Source of the DNA: Minisyncoccota bacterium
Lineage (GTDB): Bacteria > Patescibacteriota > Minisyncoccia > Phycocordibacterales > JABMNX01
DNA length: 64,000 nt
Direction: 5' to 3'
Assembly (NCBI GenBank): GCA_965222715.1
Contig: OZ244961.1
Coordinates: forward strand, 140,609-204,608
In this document: one piece after another, positions 1-64,000 of the stretch
How the letters are laid out: each line of letters opens with the position of its first letter
Numbering within the stretch: position 1 is the first letter of the stretch
Translations under genes and position numbers: made by a program
Notes under the pieces: generated by a model
What the model saw: only the letters and a program-made list of their open reading frames with translations
What the model was told of the DNA's origin: nothing
Database searches by the model: none

Positions 1-87
1 CTGTTTGTGTAGTATTATTTTTTTTCTGTGGTGTCATGTCGTTATGTATTAAGTAATTATTAATGTGTTATATCTGTTCTGTGTTTG

Positions 88-1851
88 TTAATTTTTGGCA
101 AACATATCCCACACATGATCAGTATGTATATACCATTCGTGGATATTTAAAAATCGGTCGCCTGATGTGGTAACTGAACCCAACTTCACCCCTTCAATGT
201 TTTTTGGGGTAATGTACACGAAATCAGGTGAGTAGAGGAATACTGCAGGAATATCTTTCTGCACCTCTTCTTCAAACTCTATGTACACCTGATCTCTCTC
301 TTCAGTATCAAGAAGCGTTCTCCCTCGCTGGAGTAAGTCATCAACCGTGATGTTCGCATACAGTGCAATATTGAGGCCAGGGTCATTTCTTTGAGATGAG
401 TGCCAGAATGCAAAGAAGTCAAGCTCTCTTCCAATAACCTCACCAAAAAGCAACGCATCATACTCACGAGGTCGAATGACATTTTGATTTAAATTACCCG
501 CCTCAAATACTTTCAGTTCAACTATCGCGCCAAGTTCTTCCCACGACGCCTTGAGTGTTTCTGCAACAGCTTTTAACTCAGGAAGGTTTGATGTTGCTAA
601 AGAAAATCGAAGTATTCCGTCATCTTCTGATTCCCACACACCTTCTTCTTCATCAAATTCCCACCCATTACGTGAAAGAATGGCACGTGCTTCTTCAATA
701 TCTCCATCAAAGTTTTTTTCTAACACTTCCTCTGAAGAGAGGGCTGCTGGCCGTTCAATACTTTCAGGTGGGATAGGACTATCAATAGGTGTTCCGTAGC
801 CAGCAAAGACCTCATTAACAATTTTTTGTTTTGGTGCAGCTACATCAAGTGCTTTACGTACTTCAATGTTTGAGAAGACTTGAGCAGTATTTTGATTAAA
901 GAAGACGCCAAATATGCGAGGAAGAGGTGTTTGTAACACGTGTTTATTATGAACACTATCGAGTAACTCAGGCACCACACTATTTACCGAAGCAACATCT
1001 CCTTTATTATAGGCTCGGATTACAGAAGCTTCGTTTGGATAAAATCGTAATGTAATTTTCTGGATATACGGCTCTCCTAGCGTGTAGTCACTAAATGCTT
1101 CAAGTACGTACCTCTCTGGTATACCCGATGCGTTCTCTGAGATTCGTTTTACTTTATACGGCCCTGATCCAATTGGTGAGACGTTAATCTCACTAAAGGG
1201 AAACTGTGCAACATCAATATTTTCCCAGATATGTTCTGGCAACACACCAATTGTTGCGTTTTGAAGAAACGGAGCATACGGTCGAGCAAGGATAAACCGA
1301 ACAGTTCGTTCATCCATTTTCTCAACAATAACTCCATCCCAGTTTGCTCGTTGGGCACTCTTTAGTGTTGGATCGAGTGTTTTTTGAATGGTGAAAATAA
1401 CATCATCAGCGGTGACCGATACTCCATCATGAAACACCGCATCTTCTCGTATAGTAAATTCATACACCAAACCATCATCAGTAACAGTGTACCCTTCAGC
1501 AAGGTCGGGGATGACACCACCCTCTGGTGTCGCTTTGAGTAATCCAGAATAGATAAGAGACACCATATCTCTATCAGCGTCAGAGAGAGCGAGAACTGGG
1601 TTAATGAAGCGGGGTGACCCAATAATTCCTTCAGTAAAACTTCCACCTCGAGCTTCCACTTCAACTAATACAGAATTATTAAGAGAGGAAAGTAGGTTGA
1701 GTGAACTTAGTGCAAGGAGAGCAACAAGCACCCACAGCACTAGTTTTTCAAATGGAGAAAGTGATTTAGTAACACGTTCAAGACCACTTAAGTGAGGAAT
1801 CTCAAAACGTGTATGAATAATAGAACCTATTTTTTTCACAGTGTCTTTCAC
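88..1851 (-). CDS. ABC transporter substrate-binding protein, solute-binding family 5 (oligopeptide/nickel type)
   Basis: 587-aa ORF with N-terminal membrane anchor/signal and family-5 SBP-like length and architecture; no permease partner inside window. Confidence 0.65.
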   Translation of the reverse strand: MKDTVKKIGSIIHTRFEIPHLSGLERVTKSLSPFEKLVLWVLVALLALSSLNLLSSLNNSVLVEVEARGGSFTEGIIGSPRFINPVLALSDADRDMVSLIYSGLLKATPEGGVIPDLAEGYTVTDDGLVYEFTIREDAVFHDGVSVTADDVIFTIQKTLDPTLKSAQRANWDGVIVEKMDERTVRFILARPYAPFLQNATIGVLPEHIWENIDVAQFPFSEINVSPIGSGPYKVKRISENASGIPERYVLEAFSDYTLGEPYIQKITLRFYPNEASVIRAYNKGDVASVNSVVPELLDSVHNKHVLQTPLPRIFGVFFNQNTAQVFSNIEVRKALDVAAPKQKIVNEVFAGYGTPIDSPIPPESIERPAALSSEEVLEKNFDGDIEEARAILSRNGWEFDEEEGVWESEDDGILRFSLATSNLPELKAVAETLKASWEELGAIVELKVFEAGNLNQNVIRPREYDALLFGEVIGRELDFFAFWHSSQRNDPGLNIALYANITVDDLLQRGRTLLDTEERDQVYIEFEEEVQKDIPAVFLYSPDFVYITPKNIEGVKLGSVTTSGDRFLNIHEWYIHTDHVWDMFAKN

Positions 1852-1957
1852 AGGTAGTGTGTAGAGTTTCTAGGTACCATCAAACGAGAAATAGCCGCAC
1901 GAACACGCACTCATGTCTCTTTAGTAGGTAGTTATAGGCGACGAGTATATCTCTATC

Positions 1958-2191
1958 TTAACGAATAATAAGGGTAAGAAACGCTGTTAAAGCAAAAAGC
2001 ACACCAAGCACAATAGTTGTGTTGAATAGTGTTTTTTCAAAACCACGCCGTGTGTGGAATCCGCTGCTGAAGTTATCTCCACCAAACGCACCACCAAGAC
2101 CTGCACCTGTTTGCTGTAGCAGAATGCTCAGAACGAGGAGTATGGAGAGCGCGATTTGAATATATGGCAATATCGCTATAAGTGTTTCCAT
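1958..2191 (-). CDS. secG: preprotein translocase subunit SecG
   Basis: 77 aa, two TM helices, Gly-rich LLQQTGAGLGGAFGG loop typical of SecG. Confidence 0.7.
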   Translation of the reverse strand: METLIAILPYIQIALSILLVLSILLQQTGAGLGGAFGGDNFSSGFHTRRGFEKTLFNTTIVLGVLFALTAFLTLIIR

Positions 2192-2255
2192 TTAGTCGCC
2201 AGTATAACAGGAGTCTATAATTATGCAATAGTGCCACAGGTACTCTCTCATTGGA

Positions 2256-2283
2256 TTGACAGAGAACCTTCTAAAAGTATAAT
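2256..2283 (+). promoter_or_regulatory. sigma70-type promoter (TTGACA-16-TATAAT) for groES-groEL
   Basis: TTGACA at 2256-2261, TATAAT at 2278-2283, about 65 nt upstream of groES. Confidence 0.45.
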
Positions 2284-2302
2284 TACCTCGAAATAATGGT
2301 TA

Positions 2303-2329
2303 TTAGCACTCCTTGATCAGGAGATTTTA
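2303..2329 (+). promoter_or_regulatory. CIRCE-like inverted repeat (putative HrcA operator), right half degenerate
   Basis: TTAGCACTC-N9-GAGATTTTA versus CIRCE consensus TTAGCACTC-N9-GAGTGCTAA; located between promoter and groES start. Confidence 0.4.
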
Positions 2330-2348
2330 GGAGAAAAAGAAAAACAGT

Positions 2349-2672
2349 ATGGCAAAAACAACAACAAAGGCTTCAAAAAAGTCAAGAATACAGCCACTTG
2401 GCGATCGTGTACTTGTTTCTCTTCCTCCTCGAGAAGAGAAGACACAGTCAGGAATTATCATTCCAGAGACTGCTGAGCGAGAAAAGCCCGAGCAAGGCAA
2501 AGTGATTGCGGTTGGTAGTGGGCGAGTGACTGACTCAGGAGAGACGGTACCAGTATCAGTAAAGGTGGGTGATACGGTCGTATTCTCAAAATATGGATAC
2601 GATGAGATTACTGTTGACGGAGAGACGTACTACATTCTTCGAGAAGAAAATATTTTGGCGGTTATTAACTAA
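2349..2672 (+). CDS. groES: co-chaperonin GroES
   Basis: 107 aa, IQPLGDRVLV motif, immediately upstream of groEL. Confidence 0.9.
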   Translation: MAKTTTKASKKSRIQPLGDRVLVSLPPREEKTQSGIIIPETAEREKPEQGKVIAVGSGRVTDSGETVPVSVKVGDTVVFSKYGYDEITVDGETYYILREENILAVIN

Positions 2673-2702
2673 GGCCGCACTACATATTTTATTAGTGATT
2701 AA

Positions 2703-4364
<1,662 letters not shown>

Positions 4365-4385
4365 GTTTTACACTCACTACACAAA

Positions 4386-4413
4386 AAACGCTAAGAGTAC
4401 TCTTGGCGTTTTT
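4386..4413 (+). terminator. intrinsic terminator, copy 1 of conserved palindromic repeat AAACGCTAAGAGTACTCTTGGCGTTT
   Basis: perfect-ish 11-bp stem plus T-run directly after groEL stop. Confidence 0.6.
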
Positions 4414-4450
4414 TGTGTGATATAATCTTAAAAAATAAGTAATACATACT

Positions 4451-5011
4451 ATGACCATTCTATATATTATTTTAGGAGTTGTTGCGGTTGTTGTGTTGTG
4501 GGTTATTTTTGCATATAACCGCTTCATCACACTTATTAACCGCACTAAAGAAGCATGGGCTGACATCGACGTGCAGTTAAAGCGTCGGTATGATTTGATC
4601 CCTAATCTTATAAACACCGTAAAAGGATACGCAAAGCATGAACAGCAAACACTCTCACAAGTAACCGAAATGCGTGCAAAAGCAATGCAAGCAGGTAACC
4701 TCGGGGAGCGAGCAGAAGCAGAGAACATGTTGACCGAGGCACTCAAGTCTCTTTTTGCAGTTTCAGAAAATTATCCAGACCTTAAGGCAAACGAAAACTT
4801 CTTAGAATTACAACGAGAACTCTCTGACACTGAAAACAAAATTCAGGCTGCACGACGGTTTTACAATGCAAACGTGAGAGACTTTAACACTGCGCTTGAA
4901 TCATTTCCACAGAATATTGTTGGTAACGTATTCCGTTTTAGCATGCAAGAGTTCTTTGAGCTTGATGAAAGTGATGCTGCTGCGCGAGAGCCGGTGAATG
5001 TATCATTCTAG
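4451..5011 (+). CDS. LemA family membrane protein
   Basis: 186 aa, N-terminal TM, LemA-like conserved core (RRYDLIPNL, ENYPDLKAN). Confidence 0.75.
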   Translation: MTILYIILGVVAVVVLWVIFAYNRFITLINRTKEAWADIDVQLKRRYDLIPNLINTVKGYAKHEQQTLSQVTEMRAKAMQAGNLGERAEAENMLTEALKSLFAVSENYPDLKANENFLELQRELSDTENKIQAARRFYNANVRDFNTALESFPQNIVGNVFRFSMQEFFELDESDAAAREPVNVSF

Positions 5012-5023
5012 TGGTGGTGCGAT

Positions 5024-5542
5024 ATGGCAACATCAGGTATTTCTACAGGTCCTTCAATAGATAAGGCTGAGAAAGATAAACTCTTTTACTTCGTAACCAC
5101 CATTGTGGTTTTTCGTGAAAGTGATCAGAAGTGCCTTATCTTAAAACGCGATAAGAATGACGATGTGTATCCTGGGAAATGGGCACTTCCTGGTGGGCGG
5201 CTTGCTTGGAGCGACATTAATCTCTCAAAACCTGATTCTGTTGAAGGGGATGTAGAGAACTTCAATCGCCCTCTAGAGAATCATGTTGAGAGTATTGTTA
5301 AAGAAAAGGCAGGAATTGAAATAGATAATCGCCCACGATATCTTGAAAGTGTGTTCTTTATTCGAGGAGATGGCACTCCGTCAGTACTCGTACGGTTTGC
5401 AGTAACCTATCAAAGTGGAGAGGTAGAACCACGTGAAGAATTTACCCACCATGCGTGGGTGGGTGAAGAGGAAGTGGGAGACTACGATTGTATTAGTGGT
5501 ATTGATAGAGATATTGTACGAACCATTAAATTATTTTCTTAA
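5024..5542 (+). CDS. NUDIX hydrolase (tandem paralog 1)
   Basis: 172 aa; GG(R/K)L...E..RE..EE.G Nudix-box-like segment; shares the N-terminal DKLFYFV motif with the next gene. Confidence 0.55.
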   Translation: MATSGISTGPSIDKAEKDKLFYFVTTIVVFRESDQKCLILKRDKNDDVYPGKWALPGGRLAWSDINLSKPDSVEGDVENFNRPLENHVESIVKEKAGIEIDNRPRYLESVFFIRGDGTPSVLVRFAVTYQSGEVEPREEFTHHAWVGEEEVGDYDCISGIDRDIVRTIKLFS

Positions 5543-5553
5543 CATAAAAAACT

Positions 5554-6072
5554 ATGCAAGCTAAAGAAATAAGTATTGAGAAGGCAAAAAAAGATAAACT
5601 CTTTTATTTTGTCGCAAACGTGGTGGTGTATAACCCTGAGAATAATAAGTGTCTCATCTTGAAGCGTCACGAGAGAGAAGTGGCACATCCAAACAAGTGG
5701 GCAGTTCCCGGAGGAAAGCTTGAATGGCAGAACCTTGATATTAACAACCCAACGAGAATGAATGGTGACGTTATTGATTTTGAAGATGCTGTTGAAGATC
5801 TTTTGGTTCGAGAGACGAAAGAGGAATCAAATGTTTCTATCGAGAAAAAACTGCACTACATAAACAGCGTTGCATTCATTCGCCCTGATGGCATTCCGGT
5901 TGTGTTGGTAAAATTTGCTGCAAAATATACTGGTGGAGAAGTTGTGCTTGAAGAAGGAGGCTTCACTAATTTTGCATGGGTTGATGAAAAAGAGGTAGCG
6001 GAATACGAATGTATTGATGGTGTACAAGAAGAGGTGCGAGAAACCATACAGCACTTCAAGAAACATAACTAA
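5554..6072 (+). CDS. NUDIX hydrolase (tandem paralog 2)
   Basis: 172 aa, same length and collinear similarity to the 5024-5542 product; Nudix box RETKEESNV. Confidence 0.55.
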   Translation: MQAKEISIEKAKKDKLFYFVANVVVYNPENNKCLILKRHEREVAHPNKWAVPGGKLEWQNLDINNPTRMNGDVIDFEDAVEDLLVRETKEESNVSIEKKLHYINSVAFIRPDGIPVVLVKFAAKYTGGEVVLEEGGFTNFAWVDEKEVAEYECIDGVQEEVRETIQHFKKHN

Positions 6073-6074
6073 CT

Positions 6075-6971
6075 ATGGCGACAGTCTATACACATAAAGA
6101 TAGCAATATTAGAAAGACGTGGTTTTTAATGCTTACGTTTTTCTTGGTAGTGGTAGGAGTTGCATGGAGTTTTTCATACATTCTTGAGAGTCCAGTCATC
6201 CTTTGGGTTGCGGTTATTTTTAGTGTACTGATGAATGTTGGCGCATACTGGTACTCAGATAAGTTGGTCCTTAAAATGTCAGGTGCCGAACCCGTCTCTC
6301 GTGAATCGCACCGAGAACTATGGAATATACTTGAAAACCTCTCTATTACCGCCGGGCTGCCAATGCCAAAACTCTATATTATTAATGACGCAGCACCAAA
6401 CGCATTTGCAACAGGTCGTGATCCAGAGCATGCAGTTGTTGCAGTGACCACCGGATTACTTTCTATGCTTGATAGAAACGAGCTTGAGGGGGTAGTTGCG
6501 CACGAATTAGCGCATATTGGAAATCGTGACATGTTAGTGATGACAGTGGTAGTAGTACTTCTTGGTTTTATCACGCTTCTTTCTGATTTCTTTTTGCGGA
6601 TGACCATGTTCGGTGGGAATAATAGTGATCGTGATGGTCGTATGCAAATCATAATGGTTGTTGCAGGACTCGCACTTGCCATTCTCTCACCGATTATCGC
6701 AAAACTCATTCAACTTGCTATCTCACGGAAGCGAGAGTTTCTTGCTGATGCATCAGGTGCACTTCTAACTCGCTATCCTGAAGGGCTTGCCTCAGCACTT
6801 GAGAAGATTAGTGGATACAAAGAGCCGATGCGACGAGCAAACCATGCGACAGCACACCTCTTCATCTCAAACCCGTTTGGGAAAAGTACGAGAGGAAAGT
6901 TTTTGAATACATTATTCATGACCCACCCACCCACAGAAGAGCGGATTGCTGCGCTGCGAAGTAGCAGCTAA
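6075..6971 (+). CDS. htpX: zinc metalloprotease HtpX (M48 family)
   Basis: 298 aa, four TM segments, HELAHIGNRD HEXXH motif. Confidence 0.85.
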   Translation: MATVYTHKDSNIRKTWFLMLTFFLVVVGVAWSFSYILESPVILWVAVIFSVLMNVGAYWYSDKLVLKMSGAEPVSRESHRELWNILENLSITAGLPMPKLYIINDAAPNAFATGRDPEHAVVAVTTGLLSMLDRNELEGVVAHELAHIGNRDMLVMTVVVVLLGFITLLSDFFLRMTMFGGNNSDRDGRMQIIMVVAGLALAILSPIIAKLIQLAISRKREFLADASGALLTRYPEGLASALEKISGYKEPMRRANHATAHLFISNPFGKSTRGKFLNTLFMTHPPTEERIAALRSSS

Positions 6972-6975
6972 ACTC

Positions 6976-7004
6976 TTGACGTACTAGATGTATAGAAGTA
7001 TAAT
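6976..7004 (+). promoter_or_regulatory. sigma70-type promoter (TTGACG-17-TATAAT) preceding GC-rich unit
   Basis: TTGACG 6976-6981, TATAAT 6999-7004. Confidence 0.4.
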
Positions 7005-7011
7005 CCTCGTT

Positions 7012-7315
7012 GGTTTAGTTTGGTTTACATAGAGGCTTCAAGAAAGGGGAAGTGACAAATGGGTGCGACTGTTGAGGTTATTGTAAAGAGGCGTTTCGGA
7101 AGGGATGAGCGAAAGGTGGCTCAGAGACGGGCGGCTCGTCCGTGTGTACCGAGTTCGATCCGGAACGTCAGACCAGCAAGAATCGCAACCTCGGGGGTTG
7201 TCAGTGCGGCGGCCAGGATGGCAGGTGTCGCAAGAGTCCGCGGCATATGAAACATAAGCCGGACTGGATGCGCCAGTACTAGGGGGCACAATCACGAAAT
7301 ATCACAAAATACATG
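7012..7315 (+). ncRNA. GC-rich ~300-nt transcription unit of unknown nature (candidate structured ncRNA, or Arg-rich 63-aa small ORF 7059-7250)
   Basis: bounded by promoter 6976-7004 and terminator 7316-7350; GC far above genome background; weak resemblance to SRP-RNA helix-8 (GTCAGACCAGCAAGAATCGCAACC) not confirmable by eye. Confidence 0.25.
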
Positions 7316-7350
7316 GGGGCGGTTTGAGATAACTGCCCCTTTTGATTTGT
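7316..7350 (+). terminator. rho-independent terminator (GGGGCGG...CTGCCCC + T-run)
   Basis: GC stem followed by TTTTGATTTGTTTTTT. Confidence 0.6.
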
Positions 7351-7403
7351 TTTTTAAATTCTCATAACCAATTCTCTTAGTTCGGGATGGATTAGGATAT
7401 ATA

Positions 7404-7432
7404 TTGACTATTTAATCAAAATATTATATAAT
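7404..7432 (+). promoter_or_regulatory. sigma70-type promoter (TTGACT-17-TATAAT) for the GGDEF gene
   Basis: TTGACT 7404-7409, TATAAT 7427-7432; AGGAGG RBS 7467-7472 then ATG 7481. Confidence 0.5.
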
Positions 7433-7480
7433 TAAATTTAGATCTAGTCAGTATACTCATGCTACGAGGAGGTGTACATT

Positions 7481-8155
7481 ATGAGTGACAGTACCGCTAT
7501 TCCGCGTGTTGGAGATATCTCTGAGCGCGAGCTCGAGAACCTTCCGCACAAAACTCTGGTCGCGTTCGCACTGCGTGCGCAGTCGTTGGCAACGATCGAC
7601 GACATGACCCAGATTCTGAACCATCGCGCGTTCGAAGAAGAGGCCACTCGCCACTTCAACCGTATGAAGCGTAATGGTGATGAAGGGGTGATGCTTCTTC
7701 TGGACATCGACCTCTTCAAGAGGGTTAACGACACCTACGGCCACCTCGGCGGTAATGAGGTGATCAAAAAAGTTGCCAGCATCATGGAGGCATGTACTCG
7801 GCCCAGCGATCTCTGTGGACGCTATGGTGGGGAGGAGTTCATCATCTTCCTTCCCAATACCGGTAAGCAAGAAAGCAAGCTGGTCGCCGAGCGGATCCGC
7901 ACCATGGTCGAAGGGTCCACGGTGAAGTTCGAATCCCACGACATTTCATGCACGGTGAGTATCGGCCTCGCACTTCTTTCTGATGCGGAAGATCTCGAAG
8001 GCCTGATAGGTTCGGCCGACCGAGCGCTCTACAAGGCAAAAGGCGGAGGTCGGAATCGTGTCGTCACGGCTGATGCGAATCTCAACGAAAAGCGTCGCTT
8101 TACTGGAAGCAGCGATCGTCGTGGTCAAGATGTTCCGGATCGTCGGAAATCCTAA
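7481..8155 (+). CDS. diguanylate cyclase (GGDEF domain), GC-rich, likely horizontally acquired
   Basis: GGEEF active-site motif, RxxD I-site (RPSD) five residues upstream, conserved DxLT..NRR-like segments; codon GC well above neighbours; track start 7472 is a GTG inside the RBS, so ATG 7481 is preferred. Confidence 0.8.
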   Translation: MSDSTAIPRVGDISERELENLPHKTLVAFALRAQSLATIDDMTQILNHRAFEEEATRHFNRMKRNGDEGVMLLLDIDLFKRVNDTYGHLGGNEVIKKVASIMEACTRPSDLCGRYGGEEFIIFLPNTGKQESKLVAERIRTMVEGSTVKFESHDISCTVSIGLALLSDAEDLEGLIGSADRALYKAKGGGRNRVVTADANLNEKRRFTGSSDRRGQDVPDRRKS

Positions 8156-8178
8156 ACATTCATCTCGAATGAAAACTA

Positions 8179-8212
8179 GCGACCTTGGTGTACCCAAGGT
8201 CGTTTTCTTTTT
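8179..8212 (+). terminator. rho-independent terminator (GCGACCTTGG tgtac CCAAGGTCG + T-run)
   Basis: 10-bp stem and T-run after GGDEF stop. Confidence 0.6.
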
Positions 8213-8240
8213 GTTACTTTAAGTAAGTTATATTACAGTG

Positions 8241-8269
8241 GTATAGATTTTGGAGAGGTGGCAGAGTGG
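8241..8269 (+). repeat. direct repeat of the tRNA-Ser(GGA) 5' end plus 7 upstream bp (truncated tRNA 5' duplicate)
   Basis: GTATA.ATTTTGGAGAGGTGGCAGAGTGG recurs at 8359-8389; followed by a 13-bp perfect hairpin GAAGAAACACAAActgcTTTGTGTTTCTTC. Confidence 0.7.
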
Positions 8270-8367
8270 AAGAAACACAAACTGCTTTGTGTTTCTTCCG
8301 AAGCGTAGCGAAGGAGGACGACCCGAAGCCACCTCGTCCTGTAAGGCCAAAATACGAAGTATATTTT

Positions 8368-8455
<88 letters not shown>

Positions 8456-8504
8456 ATCTAACAGCTAGCACGAAGACCTTAATGCTTTAGTGCTTAGATA
8501 AATT

Positions 8505-9056
8505 ATGACTTCAAGAAAGATTAAAGTTCCAGAATTAGATTCATACTCTCATTGGCCGGAAAAGCCATATCAGTGGATGCTGACAGGATTAATTCATACG
8601 ATTCAAAAAGTTGATGAGGTAGAGGCAAATTATTTAGTTGCTCTTGGTTTGGTATGCTACACAGAATTTATGGGTCATGAGGTTTTGAAATTTAGAAAAT
8701 TACCAAATGGTTCTGGACAGGGTAAAAATGCATTTAACTTATTCGTTGGAGAATATATGGGTTATCAGGAGTTGTTAGATAAGCATGAAGAAGTTTATGA
8801 TTGGTTTAGGTGTGGTTTGTGTCATGAGTTCAAAATTAAAAATATCGATGGAGGAACTGAAAGTGGTGTATTCCATTTTTTTGTTGGAAATTCTGAAGAA
8901 GTAAAAAAAGTAAAGAAATTAGTTGATGCAGATCCAACAAAAGGTATAGCAGTTTCTAGTCAAGGGAAAAGAATTTTGTTTATAGAACCTTACCTGCACG
9001 ACTTTCAAAAAGGGGTAGAAAAATTCTTGAAAGAGTCCGGAAAAATTGAAATGTGA
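8505..9056 (+). CDS. hypothetical protein (very AT-rich, Cys/His-containing)
   Basis: 183-aa ORF right after tRNA-Ser; no recognisable domain. Confidence 0.45.
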   Translation: MTSRKIKVPELDSYSHWPEKPYQWMLTGLIHTIQKVDEVEANYLVALGLVCYTEFMGHEVLKFRKLPNGSGQGKNAFNLFVGEYMGYQELLDKHEEVYDWFRCGLCHEFKIKNIDGGTESGVFHFFVGNSEEVKKVKKLVDADPTKGIAVSSQGKRILFIEPYLHDFQKGVEKFLKESGKIEM

Positions 9057-9191
9057 GAAAATCTTGATGCGCACGAGGACCTTAATTTCAATAAACTAAA
9101 ATAGTTAAAAATAACCTTGCTGGGCTTGACCGACCACGGTTCCAGCCCGAGGTAGCCCGCATTTGTTTTAATACGTGTATACTTTATAAAT

Positions 9192-9413
9192 ATGAACGAA
9201 ATTAAAAAAGGAATGTATCGCCACTACAAAGGAGGGGAGTACGAAGTGTTAGGTGTTGCAAAACATTCTGAGACGCTTGAAGATGTGGTGGTATATCGCC
9301 ACCCAGGGAATGAACTCTCAGAATTGTGGGTGCGCCCACTTGAGATGTTTACTGAGACAGTGGAGGTAGATGGAAAAGAAGTGCCTCGTTTTGAATATAG
9401 CAAGGGTCTCTAA
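9192..9413 (+). CDS. DUF1653 family protein
   Basis: 73 aa, YRHYKGGEYEV...HSET motif characteristic of DUF1653. Confidence 0.6.
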   Translation: MNEIKKGMYRHYKGGEYEVLGVAKHSETLEDVVVYRHPGNELSELWVRPLEMFTETVEVDGKEVPRFEYSKGL

Positions 9414-9423
9414 ATCTTCTTTA

Positions 9424-10140
9424 CTACACACCTAGTGTATTAAGTAGTGTCTCTCGTTCTTTTTCTGTAAGTTCTCGTTTCTCTCCTACTTTCAGGTTTC
9501 CAAGTTTAAGGTGCATAATACGCACGCGTTTAAGGTCTTCAACTTGGTAGCCAAACGCAGCAGCCATACGTCTAATTTGGTGTTTTTTACCTTCGGTAAG
9601 GATGATTGAAAATGTTCTCTCGCCAAGTTTTTTCACTTTTGCCTCTTTGGTGCGATACCCCTCAATGTTTACTCCGCGACTGAGTCCGTTAATAACGGTG
9701 CCAGTTATTCGTTTATCAACTTTGACCACATACTCTTTTTCATGCGGATATTTTGGATTTAAAAGTCTATCAACAATACGCCCATCGTTCGTTAGGAGCA
9801 TGAGCCCATGAGATGCTTTGTCTAGTCTCCCCACAGGGAAGAATGCCTTACCTAATCCAGAGATGTCCTCAACAGACTGCTCTCCCTTTTGTGGATTATG
9901 TGAGACAACACCTCTTGGTTTGTTGTAGAGCACATACTGATAGCTTTTTGAAAGCTTCTCTACATTTTTAGACACTTCAACCACATCTTTTTTTTCTACC
10001 TGTGCACCGAGTTCTGCAACAACTCCATTAATACGCACATCACCACGCTTGATCATTTCATCTGCTTTTCTGCGCGAACAGTATCCTTTGAGGTAGAGGT
10101 AGCGATTAATGCGTATTGGAAATTCAATCAGATCTTCCAT
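9424..10140 (-). CDS. rRNA pseudouridine synthase (RsuA/RluB family, S4 domain)
   Basis: 238 aa, N-terminal S4 RNA-binding segment, catalytic PVGRLDKASHGLMLLTNDG motif. Confidence 0.8.
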   Translation of the reverse strand: MEDLIEFPIRINRYLYLKGYCSRRKADEMIKRGDVRINGVVAELGAQVEKKDVVEVSKNVEKLSKSYQYVLYNKPRGVVSHNPQKGEQSVEDISGLGKAFFPVGRLDKASHGLMLLTNDGRIVDRLLNPKYPHEKEYVVKVDKRITGTVINGLSRGVNIEGYRTKEAKVKKLGERTFSIILTEGKKHQIRRMAAAFGYQVEDLKRVRIMHLKLGNLKVGEKRELTEKERETLLNTLGV

Positions 10141-10215
10141 AAGTGTGTTTAGTTATAGCACTCTTTTGTATGCCGTGCATTGTTCTTCTTTATGTATGTC
10201 CTATAATACAAAGTA

Positions 10216-10680
10216 ATGAATCGTTTCCTACTCCTCATCGGTATCCCTATGGTGTTTGTTGCTGGTTCTTCTTTGTTCCTTCCCAATCAAAGTGTTCAAC
10301 GTAATACTGTGTTTAATACCACGCTATTTCCACTCTCTGTAAATGGAAAGACACTCTCTGTTGCAATTGCTGATACACCGCAACTCCGCCAAACAGGTCT
10401 TTCAGGAGTACCGTATTTACAAAAAGATACCGGGCTCTTTTTTGTGTTTCCTGAAAGTGGTACCTATGGCATGTGGATGAAAGACATGCACTTTTCTATA
10501 GATATTGTGTGGTTAGATAGTGCATTTCGCGTTGTTGATATACACAAGGGGGTATCACCAGAGACATATCCAGAAACATTTTATACAGATACACCGGCGC
10601 GATATGCGCTTGAGGCAGAAGCTGGTTTTGTTGAAGAGTTCGGTGTTGAAGAAGGGCAACTTTTTATATGGAATAGATAA
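10216..10680 (+). CDS. DUF192 domain protein (secreted)
   Basis: 154 aa, signal peptide, DUF192-like core (VFPESGTYGMWMKDMHFSIDIVWLD). Confidence 0.55.
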   Translation: MNRFLLLIGIPMVFVAGSSLFLPNQSVQRNTVFNTTLFPLSVNGKTLSVAIADTPQLRQTGLSGVPYLQKDTGLFFVFPESGTYGMWMKDMHFSIDIVWLDSAFRVVDIHKGVSPETYPETFYTDTPARYALEAEAGFVEEFGVEEGQLFIWNR

Positions 10681-10902
10681 GCAAAGAGAAGGGGTGCTTT
10701 TTTGTTTTTCTTTTTTAGTTACATATCAGTTGAGGGTATGATAAATACTCAATAAAAAAGCCGTTTTTACATACTTGGTTTGACCGTCATTTTTTTTTAT
10801 TTTCTACTGACCATTTTTGTACTTTTCCACAGAATTTTAAAGCTCGTGAGAGGTACAATAGGAAAACAACTACTCATTAACATATAATCTTCTTTCCGCA
10901 CT

Positions 10903-13248
10903 ATGCTTGAAGCTAACAAAAAGGCGAAAGCCGATGCTAAGATCAACGAGATCATGAATACAAAGGTCGAAAAAAATATCCCTACAGTAACTGCTGCTGA
11001 TTACAAAAAATTTGTACCAAAGATACAAAAACGAGATGGTTCTATTGTTTCTTTTGACTTTGAAAAGATTGTTACTGCAATTTACAAAGCAATGGAAGCA
11101 AGCGGAGAAGGTTCTCGTGAAGAAGCAGCAATGGTCGCGCACCGTGTTGTTGCAGATATGGTACGTATTGCACGGAAATACAAGAATTTCATGCCGACTG
11201 TTGAAGGATGTCAGGACGATGTTGAGCGAGAATTGATTCTTGCTGACTATGTTGCGACTGCAAAGTCATACATTCTCTATCGTGCAGAGCATGCGCGTCG
11301 CCGAGCACAGGAAGTTGCTATCCCTAAAGAAGTTCGAGAGACAATTGCGGAGAGTAGTAAATATTTTAAAACTCCATATCAAGAATTTATCTTCTATCAA
11401 TTTTATTCACGGTGGCGAGATGAGCTTGGCCGACGTGAGACGTGGGTTGAAGCAATTGATCGTTACATGGACTTTATGTATGAAAAACTTGGTGACAAAC
11501 TCACCAAGAAAGAATACAAAGATGTGCGTGAAGCAATTCTTAATCAAGACGTTTGTCCTTCTATGCGCCTCTTGTGGTCAGCAGGGAAAGCGTGTCGCGA
11601 TACGAACGTAACTGCGTATAACTGTGCGTACATTGCACCAACATCATGGCGTGATCTTTCTGAGATCATGTATGTGTCTATGTGTGGCGCGGGATGTGGT
11701 TTCTCAGTTGAGCCTGAAAATGTTGAGAAGTTCCCACAAATTCAAAAACAAAAGAAAGGTGAAGTGAAGAAAATTGTTGTAGAAGACAGTAAGGTTGGGT
11801 GGTGTAACGCGTTTGTTGAAGCGTGTGAGGCATGGGCTGGCGGAGGAGAAGCTGAGATTGATTATTCAAAAATTCGTCCTGCTGGTGCACGACTTCTTAC
11901 CATGGGTGGCCGCGCATCAGGACCCGCACCTCTTGAAGAGTTGATGAACTTTACTCGTCGTAAAATTCTTGCAAAGCAAGGTCGACGACTCTCAACCATT
12001 GATGTACACGATATTGCGTGTCAGATTGGCCTTATTGTTGTTGCTGGTGGGGTACGCAGAAGTGCGCTTATTTCACTCTCTTCACTTGATGACACTGATA
12101 TGCGTGACGCAAAGAAGGGCGCATTCTGGCAGACAGAAGGGCAACGCTCAATGGCAAACAACTCCGCAGTGTATGAAGTAAAACCAACTGCTGATGAATT
12201 CTTTGATGAATGGACTGCGCTCGTAAAAGCAAAAAGTGGTGAGCGAGGCATCTTTAACCGTGGTGGCTTTGAAACACAGTTACCAAAACGCCGATGGAAC
12301 AAACTAAAAGACAAAACACAACCAGGAGTCAATCCGTGTGGAGAAATTTACCTGCAGTCAAAGCAGTTCTGTAACCTTACCTCAATCGTTGTTCGTCCAA
12401 ATGACGACATGAAGAGTTTGAAACGAAAGGTTACTCTTGCGACACTTCTGGGAACATACCAAGCAACACTTACTGACTTTGAGTATCTTTCAAAAGATTG
12501 GAAGAAAAATTGTGAAGACGAACAACTACTTGGTGTATCAATTACTGGGTACTATGACAATGAATTAGTGCGTGATGATAATAACCTTGATGCACTTCGA
12601 GAGGAAAGCATTAAGACAAATAAGAAGTATGCAAAGCGATTCAAGAAAAAAGAATCAACGGCAATTACGTGTGTGAAGCCTCATGGAAACTCAGGACAAC
12701 TACTTGGTGTAGGTTCAGGTATGCACCCATGGTTCGCACGCCACTACATTCGCCGGGTACGTATTAGTGTAAATGATCCACTTCTTAAACTTGCTGAAGA
12801 GCAAGGTGTGCCAATTAAGCCTGAAGTAGGATACTCTACATCAAACGCTTCAACGATGGTACTCGAATTTCCAGTAAAGGCGCCTAAGGGTGCGGTATTA
12901 AACAAGGATGTCTCAGCGCTCGACCTTCTTCATGAATGGAAGCGACTCAAGAAACATTTCACTGAACACAATCCATCAGTAACAATTTACGTTGGTGATA
13001 ATGAATGGGTGGGTGTTGCAAACTTCTTGTATGAGAACTGGGATATTGTTGGCGGACTTTCATTCCTTCCACGAACAGATCATATCTACCAACTTGCTCC
13101 ATACGAAGAGATAGGTAAAGAAGAGTATGAGCGTAGAAAGAAAGATCTTGGTGAGATTGATTTCTCAAAACTAATCAGCTTCGAACGAGAAGATAACACG
13201 GTTGGTGCAAAGGAGCTTGCTTGTTTCGCGGGAACCTGTGAGATATAA
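10903..13248 (+). CDS. ribonucleotide reductase large subunit with N-terminal ATP-cone, probably class II (adenosylcobalamin-dependent)
   Basis: 781 aa; ATP-cone (KIQKRDGSIVSFDFEKIV), active-site NPCGEI, C-terminal Cys pair; no nrdB/nrdF neighbour. Confidence 0.8.
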   Translation: MLEANKKAKADAKINEIMNTKVEKNIPTVTAADYKKFVPKIQKRDGSIVSFDFEKIVTAIYKAMEASGEGSREEAAMVAHRVVADMVRIARKYKNFMPTVEGCQDDVERELILADYVATAKSYILYRAEHARRRAQEVAIPKEVRETIAESSKYFKTPYQEFIFYQFYSRWRDELGRRETWVEAIDRYMDFMYEKLGDKLTKKEYKDVREAILNQDVCPSMRLLWSAGKACRDTNVTAYNCAYIAPTSWRDLSEIMYVSMCGAGCGFSVEPENVEKFPQIQKQKKGEVKKIVVEDSKVGWCNAFVEACEAWAGGGEAEIDYSKIRPAGARLLTMGGRASGPAPLEELMNFTRRKILAKQGRRLSTIDVHDIACQIGLIVVAGGVRRSALISLSSLDDTDMRDAKKGAFWQTEGQRSMANNSAVYEVKPTADEFFDEWTALVKAKSGERGIFNRGGFETQLPKRRWNKLKDKTQPGVNPCGEIYLQSKQFCNLTSIVVRPNDDMKSLKRKVTLATLLGTYQATLTDFEYLSKDWKKNCEDEQLLGVSITGYYDNELVRDDNNLDALREESIKTNKKYAKRFKKKESTAITCVKPHGNSGQLLGVGSGMHPWFARHYIRRVRISVNDPLLKLAEEQGVPIKPEVGYSTSNASTMVLEFPVKAPKGAVLNKDVSALDLLHEWKRLKKHFTEHNPSVTIYVGDNEWVGVANFLYENWDIVGGLSFLPRTDHIYQLAPYEEIGKEEYERRKKDLGEIDFSKLISFEREDNTVGAKELACFAGTCEI

Positions 13249-13285
13249 AAAAGACATATAGAGATCTAGATACAAAAAATGGCTC

Positions 13286-13318
13286 AGTATATGAGCCATT
13301 TTTTGGTATGAGTTGCTA
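13286..13318 (+). terminator. rho-independent terminator (AAAAATGGCTCAgtatatGAGCCATTTTTT)
   Basis: hairpin plus T-run after RNR stop. Confidence 0.55.
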
Positions 13319-13346
13319 AAATATGTTTTTGTAGTATAGTGTTTGC

Positions 13347-13680
13347 TAGCTTGTATTGGGTAGTTACTGGATATAGTTTCTATATCTAGAGGAAAGTCCG
13401 AACACGTCCACGTAAGTGGAGAAGGGTAGCGGGTAACACCCGTCTAGGGCAACCTAAGAGGTGCGAGCAGAGACGCCTAATTCGAAAGATGAGGGACTCC
13501 TTCGGGAGTAGCTCTGGTGGAAACACTAGAAGTGAAACGGCTAAATCCTTACCTACGTGCAAGGCCGTGCTGAGTTTAACTCAGAGTGCCGCTTGAGGTG
13601 TACAGTGATGTACATCCCAGATAAATGACTACCGTCGTCATTCGTGGCGATACAGAATTCGGCTTATAGATACAAGTGCA
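13347..13680 (+). ncRNA. rnpB: RNase P RNA (bacterial type A)
   Basis: GGAAAGTCCGAACAC P4 strand, AGGGCAACC-type internal segment, 3' ACAGAATTCGGCTTATAG matching the conserved ACAGAAcCCGGCUUA; P1 pairing GCTTGTAT/ATACAAG; P3 hairpin 13362-13386. Confidence 0.8.
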
Positions 13681-13690
13681 ACATATGGTA

Positions 13691-13726
13691 ACGACCCCGC
13701 ATAGCGGGGTCGTTGTCGTTTTATTA
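13691..13726 (+). terminator. rho-independent terminator (ACGACCCCGC ata GCGGGGTCGT + T-run) after rnpB
   Basis: 10-bp GC stem and TTGTCGTTTTATT. Confidence 0.65.
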
Positions 13727-13802
13727 TACACATTACTACAATTACCTAAGGGTATTGTTCTTTGTTATACTGAGTATTACGTAACATACACTCTACTAGA
13801 TT

Positions 13803-16130
13803 ATGCCAAATCAAAAGCTTGATACATTCGGAACCACCATACTCATGGCATTAGCTTTTCTATTGCCACTTCTCTTTATTCCGTGGCCCTTTGCCTCCTT
13901 TACTGATACAAAATTCTTCTTACTTATATTAGGGGTAACTATAGCGGGGTTGTTGTGGACATTTGCACGACTCAAGTCAAATGAGATGCACATTCCAAAG
14001 ACATACCTAGTTATACCTATGGTGCTCTTCCCGCTACTTGCCGCAATCACTGGTTTATTCTCAGGAAATATACGAAATTCATTTTTAGGCCAGAGTTTTT
14101 CTCTCGACACGGTGCTCACCTCCTTTCTCCTATCTGTTTTATTTTTCTTAGGTATTTTCTTGTTTAATACAAAAGATAAGGTAGTGAAACTCTATCTCCT
14201 TATTCTTGCCTCGTGGCTCATATTTTTTATATACCAACTCGTACGTCTCTTTTTAGGTTTTGATGTTCTTTCCTTCGATCTCTTTTTTGGTAGTACCGGC
14301 AATTTACTTGGAAAGTGGAATGACGTCGCTATCTTTGCAGGCGTTATTACGCTCATGGCAACGCTTACTATAAGTGTATTACGTCCCTATGGGTTACTTA
14401 GTTGGCTTTCGTACGCTGGTCTAGTATCATCCCTCTTTCTCCTTGTCGTCGTTAACTTTCAAGTGGTGTGGATTGTACTTGCAGCCATTTCATTCTTATT
14501 ACTTGCGCAAGCATTTTTTAAAGCACGTTTTGCTGAAGTGATACAACAAAAAGAAGAGGGTGAAGAAAAAGAACGTGTTCCAGGTTTAGTATTGTGCGTG
14601 TTTGCTATATCAGTACTTTTTGTCTTTGCTGGAAACTTGTTTGAAGGATACATAAGTAGTTATTTAGGAATCGCTCAACTCGAAGCTCGACCATCTGTGC
14701 AGGCAACCACTCTTATAGTAAAAGATGTATACAGCACTAATCCGTTTTTAGGTATTGGTCCAAACAATTTTACAAAAGAATGGCTTACACATAAGCCTTC
14801 GGGAGTAAATCAATCTCCATTTTGGGATACAGACTTTTCATTTGGCGTCGGCATAATCCCAACATTTTTTATTACCCAGGGCGTACTGAGCGTACTACTG
14901 TGGCTTACATTTTTTGGGCTCTTTGTGTGGTTAGGAATTCGGACATTTGCTAATGTGCGTCAAAAAGTGTTCGATAACTACCTTGGCATGACTTCATTTC
15001 TTGCAGCACTCTTTCTTTGGGTACTTTCAATATTTTATGTGCCTGGTGTGGTGTTGTTCGCACTTACATTCCTCATTTCAGGTGTTTTTGTTGCAACACA
15101 AATTAACACTGGTGCGGTGAAAAAGATACACGTTGTATTTAGTGAAAATATTAGAACTGGTTTCATCAGTGTAGTACTCCTCTTTCTTCTTCTTGCAACC
15201 TTACTTTCTTCACTCTACATCGGAGTAACAAAGTTTGGTGCGTCTATATACACTACTCAGGCACAGATAGTCGCGAGAGACAGTGGAGATTTTGATACGG
15301 CTCAAAAACACATTAGCCAAGCACTACTCTTTAGTGAAGGTGATTATATCTATCGCGCCGCTTCAAATATTTCAATGCTTCGTCTTTCAGATATTGTTAG
15401 TAGAGGATCAGAGGCTGAGAATGCGCAGCAAGAGTTTCAAACAACGCTTTCTAACGCGCTTGATAGTGCTCGACAAGCACTTCGACTTGATGCAGAGAAC
15501 TATCAAAACTGGCTTACACTTGCGAGAGTATACGAGGGTCTTATTCCTCTTGGTATAGAGGGGGCATATAGTAATGCAAAAATTGGATACGAGCGAGCAC
15601 TTGAATACAACACGAACAATCCACGACTACATACAAACATTGCTCGCGTTGAAGCACTCCAGGGTAATAATGAGACTGCGCGAGAACGTATTACTTCAGC
15701 ACTACAGGCAAAAAATGATTACACTCCAGCCCTCTTCCTTCTTTCAGAAATAGAGGTTCGTGAAGGTAGAGTTTCTGACGCAATCTCTTCGGTTGAGAGT
15801 GCCTCACTCCTTGCGCCAAGTGATCCAACGGTGTTTTTCCAACTAGGTATTCTAAAATATTCAGAAAACGATTTTACCGGTGCTATACGAGCTCTTGAAC
15901 GTGCAGTTTTTCTAGATAATCAATATTCAAATGCGCGGTACTTCCTTGGTCTTTCTTATTACGAAGAGAGAAGGGGTGATGATGCACTTGAGCAGTTTGA
16001 ATTTATTCAGACATTGAATCCAGATAATGAAGAAATTGAGCTCATCATTCAAAACCTTATCGCAGGAAGAGCACCACTTGAAAACTTTACACCACCAACA
16101 AGCGCAACAGGGGGAAATCTCCCATTTTAA
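13803..16130 (+). CDS. polytopic membrane protein, O-antigen ligase/Wzy-like N-terminal region with C-terminal TPR repeats
   Basis: 775 aa, more than 10 TM helices then TPR-like repeats (YERALEYN..., LGLSYYEE...). Confidence 0.55.
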   Translation: MPNQKLDTFGTTILMALAFLLPLLFIPWPFASFTDTKFFLLILGVTIAGLLWTFARLKSNEMHIPKTYLVIPMVLFPLLAAITGLFSGNIRNSFLGQSFSLDTVLTSFLLSVLFFLGIFLFNTKDKVVKLYLLILASWLIFFIYQLVRLFLGFDVLSFDLFFGSTGNLLGKWNDVAIFAGVITLMATLTISVLRPYGLLSWLSYAGLVSSLFLLVVVNFQVVWIVLAAISFLLLAQAFFKARFAEVIQQKEEGEEKERVPGLVLCVFAISVLFVFAGNLFEGYISSYLGIAQLEARPSVQATTLIVKDVYSTNPFLGIGPNNFTKEWLTHKPSGVNQSPFWDTDFSFGVGIIPTFFITQGVLSVLLWLTFFGLFVWLGIRTFANVRQKVFDNYLGMTSFLAALFLWVLSIFYVPGVVLFALTFLISGVFVATQINTGAVKKIHVVFSENIRTGFISVVLLFLLLATLLSSLYIGVTKFGASIYTTQAQIVARDSGDFDTAQKHISQALLFSEGDYIYRAASNISMLRLSDIVSRGSEAENAQQEFQTTLSNALDSARQALRLDAENYQNWLTLARVYEGLIPLGIEGAYSNAKIGYERALEYNTNNPRLHTNIARVEALQGNNETARERITSALQAKNDYTPALFLLSEIEVREGRVSDAISSVESASLLAPSDPTVFFQLGILKYSENDFTGAIRALERAVFLDNQYSNARYFLGLSYYEERRGDDALEQFEFIQTLNPDNEEIELIIQNLIAGRAPLENFTPPTSATGGNLPF

Positions 16131-16136
16131 TGCAGT

Positions 16137-17813
16137 ATGGTTCGGCGGATTGTTTCACTTCTTCATCAAGAAATACGCGGCTTACATGAAGCCGCTTACT
16201 TTCTTGGGTTTTTTGCACTTTTCTCAGCGATACTAGCTTTGGTAAGAGACAGACTTCTTGCACACTACTTTGGTGCTGGAGAAGTACTTGATATTTACTA
16301 CGCAGCATTTCGTATTCCTGATCTAGTGTTTGTCTCTATTGCCTCAATGGTTTCGGTCTATGTGCTGATTCCGTTTCTAAATAAAAACGGAGAAAGTGAT
16401 GAAGAATATCACAAAGCATTTATTGGTCGGGTACTTTCAGTATTTTTATTCTCCATAACAGCAGTAAGTATTGTTTTATGGATCCTTGCCCCACAGTTAC
16501 TGCCGCGTCTGTTTCCAGGCCTCACTGATTCATCATATTTCGATACACTTGTACTCTTAACACGCATACTCCTTATACAGCCAATTCTACTTGGAGTCTC
16601 TAATATATTTGGAAGTATTACGCAGGTATATAGTCGTTTTGTACTCTATGCAGTAGCGCCACTTCTTTATAATGTTGGTATTATTGTTGGTGTTCTCTTC
16701 TTCTACCCAGCATTCGGTATTATTGGGCTTGGGTATGGCGTCATTCTTGGCGCCCTCCTTCATGCCGGTATTCAGCTACCATTTATGACGGCACGGGGTT
16801 TCCTTTCTCGTCTAACATTTCGCATTAATGCTGGGGAAATAAAAAGTATTGTACTTCTCTCTTTACCCCGAACGCTTGCCCTTTCTGCGCAACACATTGC
16901 CCTCCTTTTTCTTATTTCTCTCGCATCAGTTATGGCAGAAGGCTCAATCACCGTGTTTACCTTTTCTTTTAATCTCCAAGCGGTGCCGCTTGCAATCATT
17001 GGTTCGAGTTACTCTGTGGCTGCGTTTCCAACACTTGCACGGCTATTTTCAAATGGTAACCAAAAAGAGTTTAGGCAACACATATTAGTTGCTGCACGAC
17101 ATATTATCTTCTGGTCAACACCAATCATTGTACTTTTTATTGTCCTTCGTGCTCAAATTGTACGTGTCATTCTTGGGTCAGGGGAGTTTGATTGGGCTGA
17201 CACCCGCTTGACCGCGGCACTCTTAGCACTTTTCATGCTCTCTCTTATTGCACAAGGTCTTACCTATCTTTTTGTTCGTGGGTATTATGCCCAAGGGAAG
17301 ACACTTATTCCTCTTATTATAAATCTCTTTTCCGCAGGTATTATTATTGCTTCATCCTACCTATTCCTCACACTATTTAAAATATCTGAGATGTGGCGGT
17401 ACTTCTTTGAATCTCTTTTCAGAGTGGAAGACATTGTAGGTACAGAGGTCTTAATGCTCCCACTTAGTTTTTCACTTGGTATGATTATAAACGCTATTAT
17501 CCTCTGGATTCTTTTTGAGCGGGATACCCACACATTTACTGGACCGATGGTGAGAGTGTTATTCGAGACACTTTCAGCTTCAGTGGTAATGGGATTTGTT
17601 GCTCACCAATTACTCAACTTCTTTGACGACATCTTTGATATCAATACATTTTGGGGTATATTTTCGCAAGGCTTCTTTTCAGGTATACTCGGTATTGTCG
17701 CGGGTATCATCCTCTTAAAAGCTCTTGGAAGTCAAGAGTTAGAAGAGGTAAAGAATTCACTCCATCGTAAATTCTGGAAATCACGCCCAATAGGCGGAGG
17801 CACTGAGTTGTAG
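16137..17813 (+). CDS. murJ: lipid II flippase MurJ (MviN)
   Basis: 558 aa, 14 TM, conserved N-terminal RDRLLAHYFGAG...AFRIPDL motifs. Confidence 0.8.
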   Translation: MVRRIVSLLHQEIRGLHEAAYFLGFFALFSAILALVRDRLLAHYFGAGEVLDIYYAAFRIPDLVFVSIASMVSVYVLIPFLNKNGESDEEYHKAFIGRVLSVFLFSITAVSIVLWILAPQLLPRLFPGLTDSSYFDTLVLLTRILLIQPILLGVSNIFGSITQVYSRFVLYAVAPLLYNVGIIVGVLFFYPAFGIIGLGYGVILGALLHAGIQLPFMTARGFLSRLTFRINAGEIKSIVLLSLPRTLALSAQHIALLFLISLASVMAEGSITVFTFSFNLQAVPLAIIGSSYSVAAFPTLARLFSNGNQKEFRQHILVAARHIIFWSTPIIVLFIVLRAQIVRVILGSGEFDWADTRLTAALLALFMLSLIAQGLTYLFVRGYYAQGKTLIPLIINLFSAGIIIASSYLFLTLFKISEMWRYFFESLFRVEDIVGTEVLMLPLSFSLGMIINAIILWILFERDTHTFTGPMVRVLFETLSASVVMGFVAHQLLNFFDDIFDINTFWGIFSQGFFSGILGIVAGIILLKALGSQELEEVKNSLHRKFWKSRPIGGGTEL

Positions 17814-17834
17814 TACGCTACTCACATATATTGT

Positions 17835-19625
17835 ATGAATCATATACGGAATTTTAGTATTATCGCGCATATCGACCACGGCAAATCAACGCTTGCTGAT
17901 CGTATGCTCGAGGTGACCAAAACAGTTGAGGTCAGAAAAATGAAAGAGCAAGTGCTTGATAGCATGGATCTTGAACGTGAGCGGGGTATTACTATAAAAA
18001 TGCAGCCAGTGACAATGCAATATGCAAGAGATGGTGCTGAGTATACCTTTAACCTTATTGATACTCCTGGTCACATTGATTTTCATTACGAAGTATCTCG
18101 TGCACTTAAAGCTGTAGAAGGGGTAGTACTTCTTGTTGATAGTACTCAAGGAGTACAAGCGCAAACTCTCTCAACACTTCGTATGGCAGAAGAACTTGGT
18201 TTGGTTATTGTTCCAGTCTTAAGTAAGGTAGATTCACCTCTTGCTCGGGTGGAAGAAGTGAAAAAAGAAGTTGCTAAACTTCTTTCATGTAGTGAAGAGG
18301 ATATTCTTACCTGCTCAGGTAAGACCGGGGAAGGTGTTGAAGAAGTGCTTTGTAGGGTTATCGATGTTGTACCACCTCCACAGTCTACTGGAGAGGAATT
18401 CAGAGGTTTAATATTTGATTTTCAGTACTCGACACACCGAGGAGTTATCGTATACATTCGAGTGCTTGATGGCACGGTAAAGAGTGGCTCGCAGCTTTTC
18501 TTTAAGGGTGCGCAAGAAAAATTTAATGCGATTGAGGTTGGTATCTTCTCTCCTGAAGAAAAACCTGTTCAATCGCTTACTGCTGGTGCTATTGGCTACA
18601 TTGTAACTGGTATTAAGCGACCAGGAATTGCTTCTGTTGGAGATACTGTAGTGTTACAGGGAAGTAACGCCCAAGCTCTTTCAGGATATCGCACACCAGC
18701 GCCTATGGTTTGGGCGTCAGTCTATCCTGAGAGCCAAGACGATTTCACGGAACTACGCCAAGCGCTTGAGCGCCTTCGACTTTCTGATTCCTCGCTTTCG
18801 TTTGAGGAAGAAATGTCAGGAGTCATGGGTCGTGGTTTTCGCTGTGGCTTCTTAGGAATGCTTCATCTTGAAATCATTACTGAGCGACTCCAGAGAGAAT
18901 TTGGTCTTGGACTAGTGGTAACAACGCCAAGTATTACCTACGAAGCAGTGCTCAAAGGTGGAGAACACAAAAAGATATACTCTGCTATTCAGTTCCCCGA
19001 ACACAGCACTTTTGAAAAAATTCTTGAACCATGGGTTTCAATAGAAATCATTGTGCCCCCAGAGTATCTTGGTCCAGTCACCCAGCTACTGTATGAACAC
19101 GAAGCAATGATAGGAGATTCAGAAAACTTTGGTGACAATCGAATGCGTATTTGTGCTGACATGCCGCTGCGTGAGTTGATGCGTAACTTTTTTGATCGAC
19201 TCAAAAATGTTTCATCTGGTTTTGCTTCAATTCTCTATGAAATTGAAGATATGCTTGAGGCAGATGTAGTGCGACTAGACATTCTTGTCTCTGAAGAACT
19301 TGTGCCAGCATTTTCTCGTATTGTCTCACGTCGCCGTGTGCAAGAAGAAGCTGAATCACTTGTTGAACGTCTTTACACACTACTCCCAAAACAACAAGTG
19401 GTGACCAAGATTCAAGCGCAAGCCCTCGGAAGAATAATTGCCTCTAAAAAACTTTCTGCCCTTAAGAAGGATGTAACCGGACATCTTTACGGTGGTGATA
19501 TAACAAGAAAACGAAAGCTGTGGGAGAAGCAGAAGAAAGGAAAGAAGAAAATGCAGCAGTTTGCAAAAGCAAACATACCGCAAGAAGTGTTTCTTAAGGT
19601 AATGAGAGGGGAGGAGAAAAAATAA
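17835..19625 (+). CDS. lepA: elongation factor 4 (LepA)
   Basis: 596 aa, IRNFSIIAHIDHGKSTLADR G-domain and LepA C-terminal domain. Confidence 0.9.
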   Translation: MNHIRNFSIIAHIDHGKSTLADRMLEVTKTVEVRKMKEQVLDSMDLERERGITIKMQPVTMQYARDGAEYTFNLIDTPGHIDFHYEVSRALKAVEGVVLLVDSTQGVQAQTLSTLRMAEELGLVIVPVLSKVDSPLARVEEVKKEVAKLLSCSEEDILTCSGKTGEGVEEVLCRVIDVVPPPQSTGEEFRGLIFDFQYSTHRGVIVYIRVLDGTVKSGSQLFFKGAQEKFNAIEVGIFSPEEKPVQSLTAGAIGYIVTGIKRPGIASVGDTVVLQGSNAQALSGYRTPAPMVWASVYPESQDDFTELRQALERLRLSDSSLSFEEEMSGVMGRGFRCGFLGMLHLEIITERLQREFGLGLVVTTPSITYEAVLKGGEHKKIYSAIQFPEHSTFEKILEPWVSIEIIVPPEYLGPVTQLLYEHEAMIGDSENFGDNRMRICADMPLRELMRNFFDRLKNVSSGFASILYEIEDMLEADVVRLDILVSEELVPAFSRIVSRRRVQEEAESLVERLYTLLPKQQVVTKIQAQALGRIIASKKLSALKKDVTGHLYGGDITRKRKLWEKQKKGKKKMQQFAKANIPQEVFLKVMRGEEKK

Positions 19626-19797
19626 GTACTAATACCCAACTCCAGGAACCAGTCCGGGTGCAAAGAAAAGCACCATACTGATGATAATAAGTATACCGAG
19701 AACCATCCAGGTATACTTCACTATTTTTTTCGTTCGTTTATCGAATAACATACTATTGTTTTGAGGTATAATAAGCTAAAGACATACCTTTTTCAAG

Positions 19798-20196
19798 GTG
19801 TACGTATGTATGTTTGATTTTTACGAGAAACGAAAGATGCGACAGTGGTTTTTGTCGTGGCCCTCATTAATTATTCTTATTATTCTCACATTCTTTCTTG
19901 CTCGTGGGGTGTGGGGTGTGTATGTACAGGAGCGAGACACACGTATCACTAAAAATCAGCGTGTCGCTCATCTAGAAGAGTTAGAAGGCCGTGAGTCAGC
20001 ACTTCAGGAGGAACTTGATCGATTAGATACGGAACGTGGAGTCGAAGAAGAAATACGAAGAAAGTTTGAAGTTGCTAGGGAGGGAGAAAAAGTGATTGTA
20101 ATAGTTGATGCCCCTACTAATGCCGGAGAAGATAGTGGGGGTAATCCAAAAGGTTTTTGGCGTTCTTTTTTTGATACTGTTGTTTTTTGGGACTAG
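19798..20196 (+). CDS. septum formation initiator family protein (FtsB/DivIC-like)
   Basis: 132 aa, single N-terminal TM followed by coiled coil (LEELEGRESALQEELDRLD). Confidence 0.5.
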   Translation: MYVCMFDFYEKRKMRQWFLSWPSLIILIILTFFLARGVWGVYVQERDTRITKNQRVAHLEELEGRESALQEELDRLDTERGVEEEIRRKFEVAREGEKVIVIVDAPTNAGEDSGGNPKGFWRSFFDTVVFWD

Positions 20197-20245
20197 TGGA
20201 GGTGTGGTATACTACTTCGTATCATTAGGAGATAAAATAAATAGT

Positions 20246-20482
20246 ATGGATAAACAAGTAGTTATTTATAGCACCCCGACTTGTCATTTCTGTCAGATGA
20301 CAAAAGAATTCTTAAAAGAGAATAATATTGAGTACACAGATTATAATGTTGCTGAAGATATGGAAAAGCGACAAGAAATGATTGAGAAGAGTGGACAAAT
20401 GGGAGTACCAGTAACATTTGTCGATGAAGAGATGTTTGTGGGGTTTGATAAAGACAAACTCTCACAAGCTCTTGGATTGTAA
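20246..20482 (+). CDS. glutaredoxin-like protein (NrdH/Grx family, CHFC active site)
   Basis: 78 aa from ATG 20246, thioredoxin fold motifs (VVIYSTPTCHFCQ, GVPV); a longer alternative frame from 20105 would add a TM helix but overlaps ftsB. Confidence 0.6.
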   Translation: MDKQVVIYSTPTCHFCQMTKEFLKENNIEYTDYNVAEDMEKRQEMIEKSGQMGVPVTFVDEEMFVGFDKDKLSQALGL

Positions 20483-20550
20483 GGGCTCTAGAATAACTTA
20501 CGTGCAAAAAACACGAAAATTTTGTTGGTGTTTTTTAGCACTACAGTAAA

Positions 20551-20579
20551 TTGACAAAATTAATAAATCATTTTATTAT
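20551..20579 (+). promoter_or_regulatory. near-consensus sigma70 promoter (TTGACA-17-TATTAT)
   Basis: TTGACA 20551-20556, TATTAT 20574-20579; AGGAGG RBS 20603-20608 then ATG 20616. Confidence 0.55.
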
Positions 20580-20615
20580 ATATACCAGTTTCATTAAGGG
20601 TGTTAGGAGGTCTAG

Positions 20616-21119
20616 ATGGAACCCAAACTTCCCATATGCACCCAAGGATTACTTGGTCGTTGGGTGGATACTCTATTTGAGCCAGTAATGCGGTATATCT
20701 CATCAGGGGCACCTGAGGAGATGCCACAACGGACACATCGTTGGAATAATCACCATTTGAAAGAAGAGAAAGTCGCACATCTTAAATCAGGGTGGATGGC
20801 TGCACACTCTGGCGACCCAAATGCAAGCAGTGCTCCCCACATATTGGCGCATTTGACTCGATATGGTGGGTGGGACCATTACCTCGTGCTTTCTCCCAAA
20901 ACAGAAGAAAATTGTAGTTGGCACATTGGCTGGCAATGGTCTGGAGGCGCTGGCGTGTCTCGTGTTCCAGTCGAGGGTCCGGTACGAGTACTTGTTGGTC
21001 CAAAGCCAACGAAATGGTTTGGGATTAATGCGGAGACACATACCCAAATTCCGATTCAACAAATTGGCAAGGGGAAAATTGGTCGCAACAAAGAGTTCTT
21101 TAAGATCCCTCTTTTTTAA
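20616..21119 (+). CDS. hypothetical protein, Trp/His-rich, no recognisable domain
   Basis: 167-aa ORF with strong promoter, RBS and downstream terminator; GC (~48%) above flanks. Confidence 0.45.
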   Translation: MEPKLPICTQGLLGRWVDTLFEPVMRYISSGAPEEMPQRTHRWNNHHLKEEKVAHLKSGWMAAHSGDPNASSAPHILAHLTRYGGWDHYLVLSPKTEENCSWHIGWQWSGGAGVSRVPVEGPVRVLVGPKPTKWFGINAETHTQIPIQQIGKGKIGRNKEFFKIPLF

Positions 21120-21132
21120 GGGTTACCGGTTT

Positions 21133-21161
21133 GCACGTTGTCCGAAACAACGTGCTTTTTG
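21133..21161 (+). terminator. rho-independent terminator (GCACGTTG tccgaaa CAACGTGC + TTTTTG)
   Basis: 8-bp stem and T-run after 20616-21119 ORF. Confidence 0.6.
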
Positions 21162-21183
21162 TTTGTGTTATAGTACTCGCATT

Positions 21184-21255
21184 GCCCCTGTAGTTAAATG
21201 GATATAACAATCCCGTCCTAAGGGATTATTCTGGGTTCGATTCCTGGCGGGGGCA
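21184..21255 (+). tRNA. tRNA-Arg (anticodon CCT)
   Basis: cloverleaf by eye; anticodon loop GTCCTAA; followed by CCG, not CCA. Confidence 0.8.
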
Positions 21256-21282
21256 CCGAAATTAAAATACTGATATAAAACC

Positions 21283-21421
21283 AGTGTTTTAATTTTGGTC
21301 TCAGGAATCGAAAGACGGAACGAGCGGTAGCGAGTGAGTCCGGGTAGGAGCCACTTCGTACTATTCCAGTATACTGGCATAGTACGTTAGTGAGCTGACA
21401 CCGATTCCTGGCGGGGGCACA
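21283..21421 (+). repeat. tRNA 3'-flank structured element, copy A (ends in 19-nt repeat of the tRNA-Arg 3' end)
   Basis: core TCGAAAGACGGAACGAGCGGTAGCGAGTGAGTCCGGGTAGGAGCCACTT-hairpin-TAGTGAGCTGACACCG then CGATTCCTGGCGGGGGCAC, identical to 21237-21255; homologous to copies at 48970-49098, 57131-57228 and 58836-58952. Confidence 0.7.
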
Positions 21422-21586
21422 AAACTGCAAGAAAACCATACTTACGTCTCATTTCTTGCGTTTTGTGAAGTGGGGCGATATCAAGTGAAACGAGACCATC
21501 AGCCAGTGTTGTACTCTCCATACTATGAATTACATTCCTTGTTTTATTTAGCACTTTAAAAATGTATATGGTTTAATTTATTTATC

Positions 21587-22273
21587 ATGGAATATTTTTC
21601 TACAGAAACCTTGTTTTTACTGGTCACATTATTATCTATGTCTTTTATGCTTATTGCATACAAGCTGGGAAAGACATATGTTATTGCACTGACCGCTGTT
21701 TTACTTATACTTGCTAATTTAATTGGCCCCAAAATAGTTTCAGTATTTGGCTATGCTATAACTGCTGGTACTCCACTGTTTGCTGCGCTACCTCTTGCTA
21801 CAGATCTTTTAGCGGAGAGGTATGGAAAAGAGGTTGCCAGGAATGCCGTTTTCGCTGCGTTCTTAGCAATGGCACTTTTTATCGCTGTTAGTCAGCCAAT
21901 TATTGCAATGCAGTGGCTTGCTTTTGCTGAAGAAGCTGGTTCAGCCATTGATACTGTAGTAGGGGCCTCATTAAGACTTATGATTGCTTCTCCGGTTGCT
22001 TATCTTATTTGGCAACTCATTGATATACGTATCTTTGCTTGGATACGTAGCAAGACAGGAGAAAAAAAGCTTTGGTTGCGTAACAATGTAAGCACAATAA
22101 TTGCCCAAGCAGGTAGTACATATACTTTCTTTGGTATGGCATTCATTGGAACTGGAACTCCTTGGATAGAGATTGCAACAGTAACGGTAGTGTTTTATTG
22201 GGTCATAGCTCTTCTTGATACAGTCGTTGTATATTTCTCACGAAATATCGAACCACTGGAATTAAAAGTCTAA
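21587..22273 (+). CDS. queuosine-precursor transporter YhhQ family (DUF165)
   Basis: 228 aa, 6 TM, conserved RNNVSTIIAQAGSTYTFF-type segment. Confidence 0.55.
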   Translation: MEYFSTETLFLLVTLLSMSFMLIAYKLGKTYVIALTAVLLILANLIGPKIVSVFGYAITAGTPLFAALPLATDLLAERYGKEVARNAVFAAFLAMALFIAVSQPIIAMQWLAFAEEAGSAIDTVVGASLRLMIASPVAYLIWQLIDIRIFAWIRSKTGEKKLWLRNNVSTIIAQAGSTYTFFGMAFIGTGTPWIEIATVTVVFYWVIALLDTVVVYFSRNIEPLELKV

Positions 22274-22282
22274 TTAGTTAGT

Positions 22283-22768
22283 ATGAACGAAATCTTTCTT
22301 TGGCTCATTACCTTGGTACTTCTATTGTTTGGAGTATTAGGCACAGTTATCCCGGCCTTTCCTGGCATTACGCTTGTCTTTATTGGGATACTCTTTTACG
22401 CGTGGATGACCGAATTTGCAACAATATCAGTAACCTTTCTTGTGGTAGTTGGTATTATCTCGCTGCTTGCCATTGGGGCTGATTATGCGGGCTCAGCGCT
22501 TGGGGCAAGGTTTGGTGGGGGAAAGTGGAAATCAGTACTTGGTGGAGTACTTGGCCTTATTATTGGGGCCTTTGTATTAGGTCCGCTTGGGTTATTTTTT
22601 GGGGCACTATGTGGTGCGTTTCTTGGTGCTCTTGTTGAAGGTGCGACACATAGGGATGCTCTAAAGACAGGCTTTTTTACTGTACTTGGGGTTGTGGGAA
22701 GTACTGTAGTGCAGCTGTTTCTGGCCATTTCTCTCGTGGTAGCTTTCTTGCTCGCTCTTATTTTTTAA
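22283..22768 (+). CDS. DUF456 family membrane protein
   Basis: 161 aa, 4 TM, GTVIPAFPG N-terminal motif. Confidence 0.55.
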   Translation: MNEIFLWLITLVLLLFGVLGTVIPAFPGITLVFIGILFYAWMTEFATISVTFLVVVGIISLLAIGADYAGSALGARFGGGKWKSVLGGVLGLIIGAFVLGPLGLFFGALCGAFLGALVEGATHRDALKTGFFTVLGVVGSTVVQLFLAISLVVAFLLALIF

Positions 22769-22817
22769 AATACCGACACCCTGTATTTTTAAGGTATCTT
22801 TGGTATACTTTTGTGGT

Positions 22818-23141
22818 ATGCAGGATCTTGAAAAATTGCTTAAGAAGAACCTTGCACTGACAGAAGAGAACAATCGACTTCTTAAGAAAATGCGCCGCGG
22901 TGCCGTGTGGGGTTTTATTTTTAAGCTGATCTGGATTGCGGTTCTCATTGGTATTCCTGTATATCTTTACATTAACTTTCTATCGCCAGTTGTTGATGAA
23001 ATATCTGGTGTTGTTCAAAAAGTAGAAGAGACCACTGGAAAAGTTGAAAATCTTCAAGGAGAGGTAGAGTCACGTCTTGGAGAAAGCAGTCTCACAGATC
23101 TACTCGATAACCTCAACTTTTTTAATGGAGGAGGGGAGTAA
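22818..23141 (+). CDS. hypothetical membrane protein
   Basis: ATG 22818 (track start 22800 is TTG); single TM then coiled/acidic tail. Confidence 0.4.
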   Translation: MQDLEKLLKKNLALTEENNRLLKKMRRGAVWGFIFKLIWIAVLIGIPVYLYINFLSPVVDEISGVVQKVEETTGKVENLQGEVESRLGESSLTDLLDNLNFFNGGGE

Positions 23142-23154
23142 TATAAAAACACAC

Positions 23155-23228
23155 GCTCAGGTAGCTCAGTTGGTTAGAGCACTTGTCTGAAGAACAAGGG
23201 GTCGGCAGTTCGAATCTGCCCCTGAGCA
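23155..23228 (+). tRNA. tRNA-Phe (anticodon GAA)
   Basis: cloverleaf by eye; anticodon loop CTGAAGA. Confidence 0.85.
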
Positions 23229-23338
23229 CAAAGTGCGAATGATGAGTTTAGTAACCTGACGCCAAGATTGACCGCAAATCTGCCCAAAAAACACCACAAG
23301 TACTTGCGGTGTTTTTTAGTGACTCTAAACAGTTTCCT

Positions 23339-23857
23339 CTACGACGCCTTCACTTTTAGTTTGGTCTCTCGGTCCTTATCAATCTTTGGAAGTTTAATAG
23401 TGAGTACTCCATGTTTTTCATTTGCTTCAGCGCCATCAACTTCAACTTCCTGAGGAAGGAGAATAGTACGAGAAAATGATCCCCAATAAAGCTCTCGATA
23501 AAAATAATTATCTTCAGTTGCTTCTTTTTGTTCTTCTCGTTTTCCTTTAATGGTCACCATGTCACGAGTGATTGAAACATCAAGATGATCTGGCTTCACA
23601 CCAGCAACAATTGCCTTAATGACTATTTGATCGCTTGTCTGAAATACGTCAACACTTAATTGACCTTCCTCGTCTTCTACCCAACCATTTGATTCGCTGT
23701 CTTCATTTTCAACATCGATGCTAATGTTTTTCTCCCCACGGCGGGGAGCAGGTATTACTTCCTCTTCTTCAAAGATATCATCGTTGTAGTCATCAATTGA
23801 GGCGGTACCAGTGAGCCTCTCAAAGAATGATCGTTTTTCTTTTCCTCGCATAATCAT
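23339..23857 (-). CDS. Hsp20/alpha-crystallin family small heat-shock protein
   Basis: 172 aa, ACD core with GVLTIKLPK C-terminal motif. Confidence 0.8.
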   Translation of the reverse strand: MIMRGKEKRSFFERLTGTASIDDYNDDIFEEEEVIPAPRRGEKNISIDVENEDSESNGWVEDEEGQLSVDVFQTSDQIVIKAIVAGVKPDHLDVSITRDMVTIKGKREEQKEATEDNYFYRELYWGSFSRTILLPQEVEVDGAEANEKHGVLTIKLPKIDKDRETKLKVKAS

Positions 23858-24558
23858 TTTCGTTTAAAAAGTTGTAAGCACTTTTGGATTAGTTTTATTC
23901 TCTCTAACGTGAGTAGGAGCACAATAATACCTGCCCATACTGCTGCAAAAACAAATAATATACTCGTTTCGTTACTTTGTATTATAGAAAAGTTAAATAG
24001 TGCGTGCAATACAATAGCGAGGATAATTCCTATACCGACAAGAAATCGTTTTGCCCATTTTGTCTCACAAAAACTGAATGCAATAAAGACACCGATAGTA
24101 GCAGAGGCAAGTACGTGGAGGAGGGTCGCGCCAAGGAAGCGAAAATTCCCAGTTATTAAGCTCGTTAGTATTTCACCGTTTGCAAGTGGGTCGAGTAAAA
24201 AGAGAGTATTTTCAAGTGCGGCAAATCCAAGCGCAACACTAATCATATAAATGACTGGATCAATTGGTTCATTAACCTCTTTCTTCCGTAAAACAGAGAA
24301 GTACGCAAAGAGATACTTGAGTATCTCTTCAATCGTTGCCCATGCAACAATAAGGAGTGTTCCTGAAAAAAAAGCTTGCGCGTAGCGCTGAAGGGGAATT
24401 ACAAAAGGAATGGTCAACATGCCCATGAAAAATGCGAGAAAAATAAGACGTTTGGGTTCAGGATGTTTCTTATCTTCTCTGAGCCAGAACCAGAGCCATA
24501 TGAGTGCAGGGAGGATGCCGCCGAGCGCAGCAAAGAGAATTGTTTCTCCTGTTATCAT
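23854..24558 (-). CDS. PrsW family intramembrane metalloprotease
   Basis: 234 aa, multi-TM, EExxK (ATIEEILKY), FxxxE (GFAALEN) and HxxxN (HALFNF) motifs. Confidence 0.7.
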   Translation of the reverse strand: MITGETILFAALGGILPALIWLWFWLREDKKHPEPKRLIFLAFFMGMLTIPFVIPLQRYAQAFFSGTLLIVAWATIEEILKYLFAYFSVLRKKEVNEPIDPVIYMISVALGFAALENTLFLLDPLANGEILTSLITGNFRFLGATLLHVLASATIGVFIAFSFCETKWAKRFLVGIGIILAIVLHALFNFSIIQSNETSILFVFAAVWAGIIVLLLTLERIKLIQKCLQLFKRK

Positions 24559-24593
24559 TACTTAATAGTATACCTTGAGTAAGTAGCGTTAAC

Positions 24594-26810
24594 CTAGTGT
24601 GTAGGCCATTCTGTCACTATGAGTAATTCAGTATCTTTCTCTGGAAGTTTCTCCCAGATAGTTTCTGTGACAAATGGCATAAATGGATGAAGGAGCTTTA
24701 GTGAGGTGGTAAGCGTGTGATACAACACCCATTGTCGTGAGCTTTTTTCTTCCTCACTACCATCACTGAAAATCTTTTTACTCTCCTCTATAATTTCATC
24801 TGCAAAACGGTGCCATATATAGTGGTAGGTAGTGTCTGCTGCGAGATCAAGGCGAAAGGCGTCAATGTGTTCAGTTACATTTTTCACAACATCCTCAAGT
24901 TCTTGTAATAACTCTTCGTCACTTGCTACTAGAGATGGTTTTTGTTTAAGATCAACATCTTCTACATTTTCTAATACAAAGCGAGAAATATTCCACACTT
25001 TGTTTGCAAAGTGTTTGTACCCCCGCACTTTATCTTCTGAAAGTCGCAAATCGTTACCAACTGCCGCACCAACAATGAGTGAAAGACGAGTTGCGTCAGC
25101 ACCATATTTCTCAATCATATCGAGCGGGTCAATAATATTTCCAAGAGACTTACTCATTTTTTGACCTTTTGCGTCGCGTACAAGCCCGTGCAGATACACA
25201 GTTTTAAAAGGCACGTCTCCTAAGTGGTAGGTGCTCATCAGTATCATGCGCGCAACCCAGAAAAAGAGAATATCGTAGCCAGTTTCAAGTACGTTTGTTG
25301 GGTGGTAGGTTTTTAAATCATTTGTATTCTCTGGCCAACCAAGTGTTGAGAAGGTCCATAAACCTGAAGAAAACCACGTATCAAGTGTGTCAGGGTCTTG
25401 TTCCCAGCCATCTCCTTCAGGTGCTTCGGTGTCACAGTACACTTCATCATCCTTATACCACACTGGAATACGATGTCCGTACCAAATTTGTCGTGAGATA
25501 CACCACGGACGAAGGTTATCAATCCAATGGTAGTAAGTCTTTTTAAAACGATCAGGAAGTATGTTCGTTTGCCCACTCTCAACCACGTGTTTCATGAGTT
25601 GCTTAAGAGTAACGGTTTCACCAGAAGAAATACCCTCAATATTTGAGTGCTTAAGGGTGAATTCTTTCTCAACCCCAATAAACCATTGTTTCATTACTTG
25701 TGGCTCTATGGTTGCACCAGTTCGCTCAGCAGTAGCAATGTTATGTGTGTAATTTTCATCAACTCTAATAAGGAGGCCTTTTTTATCGAGTTTCTCGACA
25801 ATTTTTTCTCGCGCTTCAGTTATCTTCATTCCAGCGAACTCTTCAGCAACAGGAAGGAGTTTTCCGTATTGATCAATAATTTGTTCTTTATCAAGATCGT
25901 ATTTTTCTGCTAAATCAAAATCAACAACACTATGCCATGGTGTAATAGTCATTACGCCAGAGCCAAATTCTGGATTCGCTGCCGCATCTTTAATGATTGT
26001 TGCTGTTATTGCTCCGTTTATCCATTCAACTTCTATTTCTTGTCCATGTGAGTATTCTTGATAACGTTTATCATCTGGGTGCATCACCACATATTTATCA
26101 CCAAACTTTGTCTCTGGCCGTGCGGTACCGATTTCAAATGGACCATACTTAAAGTAATAAAATTTTCCTTTTTCTTCTTTGTACACAATCTCATCATCAG
26201 AAATGACCGTTTGTCCTTTGGGGTCCCAGTTAACCGATCGGTCTCCTTGATAGATAAGTCCATCGTCATACATTCGTTTAAACGCGGTGTAGACTGCCTT
26301 TGTACGATCTTCATCGAGAGTAAAGGCTTCACGACTCCAATCAACTGAAGAACCCATTTTCCGCACCTGGTTTGCAATGGTGTCATGGCTCTCTTGTGCA
26401 AATTCTTCAACTCGTCTTAAAAATTCTTCACGACCAAAGTCGTGTCGATTCTTCTTTTCTTTTTTATACAATTCTTTCTCAACCTTTGACTGTGTTGCAA
26501 TTGCTGCATGGTCTGTGCCGGGAAGCCACAAGGCTTTCTTTCCACGCATGCGTTCAAAACGAATAAGAATATCTTGAATGGCGAGCATAGCAGCATGGCC
26601 CATGTGGAGTGTCCCCGTTACGTTTGGTGGGGGAAGGACAATTGAGTATGGCTCAATTCGCTCGCCTTTCTTAGTTTCAGGTAAGTTATCGGGGTTGAAA
26701 AAACCGCTTTCTTCCCAGCGTTTGTAGATTGCATCCTCATTTGTGTGAGGGTCATACGGTTTTAAAAAAGCGTCATCCACCCCGTTAGAAATGTCTGATT
26801 TTTCATTCAT
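24594..26810 (-). CDS. valS: valine--tRNA ligase (short form lacking C-terminal coiled coil)
   Basis: 738 aa, PPPNVTGTLHMGHA HIGH region, KMSKSLGN motif. Confidence 0.9.
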   Translation of the reverse strand: MNEKSDISNGVDDAFLKPYDPHTNEDAIYKRWEESGFFNPDNLPETKKGERIEPYSIVLPPPNVTGTLHMGHAAMLAIQDILIRFERMRGKKALWLPGTDHAAIATQSKVEKELYKKEKKNRHDFGREEFLRRVEEFAQESHDTIANQVRKMGSSVDWSREAFTLDEDRTKAVYTAFKRMYDDGLIYQGDRSVNWDPKGQTVISDDEIVYKEEKGKFYYFKYGPFEIGTARPETKFGDKYVVMHPDDKRYQEYSHGQEIEVEWINGAITATIIKDAAANPEFGSGVMTITPWHSVVDFDLAEKYDLDKEQIIDQYGKLLPVAEEFAGMKITEAREKIVEKLDKKGLLIRVDENYTHNIATAERTGATIEPQVMKQWFIGVEKEFTLKHSNIEGISSGETVTLKQLMKHVVESGQTNILPDRFKKTYYHWIDNLRPWCISRQIWYGHRIPVWYKDDEVYCDTEAPEGDGWEQDPDTLDTWFSSGLWTFSTLGWPENTNDLKTYHPTNVLETGYDILFFWVARMILMSTYHLGDVPFKTVYLHGLVRDAKGQKMSKSLGNIIDPLDMIEKYGADATRLSLIVGAAVGNDLRLSEDKVRGYKHFANKVWNISRFVLENVEDVDLKQKPSLVASDEELLQELEDVVKNVTEHIDAFRLDLAADTTYHYIWHRFADEIIEESKKIFSDGSEEEKSSRQWVLYHTLTTSLKLLHPFMPFVTETIWEKLPEKDTELLIVTEWPTH

Positions 26811-26993
26811 AGCATTTTCTCTGTAGGACGCATTGCCCGTCTTTAATCATTACCTTCCATTCAGTAATATTTCTAACGGGGTCCATAGGTGCCATCATAG
26901 CAAACAGGCGCTTATTATCAACATATATTCTAACTAGTGTACTTCAGTAGAGTTGTGTGATTTACTTGCCTTAGAGATGAAAGGAGGTGCAAC

Positions 26994-27239
26994 ATGGTGT
27001 TGCCACGTTCTATGACTCACGAGCACGGGAGAGCGGTTGAGATTACCAGTACGGTAATGCGTATCTGTATTCGTGGACACCACTTCAATGTGCCGATCAA
27101 ATATGTTGAATTTCCGAAAGAAGGAAGCCAGCTACCGATTAGCATCACGTCAGACGCCACTTTGAGTGGCTCTGCTCCGTGCACCTGTCCAACTACTGAG
27201 GTACTCGTTCCACCTCTGTGCATACCCACACGTCTTTGA
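26994..27239 (+). CDS. candidate small Cys/His-containing protein (unverified)
   Basis: 81-aa ORF with perfect SD AAAGGAGGTG 5 nt before ATG and a terminator at 27276-27316; GC above background; no homology recognised. Confidence 0.3.
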   Translation: MVLPRSMTHEHGRAVEITSTVMRICIRGHHFNVPIKYVEFPKEGSQLPISITSDATLSGSAPCTCPTTEVLVPPLCIPTRL

Positions 27240-27275
27240 TTGTTCCAAAAAATATTTAAAGAAAAGACTTTTTAA

Positions 27276-27316
27276 CCCGCAGCTAACATTAGTGTAGCTG
27301 CGGGCAACTTTTTTGC
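27276..27316. terminator. bidirectional intrinsic terminator (CCCGCAGCTA ... TAGCTGCGGG) serving tsaD (-) and the 26994 ORF (+)
   Basis: 10-bp stem with T-runs on both sides. Confidence 0.6.
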
Positions 27317-27327
27317 ACACCTTGTAT

Positions 27328-28509
27328 CTATCGCAGGCTAAGATTCCCCTTTGCAACGATGTCTTTTATTTTAGGCACTTTTCTTTTAAGTGTATGGGAA
27401 ACGTATGCTGCTCCAGCAATCATAACAGCATTGTCCCCAGTTAATCCTTTTGGTGGTATATACACTTCTACATCTGGATATGTTCTTTGAATATGCGTTT
27501 CAAGTGTATAGCGAATATGCTCGTTTGCAGACACTCCGCCACCAAGAAGAAATGTTTGTACAGCGTAGGTATCAATCGCGGCAAGTGTCTTCTTTAGTAA
27601 AATATCAGCAGCGGCATCTTCAAATTCATGCGCAATTTGTTTCTTGTCAGTTTCAGTAAACATGCGCTTTCGCTCTTTAATATCACGAATAAGGTAGAGA
27701 ACTGCAGTCTTAAGTCCAGAGAATGAAAAATCAAAATCAGCACTATCGATCATTGGTCGTGGGAGTGTGTAGGCTTTTTCTAAATTTTCTTCTCGAGCAG
27801 CCTGTGCGAGCTTTGAAATCTCAGGACCACCAGGGTAGGGCAGCTCCAGCATACGAGCAACTTTATCAAATGCTTCACCCACTGCATCGTCTCGTGTCTC
27901 TCCAATGATTTCATACTCACCCCATTTTTTCATAAGGACTAGTTGCGTATGACCTCCAGAGATAAGGAGCGAGAGAGCAGGGAAGGCAACCGGTATAATT
28001 TCATTGTTTTTAATAAGTCCTGAGAGCACATGCCCCTCCATGTGGTTTGCGGGCATAAGTGGAATGTCCCATACAATAGAGAGTGCTTTAGCAAAATTAA
28101 CACCAACCCAGAGCGCAGGTTCAAGACCTGGGCCAACAGTTACCGTTATAAGATCAATAGGTGGTTTTTTAACATTTGAAAGAAATGCAATCAGGAGTAC
28201 AAAGAGCTCTGGCTCTCTTACAAGAAGTTCTTTTAATTCAGTGACCTGATCCCGTGAGAGTGGCGCGTTTGCTTGAGTAAGGAGTCGTGCATCGCTCAGT
28301 ACTTGTTGAAGTAATGGAGTGAGGTTCCGTGCGTGTTCACGTTTAGCAAGAGTGGGATAGACGCCACCATACTCCTTATGAAGTGCGACTTGAGAAAGGA
28401 GAGAATTCCCAAGCACTTCGAAAGAGACTCCTTTTGTGAGGTCACCGTCTGCCTCAACCAGGCTAAGCGCTGTTTCGTCGCACGACGTTTCTATGGCAAG
28501 AATTTTCAT
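27328..28509 (-). CDS. tsaD: tRNA N6-adenosine threonylcarbamoyltransferase TsaD (Kae1/YgjD family)
   Basis: 393 aa, MKILAIETSCDETA N-terminus, HMEGH metal site, C-terminal GLTGDNAVMIA. Confidence 0.8.
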   Translation of the reverse strand: MKILAIETSCDETALSLVEADGDLTKGVSFEVLGNSLLSQVALHKEYGGVYPTLAKREHARNLTPLLQQVLSDARLLTQANAPLSRDQVTELKELLVREPELFVLLIAFLSNVKKPPIDLITVTVGPGLEPALWVGVNFAKALSIVWDIPLMPANHMEGHVLSGLIKNNEIIPVAFPALSLLISGGHTQLVLMKKWGEYEIIGETRDDAVGEAFDKVARMLELPYPGGPEISKLAQAAREENLEKAYTLPRPMIDSADFDFSFSGLKTAVLYLIRDIKERKRMFTETDKKQIAHEFEDAAADILLKKTLAAIDTYAVQTFLLGGGVSANEHIRYTLETHIQRTYPDVEVYIPPKGLTGDNAVMIAGAAYVSHTLKRKVPKIKDIVAKGNLSLR

Positions 28510-28513
28510 ACAG

Positions 28514-28587
28514 TGGGCGATACAGAATTCGAATCTGTGACCTCATCAACGTCAATGATGCGCTCTAACCAACTGAGCTAATCGCCC
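28514..28587 (-). tRNA. tRNA-Val (anticodon GAC)
   Basis: cloverleaf by eye; anticodon loop TTGACGT. Confidence 0.85.
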
Positions 28588-28635
28588 TTTATAATAAGAG
28601 GATTATACCAAATAGGACTATTTTTCCTATTATTG

Positions 28636-28719
28636 CGGAGGAGGTGGGACTTGAACCCACAAGCGCCGAAGCGCGCCGCTTTTCGAGAGCGGTCCGTTAC
28701 CAATTCCGGGCACTCCTCC
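28636..28719 (-). tRNA. tRNA-Ser (anticodon CGA)
   Basis: cloverleaf by eye, long variable arm, G73; anticodon loop CTCGAAA. Confidence 0.8.
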
Positions 28720-28774
28720 AGTGGAATCCAGACTAGCACTTTTTGCAGAAACTCCCAAAATGTTGTATTCTAAT

Positions 28775-28800
28775 AAACGCCAAGGGTACCCTTGGCGTTT
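28775..28800. repeat. conserved palindromic terminator repeat copy 2 (AAACGCCAAGGGTACCCTTGGCGTTT)
   Basis: same AAACGCCAAG...CTTGGCGTTT arms as copies at 4386, 41432, 48668, 56993, 60593. Confidence 0.6.
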
Positions 28801-28851
28801 AGTTTGGCTTTGATAAGCCACGCCTAAATACTTAAATAAAAAGTTATTTTA

Positions 28852-28923
28852 GGCCCCATCGTCTAACGGTTAGGACGCGGCCTTTTCAAGGCTGAAATCG
28901 GGGTTCGATTCCCCGTGGGGTCA
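28852..28923 (+). tRNA. tRNA-Glu (anticodon TTC)
   Basis: cloverleaf by eye; anticodon loop TTTTCAA. Confidence 0.85.
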
Positions 28924-28936
28924 CAACTTTGTTGGT

Positions 28937-30724
28937 ATGGAAAAAATTAAAAAAGTAAAGAAACCTTTTAAAGAAGGTTTTATAGCAATTTGGAGTCATG
29001 TTTCTTTTTTCAAAAAAGAAGTCATTTTACTTATTGTTTTAGGTCTCATATCGGCAGCTGCAAACGGTGCCATGCCTTATATCACAGGTCGTTTTTTTGA
29101 TGCACTCATTCAAATTTCACAAGGCACTAGTCAGAATTCTACATTTCCTATCTGGGCAAGCTTACTTGCAATTTGGGCAATAATACAGTTAGTTGCAAAT
29201 AATATAGACTGGATAATTGATCGTATACGAAGAAGTGTAGACAGCGAACTACATATTGGTATACAGGCTCGTGGCTTTATAAAATTACTTCAACTTCCAC
29301 TTGGCTTCCATAAAGAACATAGAGTAAGTGAAGTCATTGAAAAAATTAGTCACTCTAGTTGGCGAGTACCTGCAGTATTTCGAACTATTGTTGACTTCGC
29401 ACCCCAATTTCTTAGCGTAGTTGTTGGAGTCACCCTTGCTTACTCAATCAGTCCACTACTTGCAAGCGTGCTACTTATTGGGGTAGTGGTTTATATACTG
29501 TTGTTAATTTTAATATTAAAACCTATTGCAGAACGTGATGAGCAGGGTTTAACGAAGTGGAGTGTAGCTTGGGGAGATGGTTCAGCTACAGTGCAACAAA
29601 CAGAAGCCGTGAAACAAGCTGCCGCGGAGGAATATGAAATACAAAAAATCAACAGTTCGCTTATGGACGAAGTGTTAGTAATGTGGAAAGGTCTTCAATA
29701 CGCCTGGAGTAATGTCAATTTTTTCCAAAGAACACTGGTGTTTCTAACACAATTAGCTGTATTTCTACTTTCCATTAAATTGGTTTCAGAAAATACAATT
29801 ACAGTAGGAGAACTCATTGCTCTTAATGGCTACGCTCAGATGTTTTTTGGTCCATTCGTCACCCTTGGATATAGTTGGGAAGTTATTCAAAATGGTCTTA
29901 ATTCAGCTAAACAAGTGAAAGAAATTTTTGATGAACCTATAGAAATATATAAACCTAAAAATGCAAAAAAAGTAGATGCACGTGGCGCGGTCTCCTTTAA
30001 AAAAGTTTCTTTTGGTTATGATTCAAGCAAAACCAAGGGTGTTTTAAAAGATATAAACTTTAATGTCTTGCCTGGGGAAGTGATCGCTCTTGTTGGTGAG
30101 TCTGGAGTGGGTAAGAGTACAGCAGTTTCCTTAATATCTGGCTATTTTTTCCCAGATAATGGCGTGGTTTTGGTTGATGGGGTTGATACCCGTTTATATA
30201 ACTTGAACGATTTACGAAGAAGAATAGCAACAGTTCCGCAGGAGATCAGCTTGTTTAACGACACTATTGGTGTGAATATTCAATACGGTTCATTTGAAGC
30301 AACGCAGAAAGAAATAGAAAAAGCTGCTGAAGAGGCGCACATAAAAGATTTTATCGAAAGTCTTCCTGAAAAATATGAAACGGTTGTTGGTGAACGTGGC
30401 ATGAAGCTTTCTGTTGGACAGAAACAACGTATAGCTATTGCACGTGCAATACTTCGAGATCCTTCAATTCTCATTCTTGATGAACCGACAAGCGCACTTG
30501 ATGCAAAAACAGAACAGTATATTACTCAATCACTTGAGAAGCTTATGAAGGGGCGCACCACGTTTATTATTGCCCACCGACTCAGCACCGTTCGTCGTGC
30601 TGATAAAGTACTTGTGTTTGATAAGGGAGAAGTTGTTGAGGAGGGGACACATGAGAGTTTGATGAAGATAAAGAATGGGGTGTATCGACGGCTGTATGAG
30701 TATCAAATTGGTCTACACAACTAG
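28937..30724 (+). CDS. ABC transporter ATP-binding protein/permease (exporter, MsbA-like)
   Basis: 595 aa, 6 TM then NBD with Walker A GESGVGKST, signature LSVGQKQR, Walker B ILILDE. Confidence 0.85.
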   Translation: MEKIKKVKKPFKEGFIAIWSHVSFFKKEVILLIVLGLISAAANGAMPYITGRFFDALIQISQGTSQNSTFPIWASLLAIWAIIQLVANNIDWIIDRIRRSVDSELHIGIQARGFIKLLQLPLGFHKEHRVSEVIEKISHSSWRVPAVFRTIVDFAPQFLSVVVGVTLAYSISPLLASVLLIGVVVYILLLILILKPIAERDEQGLTKWSVAWGDGSATVQQTEAVKQAAAEEYEIQKINSSLMDEVLVMWKGLQYAWSNVNFFQRTLVFLTQLAVFLLSIKLVSENTITVGELIALNGYAQMFFGPFVTLGYSWEVIQNGLNSAKQVKEIFDEPIEIYKPKNAKKVDARGAVSFKKVSFGYDSSKTKGVLKDINFNVLPGEVIALVGESGVGKSTAVSLISGYFFPDNGVVLVDGVDTRLYNLNDLRRRIATVPQEISLFNDTIGVNIQYGSFEATQKEIEKAAEEAHIKDFIESLPEKYETVVGERGMKLSVGQKQRIAIARAILRDPSILILDEPTSALDAKTEQYITQSLEKLMKGRTTFIIAHRLSTVRRADKVLVFDKGEVVEEGTHESLMKIKNGVYRRLYEYQIGLHN

Positions 30725-30831
30725 ACTACGTCTTTTTATATACCCAGCTTAATTAACCCAGCGCTACGCGTTGGGTTAATTTGTAGAGTGTCGTATACTT
30801 ACAGTATTATTGATTAAAAAATTCTCTATAT

Positions 30832-31203
30832 ATGACTGTACAAGAAATTGCAACTCGTCTTGTTGAGTTAAATAAGTCTCATGACTATAAAAAAGCATAT
30901 GAAGAACTGTATGCTGAAGACGTAGTAAGTATCGAGAACTGGGGTGACAGGGAAGTGTTTAAAGGAATGGACGCTATCAAGAAGAAGGGAGAAATGTGGG
31001 AGTCAATGCTCGAAGAGTTACACAGCACCTCAGTTGGCGCACCAATTATTGCAGATAAAAGTTTTGCAGTAACATTTTCAATGGACGTTACTTTTAATGA
31101 GAAAGGAGGTCCAGAGATGTCAGGACGCCAGCAGTTCACTGAGCTTGCGGTGTACCGAGTCAATGACGAAGGAAAAATTTATCACGAAGAATTTTTTGCC
31201 TAA
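30832..31203 (+). CDS. SnoaL-like / NTF2-fold protein
   Basis: 123 aa, pattern typical of ketosteroid-isomerase-like small proteins; weak. Confidence 0.4.
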   Translation: MTVQEIATRLVELNKSHDYKKAYEELYAEDVVSIENWGDREVFKGMDAIKKKGEMWESMLEELHSTSVGAPIIADKSFAVTFSMDVTFNEKGGPEMSGRQQFTELAVYRVNDEGKIYHEEFFA

Positions 31204-31221
31204 CTACAGTAAGATTGGATA

Positions 31222-32403
31222 ATGAAGATTGCCGTACAGGATTTTAAAGAAGTACATTTTTCTCGTGATGCGGTGCTTCTCTACATGAACCGCGTCTTCC
31301 TTCAAGTAGCCTTTGGAGTTATTGGTATATTTCTTCCGATCTTCTTTTTTCTTGAATTTAACCAGTCCCTTACTACTGTCGCGCTTCTCTACATGACGGT
31401 CTACGGAGGGCACCTGCTTCTTACGCCAATTGCTGCAAAACTCATCGCACCATTGGGAATGCGTAAGATGCTCATCGCTGGCGTACCGCTAGCAATGCTC
31501 GCTATGGGATCTCTTTTGTTTTGGGACTCAAACCCTTTGCTTGTGTGGGCGATTCACGTGACTCTTATTGTGCTCTACAAGGCACTGTATTGGGTACCGT
31601 ACCATGTTGACTTCACATTATTTACTGATAAAAAAGCGCGTGGACGACAGCTTTCTATTCTTCTTAACATAACCGAAATAGTTCTTATTCTCACACCACT
31701 CCTTGGCGGTTTTATTATTGCAAACTATGGTTTCCAGCATGTCTTCACTATCTCAACACTTTTATTTCTTGCTGCACTACCACCGCTCTTTTTCATTTCA
31801 AACCCCAAAGAAAGTTATTCTCTTGGTTTTTTTGAGACATTCAAAGAATTATTTAAAAAGAAAAGTAGACCACTCCTTATTGGATACGCTGCAGACGGAG
31901 CGCAGAGCACTATTTCTGCGATAGTGTGGCCCATCTTCATATTCCAGCTGTTTAATGGAGAGTACCTCTCGGTGGGTATTATCACCGCCTTCACGCTTGC
32001 AGCAATTATTATATTAAGGTTTTTTATCGGAGACATCATTGATAAGTGGAGTAAGCAGCGCATGGTTACCATTGGCGCTGGTCTCTACACAACTGGGTGG
32101 ATCATTAAAACCTTTGTTGAGACGGCCTTCCAAGTCTTTTTTGTGGATACTTACCACAACATTGGAAAAACAGTAAACCGCATATCGTTTGATGCAAACA
32201 CTTACACACAGTCAGCCGACAACGGTCACTACATCGATGAATTCACCTCTCTTAAAGAAATTTCACTTCTTATGGGAAGGATTATTATGCTCACATTGGT
32301 AATAGTCGTTGTATCTTTTACAAGTATACAGATGACGTTTATTGCCGCAGCAGTTGCGACACTCCTTATGACGGTTGTTAATCGGCTCGCTGTTTCCCGT
32401 TAG
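31222..32403 (+). CDS. MFS transporter
   Basis: 393 aa, about 12 TM helices, no other motifs. Confidence 0.55.
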   Translation: MKIAVQDFKEVHFSRDAVLLYMNRVFLQVAFGVIGIFLPIFFFLEFNQSLTTVALLYMTVYGGHLLLTPIAAKLIAPLGMRKMLIAGVPLAMLAMGSLLFWDSNPLLVWAIHVTLIVLYKALYWVPYHVDFTLFTDKKARGRQLSILLNITEIVLILTPLLGGFIIANYGFQHVFTISTLLFLAALPPLFFISNPKESYSLGFFETFKELFKKKSRPLLIGYAADGAQSTISAIVWPIFIFQLFNGEYLSVGIITAFTLAAIIILRFFIGDIIDKWSKQRMVTIGAGLYTTGWIIKTFVETAFQVFFVDTYHNIGKTVNRISFDANTYTQSADNGHYIDEFTSLKEISLLMGRIIMLTLVIVVVSFTSIQMTFIAAAVATLLMTVVNRLAVSR

Positions 32404-32404
32404 G

Positions 32405-33331
32405 TTACCGTACCCGTAAGTACGCGTAGATATCTTCAAGTGCCTTAATTGCGTCACCTGCTGCAATATTATTTTGGTGATAGAGTGCGTCTGAACAATC
32501 ACCCGCGGCCCAGATGCCTTCTCGGGAACTTTGTTGTGACTTTCCATCAACCTTGATTCGCTTAAAATCATCAAGTTCAACTAGATCTGCAACAAATGAT
32601 GTGTTAGGAATAAGACCAATCTCAACAAATACACCTGTTACTGCAAGCTCTTTTTCTTCTCCAGACTCTGTATCTTTATACTTTACTCCAGTAACAAATT
32701 TGTCCCCCAAGACTTCTGTTGTTTCAGCATTAGTAAGCGCAGTCATGTGTGGGTGTGCAAGCACTTTCTCAACAGTAACTGGATCTGCTTTAAATTCTGC
32801 TCTGTGGTGAAGGAGTGTGACGCTCTTAGTGTACTCAAGTAATTGAGCAGCTGTTTCAAACCCTGCGTTACCACCACCGATCACTACCACATCTTGCCCT
32901 GAGAAAAGTGGTCCGTCACATGATGCACAATAGGTAAGACCTTTTTGATCAAATTCTTCTGCACCAGGAACAGGAAGTTTTCGTCGGTGTGCACCAGAGC
33001 ATACCAAAAGCGTTTTTGCGGTATATGAGTTTCCGTCTTCTACTGTAACCACAAAGGTGCCATCTTTTTCTTCTACTTGTGTCACACATTGATCAGGCAC
33101 AATGTCTACTACTTCGTTCGCATAGGCTTTCAAGTGCTCCTCTAAGTCTTTTGCAAGATCATTTCCTGAGATAGCAACTGTTCCAATCCAGTTTTGAATT
33201 TCAGTTGACACGGTACTTTGTCCGCCCCATTCTTTTGCAATAAGTACAGTTTTTAACTTCTTTCGTGCGGCATATACTCCAGCTGAAACACCAGCTGGTC
33301 CACCCCCAAGAATTGCTACGTCGTACTCCAT
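32405..33331 (-). CDS. trxB: thioredoxin-disulfide reductase
   Basis: 308 aa, FAD GGGPAG, redox CASC, NADPH GGGNAG motifs. Confidence 0.85.
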   Translation of the reverse strand: MEYDVAILGGGPAGVSAGVYAARKKLKTVLIAKEWGGQSTVSTEIQNWIGTVAISGNDLAKDLEEHLKAYANEVVDIVPDQCVTQVEEKDGTFVVTVEDGNSYTAKTLLVCSGAHRRKLPVPGAEEFDQKGLTYCASCDGPLFSGQDVVVIGGGNAGFETAAQLLEYTKSVTLLHHRAEFKADPVTVEKVLAHPHMTALTNAETTEVLGDKFVTGVKYKDTESGEEKELAVTGVFVEIGLIPNTSFVADLVELDDFKRIKVDGKSQQSSREGIWAAGDCSDALYHQNNIAAGDAIKALEDIYAYLRVR

Positions 33332-33422
33332 AATTGTCCTTAGTTTTATTAGTCTACGTTATAGTAACACAGCCATTTCTTTTAAAGAAACGGCTGTGTA
33401 AAAATTCTGTCTTAGGGTCGGA

Positions 33423-34640
33423 TTACTTCAGCTTACTCCTTCGTAGGAAGGCTGGGACTGCACCCCAATCATCGTTATCGTCGTCTTTTTCAGTCTCCTC
33501 GTTCGCCTTACTTTTATCTGTTGCTTTTTCAGGCCCTTTGACATTTTCTTGTGCACCCCCGCCGATAACGCCAAGTGAGTTGTACACTTTATTTTCTTCT
33601 TTCTTTATTTCTTCCTTGCCATCTTCTTTTTTATTCATTTGGAAGAGTGAAGGGCCTTTGCTTGACGGTGTTGCACCTTCAGGGAATCCAGTTGCAATAA
33701 CAGTTACCTTCACTTCATTTTTCTTAAGTTTTGGATCTTGTACTGCGCCAAAGATTACTTTTGCATTTGGATCGATTGAGTCGGTAATTACCTTTGCAGC
33801 ATCTTGAATTTCAAGCATTGAGAGGTCATCACCTCCAGCAACCGCAAAGAGTACACCTTTTGCGCCAGTGATTGAGAGCTCAAGAAGTGGGGAAGAGATA
33901 GCTGCTTGTGCTGCGTCTTCTGCGCGCTTCTCACCAGTTGCGGTACCAATACCCATAAGTGCTGAACCAGCGCTATCCATAACTGCACGGATGTCTGCAA
34001 AGTCAACGTTAATGATACCGGGCATCGTAATCAATTCTGAGATACCTTCAACCGCTTGTCGAAGAATATCGTCACACATAGCAAATGCATTTTTGACACT
34101 TGTTTCTCGCTGTACAACCGCAAGGAGTCTGTCGTTTGGAATAACGACAAGGGCATCAACTTCTTTTTTCAGTTCTTCAAGTCCAGATTCAGCAAGTCGC
34201 ATACGTTGCTGTCCTTCAAATGAGAATGGTTTGGTTACGATACCAACAGTGAGCGCTCCTGACTCGCGTGCAATACGTGCAACCACCGGTGCTGCACCAG
34301 TACCGGTACCACCACCAAACCCACAGGTGATGAATATCATGTCTGAACCTTTCAAAGCTTCCTGGATTTCTTCAGTTGTTTCTTCTGCTGCGCGCTTTCC
34401 AACATCTGGATTCATTCCTGCGCCAAGTCCTCGAGTAAGGTTCTTGCCAATGTGAATCTTCTTTTTTGCTTTTGAATGGTGAAGATCTTGTGCGTCAGTG
34501 TTGATGCCAACAAAGTCGACACCTTGTACTTTTGAGTTAACCATGTGGTTAACCGCATTAATTCCCGAACCGCCAACACCAACAACACGAATCCGAGCAA
34601 ATGCCTCAACGTCTGGTTGTACCTTTTTCATAATGCCCAA
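33423..34640 (-). CDS. ftsZ: cell division GTPase FtsZ
   Basis: 405 aa, GGGTGTG tubulin signature, acidic C-terminal tail. Confidence 0.95.
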   Translation of the reverse strand: MGIMKKVQPDVEAFARIRVVGVGGSGINAVNHMVNSKVQGVDFVGINTDAQDLHHSKAKKKIHIGKNLTRGLGAGMNPDVGKRAAEETTEEIQEALKGSDMIFITCGFGGGTGTGAAPVVARIARESGALTVGIVTKPFSFEGQQRMRLAESGLEELKKEVDALVVIPNDRLLAVVQRETSVKNAFAMCDDILRQAVEGISELITMPGIINVDFADIRAVMDSAGSALMGIGTATGEKRAEDAAQAAISSPLLELSITGAKGVLFAVAGGDDLSMLEIQDAAKVITDSIDPNAKVIFGAVQDPKLKKNEVKVTVIATGFPEGATPSSKGPSLFQMNKKEDGKEEIKKEENKVYNSLGVIGGGAQENVKGPEKATDKSKANEETEKDDDNDDWGAVPAFLRRSKLK

Positions 34641-34742
34641 TCTATAACTAATTTATGTAGCACCATCATAGCAGGAGGAATAAAAAAATAAACCCGTTGA
34701 CATTTCCGGGTTTTGTTTCGATATTTTACCTCTAATTGGTCT

Positions 34743-35915
34743 TTATGGGAGAAAGCGCTTGATCCATTGAATGAGGTTCCCGCCAGTTTGTTGTGCAATT
34801 TGTATACCTACCGGGCTCTCGTCATCGTCCGCTGAAGCGCCCCAAATACAGAGACCGTATGCAACCGCCCATGAGGCGTCTTTAATAGGAGACTGACTAC
34901 CAAAACGAGGGGAAGCAAGTTTTGAAGGAAGCTTCAGTGCAGCTTTTGCCATATCTTCTATTGTGGCAACCCCTGAGCCACCACCGGTAATAATAATTCC
35001 TGCGGGAAGGAGTCCATTCTTTCCGATTTTTTTGAGATGGTTTTCAATAAGTTCAAAAATATCCGAGAGGCGTGCAACAATAATTTCATCTAACTTTTTT
35101 TGTGAGTAATCAGCGTTTGTAATCGCACCTTTTTTAATTTGCTCAGCTTCTTCAAGAGAGACTTTTAATCCAAGAGCAATGTCGTTGGTAATATCAGTTG
35201 AGCCAATAGGGAAGACCTTTAATGAAATAGGAATATTATCTTCAAAGACGACAATTGAAACAGTTTCAGAGCCAATGTTTGCAAGCACACACCCCGCGAT
35301 CTTCTGTGACTTGGTAAGTGTGACCAAACTAGCGGCGATGGGGGATGCCATAACGTCGTAGACATCAACACCAGCTTCTTCAACTGACTGGATGAGATCA
35401 TTTAAATGTTGCTCAATTGATACTATAAAAAGTGTTTCAACCTCTAGCCGAGAACCATGCATACCAATTGGTCGACCGAGAATGACTTCTCCGTCTATTT
35501 TAAATTGGGTTGGGATAACGTGCACTACTTTACGGTTTGCAATATGTTGTGCAATTTTCTCTTCACTATTCTCAATTGCCTTCTTAACGTCAAGGTCAGT
35601 GACCGCACCATCTGCCCGCGTAATAATAACTTCTCCACGTGAGCGAACCTCTTCAAGACCAACACCACCTACTGAGAGGTAGGCATTTTTAATACGCACT
35701 TGAGCAGCTTTTTCAGCTTGATCAACTGCATGTCGGATACTCCGGACAATGTCATTTGAGTTGATGATGTAGCCGTGGCGAAGTCCTTTAGACTCAGCAA
35801 AACCAGTTCCAATAATACGGGGGAACTGTCGTTTCTTTTTTCTCTCATGCTCAATAACAACTACCTTTACTTGGTACGTGCCGATATCGATGCCAGTAGT
35901 TATATTTCGTGCCAT
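34743..35915 (-). CDS. ftsA: cell division protein FtsA
   Basis: 390 aa actin-fold ATPase immediately upstream of ftsZ. Confidence 0.9.
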   Translation of the reverse strand: MARNITTGIDIGTYQVKVVVIEHERKKKRQFPRIIGTGFAESKGLRHGYIINSNDIVRSIRHAVDQAEKAAQVRIKNAYLSVGGVGLEEVRSRGEVIITRADGAVTDLDVKKAIENSEEKIAQHIANRKVVHVIPTQFKIDGEVILGRPIGMHGSRLEVETLFIVSIEQHLNDLIQSVEEAGVDVYDVMASPIAASLVTLTKSQKIAGCVLANIGSETVSIVVFEDNIPISLKVFPIGSTDITNDIALGLKVSLEEAEQIKKGAITNADYSQKKLDEIIVARLSDIFELIENHLKKIGKNGLLPAGIIITGGGSGVATIEDMAKAALKLPSKLASPRFGSQSPIKDASWAVAYGLCIWGASADDDESPVGIQIAQQTGGNLIQWIKRFLP

Positions 35916-35995
35916 AACAAAAACAAACGCTCTTCACATAAAAGAGCAACAACAAGCTACACGTAAACGAACAAGTTAAGATACCCGCCTACTCT

Positions 35996-36406
35996 CTACA
36001 GTTTGAGACGACGCAGGTACGTGCGCTCCATTCTCTCCATTGTACTACCATGGCGTAGGCCTTTCAAATGCAGCAATCCGTGGATAAAGATAAACGCAAG
36101 ATACTTCTTCTCACTCATCCCAAATTCCTTTGCACGTTTTTTTGCTTTACGAGGATTAATAAAAATTTCTCCTTCTTTTTTCGAAAGAGGAAATGAAAGC
36201 ACATCAGGAATATAAGTCTTTCCTCTATAAGACTTGTTTAGTTTCTGTGCACGCGTATCACCAACAAAAGCAACACTCAATTCATAGTGTTCTCCAAGAA
36301 CATCATTCTTTATTTGTAGAAGTGGGAGGGAGGGGATAGCATTACGCACCGTACTAGAAACCGAGATGCCCGATTCGGTTGGGAATGTATGTGATACACG
36401 TGCCAT
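35996..36406 (-). CDS. ybeY: rRNA maturation endoribonuclease YbeY
   Basis: 136 aa, HGLLHLKGLRH zinc-binding motif. Confidence 0.7.
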   Translation of the reverse strand: MARVSHTFPTESGISVSSTVRNAIPSLPLLQIKNDVLGEHYELSVAFVGDTRAQKLNKSYRGKTYIPDVLSFPLSKKEGEIFINPRKAKKRAKEFGMSEKKYLAFIFIHGLLHLKGLRHGSTMERMERTYLRRLKL

Positions 36407-36430
36407 TAGTATGGTGTTCGAGCCGCAGTC

Positions 36431-36697
36431 TTACCGGCGTCGTCGGAATGATTGTTCAGCAACTTTTCCTTGTTTGTAGAGTTTTTCAAATTCTTCCTTC
36501 CGGGAGAGTTTGCGGAGTGCTTGTTGCTTCTTTTTAAATTCTGAGTCAGAACGTGAGTGGTAACGAATACCGCGAACACGACGAAGTACACCTGATCCTT
36601 GGACGCGTCGAGTGAAGCGTCGAATCAAGCTTGTTGCATTCTCGTTATTATTTTTTGTTACCTCTACGTTTATCATACGTGGGAAGTACTCTACCAC
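36431..36697 (-). CDS. rpsU: 30S ribosomal protein S21 (probable)
   Basis: 88 aa, very basic, LIRRFTRRVQGSGVLRRVR resembles the S21 core. Confidence 0.45.
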   Translation of the reverse strand: MVEYFPRMINVEVTKNNNENATSLIRRFTRRVQGSGVLRRVRGIRYHSRSDSEFKKKQQALRKLSRKEEFEKLYKQGKVAEQSFRRRR

Positions 36698-36738
36698 AGT
36701 AGAATGTAAGAGGCAATATAGTGAACCGCAAGAGATGT

Positions 36739-37899
36739 CTAGAGGGTGCGGAGATGTTCAGGGAGTCTCTCAACAGGAATAATTTCTTGTGCACGAGTAT
36801 CCATATTTCGCACGATCACTGTTCCGTCGAGTGCCTCTTTGTGTCCCATGATAATGCAGTACGGAATTGAAAGGTCTTCGGTTAATCGTAGTTGTTCAGT
36901 GAGTTGTTCTTTGCCAAGTGATTGGTGGACAGTAATACGTGACTTGCGAAGTTTTTCAAGAACCACCAAGCTACGCAGTCTTGCTTCAAAGCCAACCTGA
37001 ATAAAATGGAATCGCGGTTTGTACGATTTTCTCCCATCAATTTGTTTTGGCATCCGACCTTTCTTCTCATACTCAAATATAACTCCCGCTGCAGGAATTT
37101 GTTGTCGAAATGCTTTTCGTGCAAGTTCATCGTACCGTCCACCGTGTGCACATACTGAAAATGATCCATCTTCCCCTGGAATACGAATCTCAAAGAGCGT
37201 CTTTGAATAGCAGTCTCGATGTCCAATAAGCATAGGATCAAGTTCGTAAGGAACTTCAGCAACTTCAAAATACTCAAGAATTTCACGGAAATGTTTTCTA
37301 CTTGCCTCAGAAAGGAACTCAACAGTACATGGTGCTTCACTACAGAGCGGATGTTGCTTCCTGAGTAATTGTTCGTACGCGTAAAACACATCTTTTTTAA
37401 ATGCCTGTCGTGAATGGCTTGGCATATCAGCAAGATTCTTTTTTAAATAGTTGGTGAGCTCTTTAGTGAATTTATTTGCTGAATCTTTATCACCAATACT
37501 ATTTACGTATACACAGTGATCAGAAATATTAAGATCATCAAGTATTGCAAGCGCTGCTTTTATTAAAAGTGCTTCAGCAATACTGTTTGAAAGTCCAATA
37601 ACATGTAACCCAAACAGTACTTTATTTGAACCTTTTTGCTCGACTCCTCTGTGGTAGAAAAGAGTTGGTTCTTTAAGGCGTGCGTGCCCATGCTCTATAT
37701 ATGAGCGCACCACTGCTGCCAGCTCTTTATCAAACGGATTTACATACTCAGTGTGTTGAGGGATACGTGAGCGATTTTTAGGACCATACTCAGGCATGAT
37801 TTCTTCAATAGGAGAGAATCCGTAGTGTTCAATAACAGAAATGGCTCGCTTCAATGCTTGATCGGTTCGTGTGTACGGTGTGTGTGTAAGTGTAATCAT
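36739..37899 (-). CDS. hisS: histidine--tRNA ligase (short form)
   Basis: 386 aa class II aaRS, motif 3 GGRYDELA; genome style makes a HisZ role unlikely. Confidence 0.6.
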   Translation of the reverse strand: MITLTHTPYTRTDQALKRAISVIEHYGFSPIEEIMPEYGPKNRSRIPQHTEYVNPFDKELAAVVRSYIEHGHARLKEPTLFYHRGVEQKGSNKVLFGLHVIGLSNSIAEALLIKAALAILDDLNISDHCVYVNSIGDKDSANKFTKELTNYLKKNLADMPSHSRQAFKKDVFYAYEQLLRKQHPLCSEAPCTVEFLSEASRKHFREILEYFEVAEVPYELDPMLIGHRDCYSKTLFEIRIPGEDGSFSVCAHGGRYDELARKAFRQQIPAAGVIFEYEKKGRMPKQIDGRKSYKPRFHFIQVGFEARLRSLVVLEKLRKSRITVHQSLGKEQLTEQLRLTEDLSIPYCIIMGHKEALDGTVIVRNMDTRAQEIIPVERLPEHLRTL

Positions 37900-37913
37900 A
37901 CGTAGGTGTGCTG

Positions 37914-38579
37914 TTATTGACCCGGTAATAAAGATGCTTCTGTTAATGGGAATAGTCGTACAAATGCTTTCCCAATAATGTATTCATCTTCAAGTACTCC
38001 CCAGGTGCGTGAGTCCGAACTCTCTTTACGATTGTCACCCATGACAAAATATTCACCACGAGAAAGTGTTACTGTTCCTGATTCACTCTCAAGGTTATCA
38101 GGTGAAAGGTATGTTTCATCAAGTACAAATCCCTCAGGATGTTCACTATTTACAATAATGACTGCTTTCCCTTGTAGTATGACTGTTTCTCCAGGAAGCC
38201 CAATAACGCGTTTTATAAAAAACTTAGATTGCTCAAGAGGGAAGCGAAAAATAATGACATCACCTCGCTCTGGTTCATTAAAGTGGTAGCTCAACTGGTC
38301 AACAATAAGATACTGCCCATGCTGAAATGTGTCTTCCATTGATGCGCCACTGACTACAAACGGTTGTGCAACAAAAAGTCGTATTGGTGCAACAATAAGT
38401 ATGGCAAGGAGTATTAATTTCACTAGCTCAAGCACTGAGTTGTGTGTATCTGACTTGTGAGGTGTAGGTGAATGAGGGGATTGAGAGGGAGATTTGAGAG
38501 ACACATCATTAACTTGTTGTACTTCAGAAGATGAAGACGTGTTCTGTGTGTGCTCTGACATAGATTGAGAAGAGTTCAA
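37914..38579 (-). CDS. lepB: signal peptidase I
   Basis: 221 aa, Ser-rich low-complexity N-terminus, TM, SGASMEDT Ser box, GDNRKESSDSR box. Confidence 0.8.
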   Translation of the reverse strand: MNSSQSMSEHTQNTSSSSEVQQVNDVSLKSPSQSPHSPTPHKSDTHNSVLELVKLILLAILIVAPIRLFVAQPFVVSGASMEDTFQHGQYLIVDQLSYHFNEPERGDVIIFRFPLEQSKFFIKRVIGLPGETVILQGKAVIIVNSEHPEGFVLDETYLSPDNLESESGTVTLSRGEYFVMGDNRKESSDSRTWGVLEDEYIIGKAFVRLFPLTEASLLPGQ

Positions 38580-38682
38580 ACAACAAACATGTTGTAGTTA
38601 CCGCATTGTAGTACAAAGGTTCGTTTGACACAATACATTTTTTTATGTTTTAGCGTTTTTGCATCTAAGCGTGATACACTAA

Positions 38683-39279
38683 GTGATAATGAATTATATT
38701 ATTGCTGGTCTCGGAAACACAGGAGAAGAGTATACAGACACTCGTCACAACATTGGGCGGATGATGGTCGAGTATTTTCATGCAAAACATACATTTTCAG
38801 AATGGAGTGAGGAAAAAAAGAAGAATGCGCAGGTTTCAAAAGGAAAAATTGGTAGACATGCTGTAACGTTAGTGCTTCCCGAACTACTCATGAATCGTTC
38901 TGGGGCGGTGTTAAAGCATTTTGTGACCAGTAAAAAGAAGGCAGCAACACTTGTGGTGGTGTATGACGATCTAGATCTTGGTTTTGGCACCTGTCGCGTT
39001 TCTTTTTCTCGTGGATCAGGAGGGCATCGTGGTGTTGAATCAATTAGTAAGAGTGTAGAGACAAAAGATTTCATACGAGTGCGTGTCGGTATATCACCAA
39101 CAACCTCAAAGGGAGTGGTAAAGAAACCTCATGGTGAGCAGGCAGTACTCAATTTTGTAATGGGGAAGTTTACTACAAAAGAGCAAAGTGCACTCCCAGC
39201 ACTGTTTCGTCGGGTAGAGACAATTCTTGAAACTATTATTACTCAAGGTCACGTTGCAGCAATGAACCAGCACAACTAA
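38683..39279 (+). CDS. pth: peptidyl-tRNA hydrolase
   Basis: 198 aa, GLGNTGEEYTDTRHNIG N-terminal signature. Confidence 0.85.
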   Translation: MIMNYIIAGLGNTGEEYTDTRHNIGRMMVEYFHAKHTFSEWSEEKKKNAQVSKGKIGRHAVTLVLPELLMNRSGAVLKHFVTSKKKAATLVVVYDDLDLGFGTCRVSFSRGSGGHRGVESISKSVETKDFIRVRVGISPTTSKGVVKKPHGEQAVLNFVMGKFTTKEQSALPALFRRVETILETIITQGHVAAMNQHN

Positions 39280-39335
39280 TGTTCCTAAAACGAAAATAAA
39301 AAACATCCCATATGGGATGTTTTTTGCTTCTCATT

Positions 39336-40475
39336 TTATTTTTCTTCCTTCGGTACTTCTTTGTAGGCAAGTGTCATACGTTGCTCTTTTGGCTCAAAGA
39401 GTGTGATAGTAAATTCGTACGTCTTCCCAAGTTCAAGTGTTTTGTGCAATTCTTCTTCTGACTCAAACTCTGAGATGTGTACCAATCCAGCAACACCTTC
39501 TTCAATTGAAGCGAGGGCACCATGTTTGTTGTACTTAATGATCACACCACTTACCTTGCTGCCTTTAGCATACTTCTCAGCTGCTTCGTTCCATGGATTT
39601 TCTTTAAGCGCCTTAATTGAGAGTGAGATCTTGCCGTTTTGAATATCAATCACCTTTACTTTTACTTTCTCACCAACTTGGTACACCGTTCGTGGGTCTT
39701 CAACCAGCGCCCAATCAATTTCTGATATGTGCACCAATCCTTCAAGTCCTTCTCGAAGTTTTACAAAGACACCAAAATCAACCGCACCAGTCACTTCACC
39801 TTCAAGTACGTCACCGATTGTGTAATCCTCAACATCGGCATCAGTTGCTTCTTCTGGAGATTTTTCAGAGAAAATCATTTTGTTCTCTTTCGGGTCAGCA
39901 GTAATCACTGATACTGAAAGTTTTGTACCAATGAGTTTACGAAGCTCTTCAAGGATACGGTCCTTGTCTCCATCTTCTACACGAGGGTAGTTTTCAGATT
40001 TAAGTTGAGACGCAGGAAGGAATCCTTGGATACCTTGCCACTCAAGAATAAGTCCTCCTTTGTTTGCATCTTTAACAGGAAGTTCAAGAATGGTTTTATT
40101 CGCTATTGCCTCTTCTGCTTCTGCCCAAATAAGTGCTTGTCGTGCTTCTTTAAGTGAGAGTTCAATGTAGCCACCCTCTCCTTCAGTGTCGACAACTTTT
40201 GCAGCAATACTATCGCCAACATTTGTTTTACGCAAAATGTCGCGTGCGTTCATAAACTCACGACCATAGATAATACCAGTGCCAAATGGTGGTAAGTCGA
40301 TAAAGATATGTGAACGATCAATGGCAATAACTGGTCCCTCAACCAAATCACCCACTTGTGGTGGGTTAGGGGTGAGCTCAGAGAGCTCAGTCATGACCGT
40401 CTTCTTCTTTTTTACATCTGTATCAGATGTTTTTTCATCTACCTTCTCAGATGGTGTAATTGTTGTTTCTGTCAT
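39336..40475 (-). CDS. rpsA: 30S ribosomal protein S1 (four S1 domains)
   Basis: 379 aa with repeated S1 OB-fold segments. Confidence 0.75.
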   Translation of the reverse strand: MTETTITPSEKVDEKTSDTDVKKKKTVMTELSELTPNPPQVGDLVEGPVIAIDRSHIFIDLPPFGTGIIYGREFMNARDILRKTNVGDSIAAKVVDTEGEGGYIELSLKEARQALIWAEAEEAIANKTILELPVKDANKGGLILEWQGIQGFLPASQLKSENYPRVEDGDKDRILEELRKLIGTKLSVSVITADPKENKMIFSEKSPEEATDADVEDYTIGDVLEGEVTGAVDFGVFVKLREGLEGLVHISEIDWALVEDPRTVYQVGEKVKVKVIDIQNGKISLSIKALKENPWNEAAEKYAKGSKVSGVIIKYNKHGALASIEEGVAGLVHISEFESEEELHKTLELGKTYEFTITLFEPKEQRMTLAYKEVPKEEK

Positions 40476-40612
40476 AAAAATGTGTGAGAGGTGCTGTGCT
40501 ACTGAACAATGTCTCTAGAGCCTTTCTTCGTATCAGTAGGGTTAGCAGCACTTCTCGCTAACAAAAAACCCGCATCTACGGGGTAGCAGTACTATACTTT
40601 GCTGGTGCATAA

Positions 40613-40657
40613 AAGTCAAAAGTAAAACCGCCCCAAGCACTTCTGCGCTTGGGGCGG
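40613..40657 (-). terminator. GC-rich intrinsic terminator for the GC-rich secreted-protein gene
   Basis: minus-strand CCGCCCCAAGC gcagaagt GCTTGGGGCGG followed by TTTTACTTTT. Confidence 0.6.
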
Positions 40658-40710
40658 GGGTTGAACGGGAACGACGATTTGATCGTCAGAGAGACTTCGG
40701 CACCGGCCGA

Positions 40711-41229
40711 TCAGGATGCGATCGTCAGACCGCTCCAGCCGCCGGACAGCAGGGTCGTCTTCAGCAACAGGCCGGACGTACCGGAAGTGTCGATGAAGTC
40801 GTTGTTGGTGTCGAACGCCGCGACCTCCAGCGCGGAGGGCGGCATCTTGGCCAGGCCGGCGGTCGTGCCGACGTTCAGCTGATCGAAGTCCATGAAGGCG
40901 CTCACCTGGTCGAGATCGTGGATCACGACGTTCGGCGGGTTGCCGATGTCGGCGCCGTCGGAATACAGAAGCCACTGGGTCCGGTCGAAGTCGGACAGAT
41001 CGCCGATGTCGGCCAGCATGGTCTGCTGGCGCGCGGCCGGCGTCGTCGAGTCGTTGGTCGTGACCGAGCAGTCGAACGCCGCGACCTCCACCGCGGTGCC
41101 GTTCAGGCCGATGTCGACGTCGAGCGCATTGCAGTCGTTACTGGCGAGCGCCGCGTTCGGCGGTGCCATGGCGACGAAACCCAAGATGGCGGCTGCCATC
41201 AGCGGGGTCATGAAGAAACGTTTCCTCAT
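40711..41229 (-). CDS. secreted hypothetical protein with internal EVAAFD repeat, GC-rich (likely horizontally acquired)
   Basis: 172 aa from ATG 41229 (GGGAG RBS); signal peptide MRKRFFMTPLMAAAILGFVAMAPPNAALA; about 63% GC versus about 39% background. Confidence 0.55.
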   Translation of the reverse strand: MRKRFFMTPLMAAAILGFVAMAPPNAALASNDCNALDVDIGLNGTAVEVAAFDCSVTTNDSTTPAARQQTMLADIGDLSDFDRTQWLLYSDGADIGNPPNVVIHDLDQVSAFMDFDQLNVGTTAGLAKMPPSALEVAAFDTNNDFIDTSGTSGLLLKTTLLSGGWSGLTIAS

Positions 41230-41377
41230 TCGCTTTTCTCCCATTCGAGTGTGAAGAACAGTGCCTCACTGTTGAGACCTGCCCAGTGTATCATATAAAG
41301 AAATATTGTCAAGTCCTCACATATGTGGTGTGGAAAACAACTTTATTACTTAAGAATGTGTGTAAAATGAAAGAAAT

Positions 41378-41403
41378 AAACGCCACGAATACCCTTGGTG
41401 TTT
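41378..41403. repeat. degenerate copy of the conserved palindromic repeat (AAACGCCACGAATACCCTTGGTGTTT)
   Basis: arms diverged from AAACGCCAAG/CTTGGCGTTT. Confidence 0.45.
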
Positions 41404-41431
41404 CGCTCAAAATGGCTCTATAGAGCTCTGT

Positions 41432-41456
41432 AAACGCCAAGGGTATTCTTGGCGTT
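41432..41456. repeat. conserved palindromic repeat copy (AAACGCCAAGGGTATTCTTGGCGTTT)
   Basis: intact arms; lies in a divergent intergenic region. Confidence 0.6.
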
Positions 41457-41491
41457 TAACGCGGCAGCCTTCTCGTGTATACTAATCGGAT

Positions 41492-42124
41492 ATGGTTATC
41501 ACACATCATGGAGGCGAGTGTATAAAAGTTACACAAGGCGATACGACACTTGTCTTTAACCCCATCTCAAAGGAATCAAAACTATCTGGATCAAAATTTG
41601 GTGCAGATATTGCACTTATCTCAACCAACGACCCTGACTTTAATGGTGTTGAGCAGGTTACTCGGGGAGATAAAGCCCCATTTGTTATTCAGGGCCCGGG
41701 AGAGTATGAGGTGCAGAAAATTTTTATCAAAGGGTTTCCATCAGTATCTCACTATGGCGGCAGCGAACGACCTAATACTATCTACATGGTCACGCTTGAG
41801 GGCATGAATCTTTGTTTTCTTGGTGCACTCTCAGAGAAAAAAATTGAACCAAAAGTGCTCGAAGATATTGATAGTGTTGATGTGCTCTTTGTGCCTATTG
41901 GGAACGATGGGGTACTCAATGCAGCAGACGCACACGACGTTGCGGTAAAGCTCGAGGCGCACATGATTATTCCTATCCATTACGATGGTGTTGGTGATAA
42001 AAATGCACTCTCTACATTTTTAAAAGAAGGAGGCGCTGAAAAAGTAAAGCCAGTTGAAAAACTTTCAATTAAGAAAAAAGATGTCGAAGGAGCAACTGGA
42101 GACATTGTCGTATTATCTTCATAG
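41492..42124 (+). CDS. metallo-beta-lactamase-fold metal-dependent hydrolase (UPF0173/Lactamase_B_3-like), degenerate metal motif
   Basis: 210 aa, MVITHHGGECIKV N-terminus resembles M.ITWLGHA...IE of this family. Confidence 0.5.
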   Translation: MVITHHGGECIKVTQGDTTLVFNPISKESKLSGSKFGADIALISTNDPDFNGVEQVTRGDKAPFVIQGPGEYEVQKIFIKGFPSVSHYGGSERPNTIYMVTLEGMNLCFLGALSEKKIEPKVLEDIDSVDVLFVPIGNDGVLNAADAHDVAVKLEAHMIIPIHYDGVGDKNALSTFLKEGGAEKVKPVEKLSIKKKDVEGATGDIVVLSS

Positions 42125-42144
42125 ACGTAGTATAGGTATACGTC

Positions 42145-42693
42145 ATGCCTAAAAAAATTTTTACCACACTTGAGAAGCTAAGACAGCGACCAGTTCGCGA
42201 GCGTCGAGCACTTGCGTTTAGTGCTGCAGCAACAATTACTGGAGTTATTTTTATCATATGGGCAGTTTCTTTTCTTGCAACACTCCACATAGAAGGGGGT
42301 ACACAGGCTACTAACCAAGAAGCACACTCGTTTGGTGTTTTCATGGATTCAATTAGAGAAGCAACAGAAACAGTAGGAAGAGATGTAGAAGCTGTGCGCA
42401 CACAAATACATACACTGACTGAAGAAGCTCAGCAGGCACAAAACAGTACCAGAGAGAACGTACAAGAAGACGCTTTTGTTATTGAAGAGGTGAAAGATAC
42501 AGCACATGAAGTGGGTAGTGTAGAAGGTGATGAAGAAAACAGTGAAGTACTTACAGAAGATTCAGCAGTAGACACTCCTCGCAGTACTACCCATAGTACT
42601 ACTACTACACAAACAGAAGCACAGAGTAAAACAGAAGATAAGGCAGAGGTCACATCTTCAGGACTTGAGATTATACGGGTTGATGACGAATAA
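42145..42693 (+). CDS. hypothetical membrane-anchored protein with acidic, Thr-rich C-terminus
   Basis: 182 aa, one TM helix, low-complexity tail. Confidence 0.45.
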   Translation: MPKKIFTTLEKLRQRPVRERRALAFSAAATITGVIFIIWAVSFLATLHIEGGTQATNQEAHSFGVFMDSIREATETVGRDVEAVRTQIHTLTEEAQQAQNSTRENVQEDAFVIEEVKDTAHEVGSVEGDEENSEVLTEDSAVDTPRSTTHSTTTTQTEAQSKTEDKAEVTSSGLEIIRVDDE

Positions 42694-42794
42694 CGTACCT
42701 TTCTAATATGCTCATACAGTCGTGTAACAAGCGCTTAATTATGGTATAATGGGAGGTAACGAGAGCCTTTCGTGGGCACTCTTTCTTTATTACT

Positions 42795-45299
42795 ATGGCG
42801 AAAAAAAATACTGGCAAAAAAGAAACAACTCCTGGAGATGGGGATAAAAATGGGGGTGTGGACGGTACAGACAAGAGCCGTCAGAGCGTCATCCCACAAG
42901 GAGTGAGTGCTGAGATGCGTGAGGCGTATCTTAATTATGCGATGTCAGTGATTACCTCACGTGCGCTTCCCGATGTTCGTGACGGACTCAAGCCGGTGCA
43001 TCGACGCATTCTCTTTACTATGCATCAAATGGGGCTCACGTCTTCTGCTCGTTTTCGTAAATCAGCTGCGGTTGTTGGAGATGTGCTCGGTAAGTTTCAC
43101 CCGCACGGTGACACTGCTGTATATGATGCCTTAGCAAAAATGGCGCAAGACTTTTCAATGCGCTACCCACTTATTATTGGACAAGGTAACTTCGGTTCTG
43201 TTGATGGTGATGCGCCGGCTGCTATGCGGTACACCGAAGCAAAAATGGAGAAACTTGCTGGTGAGATGCTTCGTGATTTAGAGAAAGAAACTGTCGAGTG
43301 GCGAGGCAACTATGACAACACTCGGAAGGAGCCAGAAGTGCTTCCTGCTGGAGCACCAGCACTGCTTTTAAATGGTACCCTCGGTATTGCAGTGGGTATG
43401 GCGACTAATATTCCACCACATAATCTCACTGAAGTATCTGAAGCAACCATACACCTCATTGATAATCCAAAGGCAACCACCGAAGACTTGATGGAGTTTG
43501 TACAAGGACCCGACTTTCCAAGTGGGTGTATTGCGTTTAACGAAAAAGATATTCATCAAGCGTATGCAAGTGGTAAGGGAGGAGTAGTGGTGCGCGGTGT
43601 TGCAACTATTGATGAAGACGCAAAGGGAAGTGCGCAAATTATTATTTCTTCAATTCCATTTCGTGTAAATAAAGCTGACCTTATTACAAAGATTGCTGAT
43701 TTAGTACATGCAAAGAAAATAGAAGGTATTAAAGGACTTCGTGATGAATCAACAACAGAGACGCGGATTGTCATTGATCTTAAGGGAAGTTCACATCCAC
43801 AGACAGTCCTCAATTACCTCTACAAGCACACCCAGCTTGAAGAAACATTTCACTACAACATGGTCGCACTTCTTGATGGTGTGCCACAAACACTGTCATT
43901 AAAGAGTATTCTTGAAGCTTTCATCCTACACCGAAAGGAAGTGGTCACACGACGTACACAGTTTGAACTAAAGAAAGCAGAAGCACGTGAACACATCTTA
44001 CTTGGTCTTAAAAAAGCACTTGATCATATTGATGCGATCATTAAGACGATTAAGAAATCAAAAGATGCGAGCGCCGCGCATGCCGCATTGATGAAAGAAT
44101 TTAAATTCTCAGAACTTCAGGCAACAGCGATCCTTGAAATGAAGCTTCAAAAACTTGCAGGGCTTGAGCGTAAGAAAATTGAAGACGAATTGAAAGCAAT
44201 TCAAGCACTCATTAAAGAACTCACTGAACTTCTAAAAAGTGAAAAGAAGATACTTGGAGTGGTAAAAGATGAACTCAAAGAGTTGGTAAAAAACTTTGGT
44301 GACGAACGTCGTACAAAAATAATGAAAAGTGGTGTGAAGTCACTCTCTGTTGAGGATTTGGTACCTGATGAAGAAAGTATGCTTGTCTTTACCAAGGGCG
44401 GGTATGTAAAGCGCACTAACCCAAGCGAGTACAAGCGACAAAAACGTGGAGGTGTTGGTGTTGTTGATTTAAGTACTAAAGAAGAAGATGTGGTAACACG
44501 GTTCTTAACCACGAGCACGCACAGTGACCTCCTATTCTTTACTGATAAAGGAAAGGTATACCAGATAAAGATGTACGATATTCCTGAAGGGCGTCGAGCA
44601 ACAAAAGGAAAATCTATTATGAACTTCCTTTCAGTTCAACAAGATGAATATGTGACCTCAATTCTTGCCATGCCAAAAGAGGCAAAGAAACATGATTTCT
44701 CACTTATGATGGTGACTAAAAATGGTATTGCTAAAAAGGTCTCTGCCGAAAATTTCCACGACGTACGTCGTAGTGGCCTTATTGCGATTACTCTTAAAGA
44801 TAACGACGAGCTTATTTCAGCGTCATTTGTGGAGAAGGGCGAAGATATTTCTGTTGCTACTAAAAAAGGGCAGTCAATTCGATTTAAGGAGTCTGACATT
44901 CGTGAAATGGGACGAACTGCTGCAGGAGTTCGCGCAATAAAACTTGGTAAAGGTGATGTGGTTATTGGCGCACAGGTGATTCATACCGATTACAAAGAGC
45001 CTGAACTGCTCGTCCTATCAAGCGCAGGGTACGGAAAGAAAACAGCTCTCAGTGAATATAAAGTACAGAAACGTGGTGGCTCTGGTATTAAGACGGTGAA
45101 GATAACCCAGAAGACAGGAGATCTTATTGCTATGGCGGTTGTTGATGGTACTGAGGGCGAGGTTGTTGCAGTATCACAAAAAGGACAAGTTATTCGTATT
45201 GGACTTGATGAGGTGCCGTCACTGTCACGACAAACACAAGGTGTGCGGGTTATGAAACTTCGTGAAGGAGACAATGTTGCTTCAATGGTCTGCCTCTAG
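42795..45299 (+). CDS. gyrA: DNA gyrase subunit A
   Basis: 834 aa, AMSVITSRALPDVRDGLKPVHRR active-site region, GyrA-box QKRGGVG in the CTD; no gyrB adjacent. Confidence 0.9.
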   Translation: MAKKNTGKKETTPGDGDKNGGVDGTDKSRQSVIPQGVSAEMREAYLNYAMSVITSRALPDVRDGLKPVHRRILFTMHQMGLTSSARFRKSAAVVGDVLGKFHPHGDTAVYDALAKMAQDFSMRYPLIIGQGNFGSVDGDAPAAMRYTEAKMEKLAGEMLRDLEKETVEWRGNYDNTRKEPEVLPAGAPALLLNGTLGIAVGMATNIPPHNLTEVSEATIHLIDNPKATTEDLMEFVQGPDFPSGCIAFNEKDIHQAYASGKGGVVVRGVATIDEDAKGSAQIIISSIPFRVNKADLITKIADLVHAKKIEGIKGLRDESTTETRIVIDLKGSSHPQTVLNYLYKHTQLEETFHYNMVALLDGVPQTLSLKSILEAFILHRKEVVTRRTQFELKKAEAREHILLGLKKALDHIDAIIKTIKKSKDASAAHAALMKEFKFSELQATAILEMKLQKLAGLERKKIEDELKAIQALIKELTELLKSEKKILGVVKDELKELVKNFGDERRTKIMKSGVKSLSVEDLVPDEESMLVFTKGGYVKRTNPSEYKRQKRGGVGVVDLSTKEEDVVTRFLTTSTHSDLLFFTDKGKVYQIKMYDIPEGRRATKGKSIMNFLSVQQDEYVTSILAMPKEAKKHDFSLMMVTKNGIAKKVSAENFHDVRRSGLIAITLKDNDELISASFVEKGEDISVATKKGQSIRFKESDIREMGRTAAGVRAIKLGKGDVVIGAQVIHTDYKEPELLVLSSAGYGKKTALSEYKVQKRGGSGIKTVKITQKTGDLIAMAVVDGTEGEVVAVSQKGQVIRIGLDEVPSLSRQTQGVRVMKLREGDNVASMVCL

Positions 45300-45355
45300 T
45301 GTGTTGTTAAGGTATATTTCTTTTATTTACCGACACGCCACCGTATAATCTATAT

Positions 45356-45895
45356 ATGCGTTTTGCTGACCCGAAAGCAAATATTGGTCGGTTTGAATTA
45401 GAACCGGGTAGTGTCGTTGCTGATTTTGGCGCTGGTGGTGGTGAGTATACACTCAAAGCAGCGGAGGTTGTCGGACATAGCGGGGTAGTCTATGCTATTG
45501 ATGTACAACAGGATCTCCTTAAACGGCTCTCTAATAGAGCAAAAGCAGGAGGGCATAAGAATATTGAGGTGGTGTGGGGAGACATTGAAACCTTAGGTGG
45601 CAGTACACTCCCCGCTATGTCAGTTGATGCACTTATTCTCTCAAACACCTTATTTCAGGTTGAAAACAAAGAAGGTCTTTTTAAAGAGATTGACCGAGTG
45701 GTGAAGCGGAATGGAAAAGTCTTAGTCATTGACTGGAAAGACTCGTTTGGTGGGATGGGGCCAGAAGAAGATGCGTTAGTCTTACCACGTGAAGCGAAAG
45801 ACTTATTTCTTAATATTAACATGGTACCGCTTCGTGAAATGGAGGCAGGATCGCATCATTACGGTATACTATTTATACGAAAAGATAGAAGGTAA
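45356..45895 (+). CDS. class I SAM-dependent methyltransferase
   Basis: 179 aa, motif I VADFGAGGGEYT. Confidence 0.7.
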   Translation: MRFADPKANIGRFELEPGSVVADFGAGGGEYTLKAAEVVGHSGVVYAIDVQQDLLKRLSNRAKAGGHKNIEVVWGDIETLGGSTLPAMSVDALILSNTLFQVENKEGLFKEIDRVVKRNGKVLVIDWKDSFGGMGPEEDALVLPREAKDLFLNINMVPLREMEAGSHHYGILFIRKDRR

Positions 45896-45898
45896 TAT

Positions 45899-47206
45899 AT
45901 GAAAGGACTGAGTATATTTCAAATTGTTGTTATCGGGGCGTTTGTATTCTTTACTGTTGTTGGGGTACTTATTTTTGCTGGTGTTGGTGGGTTAGGTGGA
46001 GACAGTCGTTCTGTTGGAGAAGTAGAGATTTGGGGAACGTACGACGAGCAAGTGTTGACGAGTTTACTCCGCAGTCGATCATTTGATGATCCACGTTTTG
46101 AAGAGGTGACCTACGTTGAGAAGGACCCTCGTTTTTTTACTGAAGAACTTATTGAAGCTCTCGCCTCAGGTAGTGGACCTGATTTGTTTTTCTTAGAACA
46201 GGACTCAATTCTACGCTTTATAGATAAGGTTCAGCCGATTCCATACGAAACATTTTCTCAAAGAGAATTTAGAGACACGTTTATAGAAGAAGGAGAACTC
46301 TTCTTAACAGAAGCTGGTATTGTCGCTCTTCCATTTATGGTTGACCCAATGGTCTTGTACTGGAACCGTGATCACTACACTCGCGGAGGAGTCGTGCGTC
46401 CTCCACAATTTTGGGATGAGCTACAGACACTTGCCCTCAATAGTTCACTCACACGACGAGGAGAGTCTGGGGCAATTCTTCAAAGTGCATTTGCAATTGG
46501 TGAGTATAGTAATATAAACCATGCAAAAGAACTACTCTCACTTCTTATGCTTCAAGCGGGGACTTCAATTACCGCATATACTGAAAGTGGTGAACTTATA
46601 CCAACACTCTTGGTGCGTCTACAGAATGGTCAAATTCCTTCTGAAAATGCACTTCGTTTCTACACTGACTTTGCGAATCCAACAAAGTCTGTCTATACCT
46701 GGAACCGCGCGCTTGATGAGGCGCAAGAAGAATTTGTAGCGGGGACACTTTCAAACTACATTGGTTTTGCGAGTGAGCTGCCTGATATTAGACGACAGAA
46801 CTCAAATTTGAATTTTGATGTTGCTATGGTGCCTCAGGTGCGCACCGGCACTCGAAGTGTTACGTTCGGCACGGTAACTGGTCTTGCTATCCCACGAGCT
46901 TCAGACAATATAAACGGTGCTGCGCAAATTGCGTTTGCGTTAACGTCAGACGATCTCCTTAGTGAAGTGAGTGACGTAACGGGGCTTCCACCTGTTTCTC
47001 GATCATTACTGAGTGATACACCAAGTGATCCATTTAAAGTTATCTTTAGAGATGCAGCATTACGTGCAGATGCGTGGCTTGAACCGAATAATACTGAAAC
47101 AGAACGCATATTTAAACAAATGATCGAATCGGTTGTTTCAGGTCGTGCACGCGTGAGTCAAGCTGTGGAAGTTGCCCAACAAGAACTCAGAAGTTTGTTA
47201 GAATAA
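45899..47206 (+). CDS. extracellular solute-binding protein (ABC transporter SBP family 1-like)
   Basis: 435 aa, N-terminal TM anchor, sugar-SBP-like length; weak. Confidence 0.5.
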   Translation: MKGLSIFQIVVIGAFVFFTVVGVLIFAGVGGLGGDSRSVGEVEIWGTYDEQVLTSLLRSRSFDDPRFEEVTYVEKDPRFFTEELIEALASGSGPDLFFLEQDSILRFIDKVQPIPYETFSQREFRDTFIEEGELFLTEAGIVALPFMVDPMVLYWNRDHYTRGGVVRPPQFWDELQTLALNSSLTRRGESGAILQSAFAIGEYSNINHAKELLSLLMLQAGTSITAYTESGELIPTLLVRLQNGQIPSENALRFYTDFANPTKSVYTWNRALDEAQEEFVAGTLSNYIGFASELPDIRRQNSNLNFDVAMVPQVRTGTRSVTFGTVTGLAIPRASDNINGAAQIAFALTSDDLLSEVSDVTGLPPVSRSLLSDTPSDPFKVIFRDAALRADAWLEPNNTETERIFKQMIESVVSGRARVSQAVEVAQQELRSLLE

Positions 47207-47225
47207 GTATATTACGTCACATACT

Positions 47226-47597
47226 ATGTTCACTAAATATCTTTACCTGTTTGTTGCAGTTACCACACTCTTTTTCTTAAGTGATATTCCGCATGCTTTT
47301 GCGCAGTCGGGTGGTTGTGACTCTGGCACTGGGTTACGTAACCCTCTTAATAATATTTGTAGCTTTGAAGATTTTGTTGAACTTCTGCTTGAGGCAGTAG
47401 TGCGCATCGGACTTCCAATTGCAGTGCTCTTTATTGTGTACTCTGGATTTCTCTTTGCAACAGCTCAGGGTAATGAAGAAAAAATCAAAAAAGCAAAACA
47501 AGCGTTTTTCTACACAGTTATTGGTATTACCATCTTCCTTGGGGCATGGGCGCTTGCGGTCATTATTGGAAACACCATACAGCTCCTTGCTGGATAG
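47226..47597 (+). CDS. TrbC/VirB2-like pilin-type small membrane protein (paralog 1)
   Basis: 123 aa: signal peptide, Cys pair, TM1-charged loop (QGNEEKIKKAK)-TM2 topology. Confidence 0.5.
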   Translation: MFTKYLYLFVAVTTLFFLSDIPHAFAQSGGCDSGTGLRNPLNNICSFEDFVELLLEAVVRIGLPIAVLFIVYSGFLFATAQGNEEKIKKAKQAFFYTVIGITIFLGAWALAVIIGNTIQLLAG

Positions 47598-47601
47598 TAG
47601 T

Positions 47602-47904
47602 ATGAAAAGAACATTTCTTCTTAGCACAACATTGTTTCTCACCCCATTTCTTGCACTTGCTGCCCCAAGTAATTTTCCTGAACTTGTTGGTCTCTTTATT
47701 TTCTATATTAATCTTATTATCCCACTAATAATTGCACTTGCAGTTCTCGGTTTCTTTTGGGGTGTTGCGCAATATATACTTGCATCGAAAGATACCTCAA
47801 AGATACAAGACGCCCGAAAAATGATCCTCTGGAGCCTGATTGCAATCTTTGTTATGACATCAGTGTGGGGAATACTACGGGTGCTTGCTAATACATTTCT
47901 ATAG
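47602..47904 (+). CDS. TrbC/VirB2-like pilin-type small membrane protein (paralog 2)
   Basis: 100 aa from ATG 47602: signal peptide, FFWGVAQYILASKD...WSLIAIFVMTSVWG two-helix core. Confidence 0.5.
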   Translation: MKRTFLLSTTLFLTPFLALAAPSNFPELVGLFIFYINLIIPLIIALAVLGFFWGVAQYILASKDTSKIQDARKMILWSLIAIFVMTSVWGILRVLANTFL

Positions 47905-48020
47905 ACTACTAGTGTATATGTAATCCACAGCAGTTCATTGCCTAGCATCTTATAACCCAGCTATGATACTATAAAGTGTACAGGTTATTTATTAGCACTT
48001 AATAATACGTAATTATTACA

Positions 48021-48371
48021 ATGAAAAAGTTTTTAATACTTCCAGGATTCCTTGCAGGTCTTCTTGTTGCTCCACTTGCAGTACAGGCACAAGGTGATCT
48101 CCAGGGTGTCATCACTGTCTTTTCAGACCTTATCAACCTCGCTATTCCTCTAGTGCTTGCACTTGCAGTACTCTACTTCTTCTGGGGACTCGCAATGTTT
48201 GTGCTTGCTCAAGGAAATGAAGACAAGCGTAAGGAAGGACGAGATATCATGATTTACGGTATCATTGCTCTCTTTGTGATGGTGTCCGTCTGGGGTCTTA
48301 TCGGAATCTTACAAGATACATTTGGTGTAGATAACACTAACCCAATTGTCCCTGAAGAGATTCGAAGGTAG
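48021..48371 (+). CDS. TrbC/VirB2-like pilin-type small membrane protein (paralog 3)
   Basis: 116 aa: signal peptide ending AQA, LYFFWGLAMFVLAQGNEDKRKEGRD...VMVSVWG core. Confidence 0.5.
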   Translation: MKKFLILPGFLAGLLVAPLAVQAQGDLQGVITVFSDLINLAIPLVLALAVLYFFWGLAMFVLAQGNEDKRKEGRDIMIYGIIALFVMVSVWGLIGILQDTFGVDNTNPIVPEEIRR

Positions 48372-48405
48372 GGTGTCTCTCAAGGTTCTCTAACGTATTT
48401 TCTTT

Positions 48406-48648
48406 ATGTCAGTTGATGACTTAGTGAGTCGCATCTCACAGTACATTATCGATCCAATCATTCTGCTCTTGTTCGCGCTTGGGTTGTTGTACTTCCTCTG
48501 GGGTGTTGCCATATTTATATGGCAGTCTGATAGTGAAGATGCTCGGAAGAAGGGTGTACAACATATGCTTTGGGGAATCATTGGAATGTTTATTATGATT
48601 GCCGCACTCGGTATCATAAATCTCATTGAAGGAACCTTTGGTTTGTAA
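48406..48648 (+). CDS. TrbC/VirB2-like pilin-type small membrane protein (paralog 4, no signal peptide)
   Basis: 80 aa: LYFLWGVAIFIWQSDSEDARKKG...IMIAALG core. Confidence 0.45.
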   Translation: MSVDDLVSRISQYIIDPIILLLFALGLLYFLWGVAIFIWQSDSEDARKKGVQHMLWGIIGMFIMIAALGIINLIEGTFGL

Positions 48649-48667
48649 GTATAGACTTAGCTAAAAT

Positions 48668-48698
48668 AAAAAACGCCAAAGCTGCTCTTGGCGTTTTT
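48668..48698 (+). terminator. conserved palindromic terminator repeat copy (AAAACGCCAAAGCTGCTCTTGGCGTTTT)
   Basis: stem plus T-run immediately after the last pilin-like gene. Confidence 0.6.
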
Positions 48699-48759
48699 TA
48701 TTTTAATTGAAAAAAAGAAGTAAAGCGTGTATTATTTTTCTTTGTATTGATTACTCAGA

Positions 48760-48832
48760 CCGCCTATAGCTCAGTTGGTAGAGCAACCGCCTCTTAAGCG
48801 GTGGGTCCTAGGTTCGAGTCCTAGTGGGCGGA
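48760..48832 (+). tRNA. tRNA-Lys (anticodon CTT)
   Basis: cloverleaf by eye with C1-G72; anticodon loop CTCTTAA. Confidence 0.75.
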
Positions 48833-48859
48833 CTGAGTAATCAATAAGAACATACACAA

Positions 48860-48941
48860 GCGCGGGTGGTGAAATTGGTAGACACGCTTGCCTTAGGAGC
48901 AAGTGCCTTCGGGCATGGAGGTTCGAGTCCTCTCCCGCGCA
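48860..48941 (+). tRNA. tRNA-Leu (anticodon TAG)
   Basis: cloverleaf by eye, long variable arm; anticodon loop CTTAGGA. Confidence 0.8.
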
Positions 48942-48969
48942 CAAAAAAGAATTTAAAACCAATTTGAAT

Positions 48970-49098
48970 TTTCGGTGCCCGGGACGGGAGTCGGTGTCAG
49001 CTCACTAAGCGTTATGCGCTAAGTGGCTCCTACCCGGACTCACTCGCTATCGCTCGTTCCGTCTTTCGACTCCCTTGAACCAAAATTAAAACACTGAC
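48970..49098 (-). repeat. tRNA 3'-flank structured element, copy B (24-nt repeat of the tRNA-Leu(TAA) 3' end)
   Basis: minus-strand reading: CAGTGTTTTAATTTTGGT-TCAAGGGAGTCGAAAGACGGAACGAGCGATAGCGAGTGAGTCCGGGTAGGAGCCACTT-hairpin-TAGTGAGCTGACACCGAC-GTCCCGGGCACCGAAA. Confidence 0.7.
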
Positions 49099-49121
49099 CC
49101 TCGCCAGTGTTTCAATTTCGG

Positions 49122-49202
49122 TGCCCGGGACGGGAGTCGAACCCGTATCCTAGAAGGACCCGATTTTAAGTCGAGCGCGTATACCAATTCCGCCACCCGG
49201 GC
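49122..49202 (-). tRNA. tRNA-Leu (anticodon TAA)
   Basis: cloverleaf by eye, long variable arm; anticodon loop CTTAAAA; followed by CCG. Confidence 0.8.
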
Positions 49203-49240
49203 AATAAGCAAAGCTCTCACGTATTGGAGAATTTTACTAG

Positions 49241-49312
49241 AGGCACGGGCGGGAATCGAACCCGCGCATCGCGGTTTTGCAGACCGCTGTGTTACCACTT
49301 CACCACCGTGCC
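49241..49312 (-). tRNA. tRNA-Cys (anticodon GCA)
   Basis: cloverleaf by eye, U73; anticodon loop CTGCAAA. Confidence 0.85.
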
Positions 49313-49454
49313 AAATTTTAATTAGTCTATCACGATTCCCGCCCGTCTCGGGCGGTCTCGATCCTTACAGGATCAGTACAGGTTGTCGATATTTTACTTC
49401 GTCCCTCATAAAATATCTGACAACCTTTTTCGACGCTACGCAATCTCGCGTCTC

Positions 49455-49508
49455 AACCCGCGCATCGCGGTTTTGCAGACCGCTGTGTTACCACTTCACC
49501 ACCGTGCC
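49455..49508 (-). pseudogene. truncated duplicate of tRNA-Cys (5' two-thirds only, no T-arm 3' strand or acceptor 3')
   Basis: 54 nt identical to 49259-49312, then diverges into long hairpins (49383-49425, GATCCTgtaAGGATC, CCGCCCGagaCGGGCGG). Confidence 0.7.
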
Positions 49509-49519
49509 TTTTTATTTTC

Positions 49520-49849
49520 TTACTCTTCTATTTCTCGAGAAATATCATCAATATGTTGTCGATGTTTTTCTCCAGTATCAATTTCAAACTCAACAAAAGG
49601 AATTCGTTTAGAATGCATCCGTTTTTTTAGATATTCCTTGAATTCACTCCGTTTTCTTCGTGCAAAATGTAGCGCCTGAGTCTCGTGTGTTTCCGGATAG
49701 ACGGTAAAATATACCGTTGCTCGTTTAAAGTCTTTTGAGATACTCACATTCGTTACTGTAATAAGTGATACACGGTTAGACTCTCGACTTAAAAATTCAG
49801 CCGCTACCTCTTGTATGTGTTTTGATACCTGATCACTTCTCTGCGACAT
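49520..49849 (-). CDS. rbfA: ribosome-binding factor A
   Basis: 109 aa immediately downstream of infB; KRATVYFTVYPE resembles the RbfA core. Confidence 0.6.
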   Translation of the reverse strand: MSQRSDQVSKHIQEVAAEFLSRESNRVSLITVTNVSISKDFKRATVYFTVYPETHETQALHFARRKRSEFKEYLKKRMHSKRIPFVEFEIDTGEKHRQHIDDISREIEE

Positions 49850-49855
49850 AGTATC

Positions 49856-51367
49856 TTACTTTTTTACCAGAATAAAGCTCTCAACGATATCTTTTGGGGC
49901 GAGTTCAATACGTGAGTCAATTTGTGTTCCGAACTCGTTTCCTTCTTCGACTGTTTTTGATTCAGCTTTTTGCTGCTGAAGTGTAAGAATAGTGCCGGTA
50001 CCAATACGGTTGCCACGTCGTGAAATGTGCACAGTTGTTCCTACTTTTAATACTCCAGAATCAACCCGACCGCCAACAACTTGTTTGTTTTTTGTTTTAC
50101 TAAACACTTTAAGAATGGTCGCACTACCAGTTACCTCCTCGGTCTCTACTTTCGGTGCCTCAGACTGTACCTTCTCCTCAAGCCATTCAGTAAGTTTATA
50201 AATAATGTCAAAAATATGTGGTTCGATATCATTTCGTTGAGCCAAATCACGTGCAGCTGAATCAATACCTACGTTAAATCCAATGACTAATGAGTGTGGA
50301 CTTCCTTGTGCCGTTTTAATGTCTCCTTCGGATATATCACCAACATTTTTCTGTACTATTTTTATATCAACACGGTCGTGATGTATTTTCCCAATTTCAT
50401 GCTCTATTGCTTCAAGAGAACCGAGTACATCCGCACGAAGAATAATAGGAACTTGGATAGTGTCAGCATCCTCTTCTTCAGATACCGTGTGTGGTGCTTG
50501 CGTAGATACTTCAGGCGCTTGGTGTGCTGCAGCTTCAGCCTCGGCCTCTTTTTTTGTACTGTACACAGTAAAATGATCACCTGCATGTGGAACAGAATCA
50601 AATCCCACAATTCGTATTGGACTTGAGAATGTTGCCTCATTAATAGCCTTACCAGTAAAATCTTCCATTATACGGACTGGTGCAACACTTCCACCAGCTT
50701 GAACAAACATCCCTTTTTTAAGTGAACCATTTTTAATTAAGAGTGTTGCGGAGATACCTTTTTTAGTATCACGGTGTGCTTCAATAACAACTCCTTGAGC
50801 TGCTTCATTAGTATCTCCAGTAAGTTCAGAGATGTCAGCGACCAGCAAGATCATATCAAGTAAGTCATCAACTCCTTCTCCGGTTTTTGCAGAAATTGGT
50901 ACGAATGGTATGTCACCACCCATACCTTCAAGATATATCTCATTCTCAAGAAGATTGGTCTTTGTACGTTCAACATTCGCCTCTGGTCGATCAATTTTGT
51001 TTATTGCCACAACTGTAGGTATGCCGCTTTCCTGTATCGCACGGAATGCTTCAAGTGTCTGTGTTTTTACACCCTCTTCTGCAGATACTACGAGGATTGC
51101 AATATCAGCGACCTTGCTTCCGCGTGAGCGCATTGCTTTAAAAGACTCGTGCCCAGGAGTGTCGAGGAAGGTAATACGCTGTACTCCGTCTTTACCTTGG
51201 TGCTCTACCTCATATGCTGAAATATGTTGAGTAATACCACCAGCTTCCTTTTCTACAACATTTGTTTTTCTGATGTAGTCAAGGAGTGCTGATTTACCAT
51301 GGTCAACATGTCCCATAACCACAACAACTGGTGCTCGTTTTTCTTTCTGTGCGTTCTCTGTTGACAT
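49856..51367 (-). CDS. infB: translation initiation factor IF-2 (short, no N-terminal extension)
   Basis: 503 aa, VVVMGHVDHGKSALLD G-domain, IF-2 C-terminal domains. Confidence 0.9.
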   Translation of the reverse strand: MSTENAQKEKRAPVVVVMGHVDHGKSALLDYIRKTNVVEKEAGGITQHISAYEVEHQGKDGVQRITFLDTPGHESFKAMRSRGSKVADIAILVVSAEEGVKTQTLEAFRAIQESGIPTVVAINKIDRPEANVERTKTNLLENEIYLEGMGGDIPFVPISAKTGEGVDDLLDMILLVADISELTGDTNEAAQGVVIEAHRDTKKGISATLLIKNGSLKKGMFVQAGGSVAPVRIMEDFTGKAINEATFSSPIRIVGFDSVPHAGDHFTVYSTKKEAEAEAAAHQAPEVSTQAPHTVSEEEDADTIQVPIILRADVLGSLEAIEHEIGKIHHDRVDIKIVQKNVGDISEGDIKTAQGSPHSLVIGFNVGIDSAARDLAQRNDIEPHIFDIIYKLTEWLEEKVQSEAPKVETEEVTGSATILKVFSKTKNKQVVGGRVDSGVLKVGTTVHISRRGNRIGTGTILTLQQQKAESKTVEEGNEFGTQIDSRIELAPKDIVESFILVKK

Positions 51368-51406
51368 AGTAGTTTTGTATAAATAGTGTGCGACATGCGT
51401 ACCCTT

Positions 51407-51937
51407 TTACTTTAATGCTTTTCGAGCTTTTTCAATTGCTTCTTTTTCTTCATCAGTGAGTTCGTGTGTTGAAGCAAATGCAGTAACTGGTTTTGAGAAG
51501 AAACTCATACGATCACGTGCGTGAAGTGTTGAAATCACCACACCATCTCCTTTTTCATTAACAAAAGCTGTTGAGAAGCTCTGGTTTCCTCCAGCACCAG
51601 TACCTTTAAAGGGGTTAAATCGAATTGTTTCAACACCTTGGACGCTTCGTGAGAGGCGTTTCTCTACTCGAGTAAGATATTCCTCCACTTCTTTTCGAAA
51701 TGCGTGGAGTTCATCGTGTCCATCTTTGATAGTCATGATGGTGCCCTCAAGGCTTCGTGCATTCTTGCCTGAAAGGAGTCTTCGTACCTTAAGCTCGAGC
51801 CGAATACTCCATAAGAGAAACAGCAGCACTAATACACCAAGAGCGTATACAACATATTCTATTGGAATTGATCCAAGCGCTTCCATAATGGGGTAGAGTA
51901 ACGTTACGTGCAGCATGTACGGCGACAGCTCGTACAT
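51407..51937 (-). CDS. DUF4446-like membrane protein
   Basis: 176 aa, N-terminal TM, coiled region, conserved GTGAGGNQSF-type segment; weak. Confidence 0.4.
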   Translation of the reverse strand: MYELSPYMLHVTLLYPIMEALGSIPIEYVVYALGVLVLLFLLWSIRLELKVRRLLSGKNARSLEGTIMTIKDGHDELHAFRKEVEEYLTRVEKRLSRSVQGVETIRFNPFKGTGAGGNQSFSTAFVNEKGDGVVISTLHARDRMSFFSKPVTAFASTHELTDEEKEAIEKARKALK

Positions 51938-52015
51938 CTAATACAAAAGCCATTATACATCTGAGCGAGGCTTTTGCAAAAGCACTCCAAATAGTAGAGA
52001 ATTGTCGATAATTCA

Positions 52016-53212
52016 ATGAAACATATATTTAAGAAAAAAAGAATATATTTAGACTATGCGGCAGCAACCCCACTTGATCCTCGTGTCTTTAGAAAAATGA
52101 AGCCATATTGGCATACCTACTTTGGAAACCCTGGGGGAATACATGCAGAAGGGGTGTGTGTACGAGAAACTCTTGAGCGATCTAGAGAAGCTGTTGCACG
52201 CAATCTCTCTGTTAAAGCAAAGGACATTATCTTTACTTCTGGTGGTACAGAATCAAACAACCTAGCACTGATGGGGTATATTTCTTCGTTCTCTACAAAA
52301 GAGGATCCTACAAATATTCATGTTCTAACGCTTGCGACAGAACATCCATCAATTCTCGAAACGTGTAAGCATGTAGAAAAAAAAGGAGTATCTGTCACGT
52401 ACCTTGAGGTAAATGAAGAGGGGATTGTTACTCCTCAAATGGTGCGAGAAAAACTTACCCCACAAACACGTCTTGTATCAATAAGTTATGTAAATAGTGA
52501 AATTGGAACAATAGCACCAATTCGTGACATCAGAAAAGTAATACGAGGGTATGAGAAAAAAGAAGGGACTCGCATTGTATTTCATACTGACGCAAGTCAA
52601 GCGCCACTTTATTTTGATTGCAGTCCAGAACATCTCGGTGTTGAGTTACTGACACTCGATGCGCAAAAAATATATGGACCGAAAGGTGTGGGGGTACTTT
52701 ATAAAAACGCGCATGTAGATCTTGAACCAATTATGTATGGGGGGAGTCAGGAGAGTGGGATGCGGCCGGGTACAGAGAATACACCGCTCATTGTTGGTAT
52801 GAGTGAAGCTCTACATTACGCCTGTGAGGATAGGGAAGAAGCGTACGCTCAGATGAAAGAACTACAAGAATATTTTCTTAAGGAAGTTGAGTCACACATT
52901 CCGCGCGCTGTACTTAATGGGAGTCGTACAGAGCGTTCGCCAAATAATATTAATATTTCAATTCCGCACATCGATAGTGAATATCTCGTTGTTGCTCTTG
53001 ATGAACATGGTATAGCAGCAGCAACAAAAAGCGCATGCCTTGGATATAGTAAAAAGGGTTCATATGTTATTACATCCTTAAAAAAGGGTACTGATTCAGA
53101 AGATAATGCACTACGTTTTTCAATGGGAAGAGAAACAACTAAGAGAGATATTGATCGAGTCATCTCGGTGCTTGTTCGTGAGATAACAAAACTTGACAAA
53201 GTAAAATTCTAG
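52016..53212 (+). CDS. cysteine desulfurase (aminotransferase class V, IscS/NifS family)
   Basis: 398 aa, YLDYAAATPLDP N-terminus, PLP-lysine region, catalytic Cys near C-terminus (SACLGY). Confidence 0.85.
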   Translation: MKHIFKKKRIYLDYAAATPLDPRVFRKMKPYWHTYFGNPGGIHAEGVCVRETLERSREAVARNLSVKAKDIIFTSGGTESNNLALMGYISSFSTKEDPTNIHVLTLATEHPSILETCKHVEKKGVSVTYLEVNEEGIVTPQMVREKLTPQTRLVSISYVNSEIGTIAPIRDIRKVIRGYEKKEGTRIVFHTDASQAPLYFDCSPEHLGVELLTLDAQKIYGPKGVGVLYKNAHVDLEPIMYGGSQESGMRPGTENTPLIVGMSEALHYACEDREEAYAQMKELQEYFLKEVESHIPRAVLNGSRTERSPNNINISIPHIDSEYLVVALDEHGIAAATKSACLGYSKKGSYVITSLKKGTDSEDNALRFSMGRETTKRDIDRVISVLVREITKLDKVKF

Positions 53213-53317
53213 TGTTAATTTCTCGTTTAGGTGACGCTTCAATGTGTCTCGTTCTCTGTACGTGAACGTCTGTTTTTTCTTGCGAGTGCGCTACGGTTTC
53301 TGTATCATAGTAGTATT

Positions 53318-54220
53318 ATGGATATTGAGCATCTCACAAAGTCCCAGATAGTGCTCCTCACACTACTTGTGAGCTTTGTGACCTCAATTGCAACCGGTAT
53401 TGTGACTGTTACACTCCTTGACGAGGCGCCCCCAGTGGTGACGCAGACGATTAACCGTGTGGTTGAACACACTGTTGAACGAGTGGTCCCCGGAGAAACT
53501 CAAACAGCAACAGTAGTGACCAAAGAGAAAACCGTTGTAGTGAACGAGGATGACCTCATTACTGAAGCAATTAATAAAAATCTCGATAAGATCGTTCGCA
53601 TCTTTATTGCAGCAGAGGAAGGAATGGTATATCGCGGTGTTGGGGTGATTGTTTCAAAAGATGGAGTCGTTGCTGCTGCAACGGATCGTGCCGTTGTCTC
53701 TGGTGGTTCAACATTCTCAGTTCGACTATCAAATGGTAATGAGGTCGAAGGTACCTTAGTTGAAGATACGAGTGAGCGACCAACAGCACTCTTGCGACTT
53801 TCGTTTACAGAAGAGGGTGGAGTTATACCAGGAAGTGTGAAGTATGCGGATATAAACACGCTCAAACTTGGTCAGAGTGTACTCACACTCTATGGTCGCA
53901 ATAGGACCAGTGTTGCAGCTGGTATTATCGCTGGACTTGATGAAGAGGAATCAGAAGTACCAGTAGAAGAAGCTGTTGAGGGTGAAGAACAACAAGAGCC
54001 TAAGGTTGTCTCAGTTCTTACTGCTGTTGAGACAAACATTAATGCAAGTAATATTGAGCGCGGTGGAGTACTCCTCAATTTGTTTGGAGATGTTGTGGGG
54101 ATAAGTACTCGAGAAAGTCGTCTCCATGGACAATCTCATTTCACACCAATACAAGTTGCACAATCTCAGATAGTTGCTCTTGCTGCAAAAGAAGCTGAAA
54201 CTTCTGAAGAGGGGCAGTAG
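53318..54220 (+). CDS. trypsin-like (HtrA/S1C-like) domain protein lacking catalytic His and Ser: probable inactive protease homolog
   Basis: N-terminal TM from ATG 53318; Trypsin_2-like core but GNSGG box replaced by ERGGV and no His in the expected block. Confidence 0.5.
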   Translation: MDIEHLTKSQIVLLTLLVSFVTSIATGIVTVTLLDEAPPVVTQTINRVVEHTVERVVPGETQTATVVTKEKTVVVNEDDLITEAINKNLDKIVRIFIAAEEGMVYRGVGVIVSKDGVVAAATDRAVVSGGSTFSVRLSNGNEVEGTLVEDTSERPTALLRLSFTEEGGVIPGSVKYADINTLKLGQSVLTLYGRNRTSVAAGIIAGLDEEESEVPVEEAVEGEEQQEPKVVSVLTAVETNINASNIERGGVLLNLFGDVVGISTRESRLHGQSHFTPIQVAQSQIVALAAKEAETSEEGQ

Positions 54221-54252
54221 TAATTAATTATATAGATGCTCTATAGTTAGCT

Positions 54253-56964
54253 ATGACACCATTTAATAATTTCACAACCAAAGCAAAAGAAGCAGTGCGT
54301 AAGGCGCACGAGCTTGCTATTGAACGTGGAGAGAATCATATTAATCCACTTCACTTACTTGCTGCACTTGTCCTTCAAGAGGAGAGCATGGTGCTTTCAA
54401 TTCTTGAGCGAATGGATATTGATACTATTTTATTTACTGACACGCTCCTTGAATCAATTGAAGGCGGTGAAAGTGGTGAGACCATTTCACCATCACACCA
54501 ACTCTATCTAACACCTGAACTTGCACAAGTACTTGAAGGTGCAACAAAGGTTGCTGAGAATTTCAATGATACTCGTGTCTCCACAGAACACCTTTTTATT
54601 TCAATTGTTGATACGCCTGGGCCGGCGGCGCAAGTACTTGCACAATTTCAAATCAATCGAAATGCAGTATTAAATGTATTTAATGAGCTCCGTGATAGCG
54701 ATGATCCCGATGTATTACAACCAAAACAAAATCGTGCTCTTGGTCGCTACACCAGAAGTCTCACAAAACTTGCAGCGGAAAATAAACTTGATCCTGTTAT
54801 TGGGCGCGATAGTGAGATCACTCGCGTGATTCAAATTCTTTCACGTCGTACAAAAAATAACCCAATTCTTATTGGTGAAGCGGGTGTAGGAAAAACTGCT
54901 ATTGCAGAAGGTCTTGCGGCGCGTATGGCAAGTGGTGATATTCCTGATTCTTTAAAAGATAAAGAATTGGTTACCCTTGATTTAGGAATGCTTATTGCAG
55001 GCACAAAGTATCGTGGAGAGTTTGAAGAGCGATTGAAGTCAATTATGAAAGAAGTAGAGCGAGCCGAAGGGAAAGTCATTCTTTTTATTGACGAATTACA
55101 TACGCTTGTAGGTGCTGGTGCGGCAGAAGGGGCAATGGATGCATCAAACATGTTAAAACCTGCCCTTGCGCGGGGTGAGTTGCGTGTGATTGGCGCAACC
55201 ACATTAAAAGAATATCAAAAATATATTGAGCGAGACGCCGCGCTCACTCGTCGGTTCCAACCAGTGCATGTATCTGAGCCATCCATTGAAGATGCTGTCG
55301 CTATTTTACGTGGTTTAAAGGAAAAGTATGAACTTTTTCATGGTGTGCGTATTACTGATGACGCCATTATTGCGGCAGTGACACTAAGCACACGATATAT
55401 TTCTGATCGTTTCTTACCAGATAAAGCGGTTGATCTTATTGATGAAGCAGCGTCTTCGCTCCGCATTTCACTTGAAAATAAACCGCCAGTCCTTGAAGAA
55501 ACACACCGAAAGGTGATGCGTCTTGAAATTGAAAAAGAGGCGCTTCGCAAGGAAGCTGAAGCGGGCGAGAAGAAAGCAAAAGATCGTATAAAGAAAATTG
55601 AAAAAGAGATATCTGATCTTAAAGAGAAGACTTCTGAGCTTGAATTAAAGTGGACAAATGAAAAAGAAGTACTTGGAGAAATTAAAGTACTCAAAAAGAG
55701 TTTAGAAGAGCTGCGCATTGAAGCAGAAGCAGCTGAAGCAACAGCTGATCTTTCTCGTGCTGCTGAGATTCGCTATGGGAAAATTCCTCAACAGGAGAAA
55801 GAGCTTGAATCAAAAATGAAGAAGCTGAAGAAGTTACAGAGCTCACGTCGAATTCTTAAAGAAGAGATTACTGAGAGTGATATTGCAGAAGTGGTCTCGC
55901 GTTGGACGAATATTCCTGTTGCACGAATGCTTGAGGAAGAAGCTGAGAAGTTGGCACGTATGGAAGAGGAACTCAAAGAGCGTATTGTTGGTCAAGATGA
56001 GGCGGTGAAGCTTATTTCTGACGCGGTGAAGCGCTCACGTGCTGGTATTTCTGACCCACATCGCCCAATTGGCTCATTTGTATTCCTTGGGCCAACAGGA
56101 GTTGGTAAGACAGAGTTAACCAAAGCTCTCACTGAGTTTCTCTTTGATGATGAATCAGCTCTCATTAGGGTTGATATGTCTGAGTATATGGAGAAGCACT
56201 CGGTATCTAAAATGATTGGCTCACCTCCAGGGTACGTTGGTCACGAAGAGGGTGGTGCACTCACTGAATTGGTTCGACACCGACCATACTCAGTACTCCT
56301 TTTTGATGAAATTGAAAAAGCACATCCTGAAGTCTTTAATATCTTACTTCAAGTGCTTGATAATGGTCACTTGACTGATGCAAAGGGACGAAAGGTAAAC
56401 TTTAAAAACACGGTGATTATCCTCACATCTAACATTGGCGCTGAGTACATTGACCGTATGACCAAGTTTGGTTTCTCAAACTCTGAAGATTCTGAGGCAA
56501 CACAGTACGAAGAGACAAAAGAGAAAGTACTTCGTGCTCTCCGAGATAACTTCCGACCAGAATTTATTAACCGACTTGATGAAATTGTTATCTTTGACAT
56601 TCTCTCGCCTGAAGCAATTAAAGATATTGTGGGTATTCAAATTGATATTGTGAAAGAGCGACTCTTGCGCAAGGAAATCAAGCTTACTGTATCAAGTGAT
56701 GTGCTCTCATACCTTGCTAAAGAAGGGTATAACCCACAATATGGTGCACGTCCACTGAAGCGGCTTATTCAGTCAAAAATTCTTACACCAATTGCCAATA
56801 TAATGGTCTCGCAAGGAATTATGGAGGGTGGTTCAGTCTCAGTTGATATAAAGAAAGGTGGGGAAGAAGGAGAATTTGATTTTACTGTCAAGAAAAAGCG
56901 AGCACGTACAACTCGGAAAGCGCAACCAACTAGAGTAAAAAGAAAAGCAGTTGCGTCTAAGTAA
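54253..56964 (+). CDS. clpB: ATP-dependent chaperone ClpB
   Basis: 903 aa, Clp-N, two AAA+ modules ([16 protein letters not shown]), long coiled-coil middle domain. Confidence 0.9.
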
Positions 56965-56992
56965 CTTTTAAGTAAGTAGAAGTCTCACAAAA

Positions 56993-57018
56993 AAACACCA
57001 AGAGTACTCTTGGTGTTT
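56993..57018 (+). terminator. conserved palindromic terminator repeat copy (AAACACCAAGAGTACTCTTGGTGTTT; compensatory G>A/C>T in arms)
   Basis: directly after clpB stop, followed by T-run. Confidence 0.6.
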
Positions 57019-57130
57019 TTTATAGCTTATTGGTGGGGGATTTGGCGCCAGTTCTAAACTCACTCTGTTCGTTAAGAACTCGCTGCCCCGTCGTTCAAAT
57101 CACTCTCGGTAGGAAATTTATGATTCCCTA

Positions 57131-57228
57131 GGCGTCAGCTCACTAACCTCAAAATAGTTTTGTTAACAAAACTATTTTGAGGAAGTGGCTCCTGCCCGAG
57201 CTCGCCGTCGTTCGTTCCTCACGACATG
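57131..57228 (-). repeat. tRNA 3'-flank structured element, copy D (degenerate, 3' of tRNA-Tyr)
   Basis: minus-strand GGAACGAACGACGGCGAGCTCGGGCAGGAGCCACTTCCTCAAAATAGTTTTGTTAACAAAACTATTTTGAGGTTAGTGAGCTGACGCC; nearly identical to copy C in the hairpin region. Confidence 0.6.
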
Positions 57229-57285
57229 GCTCCGCTTCACAAAACGCAGAAAACCAGACGCAGGTCTGGTTTTCTTGCAGTTTTG

Positions 57286-57369
57286 TGCGCCGGGAGGGAT
57301 TTGAACCCCCGTAGGACTAAGTCCGTCAGATTTACAGTCTGATGCAATTGACCACTCTGCCACCGACGC
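57286..57369 (-). tRNA. tRNA-Tyr (anticodon GTA)
   Basis: cloverleaf by eye, long variable arm, A73; anticodon loop CTGTAAA. Confidence 0.85.
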
Positions 57370-57394
57370 ATTTCACATTCCGTTATATATTTTA

Positions 57395-57467
57395 GGACGT
57401 TACGGACACGTCCGTCAGATTCTTAACATTATTGGTCTGAAGCAACTAACCACTCTGCCACCGACGC
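57395..57467 (-). pseudogene. decayed partial duplicate of tRNA-Tyr (acceptor 5', D-arm, anticodon arm with 15-nt loop, no T-arm)
   Basis: TGCGTCGGTGGCAGAGTGG identical to the tRNA-Tyr 5' end, then diverged TTCAGAC-15nt-TCTGACGGAC. Confidence 0.6.
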
Positions 57468-57577
57468 AATGTGGCCTATTTTAGCCTGTTTGTCCTGTTT
57501 TCTCAACCCTTCTGTAACAAGATTTATACAACTATACAACTTGTATCATTGTTTTCATCAAGCTACTATTAGGTGTA

Positions 57578-58411
57578 ATGAAATACGTACTTGCACTTGC
57601 TGTTCTATTTGTACTCATTGGGGGTACTTTTTTGCTATTGCCGGATGCGACTTTTGCACAATTCGATAACCCATCCCAAGGTACTGCAGTCCCTGGGGGC
57701 AATACTTCTTCTGGTTTAACGGAGAGAGTGGGGGGTGGAGGACTAGTGCCATGTGGAGGTCCAGGGCAAGACGCGTGTACCACATGTCACGCACTTCAAC
57801 TTGCACAAAATGTTGTTGAGTTCATTGTGCAAGTCTCATTTGTGATTGCTGCACTTCTGTTTGCCTACGCAGGCTTTCTCTTCTTTACTTCCTCTGCAGT
57901 TGACTCCATTTCAACAGCAAAAAATATTTTTACCAATACCGTTGTTGGTATCATCATCATTCTTACTGCTTGGCTCTTAGTAAATGTACTTCTTCATACA
58001 CTTACCGGTAAAGGAGTTAACCCTTTCACTGAATTGTTGTGTGACATAACTGAGCAACCCATACGAAACAATGCAACGAACAATTCAATAAACACTACCG
58101 GGGGCACAGCTAGTGGTGTGAGTACGGAAGGTGTTTCAGAAAATGATTCAGAGATAGATCCACTTCAAGATGCGCGAGATCGTGCAGCAGAAATACAGGC
58201 TGAACGTGATCGACAACTAGAAGAAGAGCGTCAGGCAGCAGTTGAAGCGGGGGGAGACCCTGACGAAGTGCCGTTGGTCAATAAATGGTTTTTTAGAACA
58301 CAGACAGGTCCACAAGGAGAAGAGGTGGGGCCTTTTGATTCGCAACCAGAATGTGTAAGTCGTGCAATTGCTTCAGGGGTAAATCCATTTTGTTACGCAA
58401 AATCAATCTAG
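57578..58411 (+). CDS. TrbC/VirB2-like pilin-type membrane protein (paralog 5) with 130-aa C-terminal Asn/Thr- and acidic-rich extension
   Basis: 277 aa: signal peptide, Cys-rich segment (CGGPGQDACTTCH), two-helix core collinear with 47226-47597. Confidence 0.45.
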   Translation: MKYVLALAVLFVLIGGTFLLLPDATFAQFDNPSQGTAVPGGNTSSGLTERVGGGGLVPCGGPGQDACTTCHALQLAQNVVEFIVQVSFVIAALLFAYAGFLFFTSSAVDSISTAKNIFTNTVVGIIIILTAWLLVNVLLHTLTGKGVNPFTELLCDITEQPIRNNATNNSINTTGGTASGVSTEGVSENDSEIDPLQDARDRAAEIQAERDRQLEEERQAAVEAGGDPDEVPLVNKWFFRTQTGPQGEEVGPFDSQPECVSRAIASGVNPFCYAKSI

Positions 58412-58461
58412 TTTGACTCGGTAGTACCTATCATGTATAGTGGTCAAGCAATTTTCTATAT

Positions 58462-58620
58462 ATGTCACAAGATAGATTAATAAAACTCGCGTGCCAGGAA
58501 TGTAAGCGTATTAACTACTGGTCAAGCAAAAATAAGAAGCTTGTTGAGCGAAAGATTGAGCTCAAGAAGTACTGTAAATGGTGCAAGAAGCAGACAGCAC
58601 ATAAGGAGATGAAGAAATAA
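58462..58620 (+). CDS. rpmG: 50S ribosomal protein L33
   Basis: 52 aa, CxxC...CxxC zinc ribbon (CQECKRINYW...YCKWCKK); classic rpmG-tRNA-Trp linkage. Confidence 0.8.
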   Translation: MSQDRLIKLACQECKRINYWSSKNKKLVERKIELKKYCKWCKKQTAHKEMKK

Positions 58621-58701
58621 GATACTCCTACCAAACCTGTAAAAACTGCGTAGCACCTACGCAGTTTTTACGTTATAGTGTTGGGACTTCTATAGAGTAT
58701 T

Positions 58702-58772
58702 GGGCCTATAGTTCAGTGGTAGAATAACGGTCTCCAAAACCGTCGACCGAGGTTCGAGTCCTCGTGGGCCCG
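58702..58772 (+). tRNA. tRNA-Trp (anticodon CCA)
   Basis: cloverleaf by eye, G73; anticodon loop CTCCAAA. Confidence 0.85.
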
Positions 58773-58835
58773 CAATGATACAAAACAATAGCGTTTAGCT
58801 ATTATGTTGTAACTATCATTTCGAGGATTCAAGTG

Positions 58836-58952
58836 GACTCGAAAGACGGAGCCGAAGGCGAGTCCGGGCAGGAGCCACTTCCTCAAAATATTTTATGTTA
58901 ACAAAAGTATTTTGAGGTTAGTGAGCTGACGCCGAGTCCTCGTGGGCCCGCA
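58836..58952 (+). repeat. tRNA 3'-flank structured element, copy C (21-nt repeat of the tRNA-Trp 3' end)
   Basis: GGACTCGAAAGACGGAGCCGAAGGCGAGTCCGGGCAGGAGCCACTT-hairpin(CCTCAAAATA...TATTTTGAGG)-TTAGTGAGCTGACGCCGAGTCCTCGTGGGCCCGCAA. Confidence 0.7.
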
Positions 58953-59039
58953 AAACATTTTTCATACACCTTAGAATCCACCCCTCTTACTATTTCGTCA
59001 TATGAAGAAATAGTAAGATAGTGTGTTACGTAGAATCTG

Positions 59040-59966
59040 TTAATGGTTCTTTAGAAATTTTGACACAAAGCTCTCCATTTTTTTTATTTCACTTGGGTGT
59101 AACCACTGGATATCACCATCTCGCTTGAACCACGTTCGCTGTCGTTTAGCATACTGCCATATCTTATTTCGCAACTCCTTAATCATATCTTCTTTGGACA
59201 TTTCTCCAGTAAGGTGTCGCGCCATATAACGATACTCAAGTCCAAGAGACTCCATTCGCTCCAACGATACTCCTTCTTGATTGAGTCGTTTTGCTTCATT
59301 AAGCATTCCTTCTTCAAGCCGTGCGGTAAGGCGGTTGTATATTTTTTCTTTTAATACTTCATCAGGCAGATCTAAACCAATTTTACATGCGAAGTAAGGG
59401 GTTTTGTGTACTTCTTGCGGGACACTACCGAGCGTCTCAGCTATTTCAATTGCGCGAATGATGCGCGGTCGATTGTGTATGTCTATAGTTTTTCTTCGTT
59501 CAGGGTCAAGTGCTTCAAGTCTCTCAAGTAATACATCTGTTTTTTGTGAATCAAGTACTTCTCGCAATTCTTTGTTTGGTGGTACTTCAGGAAAAGAGAC
59601 CTCTCCAAGAAGTGCCGAGAGATAAAACCCAGTGCCACCAGCAAGTATAGGGAGTTTTCCTCTCAAATCTATATCTTTGATTGCCTCATCTGCATCTTTT
59701 TTAAATTGAGAAGCAGTATAGGTTTCTGTTGGGTCAGCAACATTAAGAAGGTGGTGTGGTACTCGTTGCATCTCTTCCTGGGTAATTTTACCTGAGCCAA
59801 TGTCTAATCCACGGTATACCTGCCGAGAGTCCACTGAAATTACCTCACCATTAAATTTCTTAGCAAGAATTACAGCCACATCGCTCTTACCTGTCGCTGT
59901 TGGACCAACAACTATAAGCACCTTAAGAGGCTTTTGAGGTATATTTTCAGCCATATTTTTTGACAT
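59040..59966 (-). CDS. miaA: tRNA dimethylallyltransferase
   Basis: 308 aa, P-loop GPTATGKS, conserved DSRQVYRGLDIGSGK. Confidence 0.85.
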   Translation of the reverse strand: MSKNMAENIPQKPLKVLIVVGPTATGKSDVAVILAKKFNGEVISVDSRQVYRGLDIGSGKITQEEMQRVPHHLLNVADPTETYTASQFKKDADEAIKDIDLRGKLPILAGGTGFYLSALLGEVSFPEVPPNKELREVLDSQKTDVLLERLEALDPERRKTIDIHNRPRIIRAIEIAETLGSVPQEVHKTPYFACKIGLDLPDEVLKEKIYNRLTARLEEGMLNEAKRLNQEGVSLERMESLGLEYRYMARHLTGEMSKEDMIKELRNKIWQYAKRQRTWFKRDGDIQWLHPSEIKKMESFVSKFLKNH

Positions 59967-60026
59967 ACAGGTAAGTTTATTGATATACTATACCCACAAT
60001 TACTTAGTATAACCAGAATAAACATT

Positions 60027-60563
60027 ATGTCAGAAGTAACAACAGCTGAAGGGAAACAAGTACCAAGCGTAACTTTCAAAATGCGTGTACAGAACGAATC
60101 TGGAGAGTACGACTGGAAAGATGTTTCAAGCGATGAAATCTTTAAGAGTAAAAAAGTAGTCCTCTTTGCACTTCCTGGAGCATTTACTCCAACTTGTTCA
60201 TCAACTCACTTGCCAGGATATGAAGCAGCATATGATGAGCTCAAAGGTCTTGGAGTGGACGAGGTGTATTGTCTCTCAGTAAATGATGCATTTGTGATGA
60301 ATGCATGGGGGAAGGATCAGGGAGTGAAAAATGTAAAACTCATTCCTGATGGAAGTGGAGAATTTACTCGTGGTATTGGTATGATGGTCAAGAAAGACAA
60401 TCTTGGTTTTGGAGATCGAAGTTGGCGTTATAGCTTCTACGCAGAAGACGGCGAAATTAAGAAGATGTTCGTTGAGCCAGGTTTCGAAGATAACTGTCCT
60501 ACTGATCCATTTGAGGTCTCAGATGCAGAGACTATGAAAAATTACCTTAAAGAACAAGCATAA
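60027..60563 (+). CDS. peroxiredoxin (Prx5-like, AhpC/TSA superfamily)
   Basis: 178 aa, peroxidatic Cys motif PGAFTPTCS. Confidence 0.8.
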   Translation: MSEVTTAEGKQVPSVTFKMRVQNESGEYDWKDVSSDEIFKSKKVVLFALPGAFTPTCSSTHLPGYEAAYDELKGLGVDEVYCLSVNDAFVMNAWGKDQGVKNVKLIPDGSGEFTRGIGMMVKKDNLGFGDRSWRYSFYAEDGEIKKMFVEPGFEDNCPTDPFEVSDAETMKNYLKEQA

Positions 60564-60592
60564 CAATAGTTTGCTAGAAAAAAAATAAAAAT

Positions 60593-60618
60593 AAACGCCA
60601 AGAGTACTCTTGGCGTTT
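60593..60618 (+). terminator. conserved palindromic terminator repeat copy (AAACGCCAAGAGTACTCTTGGCGTTT)
   Basis: after peroxiredoxin stop, followed by ATTTTTG. Confidence 0.6.
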
Positions 60619-60627
60619 ATTTTTGAG

Positions 60628-60672
60628 TATAAAAAGAAAACGGCGACTCTCTATTGCTAGAAGGTCGCCGTT
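60628..60672 (-). terminator. intrinsic terminator for pyrFE (AACGGCGAC ... GTCGCCGTT + T-run on the minus strand)
   Basis: 9-bp GC stem, 16-nt loop, T-run. Confidence 0.5.
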
Positions 60673-60693
60673 TGTGTGTCAGAAGTATGTATT

Positions 60694-61980
60694 TCAACAC
60701 TTCAAACCAAGTTCCTCGACAACGATACGCCGCACTTCTTGCGCAGGATCATCGGCGTTGATGATTTGTCTGCCAGAGACGATTGCGTTTGCGCCAGCTT
60801 CCATTGCTTCAGTTGGGGCCATCACACGTTTTTGGTCGTTCGTTTCAGCTTCGGGGGAACGAACTCCTGGGGTAACTCCAAAGAGATCAGGATATTTCCC
60901 CTTAACTTTCCCAATCTCTTTGGGCGAACAGACGATACTGCCGACATTGACTGCGTCGACAAGCTCTACGAGACGAAGAACTTGCGTCATCGACTTGCGG
61001 CCAAAAATTTCACCACAGTCATCGTCGCTGAGGGATGTGAGCACCGTTACGGCAAGAGTTTTGATACCGTGCGGGTGGAGCATATCCACTGCCTTTTGCA
61101 TCATCGCTCGACCGCCCGATGCATGGATCGTTAGCGCCCATGGATAGAATTTGGGATCCATGTCGATGATATGTTGGCAGTAGTTCCCGATCGTGTTGGG
61201 TATGTCATGCAGCTTCGGGTCGAGCATGACAGGACCGTACACGGCCAAGTCTTCAGCGATGGCAAAGCCCTCTTTGAGGAGCAGGTCGTTGACCTTGAGG
61301 CCACAACCTGTTCCTTGGAGTGAGGAAGCCAGCTGGAGCGCTGTTTGACGATTCATTCCATCAAGCGCCACAATGACTTTTGGATCTTCGTGGCCAATTG
61401 GAACGAAGATCTCTTTCCGAACGTCGTGCAGCGTTGCACCAGCCCAGACGTCCATATCTACGCCGTGTTCTTGGAACATTTGTTGCCACCCCTGCTCGCG
61501 ATCAACAAGGACCACAAGTATTGGTGTTGCACCAGCGGCGCGGATTGCATGATAAGCATCCAGTTTGGATGCCCCGTCGGTAATCACGTCGTCGAGGATG
61601 GCGACGCGTTCTCCGGCAAAGATCTCACCGATCAACTTAGCATTCCCGACTCGGCCGCTCTTCTCAGTTTCTCGGATAGTGGCATACGGAATACCGGTCA
61701 TGTACGAAACAACACCGGCGATACCACTTACCGAAGAAGGAACCTCAACAAATCGATCGACGTCGAGTCGTCGAAGAGCGTTGGCGTAAATGCGTGCCAA
61801 CGGTCCAGTTGATTCCGGGGCCGAGCGATGGTCACGTATGTTGATGTAGGTGTCGGTCGTGCCACCTTTTTTGAGTGGCAGACCTCTTGAAGGGTCGTAT
61901 TTCAACAACCCAGGATGAGATCGGATGAGCTGAATTGCGGCCCGTTGTTCAGGTCGCGTGAGAAATGTCACATGCTCCAC
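60694..61980 (-). CDS. bifunctional orotate phosphoribosyltransferase / orotidine-5'-phosphate decarboxylase (PyrE-PyrF fusion), GC-rich
   Basis: 428 aa: N-terminal PRTase (VAILDDVITDGAS), C-terminal OMP decarboxylase (VIVALDG...LKVND); GC about 53% versus about 39% background. Confidence 0.75.
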   Translation of the reverse strand: MEHVTFLTRPEQRAAIQLIRSHPGLLKYDPSRGLPLKKGGTTDTYINIRDHRSAPESTGPLARIYANALRRLDVDRFVEVPSSVSGIAGVVSYMTGIPYATIRETEKSGRVGNAKLIGEIFAGERVAILDDVITDGASKLDAYHAIRAAGATPILVVLVDREQGWQQMFQEHGVDMDVWAGATLHDVRKEIFVPIGHEDPKVIVALDGMNRQTALQLASSLQGTGCGLKVNDLLLKEGFAIAEDLAVYGPVMLDPKLHDIPNTIGNYCQHIIDMDPKFYPWALTIHASGGRAMMQKAVDMLHPHGIKTLAVTVLTSLSDDDCGEIFGRKSMTQVLRLVELVDAVNVGSIVCSPKEIGKVKGKYPDLFGVTPGVRSPEAETNDQKRVMAPTEAMEAGANAIVSGRQIINADDPAQEVRRIVVEELGLKC

Positions 61981-62104
61981 TTTACGTCTCCTTTGTTGGT
62001 TTTGTGGAAGGACTCTATATCCACAGAAACCCTACTTGAATAGGGTATAAAAATCAAGCTATACAACTTGCAAGACACGGTTTTGATTTTCCTTCACAGA
62101 GTGC

Positions 62105-62154
62105 TGGAGGGGAGACTCGAACTCCGACAAACAGTACTTTAAGTACTGTTTGTC
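62105..62154 (-). pseudogene. orphan tRNA 3' fragment (T-arm plus acceptor 3' strand GGAGTTCGAGTCTCCCCTCCAGCA) preceded by a perfect 13-bp hairpin
   Basis: minus-strand GACAAACAGTACTttaAGTACTGTTTGTC then a T-arm-like sequence; no matching 5' half found. Confidence 0.4.
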
Positions 62155-62203
62155 TTCTAATTGAAACTGCAATTTTGAGACCATCAGTAGTCTTCTGCAC
62201 AAA

Positions 62204-62288
62204 TGGTGCCGCGGGAGAGAATCGAACTCTCACCTCTTGCGAGACACGATTTTGAGTCGTGCGCGTCTACCAATTCCGCCACCGCGGC
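62204..62288 (-). tRNA. tRNA-Leu (anticodon CAA), CCA encoded
   Basis: cloverleaf by eye, long variable arm; anticodon loop CTCAAAA; 3' ...GCGGCACCA. Confidence 0.85.
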
Positions 62289-62397
62289 ATCATTTGTGTA
62301 TAAAACCTCTTAATGATACACCGTATCATTAAGTACCGATTCCACCACTCCAGCAATACAGAAGAGTGTACAGAAATGTATGATGTAAGGCAATGTA

Positions 62398-63453
62398 ATG
62401 ATACAATACACGGTAATTATGGAAGCAGAACACTTTTACAACGATTCGATTTTTTGGGTTGAGCTTGAAAAGATTCACCCGAACCCATTTCAGCCACGAA
62501 AAGAGTTTAATGAAGCTAAGCTAAGTGAGCTTGCTGATTCAATTCGTCAGTACGGTGTACTTCAACCACTCGTTGTTACTCGTCGTGAAAAAGAAAAAGA
62601 AGATGGAGGTCTTGCTGTTGAGTATGAACTCATTGCTGGTGAGCGACGGCTACGCGCCTCACGGTTAGCTGGACTTTCACAGATTCCTGTTATTATCCGC
62701 ACCAGCGACGAGACAGACAAGATGAAGCTCGAACTTGCGATCATTGAGAACTTACAACGTGAAGACCTTAATCCAATCGATCGAGCAAAGGCATTCAAAC
62801 GTCTCGTTGATGAATTTGGGTTAAAGCATGGAGAAGTAGGGAAGAAAGTAGGAAAGAGCCGCGAATACGTTTCAAATACACTGCGACTCTTACTCATGCC
62901 AGAAGAAATACAACAAGCACTTTCTGACGGAAGCATCTCTGAAGGACATGCCCGACCAATATTGATGCTTACGGGGAAAGACGATGAGCAGAAAACACTC
63001 TTTAAGGAAATAATGTACAAGAAGCTTACCGTACGGGAAGCGGAAGAGATTGCACGTCGCATTGCAACAGATCGAGTTCGCAAGAAAGAAAATGCACTTA
63101 GCCCTGAATTAATCGCACTTGAAGAAGAGTTAACGCAGAAACTTGGTACACGAGTACAGATTGAAGAGCGTGAAGGTGGTGGGCGAGTGCACATTGATTA
63201 TTTTTCAGTTGATGATTTGCGCAATATTCTAGAGAAGATAGAGGGTGAGCAGAACAAAGGCTTTTTAGAACGTCTAACCTCTTTTACGCAAGGAACGCAG
63301 CAAACTACTCAAACAGAAGTACGTGAGAAAACAGATATTACTCATGATGGTGCTGAAGAACAAAAAACCCCAATTGATGATAGATCTGAAAAAGAGAAAG
63401 AAAAAGAAGAAAACGACGAAGATCTCTACTCAGTTAAAAACTTCTCTATTTAG
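62398..63453 (+). CDS. parB: chromosome partitioning protein ParB/Spo0J with acidic C-terminal extension
   Basis: 351 aa, ParB box GERRLRA, HTH region, C-terminal Glu/Lys-rich tail. Confidence 0.8.
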   Translation: MIQYTVIMEAEHFYNDSIFWVELEKIHPNPFQPRKEFNEAKLSELADSIRQYGVLQPLVVTRREKEKEDGGLAVEYELIAGERRLRASRLAGLSQIPVIIRTSDETDKMKLELAIIENLQREDLNPIDRAKAFKRLVDEFGLKHGEVGKKVGKSREYVSNTLRLLLMPEEIQQALSDGSISEGHARPILMLTGKDDEQKTLFKEIMYKKLTVREAEEIARRIATDRVRKKENALSPELIALEEELTQKLGTRVQIEEREGGGRVHIDYFSVDDLRNILEKIEGEQNKGFLERLTSFTQGTQQTTQTEVREKTDITHDGAEEQKTPIDDRSEKEKEKEENDEDLYSVKNFSI

Positions 63454-63476
63454 TACACCTTCATTTAAATACCACC

Positions 63477-63980
63477 TTACTTTTTTTGGAGGGCGTTTCT
63501 AATGTGGCGCTTTGCAAGTGTTGTCTTAGCATAATCCAACCATTTGCGAGTCGGTTTACTTTTCTCTTTGGTGTGTATTTCAACAATATCACCGTTTTGA
63601 AGTTTTGTGTCTATTGAGGCCATTTTGTTATTAATTTTCACGCCGGATATATGATCACCGATATCTGAGTGTATCGCGTAGGCAAAATCAATAGGGCTTG
63701 AATCGATTGGCAAATCAATCACATCACCATCTGGTGTAAAGGTAAAGACACGGTGACTAAAGAAATCATTCTTAATATCACTTAAATACTCTTCTCGTTC
63801 TTTTTTAGATAAATCATTTCGTTCATCGGCAACCTGTTTAATCCACTCAGGAACTGCCATATTAAATTCATTTTCTTTTTTGTTTTTAGCAGTTTCTTCA
63901 TTTCGTAAGTTAGGGAAAAACTGTCGCACCCATTCAATACCAGCCGCTTTTTCTCCACGTTGCTGTGCTTTGTATGCCAA
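63477..63980 (-). CDS. RelA/SpoT family protein, C-terminal part (TGS domain); gene probably continues past the window end
   Basis: TGS-like FTPDGDVIDLPIDSSPIDFAYAIHSDIGDHISGVKINNKMASIDTKLQNGDIVEI; HD and synthetase domains would lie beyond 64000. Confidence 0.5.
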   Translation of the reverse strand: MAYKAQQRGEKAAGIEWVRQFFPNLRNEETAKNKKENEFNMAVPEWIKQVADERNDLSKKEREEYLSDIKNDFFSHRVFTFTPDGDVIDLPIDSSPIDFAYAIHSDIGDHISGVKINNKMASIDTKLQNGDIVEIHTKEKSKPTRKWLDYAKTTLAKRHIRNALQKK

Positions 63981-64000
63981 ATGTGAGGCAATACCAAACT

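Follow-up and report, generated by a model that had tools for sequence, protein, structure and literature searches.

Analysis of the 64-kb window (the whole stretch of DNA under study) identified a composite element directly downstream of tRNA-Leu(UAA) on the minus strand, consisting of a hairpin, an antisense arm, a three-way-junction core, and a second copy of the tRNA 3' end. The element, termed copy B, represents a family that is recurrent and real and, to our knowledge, undescribed. Its arms match the local tRNA, suggesting a small mobile element that chooses its target by base pairing, and the favored reading, to which a probability of roughly 45% is assigned, takes copy B for a miniature mobile element, non-autonomous and guide-directed, with T55/C56 as its insertion point. 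Three points are inferred: that the element moves at all, that its antisense arm acts as the guide, and what kind of intermediate is involved.

The intact, functional tRNA-Leu(UAA) was located at 49120-49202 on the minus strand (ARAGORN; Rfam tRNA 59.4 bits), with T54 at 49141, T55 at 49140, and C56 at 49139, and the span of 48962-49120 proposed by the earlier note brackets the element. A 24-nt repeat announced for the right terminus was found as two exact copies of CGACTCCCGTCCCGGGCACCGAAA (on the plus strand, TTTCGGTGCCCGGGACGGGAGTCG), running from C56 to four bases beyond the ARAGORN end (trailer GAAA). Copy 1 of this direct repeat comprises tRNA nt 56-76 plus 3-4 trailer bases (49116-49139, minus strand) and its exact duplicate, copy 2, constitutes the right arm (48970-48993, minus strand), the first 8 nt of which form the 3' strand of helix P1. 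Hairpin H (49079-49122, minus strand) is composed of the 5' strand ACCGAAATTGAAACACTG, the loop GCGAGGGT, and the 3' strand CAGTGTTTTAATTTTGGT (49079-49096), and is followed by the linker TCAA (49075-49078, minus strand) and the 10-nt antisense arm GGGAGTCGAA (49065-49074, minus strand), the reverse complement of tRNA nt 54-63 (TTCGACTCCC) and the 5' strand of P1. The conserved 71-nt three-way-junction core occupies 48994-49064 on the minus strand (RNAfold; covariance model R1, 96.7 bits; covariation), with P2 at 49035-49061 (CGGA/UCCG, a small hairpin, and the GAG bulge) and P3 at 48993-49034, both on the minus strand, the latter reading in order GGU/ACC, the AGG/GAC internal loop, AGCCACUU/UUAGUG-A-GCU, and the variable tip AGCGCAUAACGCU. 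The element measures 158 nt and contains no ORF, nor does an ORF adjoin it. With perfect arms and a 24-nt repeat, copy B is a well-preserved family member.

The sequence features given in the earlier note were all confirmed, but some needed extension. The upstream hairpin arm is present as described and CAGTGTTTTAATTTTGGT occurs at both copy A and copy B, but the description was incomplete in that the hairpin begins inside the tRNA, at the discriminator A73 (49122). The left terminus had been equated with the reverse complement of the T-loop; it is an exact complement, but more than that, being an antisense copy of nt 54-63 that in other copies reaches up to the whole tRNA 3' part and has either the real tRNA or the downstream copy as its pairing partner. 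Placing four tRNAs on the strand of copy B was incorrect, as tRNA-Lys(CTT) (48760-48833) and tRNA-Leu(TAG) (48860-48942) lie on the plus strand and converge on it, leaving tRNA-Cys and tRNA-Leu(TAA) as the only ones of the neighboring four on its strand. The orientation of the Lys/Leu(TAG) pair is inverted compared to relatives.

The family has at least six copies or relics in the window, behind tRNA-Arg, Leu, Trp, and Tyr. Copy B had been presented as the second such element; the element is indeed repeated, but the family is larger and also includes a copy behind tRNA-Trp, two behind tRNA-Tyr, and a relic behind copy A. The core GACGGAACGAGCG(A/G)TAGCGAGTGAGTCCGGGTAGGAGCCACTT said to be shared by copies A and B occurs exactly twice in the window, at 21314-21356 (plus strand) and 49021-49063 (minus strand), where shuffled sequences lead one to expect 0. 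Copy A (21258-21420, plus strand; sequence and covariance model) lies behind tRNA-Arg(CCT) (21184-21257) and has the hairpin arm CAGTGTTTTAATTTTGGT at 21282-21299, the antisense arm at 21302-21312, the core at 21313-21401, and the right arm at 21402-21420, all on the plus strand, with a decayed type-2 relic (21418-21500, plus strand) behind the right arm. Copy C carries a variant core behind tRNA-Trp (58702-58773) and extends over 58774-58953 on the plus strand (covariance-model match 58831-58954), with the antisense arm at 58835-58843, the core at 58844-58932, and the right arm at 58933-58953. A covariance model built from seven copies recovered the two divergent Tyr copies, namely a type-2 copy at 57110-57284 on the minus strand (match 57110-57247) behind tRNA-Tyr (57285-57369), whose antisense segment GTTTTGTG finds a complement only in CACAAAAC, the tRNA end and trailer, and an older relic at 57023-57106 (minus strand; covariance model) that lacks P2 and retains a decayed tRNA-Tyr-like right arm, CAAATCCCCCACC. 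About half of the tRNA genes in the window have such an insertion, counting the present family and 5'-duplication classes.

Left and right arms match the local tRNA in every copy in the window, and copies A, B, and C have the same parts with tRNA-specific arms. Between copies A and B, the 3' strand of hairpin H is identical (18/18) and the core nearly so (42/43), the hairpin loops and P3 tips are unrelated, and the antisense arms show two G-to-A differences that would be G-T wobbles against the other's tRNA. Copy B is no plain duplicate of copy A, as the earlier note had argued, since both ends are replaced by local tRNA sequence. P2 and hairpin H are common to A and B, and the P3 tip is common to copy C and a Tyr copy. 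Sharing of modules within a genome was also seen in UBA3458, OZ253947, and ARS1360, and variable modules recur within a genome and not between orthologous sites, both as qualitative examples.

In public data, 39 stretches of species-representative genomes matched a core 21-mer and 111 metagenome stretches matched a two-block core pattern, giving 157 core sites in 150 loci. All named sources were Patescibacteria (Saccharibacteria, Paceibacteria/Parcubacteria, Kaiser-, Vogel-, and Peregrinibacteria), and the window itself belongs to a Patescibacteria chromosome. Eighty of the 157 cores are found at 73-160 nt from an intact upstream tRNA and repeat its 3' part, about 25 are type 2, and the remainder belong to tandem stacks, lie at contig edges, or follow tRNAs whose group I introns make ARAGORN miss them; several loci carry both the element and a group I intron. 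That copy B is an ordinary tRNA terminator or trailer whose similarity to copy A reflects chance or local duplication is hardly credible. Hairpin H is AT-rich, terminator-like, and situated where a terminator is expected, but no terminator-like site was detected in 48650-49600, roughly 100 nt of conserved structure lie downstream of the hairpin, the exact core recurs in the window and across the public loci, and its fold covaries. The earlier note's exclusion of a generic terminator was borne out by the same lack of a canonical terminator, by the restriction of the element to some tRNAs, and by the nature of the core as a conserved three-way junction.

The elements of the family are 110-190 nt long (typically ~150 nt) and always reside on the tRNA strand, directly downstream, and the 72 non-redundant type-1 (clean) copies cover 30 anticodons. 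The right junction is invariant, with GACRC followed by C56, at which the repeat starts; the exact repeat length is 19 nt in 26, 20 nt in 10, and 21 nt in seven of the 72, and from the modal 19 nt the repeat end is therefore placed at the discriminator plus one base. The antisense arm adjoins the core. Its complementarity to the real tRNA starts at T54 and takes in T54-T55 in 57 of 65 copies, such that the "GAA" of an apparent GAAAGA is the complement of T54-T55-C56. The arm therefore spans the 55/56 junction and the right arm starts at 56. At tRNAs with the T-loop TGCAA the arm reads TTGCA (GCA for GAA), covarying with G55 (L011, L027, L084, L090, L120, and L138). Where tRNA and right arm differ, the antisense arm follows the tRNA in 12 cases and the right arm in nine. 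The antisense extent varies by subfamily, being continuous over nt 54-76 plus trailer in some (e.g., L100 and the Leu copy of L154), interrupted at the nt 65/66 boundary by the conserved small hairpin aGCAAACTGCTTTGCt in others, and skipping the acceptor strand (nt 66-72) in the copies of the window. Type-2 copies have the same architecture with the junction near G71/C72; only CAC(A) is therefore repeated and the repeat is only 3-5 nt.

RNAfold predicted one and the same three-way junction for copies A, B, and C, with z-scores of -3 to -4.4. In this fold the antisense and right arms form P1, J12 is AGA, P2 consists of CGGA/UCCG with a variable hairpin and an invariant GAG bulge, and P3 consists of GGY/RCC, the AGG/GAC internal loop, AGCCACUU/UUAGUG-A-GCU, and a variable tip. 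Covariation was counted on 123 model hits (116 distinct sequences), in which standard pairs occupied 92.5% of cells compared to 77% after shuffling and 23-39% with the partner slid, both-side changes were found in 26 of 29 pairs, and the observed values were reached by 0 of 500 shuffles; these counts are somewhat inflated and lean toward the fold because the alignment was fitted to the model. P3a pairs were C-G in 78 sequences, U-A in 27, and G-C in two, GCCAC/GUGAGC in P3b is replaced by GGUUC/GAAACC in L151, and the P2 extension covaries. The predicted fold is thus strongly supported by covariation, and the compensatory changes include helices independent of the flanking tRNA, as would be expected of a structured non-coding RNA. 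In P2, G-U pairs are frequent and non-pairs nearly absent, and the fold is therefore probably that of the tRNA-sense strand (RNA or top-strand DNA). The family offers a new RNA motif of ~70 nt with roughly 50 conserved positions.

A conserved fold with G-U pairs on the sense strand would also be consistent with a cis-acting structured 3' trailer RNA co-transcribed with the tRNA, or with a facultative T-loop intron. In the former case, the partner of the antisense arm would be the nascent tRNA, at its T-arm and 3' end, and the core would act in 3' processing, quality control, or regulation; in the latter, the guide would align T54-T55 beside C56 of the downstream copy and the intervening piece would be removed. 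The strict position on the tRNA strand directly downstream of the gene fits such an RNA, as do the promoter scan, which detected no promoter of the element's own, and the pairing of the antisense arm with the real tRNA through T54-T55, including the covariation with G55. The predicted fold of the full transcript likewise pairs the antisense arm with the tRNA T-arm, and the tRNA 5' acceptor strand with the downstream copy. Against it, the element is found on only a subset of tRNAs that varies by genome, and we consider a trailer or intron unlikely.

The gene order infB-rbfA-Cys-Leu(UAA)-Lys-Leu(TAG) is kept in relatives with ~70% IF-2 identity that are annotated as Pacebacteria or Kaiserbacteria. 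Following the earlier note's proposal to look for related tRNA-Leu(TAA) loci lacking the insert, L152 was found to have the hairpin alone behind this tRNA and no core, L151 a decaying variant of another subfamily, and L154 a different subfamily, GGGGTCGAGAG...GTGACC; together with the window, L151 and L154 show three subfamilies at one orthologous tRNA-Leu(UAA) site. Such differences at the same tRNA count against a trailer or intron, as do stacked decayed copies and decaying right arms, and a patchy, stacked distribution argues against a host function. In the stacks, the youngest and best-preserved copy is next to the tRNA (copy A with its relic; the two copies at tRNA-Tyr), and the tRNA-Lys of L154 carries a stack of three to four copies. 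The downstream repeat has substitutions or deletions beside an intact upstream tRNA in L002, L005, L017, L018, L024, L025, L034, L040, and L151, marking it, as judged from the sequences, as the dispensable copy. L122 has two identical 183-nt tandem units and the 99.9%-identical L072 has one, a polymorphism that could equally have arisen by unequal crossing-over between repeats. No strict empty/filled pair of near-identical strains was found for a single unit. No exact match to the RbfA of the window was found either, and since the closest relatives have only ~70% IF-2 identity there is no strain-level empty site for the window.

One locus bears on removal of the element at the RNA level. Compared to its close relative L096, L006 (a MAG; VMHB01000002.1) has a 52-nt deletion and its upstream copy lacks nt 60-76, and therefore an interrupted tRNA-Arg(UCU) is all that is left; in-silico excision of the element yields a perfect tRNA-Arg(UCU) again, in line with an intron. 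A systematic search for other interrupted tRNAs identified L006 as the only case among ~150 loci, and it could be a dead gene or a MAG artifact, which weakens this support. The locus and the conserved junction nucleotides are also indirect hints that the core may be a small catalytic RNA, which would make the unit either a facultative T-loop intron or a mobile element acting at the RNA level. As an internal guide, the antisense arm would then align T54-T55 with C56 of the 3' copy, the core end GACRC would lie at the helix base beside the 55/56 phosphodiester, and the RNA could circularize or splice out of or into tRNA T-loops. We know of no self-splicing RNA of such small size, a point that also weighs against the intron, and a catalytic core is judged quite improbable; if it were true, the element would be the smallest self-splicing/reverse-splicing element known, with a programmable target, and L006 would be a natural proof of working removal.

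No integrase, transposase, reverse transcriptase, or nuclease recurred within 3.5 kb of the 150 loci, and clustering of 1,719 neighboring ORFs from ~150 loci retrieved housekeeping synteny (GatA, GatC, ValRS, Hsp20, and DivIC) and one HTH protein. The 20 window ORFs tested were all housekeeping, with no recombinase, transposase, reverse transcriptase, or nuclease among them, and the analysis uncovered no autonomous form with cargo. A direct repeat of the tRNA 3' part starting in the T-loop is reportedly the signature of integrase-mediated integration, and the repeat seen here likewise runs from the T-loop to the tRNA end. The family may in this light comprise relics of tyrosine-integrase prophages or islands, with the repeat as attL/attR, crossover in the T-loop, and a core beside attP that outlived the cargo. 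The exact 24-nt repeat of copy B is of the attL/attR type, two copies in L032 flank 1.9 kb with three ORFs, and in L035 1.6 kb separate the tRNA from a truncated core, but no recombinase gene accompanies copy B, the ~150 loci have no integrase, and the cargo ORFs of L032 and L035 are not recombinases. In addition, the minimal 110-190-nt architecture recurs 80 times at constant spacing, an integrase serving one core family at 30 tRNAs would have to be flexible to an unprecedented degree, GACRC to the left of the repeat is constant and does not mimic the T-stem, and viral contigs, phage records, and plasmid collections gave no core match. An origin as integrase relics, which would explain the repeat alone, therefore appears improbable.

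The Rfam 15 gathering scan of the window returned tRNAs and RNase P alone, and permissive searches (E up to 10) with copies B, A, and Tyr returned only tRNA-derived matches or noise; the unmatched families include hammerhead, twister, twister-sister, pistol, hatchet, HDV-like, group I/II introns, and IS605-orfB motifs. Full-text literature searches gave no paper describing the element; the nearest one deals with group I introns of Patescibacteria tRNAs (PMC13011429). A further reading takes the element as a guide RNA gene of the TnpB omega-RNA or Cas12k homing crRNA type, with the core as scaffold, the tail of 19-21 nt as the guide that would direct a protein to the tRNA gene, and the T-loop GGTT as the adjacent motif. 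A layout of motif, element, and guide-matching flank is that of IS200/IS605 elements, and Cas12k and TnpB offer the comparison for the guide. The order of scaffold then 3' guide and the tail length fit, GGTT precedes the tRNA target, and the insertion lies exactly 3' of GGTT. Nevertheless, no TnpB, IscB, Cas12, or TnpA gene occurred near any copy in ~150 loci, the restored tRNA recreates motif and target and would therefore expose the chromosome to its own nuclease, P1 sequesters the "guide" over its first 8-10 nt, a long tail is missing from type-2 copies, and no Rfam family matched, making a guide RNA gene very improbable.

Several further candidates were tried and rejected. The likeness to the hammerhead core (CUGANGA/GAAA) is superficial and by eye, as the junction strand lengths and G8 do not fit, and resemblance to a k-turn or to group II domain V is likewise only superficial and by eye. 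The element has no G+C-rich stem and T run of an intrinsic terminator. It is not a MITE with its own terminal inverted repeats, as the inverted arms are those of the local tRNA and vary from copy to copy. The repeat length may still suit a target-site duplication of fixed length, with a sharp peak at 19-21 nt, yet it is bounded by C56 and the discriminator plus one, and is 3-5 nt in type 2. An IS200/IS605 element or TnpB omega-RNA was set aside for lack of such a gene and for the sequence-unrelated hairpin H and P2/P3 hairpins, and an IS110/IS1111 bridge/seek RNA for lack of an adjacent ORF and for a single junction whose arms address one target segment. Retroposition, with a nick at 55/56 priming cDNA and the top strand snapping back, fits the junctions but fails on the conserved small hairpin that interrupts the antisense arm and on the identical hairpin H of copies A and B.

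The favored guide-directed mobile element draws its support from the repeated anatomy, the spread over many tRNAs, the precise junctions, the dispensable downstream repeat, the antisense arm that reaches across the junction, the turnover between relatives, the stacks, the tandem polymorphism, the modules shared within genomes, and the covarying fold; that neither an enzyme gene nearby nor an autonomous form was found counts against it. In this reading, the inserted unit would consist of a replacement tRNA 3' end (nt 56-74), the hairpin, the antisense segment, and the core ending in GACRC. The replacement 3' end, direct repeat copy 1, would keep the tRNA gene intact, while the original 3' end would be displaced downstream and persist as the 19-24-nt direct repeat copy 2. 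The antisense segment would be complementary to the target from T54 and hence cover the insertion point, acting as the guide that selects tRNA T-arms through Watson-Crick pairing. If the intermediate is circular or single-stranded, the sense arm carried by the element would come after the core and form P1 with the antisense arm. P1 would close the junction there and equally in the integrated form, read into the flank, and the break-and-join point would lie at the base of P1. The recombination substrate may be the folded arm and core, as RNA or single-stranded DNA, with strand transfer left to a factor whose gene lies elsewhere or, possibly, to the core. The resetting of the arms is left unexplained by mobility, with hairpin H and the core common to copies A and B and the arms different, and an element inserting with the wrong 3' end would turn a single-copy tRNA into a chimera that is probably dead. 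A core that is conserved across the superphylum and always oriented alike to the tRNA would also be compatible with an RNA selected by the host.

If the element is mobile, it would have a route to colonize essential single-copy tRNA genes without host death, bringing a repair copy and reading its target by base pairing in strongly reduced genomes of ~0.6-1 Mb. The arms can be read from the sequence and the specificity may therefore be programmable, which would be of interest for DNA- or RNA-insertion tools. Such insertions account for tRNA fragments that confuse annotation and may drive rearrangements (cf. the inverted Lys/Leu(TAG) pair), and the family is a well-defined RNA motif for biochemical study.

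The element partially resembles several known systems. Similar to tRNA islands and prophages with T-loop crossover, the tRNA 3' segment from T-loop to tRNA end is directly repeated, element-borne sequence restores the tRNA, and successive integrations push remnants downstream. In contrast to these, it is 110-190 nt long with neither integrase nor cargo, a single core family is used at 30 tRNAs, the antisense arm is 70-100 nt from the repeat with no adjacent core-type inverted repeat, and the junction fold covaries. MITEs, REP/BIME, Correia, and Rickettsia palindromic elements are similarly short, multi-copy, non-coding, structured, and intergenic and have decayed copies; here, however, the terminal inverted sequences come from the target and not from the element, the 19-24-nt duplication is set by tRNA landmarks with no fixed stagger, and location and orientation are strict. 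Group I introns of Patescibacteria tRNAs share the same hosts and are structured RNAs at tRNA genes, mostly without protein genes (PMC13011429). With a length of several hundred nt, these introns interrupt the anticodon loop; they are recognized by Rfam and undergo splicing in vitro (Nakagawa et al., 2026; PMC13011429), whereas the element lies behind or within the T-loop, has a core of ~70-100 nt and no Rfam match, and normally leaves the upstream tRNA intact.

Closer likenesses in geometry are found among folded recombination sites and guide-selected targets. In the CTX phage attP (XerCD) and integron attC, inverted target-like arms ~100 nt apart fold into a target-mimicking stem, and the order after integration, antisense arm, loop, and sense arm/host hybrid, is that seen here; unlike them, the element has no dif or attI target and no Xer/IntI link, and its "loop" is a junction highly conserved across the superphylum. 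The guide tetranucleotides of IS200/IS605, the EBS/IBS of group II introns (reported absent from 95 complete Patescibacteria genomes; PMC13011429), and the bridge/seek RNAs of IS110/IS1111 have in common with the element that variable target-complementary segments flank a conserved fold, that pairing spans the insertion point (here T54-T55 plus 56-65), and that specificity is readable from sequence. The element differs from these in having no gene for a transposase or reverse transcriptase, in directing its two arms to one target segment and not to left and right halves, and in carrying a repair copy of the displaced gene part. A geometry like that of folded recombination sites combined with guide-selected targets is a reason why a guide-directed non-autonomous mobile element is favored.

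Inspection of the tRNA genes in the window also revealed inserts accompanied by duplication of the 5' rather than the 3' part of the tRNA. According to the sequence, tRNA-Cys was preceded by a structured insert of 142 nt and, farther upstream, by an exact second copy of its nt 1-55 (49455-49508), with insert and copy together at 49313-49508 (minus strand). The insert included GGGCGGGAATCG, antisense to tRNA-Cys nt 56-67, and the break point was T55|C56 as in the family of copy B, the folded element following tRNA-Leu(UAA). An ortholog of this insert was present in a relative (L151, 5850-6061) with covariation in its hairpins. Two further tRNA genes had a short insert between a 5' copy and the tRNA, these being tRNA-Ser(GGA), with its first 18-19 nt repeated approximately 116 nt upstream (region 8244-8367, plus strand), and tRNA-Tyr, with its initial 34 nt present in diverged form approximately 98 nt upstream (region 57370-57468, minus strand); both look like additional types of insertion into tRNA genes in which the 5' part is duplicated. 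Among the public loci, L006 contained a 154 nt insert (4984-5138) immediately 5' of tRNA-Val(TAC) with the acceptor strand duplicated over 7 nt (TGCGCGG), whereas the insert was missing from its close relative L096, and this difference represents another tRNA-associated insert that was recently acquired or lost.

The same pair of loci differed at tRNA-Arg(UCU), where L006 (2590-2780) was shorter than L096 (4660-4900) by 52 nt, comprising tRNA nt 60-76 plus the hairpin that starts at the tRNA 3' end. The L006 gene was left only in the form of nt 1-59, the element, and nt 56-76, and in silico deletion of the element resulted in a perfect tRNA-Arg(UCU). It represents either a dead gene, an artefact of the MAG, or evidence that removal of the element from RNA can occur.

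A decayed family member of type 2, the form with an antisense segment pairing only with the tRNA end and trailer, was identified at 21418-21500 (plus strand) immediately 3' of the right arm of copy A, the sibling element after tRNA-Arg(CCT). Its hairpin, CACAAAACTGCAAG...GCGTTTTGTG, preceded AAGTGGGGCG..., and the relic was homologous to the copy after tRNA-Tyr, indicating an older insertion displaced downstream. Multiple copies also occurred at tRNA-Gln of L122 (3368-3755), with a tandem pair of identical 183-nt units compared to the single unit of L072 (4741-4945) on a contig 99.9% identical to that of L122. At tRNA-Asp of L032 (5349-7620), two nearly identical copies bracketed a 1.9-kb segment containing ORFs of 233, 149, and 130 aa; no recombinase was among the three, and the arrangement looks like a composite. 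Further conserved cores with the same arm logic were found in L035 (3420-3590) and L154 (6740-7080), one being AACAAGGAGAGGGGGTCGGGG... after tRNA-Asp and the others variants of the type GACCAAAAGCACTTAG...TTAGTGACTTGTGGT; the superfamily extends beyond the search pattern applied here.

The tRNA-Lys(CTT)/tRNA-Leu(TAG) pair (48760-48942) was in the opposite orientation compared to three relatives (L151, L152, and L154), in which the four tRNAs at the infB-rbfA locus share one strand, and copy B adjoined the breakpoint of this inversion. A row of genes for small T4SS-pilin-like membrane proteins (47226-48648, plus strand) adjoined the tRNA cluster, an arrangement retained in relatives. Near-identical palindromic terminator-like hairpins of a single family (AAAAACGCCAAGAGTACTCTTGGCGTTTTT) were located 3' of genes and tRNAs at 4383, 23286, 28772, 41377, 41431, 48668, 56990, and 60590, and a class A RNase P RNA was identified at 13348-13682 (plus strand) with a modest score of 128 bits.

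Some copies were situated downstream of tRNAs that contained a group I intron-like sequence (gatgatatagtcc) and were missed by ARAGORN (L010, L033/L141, L044, L064, and L142), consistent with the published abundance of group I introns in Patescibacteria.

Follow-up and report, generated by a model that had tools for sequence, protein, structure and literature searches.

Between rbfA and an intact tRNA-Cys gene on the minus strand of the window, i.e., the whole 64-kb stretch of Minisyncoccota DNA that was analyzed, lies a truncated second copy of the same tRNA, followed by an insert that ends in an inverted piece of the tRNA and a short AT-rich spacer. What is this insert, and how did it come to interrupt one copy of tRNA-Cys while a complete copy stands directly behind it?

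Structure of the rbfA/tRNA-Cys locus

The features of the locus are collected in Table 1. In agreement with an earlier note on this DNA, rbfA was found to be followed by an exact copy of the 5′ part of tRNA-Cys. The pseudo-copy matched the first 54 nt of the downstream gene at 54 of 54 positions, with no mismatch, and it is effectively impossible for an exact repeat of this length to arise by chance. In the Rfam tRNA alignment the last base of the pseudo-copy is U55, which places the break between U55 and C56, within the T-loop. No tRNA was called in the pseudo-copy by ARAGORN, and Rfam returned a partial tRNA match only (22 bits, model positions 10-42).

The inverted tRNA-Cys 3′ fragment described in the earlier note was also present and exact, at a length of 14 rather than 13 nt. 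Thus, ACGGGCGGGAATCG is the reverse complement of CGATTCCCGCCCGT (49245-49258), the 14 nt located directly behind the breakpoint of the real tRNA. By our own arithmetic, the chance expectation of a 14-mer inverted match between sequences of 142 and 73 nt is ~3e-5. Within the insert, a degenerate direct stub (GAGAC-CGCCCG) is the local pairing partner of the inverted copy. All of the hairpins reported previously for the insert were recovered, and all of them lie within its minimum-free-energy structure (fold z = -6.65).

The spacer in front of the intact gene contains an extended -10-like TGnTAnnnT and, by eye, resembles the native tRNA-Cys upstream region of relatives (loci L240, L243, L245, and L246). 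A simple sigma-70 scan of the minus strand detected no full promoter in the spacer. A promoter role of the spacer is therefore an inference.

Table 1. Features of the rbfA/tRNA-Cys locus (window 49240-49849), listed in the order in which they are read on the minus strand.
Feature	Window positions	Strand	Description	Basis
rbfA	49520-49849	-	Upstream neighbor	Pfam RBFA, E 1.2e-17
Gap	49509-49519	-	11 nt, rbfA stop to pseudo-tRNA-Cys	
Pseudo-tRNA-Cys	49455-49508	-	tRNA-Cys nt 1-54, standard +1 to U55	Exact repeat
Insert	49313-49454	-	142 nt	
Type-2 module	49360-49454	-	First 95 nt of insert; unit reads UGAG... with shared U at 49455	
Module helix P1a	49431-49454	-	Local hairpin GAGAC-GC..GC-GUCG	Fold
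Module core J12-P2-J23-P3	49360-49430	-		Covariance model, covariation
J12	49426-49430	-	AAAAA	
P2	49381-49425	-	17-bp hairpin with conserved bulged A, GGTTGTCaGATATTTTA...TAAAATATCGACAACC	
J23	49375-49380	-	UGUACU	
P3	49360-49374	-	GAUCCUGUAAGGAUC (hairpin GATCCTGTAAGGATC)	
Tail, stub, loop and inverted copy	49333-49359	-	GAGAC, degenerate direct stub CCGCCCG (tRNA nt ~62-68), loop AGA, inverted copy	
Stub hairpin	49339-49355	-	CCGCCCG-AGA-CGGGCGG	In minimum-free-energy fold
Inverted copy of tRNA-Cys nt 56-69	49333-49346	-	ACGGGCGGGAATCG, 14 nt	Exact
AT-rich spacer	49313-49332	-	TGATAGACTAATTAAAATTT	
Intact tRNA-Cys(GCA)	49240-49312	-		ARAGORN; Rfam tRNA, 68.2 bits

A conserved module family at the tRNA genes of Patescibacteria

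The part of the insert that adjoins the pseudo-copy is a member of a widespread module family, here termed type 2. Its consensus consists of UGAG, a P1 hairpin, GCAAGA or GAAAA, a P2 helix with a bulged A, UGUACNG and a P3 hairpin NNCC-UGUAA-GGNN, which may be summarized as UGAG-P1-J12-P2(bulged A)-UGUACNG-P3(CCUGUAAGG). Using a search pattern of 19 bases, ATATC-N4-9-TGNACNGNNCCTGTAAGG, we obtained matches in at least 118 genome stretches, almost all of them Patescibacteria MAGs, with hosts amongst the Saccharibacteria, Kaiserbacteria, Paceibacterota, Taylor-, Lloyd- and Vogelbacteria; viral contigs yielded 0 matches. In the window, positions 49360-49380 carry UGUACNG followed by NNCC-UGUAA-GGNN, a pattern that is unique within the window, and P2 possesses both the bulged A and the conserved AGAUAUUUU/AAAAUAUC upper stem. 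Helix P1a is homologous to the UGAG-hairpin-GCAAGA 5′ part of other type-2 copies, and the 5′ junction, GCGGGU/UGAGACGC..GCGUCGAAAAA, is of the UGAG-hairpin-GAAAA type placed after a host G-run (cf. L122-L150). A covariance model (R1) scored 49360-49434 at 85.4 bits, the window copy itself being part of the training set, and the same model scored a copy from outside the training set, at locus L239 of a relative, at 75.5 bits (E 1.7e-16). According to this model, the tRNA-Cys insert is the single type-2 copy in the window.

In 130 model-aligned copies, 93.5% of the cells were paired and all 21 of the 21 pairs varied on both sides. The covariation score was 0.482, as compared with 0.120 when columns were shuffled and no more than 0.077 when partners were slid. 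The long hairpins of the insert are not idiosyncratic; they are P2 and P3 of a conserved, covarying module. The loops and junctions, i.e., UGUACNG, CCUGUAAGG and the bulged A, are highly conserved, and the helices are strongly conserved in sequence besides being conserved in pairing. The counts of G-U versus A-C combinations were symmetric (31/31 in a MAFFT alignment and 47/42 in the model alignment), so that a strand signal is absent and conservation at the RNA level is not distinguished from conservation at the DNA level. One type-2 subfamily carries a fixed C-A pair.

The tRNA neighbors of the family were counted for 127 pattern-defined type-2 copies. A same-strand tRNA was present within ~200 nt in 54 of these copies, upstream in 43 and downstream in 11, and an opposite-strand tRNA alone was present in eight. 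Some 35 of the 43 copies with an upstream tRNA displayed a full 3′-flank layout, consisting of the tRNA, a trailer, an inverted copy from the T-loop, the module, and a direct copy of the tRNA 3′ part. In this layout the inverted copy spans 9-21 nt, from the T-loop to the discriminator, and ends in ...UCGAA right before the module; the direct copy starts at ~C56 and is located after P3. Several of the cases with a downstream tRNA exhibited the architecture of the Cys locus, namely a 5′ tRNA copy from +1, the module, a tRNA-derived hairpin, a spacer and the intact tRNA. At a tRNA-Arg gene (L186), the 5′ copy is again exact and 54 nt long with the identical ...GGGGGTT break, and the module is followed by CGATT-CCT-AATCG (a short form of the stub hairpin of the Cys locus), a TATAAT-containing spacer and the intact tRNA. 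Shorter 5′ copies were found at tRNA-Val (48 nt in L227 and 24 nt in L225), tRNA-Ser (19 nt in L174) and tRNA-Pro (14 nt in L198). The flanking tRNA-derived repeats are variable in length, ranging from 12 to 54 nt.

A second family, termed type 1, is present in the 3′ flank of four of the 13 window tRNAs (Arg-CCT, Leu-TAA, Trp, and Tyr), with a decayed remnant at a fifth (Phe). Its core reads GAAAGRCGGAG..GAGYCCGGGYA-GGAGCCACUU-hairpin-UUAGUGAGCUGAC-RC. At Arg, Leu and Trp the order is an inverted tRNA copy from C56, the core and a direct copy of the tRNA 3′ part; the Tyr element has neither the inverted nor the direct tRNA-derived copy. The type-1 core motif matched at least 120 metagenome stretches and 0 viral contigs. 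Within the window the core (GGAGCCACUU...UUAGUGAGCUGAC) occurs four times, with no occurrence in 49313-49508. A same-strand tRNA lay upstream of 72 of 108 type-1 copies, and an opposite-strand tRNA was associated with one.

The two families meet in several ways. Type-2 modules are nested inside type-1 elements, between CCGGG and GGAGCCAC, at three loci (L022, L052, and L177), and both families share the C56 junction and the motif ...UCG-AAAR after the inverted copy. Since type 2 occurs both in the 3′-flank layout and nested within type 1, we regard the two as variants of one phenomenon. The suggestion of the earlier note that the tRNA-Cys insert is a variant of the 3′-flank process is upheld in this form. 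Its comparison with the layout of the 3′-flank elements needs correction in one detail: at the Cys locus the inverted fragment follows the module instead of abutting its 5′ side. The tRNA-Cys insert is related to type 1 through shared architecture and nesting only.

Junctions were tabulated for 351 unique tRNAs from all fetched loci; since these loci were chosen for carrying modules, all of the following frequencies are biased. Amongst upstream direct copies of at least 12 nt, 40 of 77 started exactly at tRNA +1, with the next commonest start represented by five copies, and identity extending beyond 3 nt 5′ of +1 was rare. Downstream copies started 18-21 nt from the tRNA 3′ end, i.e., in the C56 region, in 95 of 143 cases and reached the tRNA 3′ end in 103 of 143, most of them stopping no more than 2 nt past it. 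CCA was not enriched after the direct 3′ copies (3/103), which argues against a mature CCA-bearing tRNA as the template. These genomes often contain upstream partial tRNA copies that begin at +1, and the inserts that such copies carry are of several unrelated kinds, so the pseudo-5′ fragment is not special to the Cys element.

The module tail GAGA(C) stands directly before the distal copy, which leads to the unit being read as GAGA, P1, J12, P2, J23, P3. We read P1 as taking two forms, either a private hairpin, as at 49431-49454, or a helix made of the real tRNA 3′ half and the inverted copy, with the trailer as its loop. The stub at 49333-49359 (GAGAC-CGCCCG-AGA-CGGGCGG-GAAUCG) would, on this reading, be a P1-type hairpin of the second form with no module behind it.

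Filled and empty sites, and how they may have arisen

The closest relatives by IF-2 display 67-72% identity. The order of Aminotran_5, DUF4446, infB, rbfA and the tRNA cluster is kept in eight fetched loci, L239-L246, which represent seven distinct relatives. In the comparative genomics of the infB-rbfA-tRNA-Cys region that the earlier note had proposed, the site was found in three states. In four relatives (L240/L241, L242, L243, and L245) it is empty, with tRNA-Cys located 4-28 nt after the rbfA stop. One relative (L239, IF-2 71% identical) is filled with a window-like architecture, in the order of a ~52-nt pseudo-copy, a type-2 module, CGCCCG-ATC-CGGGCGGGAATCG, an AT-rich spacer, and tRNA-Cys. 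The remaining two carry other inserts in front of an intact tRNA, either a ~33-nt pseudo-copy with an insert containing a GIY-YIG ORF (L244) or a 16-nt pseudo-copy with small GC-hairpin inserts (L246). At filled sites, the pseudo-fragment occupies the position that the tRNA has in the empty-site genomes. The occurrence of empty, type-2-filled and otherwise filled states indicates that the rbfA/tRNA-Cys junction is a repeatedly hit site. The L239 pseudo-copy has diverged from that genome's own tRNA-Cys, and the window and L239 modules differ at all seven of the seven basal P2 pairs, which assigns them to different subfamilies. As even the nearest relatives are only ~70% identical in IF-2, the insertion cannot be dated and loss is possible.

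The ORFs adjoining the window elements are rbfA, infB, DUF4446 and other housekeeping genes, and no transposase, reverse transcriptase, integrase or endonuclease was found amongst the ORFs near these elements. Clustering of the proteins encoded within 2.5 kb of modules at 238 loci likewise revealed no transposase or reverse transcriptase; the largest clusters (EF-G, RbfA, NusG, L11, and similar) can be attributed to tRNA synteny. Two other neighbors recurred, a YraN/UPF0102 nuclease-like protein at eight loci and an HTH protein of 215-238 aa just upstream of tRNAs at 11 loci, the latter with no pseudo-fragment on its other side. Neither terminal inverted repeats nor a fixed-length target duplication were seen for the type-2 module. 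With no enzyme, terminal inverted repeat or fixed duplication found, the case for mobility is made by presence/absence and copy number only.

We give a roughly even chance to the reading that the insert is a non-autonomous selfish module, or the domesticated descendant of one, which enters tRNA genes at loop positions while duplication keeps the tRNA intact. Family membership, a conserved structure, a recurrent architecture, filled versus empty sites and precise junctions are what we observe, and from these we infer mobility itself and a copy-and-join mechanism. A type-2 module (~95 nt, ORF-less, Patescibacteria-wide) would have interrupted a tRNA-Cys copy between U55 and C56, leaving the 5′ part to survive as a pseudo-tRNA; the module would then be followed by a module-less P1-type hairpin, the promoter-like spacer and the complete, functional tRNA-Cys. 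Entry would occur by template switching or recombination, in the course of which fragments of the tRNA ends would be duplicated in both direct and inverted orientation. Such copying of end-fragments would always leave an intact tRNA and would build the first helix of the module from tRNA sequence. Selection or gene conversion, instead of a recent event, could account for the match of the pseudo-copy to the real tRNA at 54/54 positions. Moreover, since pseudo-5′ fragments also accompany unrelated inserts (L244 and L246), the duplication may be a general process of tRNA genes.

That junctions fall at +1 and at the tRNA 3′ end is a hint that this copying passes through RNA, i.e., through tRNA fragments. 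The lack of CCA after the copies, the conserved sequence of the stems and the symmetric wobble counts speak against such an intermediate or leave the matter undecided. A mechanism based on single-stranded DNA, involving a hairpin-recognizing transposase or template switching, is equally open.

Alternatively, the module might be a functional cis-acting host RNA, co-transcribed with infB-rbfA and the tRNA cluster, an account that we consider unlikely. In one version of it, the inverted 14-mer would pair with the T-arm and acceptor 3′ strand of tRNA-Cys and thereby gate folding or processing, and in another the tRNA-derived helix would offer a minihelix-like end to RNase P, RNase Z, or the CCA-adding enzyme. 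Covariation of all helices and the high conservation of loops and junctions speak for a functional RNA, whereas the symmetric G-U and A-C counts provide no strand signal for one. The strong same-strand bias with tRNAs points the same way, but copies are likewise found in or beside protein genes, within other modules and in a 5S rRNA copy in antisense orientation, and in the 3′-flank layout a terminator-like hairpin usually parts the tRNA from the module. Several pairing data fit a cis-acting role. Where the real tRNA and the distal copy are mismatched, the inverted copy is complementary to the former in 26 instances and to the latter in 11. The inverted 14-mer also follows the acceptor base of the tRNA-Cys in its own genome (ACGGG... 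in the window versus CCGGG... in L239), direct copies extend to the tRNA 3′ end and stop there, and in the fold of the 281-nt region (z = -4.9) the 5′ strand of the pseudo-acceptor pairs with the real 3′ strand. However, four of the seven distinct relatives have no upstream insert and two others have different ones (the genome of the window adds an eighth case, which is filled), so that an RNA device of this kind would be dispensable for tRNA-Cys.

It is also improbable, in our estimation, that the locus is the scar of a tRNA-gene replacement by a larger mobile or foreign DNA cassette that brought its own promoter and tRNA-Cys, whether by an integrase, by a homing endonuclease or by transformation (homology-facilitated illegitimate recombination anchored on the tRNA). 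The module would then be passenger or filler DNA, and the pseudo-fragment the displaced 5′ part of the resident gene. The GIY-YIG ORF at the same junction in L244, and an HNH ORF near the pseudo-copy and other inserts of L246, are in keeping with such a cassette, although genes for an integrase or endonuclease are absent from the vicinity of the window elements. Elsewhere in the window, a different, CCA-encoding tRNA-Leu(CAA) sits between the two parts of an old tRNA-Leu(CAA), and at the Cys locus the spacer is similar to native tRNA-Cys upstream regions; in contrast, the 54-nt duplication matches the resident tRNA at every position, as would not be expected of a foreign donor. The T-loop is reportedly a classical crossover site of tRNA-targeting integrases, which counts in favor of a scar, but it is the 5′ part that is repeated, and simple att-site logic does not account for the inverted 14-mer. 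Junctions exhibit 1-5 nt of microhomology, and Saccharibacteria are naturally competent (PMC10633639). Yet the module is too conserved and too abundant for random filler.

We hold it to be quite unlikely that both module types go back to small mobile RNAs of a new class, ribozyme-like or protein-guided, which were copied into DNA and retro-integrated beside tRNA genes. The targets of such an RNA, whether for attack or for ligation, would be tRNA transcripts at U55/C56, in the D-loop or in the anticodon loop; the products, chimeras that include 5′ and 3′ tRNA fragments with the mature tRNA ends as their limits, would be copied back into DNA. The tRNA-Cys locus would represent a retro-integrated "5′ half + module" chimera, and the two circularly permuted module forms raise the possibility that the RNA is circular. 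Finally, assembly collapse or expansion, or chance similarity, is hardly credible even for a window from a metagenome-type assembly, because the insert between the repeats is unique sequence of a conserved family, the layout recurs in independent assemblies from other projects (L239, L186, and L227) as well as in those of L225, L174 and L198, which argues against assembly error, and an exact repeat of 54 nt together with an exact inverted repeat of 14 nt is beyond chance.

Taken as non-autonomous selfish modules, the tRNA-linked family would represent a variant amongst selfish, structured, tRNA-targeting repeat elements. The few tRNA genes of these minimal genomes are hot spots of repeated interruption and repair, and the pseudo-fragments left over can lead tRNA annotation and the checking of assemblies astray. 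Precise junctions at +1, U55/C56 and the 3′ end, together with locally matched direct and inverted copies, point to a targeting or copying mechanism that is unexplained by known bacterial elements. With a modest probability, an RNA-mediated process of a categorically new sort is at work, in which case bacterial genomes would have a further, new way of changing.

Comparison with known systems

Type-1 and type-2 modules are abundant, strongly conserved structured modules of Patescibacteria that lie outside the families of Rfam 15, with no family match for either even at E<=10. At the gathering threshold, Rfam identified only 12 of the 13 ARAGORN tRNAs and RNase P RNA in the whole window, and searches at E<=10 with the locus, the insert alone and one type-1 element returned noise only. 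The literature searches that we made, which included raw motif strings, found no description of the type-2 module or of type 1. The only matches were PCR primers, a group I intron paper and general CPR papers.

Measured against their defining features, members of the family qualify neither as MITEs, att-site remnants or group I introns nor as known ribozymes or primer-binding sites. Regarding MITEs, the module ends, UGAG... and ...AAGGAUC, are not mutual inverted repeats, and the flanking repeats are tRNA-derived and 12-54 nt long. Small self-cleaving ribozymes (hammerhead, twister, twister-sister, pistol, hatchet, HDV-like, and hairpin) gave no match at E<=10 in 49313-49460 or in one type-1 element, and by eye the order of junctions does not fit a hammerhead, an HDV-like ribozyme, a K-turn, a box C/D RNA or group II domain V. 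In a screen for introns in general, removal of the module restored a long ORF in an intron-like manner only in L142, and there for a short Cys-rich ORF; the L179 module is in a 5′ UTR position and that of L143 in a pseudo-5S rRNA copy. An intron was accordingly rejected as the general account of the modules.

The tRNA group I introns of Patescibacteria resemble the modules in phylum, in host-gene class, in insertion into tRNA loops and in being missed by annotation tools (PMC13011429). Those introns are self-splicing, longer than 200 nt, located at positions 35/36 and contained in a single gene (PMC13011429). The Cys insert differs in its length of 142 nt, in that the 3′ exon does not follow and in the intact tRNA beside it. 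A group I intron was rejected, as there was no Intron_gpI match at the gathering threshold or at E<=10 and a spacer and a whole tRNA follow the insert. With archaeal mobile BHB introns and split or permuted tRNA genes, the modules share small inserts at D-, anticodon, variable and T-loop positions, and with split tRNAs they share tRNA halves with complementary flanks. The Cys locus, unlike these, is found in a bacterial host (with a bacterial RNase P RNA), and its interrupted copy is redundant and without a 3′ half; no bulge-helix-bulge motif was recognized at the locus.

LTR primer-binding sites and the tRNA-like 3′ tags of retroplasmids and viruses likewise involve a sequence complementary to the 3′ part of a tRNA as far as the T-loop and segments bounded by mature tRNA ends, possibly as minihelix mimics. 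At the Cys locus, in contrast, the complement covers nt 56-69 and stops short of the 3′ end and CCA; amongst the direct copies of the fetched loci, CCA follows in only 3 of 103. A primer-binding site was rejected on account of this limited complement, and no LTR or reverse transcriptase was found. The attL/attR sites of tRNA genes are similar in that a partial duplication keeps the tRNA intact, in the T-loop breakpoint and, for the type-2 3′-flank layout, in the direct repeats of the tRNA 3′ part that flank the insert. The modules differ from att sites in measuring ~100-140 nt, in having no integrase and in that one module occurs at many tRNAs, each with locally matched copies; at the Cys locus, it is the 5′ part from +1 that is duplicated, with an inverted 3′ copy. 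We therefore rejected an att-site remnant of an integrase at this locus, where the repeat is the 5′ 54 nt and the neighbors are rbfA, infB, DUF4446 and housekeeping genes.

Like the modules, the selfish palindromic repeats of reduced genomes, namely Rickettsia palindromic elements (RPE), REP/BIME-REPIN and IS200/IS605-derived palindrome-associated elements (PATE), are ~100 nt long, ORF-less and dominated by hairpins, occur in many copies per lineage and are tolerated in or beside essential genes, RNA genes included. A bulged base in a long hairpin with an adjacent GUAC is reminiscent of the hairpins recognized by Y1/HUH transposases; no RAYT, TnpA or Y1/HUH ORF was found near the window elements. 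Type-2 modules are set apart from RPE, REPIN and PATE by their strong preference for the tRNA T-loop, by direct and inverted tRNA-derived copies at their flanks, and by their occurrence in two circularly permuted contexts, with either a P1 hairpin of their own or one made from the tRNA.

Conserved elements in tRNA 3' flanks

Four tRNA genes of the window carry a type-1 element, a conserved structured element, in their 3' flank, and a decayed remnant lies behind a fifth (see the table). The core of these elements, GGAGCCACUU..UUAGUGAGCUGAC, is predicted to fold into a three-way junction. In the tRNA-Arg(CCT), tRNA-Leu(TAA) and tRNA-Trp copies the T-loop sequence, repeated in inverted orientation, would pair with a direct repeat of the tRNA 3' part and so close this junction. 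The tRNA-Tyr copy has neither the inverted nor the direct tRNA-derived copy. A search of Rfam with the type-1 elements matched no family; the core was present in at least 120 metagenome stretches, and a tRNA on the same strand preceded the type-1 copy in 72 of 108. The RNase P RNA encoded in the window is of bacterial type A, and on this sequence evidence the host is therefore confirmed as bacterial.

Features of the window and of the rbfA|tRNA-Cys region of relatives (L244 to L246)
Feature	Position	Strand	Remark
Type-1 element, 3' flank of tRNA-Arg(CCT)	21258-21420	+	conserved core
Type-1 element, 3' flank of tRNA-Leu(TAA)	48975-49119	-	conserved core
Type-1 element, 3' flank of tRNA-Trp	58774-58950	+	conserved core
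Type-1 element, 3' flank of tRNA-Tyr	57125-57284	-	conserved core
Decayed type-1 remnant, 3' of tRNA-Phe	23230-23275	+	
Older tRNA-Leu(CAA), broken in two	62101-62354	-	other tRNA-Leu(CAA) inside
Pseudo-5' tRNA-Ser(GGA)	8252-8367	+	18 nt + 98-nt insert
Pseudo-5' tRNA-Tyr	57370-57467	-	19 nt + 79-nt insert
Type-A bacterial RNase P RNA	13348-13682	+	128 bits
Insert with 85-aa GIY-YIG ORF	L244:3381-3700		
Small GC hairpins with GGGATAGAGTCC; nearby HNH ORF	L246:3357-3486 and 3682-4203		
tRNA-Cys T-arm copy + inverted loop	L245:3520-3545		3' of gene

Broken and rearranged tRNA genes

Two further tRNAs of the window are preceded by pseudo-5' fragments, i.e., partial upstream copies followed by an insert. 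The tRNA-Ser(GGA) insert opens with a hairpin; its loop, AAACUGCUUUG, is seen again behind D-loop breaks at loci of other genomes (L036, L183, L211) and, as a 5' module, in many type-1 copies. The same insert contains GUCCUGUAAGGCC, which is similar to P3, the last hairpin of the type-2 module (a structured Patescibacteria module of ~95 nt). At the rbfA|tRNA-Cys junction itself, inserts of other kinds are present in the relatives L244, L246 and L245 (see the table).

The older tRNA-Leu(CAA), whose acceptor (GCTGGAG...) matches the Kaiserbacteria loci L131 and L210, survives as two pieces on the minus strand, 21 nt of its 5' part at 62334-62354 and a 3' remainder at 62101-62125. Enclosed by the two is a complete, different tRNA-Leu(CAA) at 62204-62288, according to ARAGORN the sole tRNA of the window with an encoded 3' CCA. 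By comparison with L239:5007-5343 and L240:4749-4979, the tRNA-Lys(CTT)/tRNA-Leu(TAG) pair at 48760-48942 (+) is inverted, whereas relatives have a collinear Cys-Leu-Lys-Leu cluster; one breakpoint adjoins the type-1 element at its distal copy of the tRNA-Leu(TAA) 3' part.

A protein family near tRNA genes

Eleven loci (L104, L151, L176, L073, L107, L180, L091, L086 and three more) encode a family of 215-238-aa proteins that share the motif LYWAEGYK and have an HTH at the N terminus; Pfam returned only a weak HTH_23 match to them. In eight, the gene lies immediately upstream of a tRNA gene or overlaps its start; the remaining three have it close to a tRNA gene or in divergent orientation to one. 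We suspect that these proteins are LAGLIDADG-like endonucleases.

Modules outside tRNA genes

At L143:6500-6950, an antisense copy of the 5S rRNA gene adjoins an intact 5S gene and is broken up by a type-2 module and one other insert. The pattern of duplication and interruption is thus not limited to tRNAs. A type-2 module also lies within a short Cys-rich ORF at L142:3897-3973 (-), where its removal (GTGAG...AAGGAA) preserves the reading frame; no other intron-like case was seen among the modules found.

Follow-up and report, generated by a model that had tools for sequence, protein, structure and literature searches.

In the Williams 2002 classification, the att sites of integrative elements in tRNA and tmRNA genes reportedly include a T-loop sublocation. 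Patescibacteria have very small genomes and few classical mobile elements. Here we describe a family of elements in this lineage that, like integrative elements in tRNA and tmRNA genes, duplicates the 3' part of a tRNA from the T loop, leaves the tRNA gene intact, accretes in tandem and occasionally carries cargo. Unlike those elements, it is about 100–150 nucleotides long and without an integrase, uses one core for 19 tRNA isotypes, and combines a covarying RNA structure with an internal antisense copy of its target. It is apparently an undescribed, Patescibacteria-wide family of small structured RNA repeats behind tRNA genes; a full-text search of the literature found no description of the element.

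The locus analysed lies in a 64,000-nucleotide stretch of DNA (the window), where the 3' trailer of tRNA-Tyr (57025-57284, minus strand) is occupied by two tandem family members, copies D and D2. We consider it probable, at roughly 60%, that the family is a non-autonomous mobile or recombining cassette that spreads among tRNA 3' ends, with D and D2 as members.

A conserved RNA fold behind tRNA genes

An exact-pattern scan found the family in 101 Patescibacteria genome stretches and gave no match outside the Patescibacteria. A covariance model (R1) was built on 37 related elements, and 126 copies fit it. In canonical copies, which follow a tRNA on its 3' side, a conserved core of about 100 nucleotides is closed by a stem, P1, and may be preceded by a hairpin, P0, that has a CUGC loop. 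The core forms a three-way junction with a P2/P3 arm and a P5/P6/P4 arm, and carries the motifs CGGAG, GAG-N-CCGGG-Y-A-GGAGCCACUU and UUAGUGAGCUGAC-R-CC. P1 pairs a 5' strand (AS), antisense to the T loop and the 3' strand of the T stem of the host tRNA, with a 3' strand (S) that directly repeats this tRNA from about C56 past the discriminator. P1 is missing in about 14% of members, and several fragments hold the 3' arm alone (model positions 56-105). The CUGC-loop hairpin ended about 10 nucleotides ahead of the core in 28 of 97 members, compared with 58 of 20000 background windows, making it about 100-fold enriched at this set spacing. A P0 hairpin that has a U-tract could stop transcription of the tRNA ahead of the element.

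RNAalifold analysis of 37 copies returned the three-way junction, with compensatory changes in 14 of 26 pairs. Among the 126 model hits, double changes were present in 24 of the 26 pairs, and 94.0% of cells were paired as against 75.1% in shuffles, both percentages being inflated by the fitting of the alignment (A5) to the model. The covariation score was 0.479, compared with 0.141 in shuffles and 0.02-0.06 in slid controls, and was reached by 0 of 500 shuffles. The core helices contained 46 G·U pairs and 13 A·C pairs, and the tRNA-sense strand is therefore the folding strand. These data show a Patescibacteria-wide RNA family that is backed by covariation.

The family had no match in Rfam 15, including the models for hammerhead, twister, HDV-like, hatchet and pistol ribozymes, tmRNA, SRP and Y RNA, among others. 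Analysis of the window with cmscan at gathering thresholds returned tRNAs and RNase P alone, and a search up to E=10 over 56950-59050 returned noise alone (miRNA-type matches on the palindrome described below). Several resemblances were weighed by eye and dropped. The topology fits a type II hammerhead, and GAAA and CUGAC occur in the junction, but the CUGANGA invariants of the hammerhead are lacking and differ between subfamilies. An AGC triad recalls domain V of group II introns, from which the element differs in the position of the bulge and in the variable P4. For a kink-turn or box C/D motif, CUGA is present but the pairing misfits; SRP RNA domain IV was rejected likewise.

Two tandem elements in the tRNA-Tyr trailer

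Coordinates of the features are collected in Table 1. The original prediction placed copy D, with the hairpins around it, among a set of elements in tRNA 3' flanks; the features are real, and several details required correction. The stretch 57025-57290 of the minus strand folds far better than its shuffles (z = -8.5). Within it, copy D lies in the 3' trailer of a same-strand tRNA-Tyr, with the CUGC-loop hairpin upstream and with the GGAGCCACUU motif of its core starting 93 nucleotides past the 3' end of the tRNA. Its membership of the family was borne out by cmsearch, with a match spanning 57112-57248, and by nhmmer (E=6e-12).

Table 1. Features of the tRNA-Tyr locus and other copies of the element in the window.
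Feature	Position	Strand	Basis and remarks
Copy A, canonical, after tRNA-Arg(CCT)	21299..21421	+	cmsearch 96.9 bits; 19-nt repeat
Copy B, canonical, after tRNA-Leu(TAA)	48974..49078	-	cmsearch 97.5 bits; 24-nt direct repeat
ClpB ORF	54253-56964	+	
GC-stem hairpin between A-run and T-run	56988..57023	.	read from sequence; between clpB stop codon and D2
Copy D2, tandem truncated element	57025..57107	-	cmsearch 19.2 bits, E=5e-4; aligned with L028 1484-1610 and L095 4755-4869
Short 7-bp hairpin UAGGGAAUCAUAAAUUUCCUA	57110..57130	-	MFE fold; in the usual place of S; no similarity to tRNA-Tyr 3' end
Copy D core, three-way junction	57131..57237	-	covariance model, 55 bits (55.4), E about 2e-15
P0 module, long hairpin	57235..57284	-	MFE fold, 22 pairs
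tRNA-Tyr (GTA), host tRNA	57285..57369	-	ARAGORN; Rfam tRNA model, 60.1 bits
Pseudo-tRNA-Tyr	57395..57468	-	sequence comparison; diverged copy of tRNA-Tyr nt 1 to ~48
Promoter-like site	57506-57478	-	just upstream of pseudo-tRNA-Tyr
Copy C, canonical, after tRNA-Trp 58702-58773	58830..58952	+	cmsearch 90.8 bits

In the cmsearch alignment of copy D, only P1 was non-canonical, on each of its two strands, and the remaining helices were canonical: P2 (AGC/GCU, a covarying variant found also in L007 and L097), the P3 hairpin (AUGUCGU..ACGAC), P5 (GGGC/GCC), P6 (AGCCACU/AGUG-A-GCU) and P4, which is a perfect 36-nucleotide palindrome (CCTCAAAATAGTTTTGTTAACAAAACTATTTTGAGG, 57147-57182). Copy D has neither AS nor S, that is, no tRNA-specific clamp. 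The longest string shared by its 3' flank and the 3' end of tRNA-Tyr is just 4 nucleotides, in agreement with the earlier observation that a clean repeat of the tRNA is lacking. Copy D is thus P0 plus an intact, clamp-less core: it has the core helices and motifs of the family, and lacks both P1 and the direct repeat of the 3' part of the tRNA that flanks the insert in the family.

The 3' arm of copy D is most closely related to copy C, which consists of AS, the core and a 21-nucleotide repeat of the 3' end of tRNA-Trp. BLAST within the window aligned the two copies over 69 nucleotides at 95.7% identity (E=2e-25); as first proposed, they are homologues. The core reported as common to both was recovered: GGCGAGCTCGGGCAGGAGCCACTT lies at 57183-57206(-), and copy C has it with 2 mismatches at 58857-58880(+). 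The hairpin described as the same in the two copies is indeed shared, but is about 92% identical with one indel, and is a perfect palindrome in D and an imperfect one in C. Copy D had also been said to lack the left motif. The exact motif, TCGAAAGACGGA, is found in copies A, B and C only, but copy D retains ..AAGCGGAGCC.., and its P2 and P3 helices are therefore intact; the GAAAG junction and the antisense segment alone are missing from its left side. The description of D as an older, decaying copy is right in part only: the sole loss is that of the tRNA-specific clamp, the core helices are intact, P4 is the perfect palindrome, and the 3' arm is 96% identical to that of C and so was recently copied or homogenised. 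Copy D would most likely represent an immobile product of recombination between copies, not a fresh insertion.

The 19-bp hairpin noted between the tRNA and the element exists, but it is no unrelated hairpin: it is the P0 of the family. Its inner stem (57248-57275) closes the CUGC loop, and in its outer stem the tRNA-Tyr trailer CACAAAAC pairs with GUUUUGUG. Downstream of copy A, 21421-21470 matches this hairpin at 86% identity, and the region directly after that copy (21421-21500) is a remnant of a D-type P0 and the start of P2/P3. The tRNA-Tyr hairpin had been described as bidirectional; a simple scan called a terminator-like structure there for the minus strand alone (12 pairs, 5 G-C, tail GCGUUUUGUG). 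The U-run is just 4 nucleotides long and is paired with the tRNA trailer in the MFE fold.

The inverted T-loop-like GATTTGAACGACGGGG, previously assigned to the right end of copy D, is actually the AS and left motif of the tandem copy D2, so that the element reaches below the predicted start at 57040, to about 57025. By alignment, copy D2 belongs to a sister subfamily (AGUUCUUA..UUAGAAC). It has AS (GAUUUG), the left motif AACGACGG and an intact 3' arm, and its P2/P3 arm is deleted. A short AS/S is retained as a 6-bp P1 (GAUUUG/CAAAUC). The tail CAAAUCCCCCACCA matches the tRNA-Tyr T arm (T-loop/T-stem 3' strand) in its first 8 nucleotides alone, and has just CAAATCCC in common with the 3' end of the tRNA.

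Judged from its sequence, the hairpin at 56988-57023 is probably a bidirectional terminator for clpB on the plus strand and for the tRNA-Tyr/D/D2 transcript on the minus strand; it was not called by the simple scan. The pseudo-tRNA-Tyr matches tRNA-Tyr exactly over its first 19 nucleotides and is without a T arm. In relatives, the tRNA-Tyr unit has the opposite orientation to that in the window. For a strain-level comparison, the 277-residue protein of the neighbouring gene was submitted to an exact-protein look-up, which returned no record.

Insertion at the T loop with duplication of the target

A same-strand tRNA lies no more than 400 nucleotides upstream of 77 of 111 cores, and 19 isotypes are represented. 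Most tRNA-linked cores have an exact repeat of 15-27 nucleotides, starting 2 nucleotides after GCTGAC, and repeats extend past the discriminator into the trailer or terminator. The match between AS and its own tRNA has a median length of 9 nucleotides, as against 5 nucleotides for AS of other isotypes; matches of at least 12 nucleotides were seen for 9 of 63 AS with their own tRNA and for 0 of 63 controls. The correspondence is maintained where the tRNA itself differs: tRNA-Trp has CGAGT in the window and CGAAT in L102, and both AS and S match in each.

One clean pair of empty and filled sites was found, at tRNA-Pro. L100 carries an element at this site and L046 does not; their flanks are 87% identical, and a 49-nucleotide duplication of native sequence is present at the filled site. 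At L087, an insertion lies at a non-tRNA site inside the 3' end of a gene, with a matched AS and a duplication of 116 nucleotides. These data show that insertion sets the 3' end of the core precisely at T-loop position ~56, duplicating a variable length, 10-116 nucleotides, of the native target.

Two other readings of these segments were rejected. That the repeat is a copy of mature tRNA made by reverse transcription, in which case CCA would follow the repeat but not the gene, is contradicted by the frequency of CCA, which follows 9 of 56 repeats as compared with 28 of all 214 tRNA genes, and by the entry of repeats into the genomic trailer. An analogy between AS and a retroviral PBS was dropped because AS usually ends at the T stem, short of the tRNA 3' terminus.

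Exchange between copies and the proposed mode of spread

Cores group with others of their genome and not with those of their tRNA: of 23 cores, 12 had their nearest neighbour in their own genome and 2 had it behind the corresponding tRNA of a different genome. The Asp and Thr copies of OZ253947 have cores that are ~97% identical and different AS and S, and one and the same P4 is found behind tRNA-Gly of L046 and tRNA-Pro of L100. These data show that cores are later exchanged or homogenised between copies of one genome, as is the 3' arm of D with that of C. Tandem arrays are common in the family.

In the favoured reading, that of a mobile or recombining cassette, the element would be transcribed as part of the tRNA trailer, and P1 would keep the antisense segment out of the tRNA. 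An enzyme presumably encoded elsewhere would nick the T loop, copy the element and nick a second time at a variable distance. A Pfam scan of the 53 ORFs of the window found housekeeping genes only, with no integrase, transposase or reverse transcriptase. Clustering of the ORFs within 2.5 kb of 107 elements gave no recurrent protein family near the elements, the best being housekeeping genes at 10 of 101 loci; inspection of the cargo ORFs of L061 and L078 by eye revealed no recombinase, and the exact core pattern was absent from IMG/VR viral contigs.

It is rather unlikely that the element is a cis-acting RNA module of tRNA precursors that benefits the host and is not selfish. Such a core would bind a protein or ligand, and AS would pair either with S as a decoy, in which case the tRNA folds, or with the 3' half of the tRNA, which is then blocked, thereby tuning maturation or decay; copy D would be a variant without the switch. 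The strong conservation of core sequence and structure across Patescibacteria classes is what such a module would lead one to expect, as are the lack of a linked mobility gene, the identity of S to the tRNA together with an AS that follows tRNA differences (as at tRNA-Trp), and the analogous sense/antisense modules 5' of tRNA-Ser and tRNA-Cys. Distantly related genomes also carry the element behind the same tRNAs: tRNA-Trp is shared by the window and L102, and tRNA-Leu(TAA) by the window, L068 and L091. This is compatible also with a selected host function. However, the repeats take in 10 to 116 nucleotides, including non-functional trailer or terminator sequence, an orthologous site exists both empty and filled, and the insertion at L087 lies outside any tRNA; tandem arrays, truncated fragments and the grouping of cores by genome likewise point away from a host module. 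Moreover, about a third of the tRNAs in the window (4-5 of 13) carry the element, and clamp-less copies such as D retain intact cores.

A more specific form of mobility is conceivable but quite unlikely, namely that the core is a ribozyme or a guide/scaffold RNA of a programmable T-loop-homing mobile system in which AS picks the insertion point by pairing. The target would be duplicated on insertion, so that the tRNA gene survives, and the sense/antisense logic would be shared by at least two unrelated core families (E and E2) and by the mirror-image 5' modules. We give still less credence to the core as a guide-RNA scaffold for a nuclease, recombinase or reverse transcriptase encoded elsewhere, with AS and/or S as the guide to the T loop, in the manner of omega-RNA, bridge RNA or a SINE-like partner of a reverse transcriptase. 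In keeping with a scaffold of this kind, AS is in every case complementary to what directly follows the core, including at L087, where the site is not a tRNA; the 3' junction is precise while the 5' junction and the length of the target duplication vary, several fragments consist of the 3' arm only, and the cassette can be re-addressed to many tRNAs. On the other hand, no partner protein was found near the elements and no similarity to known guide scaffolds was found in Rfam; pairing of AS with S would mask the guide, and a guide directed to the T loop would also hit the intact neighbouring tRNA gene.

It is highly improbable that the copies are relics of islands or prophages integrated by an integrase between the T loop and the 3' end of tRNA genes, with the repeat as attL/attR and the core as the att-proximal end of the island. 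The repeat does run from the T loop to and past the tRNA 3' end, like known tRNA att sites, tandem accretion at one tRNA is typical of such sites, and versions with cargo exist (1.86 kb between two E-S units in L078, 3.2 kb including an HNH protein in L061, and 1.3 kb in L089). Against this, no integrase was recognised by eye in the cargo of L061 and L078 or found near the elements or in the 64-kb window, viral contigs had no match, and one near-identical core serves many tRNAs per genome, unlike integrases specific for one tRNA; nor would random remnants be expected to show covarying helices or a tRNA-matched AS. Finally, chance similarity, or ordinary AT-rich spacer with terminator hairpins, would account for a long hairpin that fits a simple terminator pattern and for the AT-rich P4 palindrome, but is ruled out by the 24-nucleotide core motif (0 chance matches expected), the cmsearch score (E=2e-15) and covariation across 126 homologues.

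Discussion

If the family is a mobile cassette, a lineage-wide structured RNA of ~100 nucleotides would have colonised the 3' ends of nearly all tRNA isotypes without breaking them, and would have been re-addressed between tRNAs without a linked enzyme, raising the question of how so small an RNA-structured element is targeted and copied. The outcome would be either a new RNA-based targeting principle or an unseen layer of tRNA-precursor control in organisms that are hard to culture. Model R1 and the AS-core-S rule would also explain many 'partial tRNA duplications' in Patescibacteria assemblies, and the repeats of the family mark recombination hotspots. Copy D itself is a modest result, a clamp-less member beside a truncated one.

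Beyond integrative elements, the family can be compared with three groups of known systems. Like MITEs, REP/BIME sequences and the PATEs derived from IS200/IS605, its members are small, multi-copy, intergenic, structured, non-coding and homogenised within a genome. Unlike these, they are without fixed terminal inverted repeats, the AS/S 'inverted repeat' changing with the target, and their specificity for tRNA T loops is strong. Their target duplications are long and range from 10 to 116 nucleotides, instead of being short and fixed; together with the variation of AS/S this excludes membership of the MITEs, and the presence of a duplication argues against membership of the IS200/IS605 omega-RNA or PATE type. 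No TnpB-like ORF, as in an IS200/IS605 omega-RNA or PATE-type guide, was present in the window or recurrent in the loci.

SINE/LINE-type retroposons, and EBS/IBS recognition by group II introns, likewise combine a precise 3' junction with a 5' junction and a duplication that vary, and share with the family truncated copies and pairing with the flanking target. The junction pattern of the family fits target-primed retroposition, and fragments with the 3' arm only exist. The resemblance is one of pattern only: the family differs in that no reverse transcriptase was found locally, and in having no poly-A and no intron domain.

The third group comprises tRNA mimics such as the tRNA-like domain of tmRNA, YrlA, viral TLS and mascRNA. 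Unlike these, the family copies the neighbouring tRNA exactly, has no analogue of the T loop or D arm and no Rfam match, and in most members has a P1 that covers the T loop and T stem only (~9 bp). Like them, it has a 3' strand of P1 that, with the tail, equals the 3' strand of the T stem and acceptor stem; in some copies, among them the one behind tRNA-His in L021 with its P1 of 17 bp, P1 reproduces the whole acceptor/T minihelix.

A conserved RNA fold across Patescibacteria

The copies in the window were delimited by BLAST and direct reading. In copies A, B and C the tRNA is followed by a hairpin (P0), by a segment antisense to the tRNA T loop and the 3' strand of the T stem (AS), and by (U)CGAAAG-N-CGGAG and the P3 hairpin; the 3' half continues with CGAG-N'-CCGGG-Y-A-GGAGCCACUU, a variable P4 hairpin, UUAGUGAGCUGAC-R-CC and a direct repeat of the tRNA from about C56 to the discriminator (S, 19-24 nt). 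P0 and the core are common to A and B, while AS and S differ. The gene content of the window, part of a Patescibacteria (CPR) chromosome, is housekeeping only (ClpB, MiaA, GroEL, GyrA, FtsZ and IF-2 among examples), with two aminoacyl-tRNA synthetase genes (one class I, one HisRS-like), RNase P RNA and 13 tRNAs.

A scan of the species-representative genome collection for the exact pattern GGAGCCACTT-N(8-38)-TTAGTGAGCTGAC found it in 101 genome stretches, often in several copies per genome. Titled records were nearly all Patescibacteria (Paceibacteria, Kaiserbacteria, Spechtbacterales, Saccharibacteria, Vogelbacteria), and viral contigs gave no matches. RNAalifold analysis of 37 clean copies (alignment A1) yielded a three-way junction of P1 (the AS/S closing stem, or clamp), the P2/P3 arm and the P5/P6/P4 arm, with compensatory changes at 14 of 26 pairs. 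R1, a covariance model built from 37 related elements, gave 148 matches at E <= 0.01 in the first 100 loci. Covariation was analysed in 126 R1 matches at E <= 1e-8, from 96 sources including the window. Paired cells amounted to 94.0%, compared with 75.1% in column shuffles, percentages inflated by fitting of the alignment to R1; double changes occurred at 24 of 26 pairs. The covariation score was 0.479 versus 0.141, a level reached by 0 of 500 shuffles, and fell to 0.02-0.06 when partners were slid by 1-3 columns. P6 covaries in variant subfamilies, for example GCGAGCACUU..UUAGUGACUCGUGAC and AGUUCUUA..UUAGAAC. The core helices contain 46 G·U against 13 A·C pairs, so the tRNA-sense strand is the one that folds, as an RNA would. 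These data demonstrate a conserved RNA fold. Rfam 15 gave no match at gathering thresholds, nor up to E=10, and a literature search found no description of the element. The family is a new, widespread structured RNA repeat family, and it, rather than copy D itself, is the object of interest.

Positions of elements and associated features (window coordinates unless a genome stretch is named)
Feature	Host or neighbour	Position	Strand
Copy A	tRNA-Arg(CCT)	21299-21421	+
Copy B	tRNA-Leu(TAA)	48974-49078	-
Copy C	tRNA-Trp	58830-58952	+
Copy D	tRNA-Tyr	57112-57248	-
Copy D2	copy D	57025-57107	-
tRNA-Tyr gene		57285-57369	-
36-nt palindrome	copy D	57147-57182	
Core motif GGCGAGCTCGGGCAGGAGCCACTT	copy D	57183-57206	-
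Twin of core motif, 2 mismatches	tRNA-Trp	58857-58880	
Inner stem of long hairpin	tRNA-Tyr	57248-57275	
Hairpin	clpB and D2	~56988-57023	
Promoter-like sites		57506-57478; 57418-57389	-
Decayed tRNA-Tyr 5' fragment	tRNA-Tyr	57395-57468	-
Inverted tRNA-Tyr unit		56964-57578	
D-type remnant	copy A	21421-21500	+
tRNA-Cys		49240-49312	
5' module	tRNA-Cys	49313-49508	-
tRNA-Ser(GGA)		8368-8455	
5' module	tRNA-Ser(GGA)	8252-8367	+
CUGC-loop hairpin	tRNA-Ser(GGA) 5' module	8270-8297	
T4SS-pilin domain (PF18895) genes		57578-58411; 48021-48371	
Lys/Leu/Leu/Cys tRNA cluster		48760-49312; L068 1403-3139; L091 5095-7137	
E2-bearing loci	tRNA-Tyr; tRNA-Asp	L102 6020-6190; L089 3420-3575	
Non-tRNA insertion	protein-coding gene	L087 402-776	
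Subfamily members aligned with D2		L028 1484-1610; L095 4755-4869	

Copy D has an intact core and no clamp

The original prediction, a degenerate element copy behind tRNA-Tyr accompanied by a bidirectional hairpin, was mostly confirmed as an observation and only partly supported in its interpretation. The palindrome and the core motif ascribed to copy D were both located, homology to copy C extends over 69 nt (95.7% identity, E=2e-25 by BLAST), and the left motif TCGAAAGACGGA, noted at the outset as missing from D, occurs in its exact form only in A, B and C. The 266 nt of 57025-57290 fold at z = -8.5 relative to shuffles, and R1 scores D at 55.4 bits (E=2e-15). In the R1 alignment P2, P3, P5, P6 and P4 are all canonical and both strands of P1 are disrupted; the core of D is therefore intact, and the tRNA-specific clamp is missing. 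Its P2, AGC/GCU, is a covarying variant that L007 and L097 share. The 10-nt AS slot holds GCGUUUUGUG, which in the fold pairs with the tRNA-Tyr trailer and extends the upstream hairpin, and the S slot holds an unrelated 7-bp hairpin. P1 is likewise absent from ~14% of family members, several of which (in L010, L040, L064 and L083) lie, like D, directly 3' of a U-rich hairpin tail.

D had been taken for an older, decaying copy. The 3' arms of D and C are 96% identical and their P2/P3 arms differ; recent copying or conversion between the two loci therefore affected the 3' arm. Since, in addition, P4 is a perfect palindrome in D and an imperfect one in C, age and decay do not simply describe D: it is a clamp-less, otherwise intact family member. 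As 69-nt inverted repeats 1.7 kb apart, C and D could promote further inversions.

The inverted T-loop-like right end assigned to D belongs instead to a second copy, D2, the fifth R1 match in the window (19.2 bits, E=5e-4). D2 reads GAUUUG (AS), AACGACGG (left motif), GGGCAGCGAGUUCUUA..UUAGAACUGGCGCC (3' arm) and CAAAUCCCCCACCA (tail), aligns with the AGUUCUUA..UUAGAAC subfamily and has its P2/P3 arm deleted; the tail matches the tRNA-Tyr T arm only over its first 8 nt. D2 belongs to a sister subfamily, as a truncated member in tandem with D. Elsewhere, arrays in which two to five copies in tandem follow a single tRNA are common (L068, L091, L064, L028). A D-type remnant also lies 3' of the direct repeat of copy A, comprising a degenerate P0 hairpin (86% identical to that of D) and GUGAAGUGGGGCGAU.., without the 3' arm; remnants of this kind also lie behind the repeat in L081, L100, L034 and L095.

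The predicted hairpin between tRNA-Tyr and the element was recovered on folding, with 22 pairs, and its inner stem closes a CUGC loop. Such hairpins (stem of >=5 bp), ending ~10 nt before the core, precede 28 of 97 family cores with enough upstream sequence, against 58 of 20000 random windows, and their stems covary (GCAAA/UUUGC, GCACAUUGC, GUGCGCAC). From its loop and placement, the long hairpin is the P0 module of the family. Its bidirectionality is unsupported, as a simple scan makes a terminator-like call on the minus strand only; judged from sequence, the hairpin between clpB and D2 is a more plausible candidate for a bidirectional terminator. The two promoter-like sites would fit a single transcription unit of pseudo-tRNA, tRNA-Tyr, P0, D, D2 and terminator.

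The tRNA-Tyr locus is rearranged

Synteny was compared with the three closest relatives found, L102, L103 and L135 (ClpB 60-70% identical). In all three, tRNA-Tyr is on the clpB strand, directly downstream of clpB in L102 and L135 and ~1.9 kb downstream in L103; in the window the entire tRNA-Tyr unit has the opposite orientation with respect to clpB and tRNA-Trp. Directly upstream of the real gene, and preceded by a promoter-like site, is a decayed tRNA-Tyr fragment with the acceptor 5' strand, D arm, expanded anticodon loop and variable arm, without a T arm. Inversion and fragment together indicate a rearranged locus, which fits an origin of D by recombination, with loss of the clamp.

Behind tRNA-Tyr in L102 come a long P0-like hairpin, AS (AGGAUUCGAA), a core of another kind (E2) and 15 nt repeated from the tRNA 3' end. 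E2, ..GAAC..GGGGUCGGG..CCCGUGG-GGAA..AAACCG-GGG.., is a second conserved core, unrelated to the first; it has the same AS-core-S layout, recurs behind tRNA-Asp in L089 and goes undetected by R1.

Insertion duplicates the target

A same-strand tRNA lies <=400 nt upstream of 77 of 111 cores (19 isotypes). The complementarity of AS to its own tRNA has a median length of 9 nt, compared with 5 nt for AS of other isotypes, and reaches 17 nt in the tRNA-His copy of L021. S almost always begins 2 nt after GCUGAC; it starts at the T loop, is 10 to 116 nt long and often spans the trailer and the terminator of the tRNA. As S often runs into these, and CCA is not enriched after it, duplication took place at the DNA level. 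CCA is encoded in only 28 of 214 tRNA genes at all loci, and C-A follows the discriminator in most (CA 136/214, CAA 88/214).

L100 and L046, with flanks 87% identical, provide a filled and an empty tRNA-Pro(TGG) site, respectively; in the filled allele, a native stretch of 49 nt, running from the T-stem 3' strand to a point 34 nt beyond the tRNA, is present twice. The L087 element is inserted at a site other than a tRNA: it follows the 3' end of a protein-coding gene, is flanked on both sides by copies of 116 nt that include this 3' end, and has an AS (UGGUUUUUG) matching the first 9 nt of the block. The data establish the association with tRNA T loops and show that insertion duplicates the native target; the core|S junction is precise, and the other one varies.

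The complete tRNA-Cys is preceded by an exact duplicate of its nt 1-54, which stops at T55 in the T loop and is followed by a 142-nt structured insert (z = -5.8) with a TCGAAAAAGG motif, a GAG..CGAA-tipped hairpin and a segment antisense to tRNA-Cys nt 56-69. This module is the mirror-image case: the insertion point is 55|56 as elsewhere and the tRNA 5' part is duplicated. In the tRNA-Ser(GGA) module, nt 1-18 of the tRNA are repeated; the module also contains a CUGC-loop hairpin of the P0 type, CCGAAGCGUAGCGAAGG and CCACCUC, the last antisense to nt 3-9 of the tRNA. In L061, L068, L075, L078, L092 and L095, tRNAs are preceded by similar duplications, which cover nt 1-15 to 1-25 and break in the D loop.

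Exchange, cargo and mechanism

At the orthologous tRNA-Gly(GCC) site of L100 and L046, P0, AS and S are shared and the core subtypes differ; the L046 Gly core shares its P4 with the Pro core of L100. Between the Asp and Thr copies of the complete genome OZ253947, identity from GAAAG to GCC is ~97%, and AS and S are different. Of 23 informative cases, 12 placed the nearest neighbour of a core within its own genome and only 2 at the same tRNA of a different genome. These data show that cores are exchanged within genomes. In L078, tRNA-Asp is followed by a core with its repeat (E-S), 1.86 kb of cargo and a second E-S; 3.2 kb (L061) and 1.3 kb (L089) separate tRNA and E-S unit elsewhere. No recombinase was recognised by eye among the cargo ORFs of L061 and L078, and no protein family is recurrently linked to the elements. 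The two T4SS-pilin domain genes each adjoin an element-bearing tRNA cluster. Across three genomes, element occupancy in the syntenic Lys(CTT), Leu(TAG), Leu(TAA), Cys cluster differs at every tRNA but Leu(TAA).

We infer that the elements are cassettes, non-autonomous and either mobile or recombining. The main alternative, a switch on tRNA maturation that benefits the host, is favoured by element positions conserved behind tRNA-Trp and tRNA-Leu(TAA) in distant relatives; it accounts poorly for duplications of variable length, the empty site, the arrays and the insertion away from a tRNA. Remnants of classical integrase-mediated elements are unlikely: an integrase was not found, many tRNAs are served by a single core, and the structure covaries. 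The element would be transcribed together with the tRNA trailer, and P1 would sequester AS, leaving tRNA folding undisturbed. AS might be re-specified by point changes under selection for P1, by template switching across the AS/S quasi-palindrome or by a templated step during insertion, all compatible with the data. A target-primed, copy-in mechanism would account for the junction pattern and for fragments keeping only the 3' arm; no reverse transcriptase for it was found.

The P3 and P4 tips of many copies carry GAG-[C-GNA-G]-CGA(A) (window 21322-21336, L007 and L054, for example), a motif also present in the tRNA-Cys and tRNA-Ser 5' modules. These tips look like tandem sheared G·A pairs around a small loop, and recall a K-loop or protein-binding motif.
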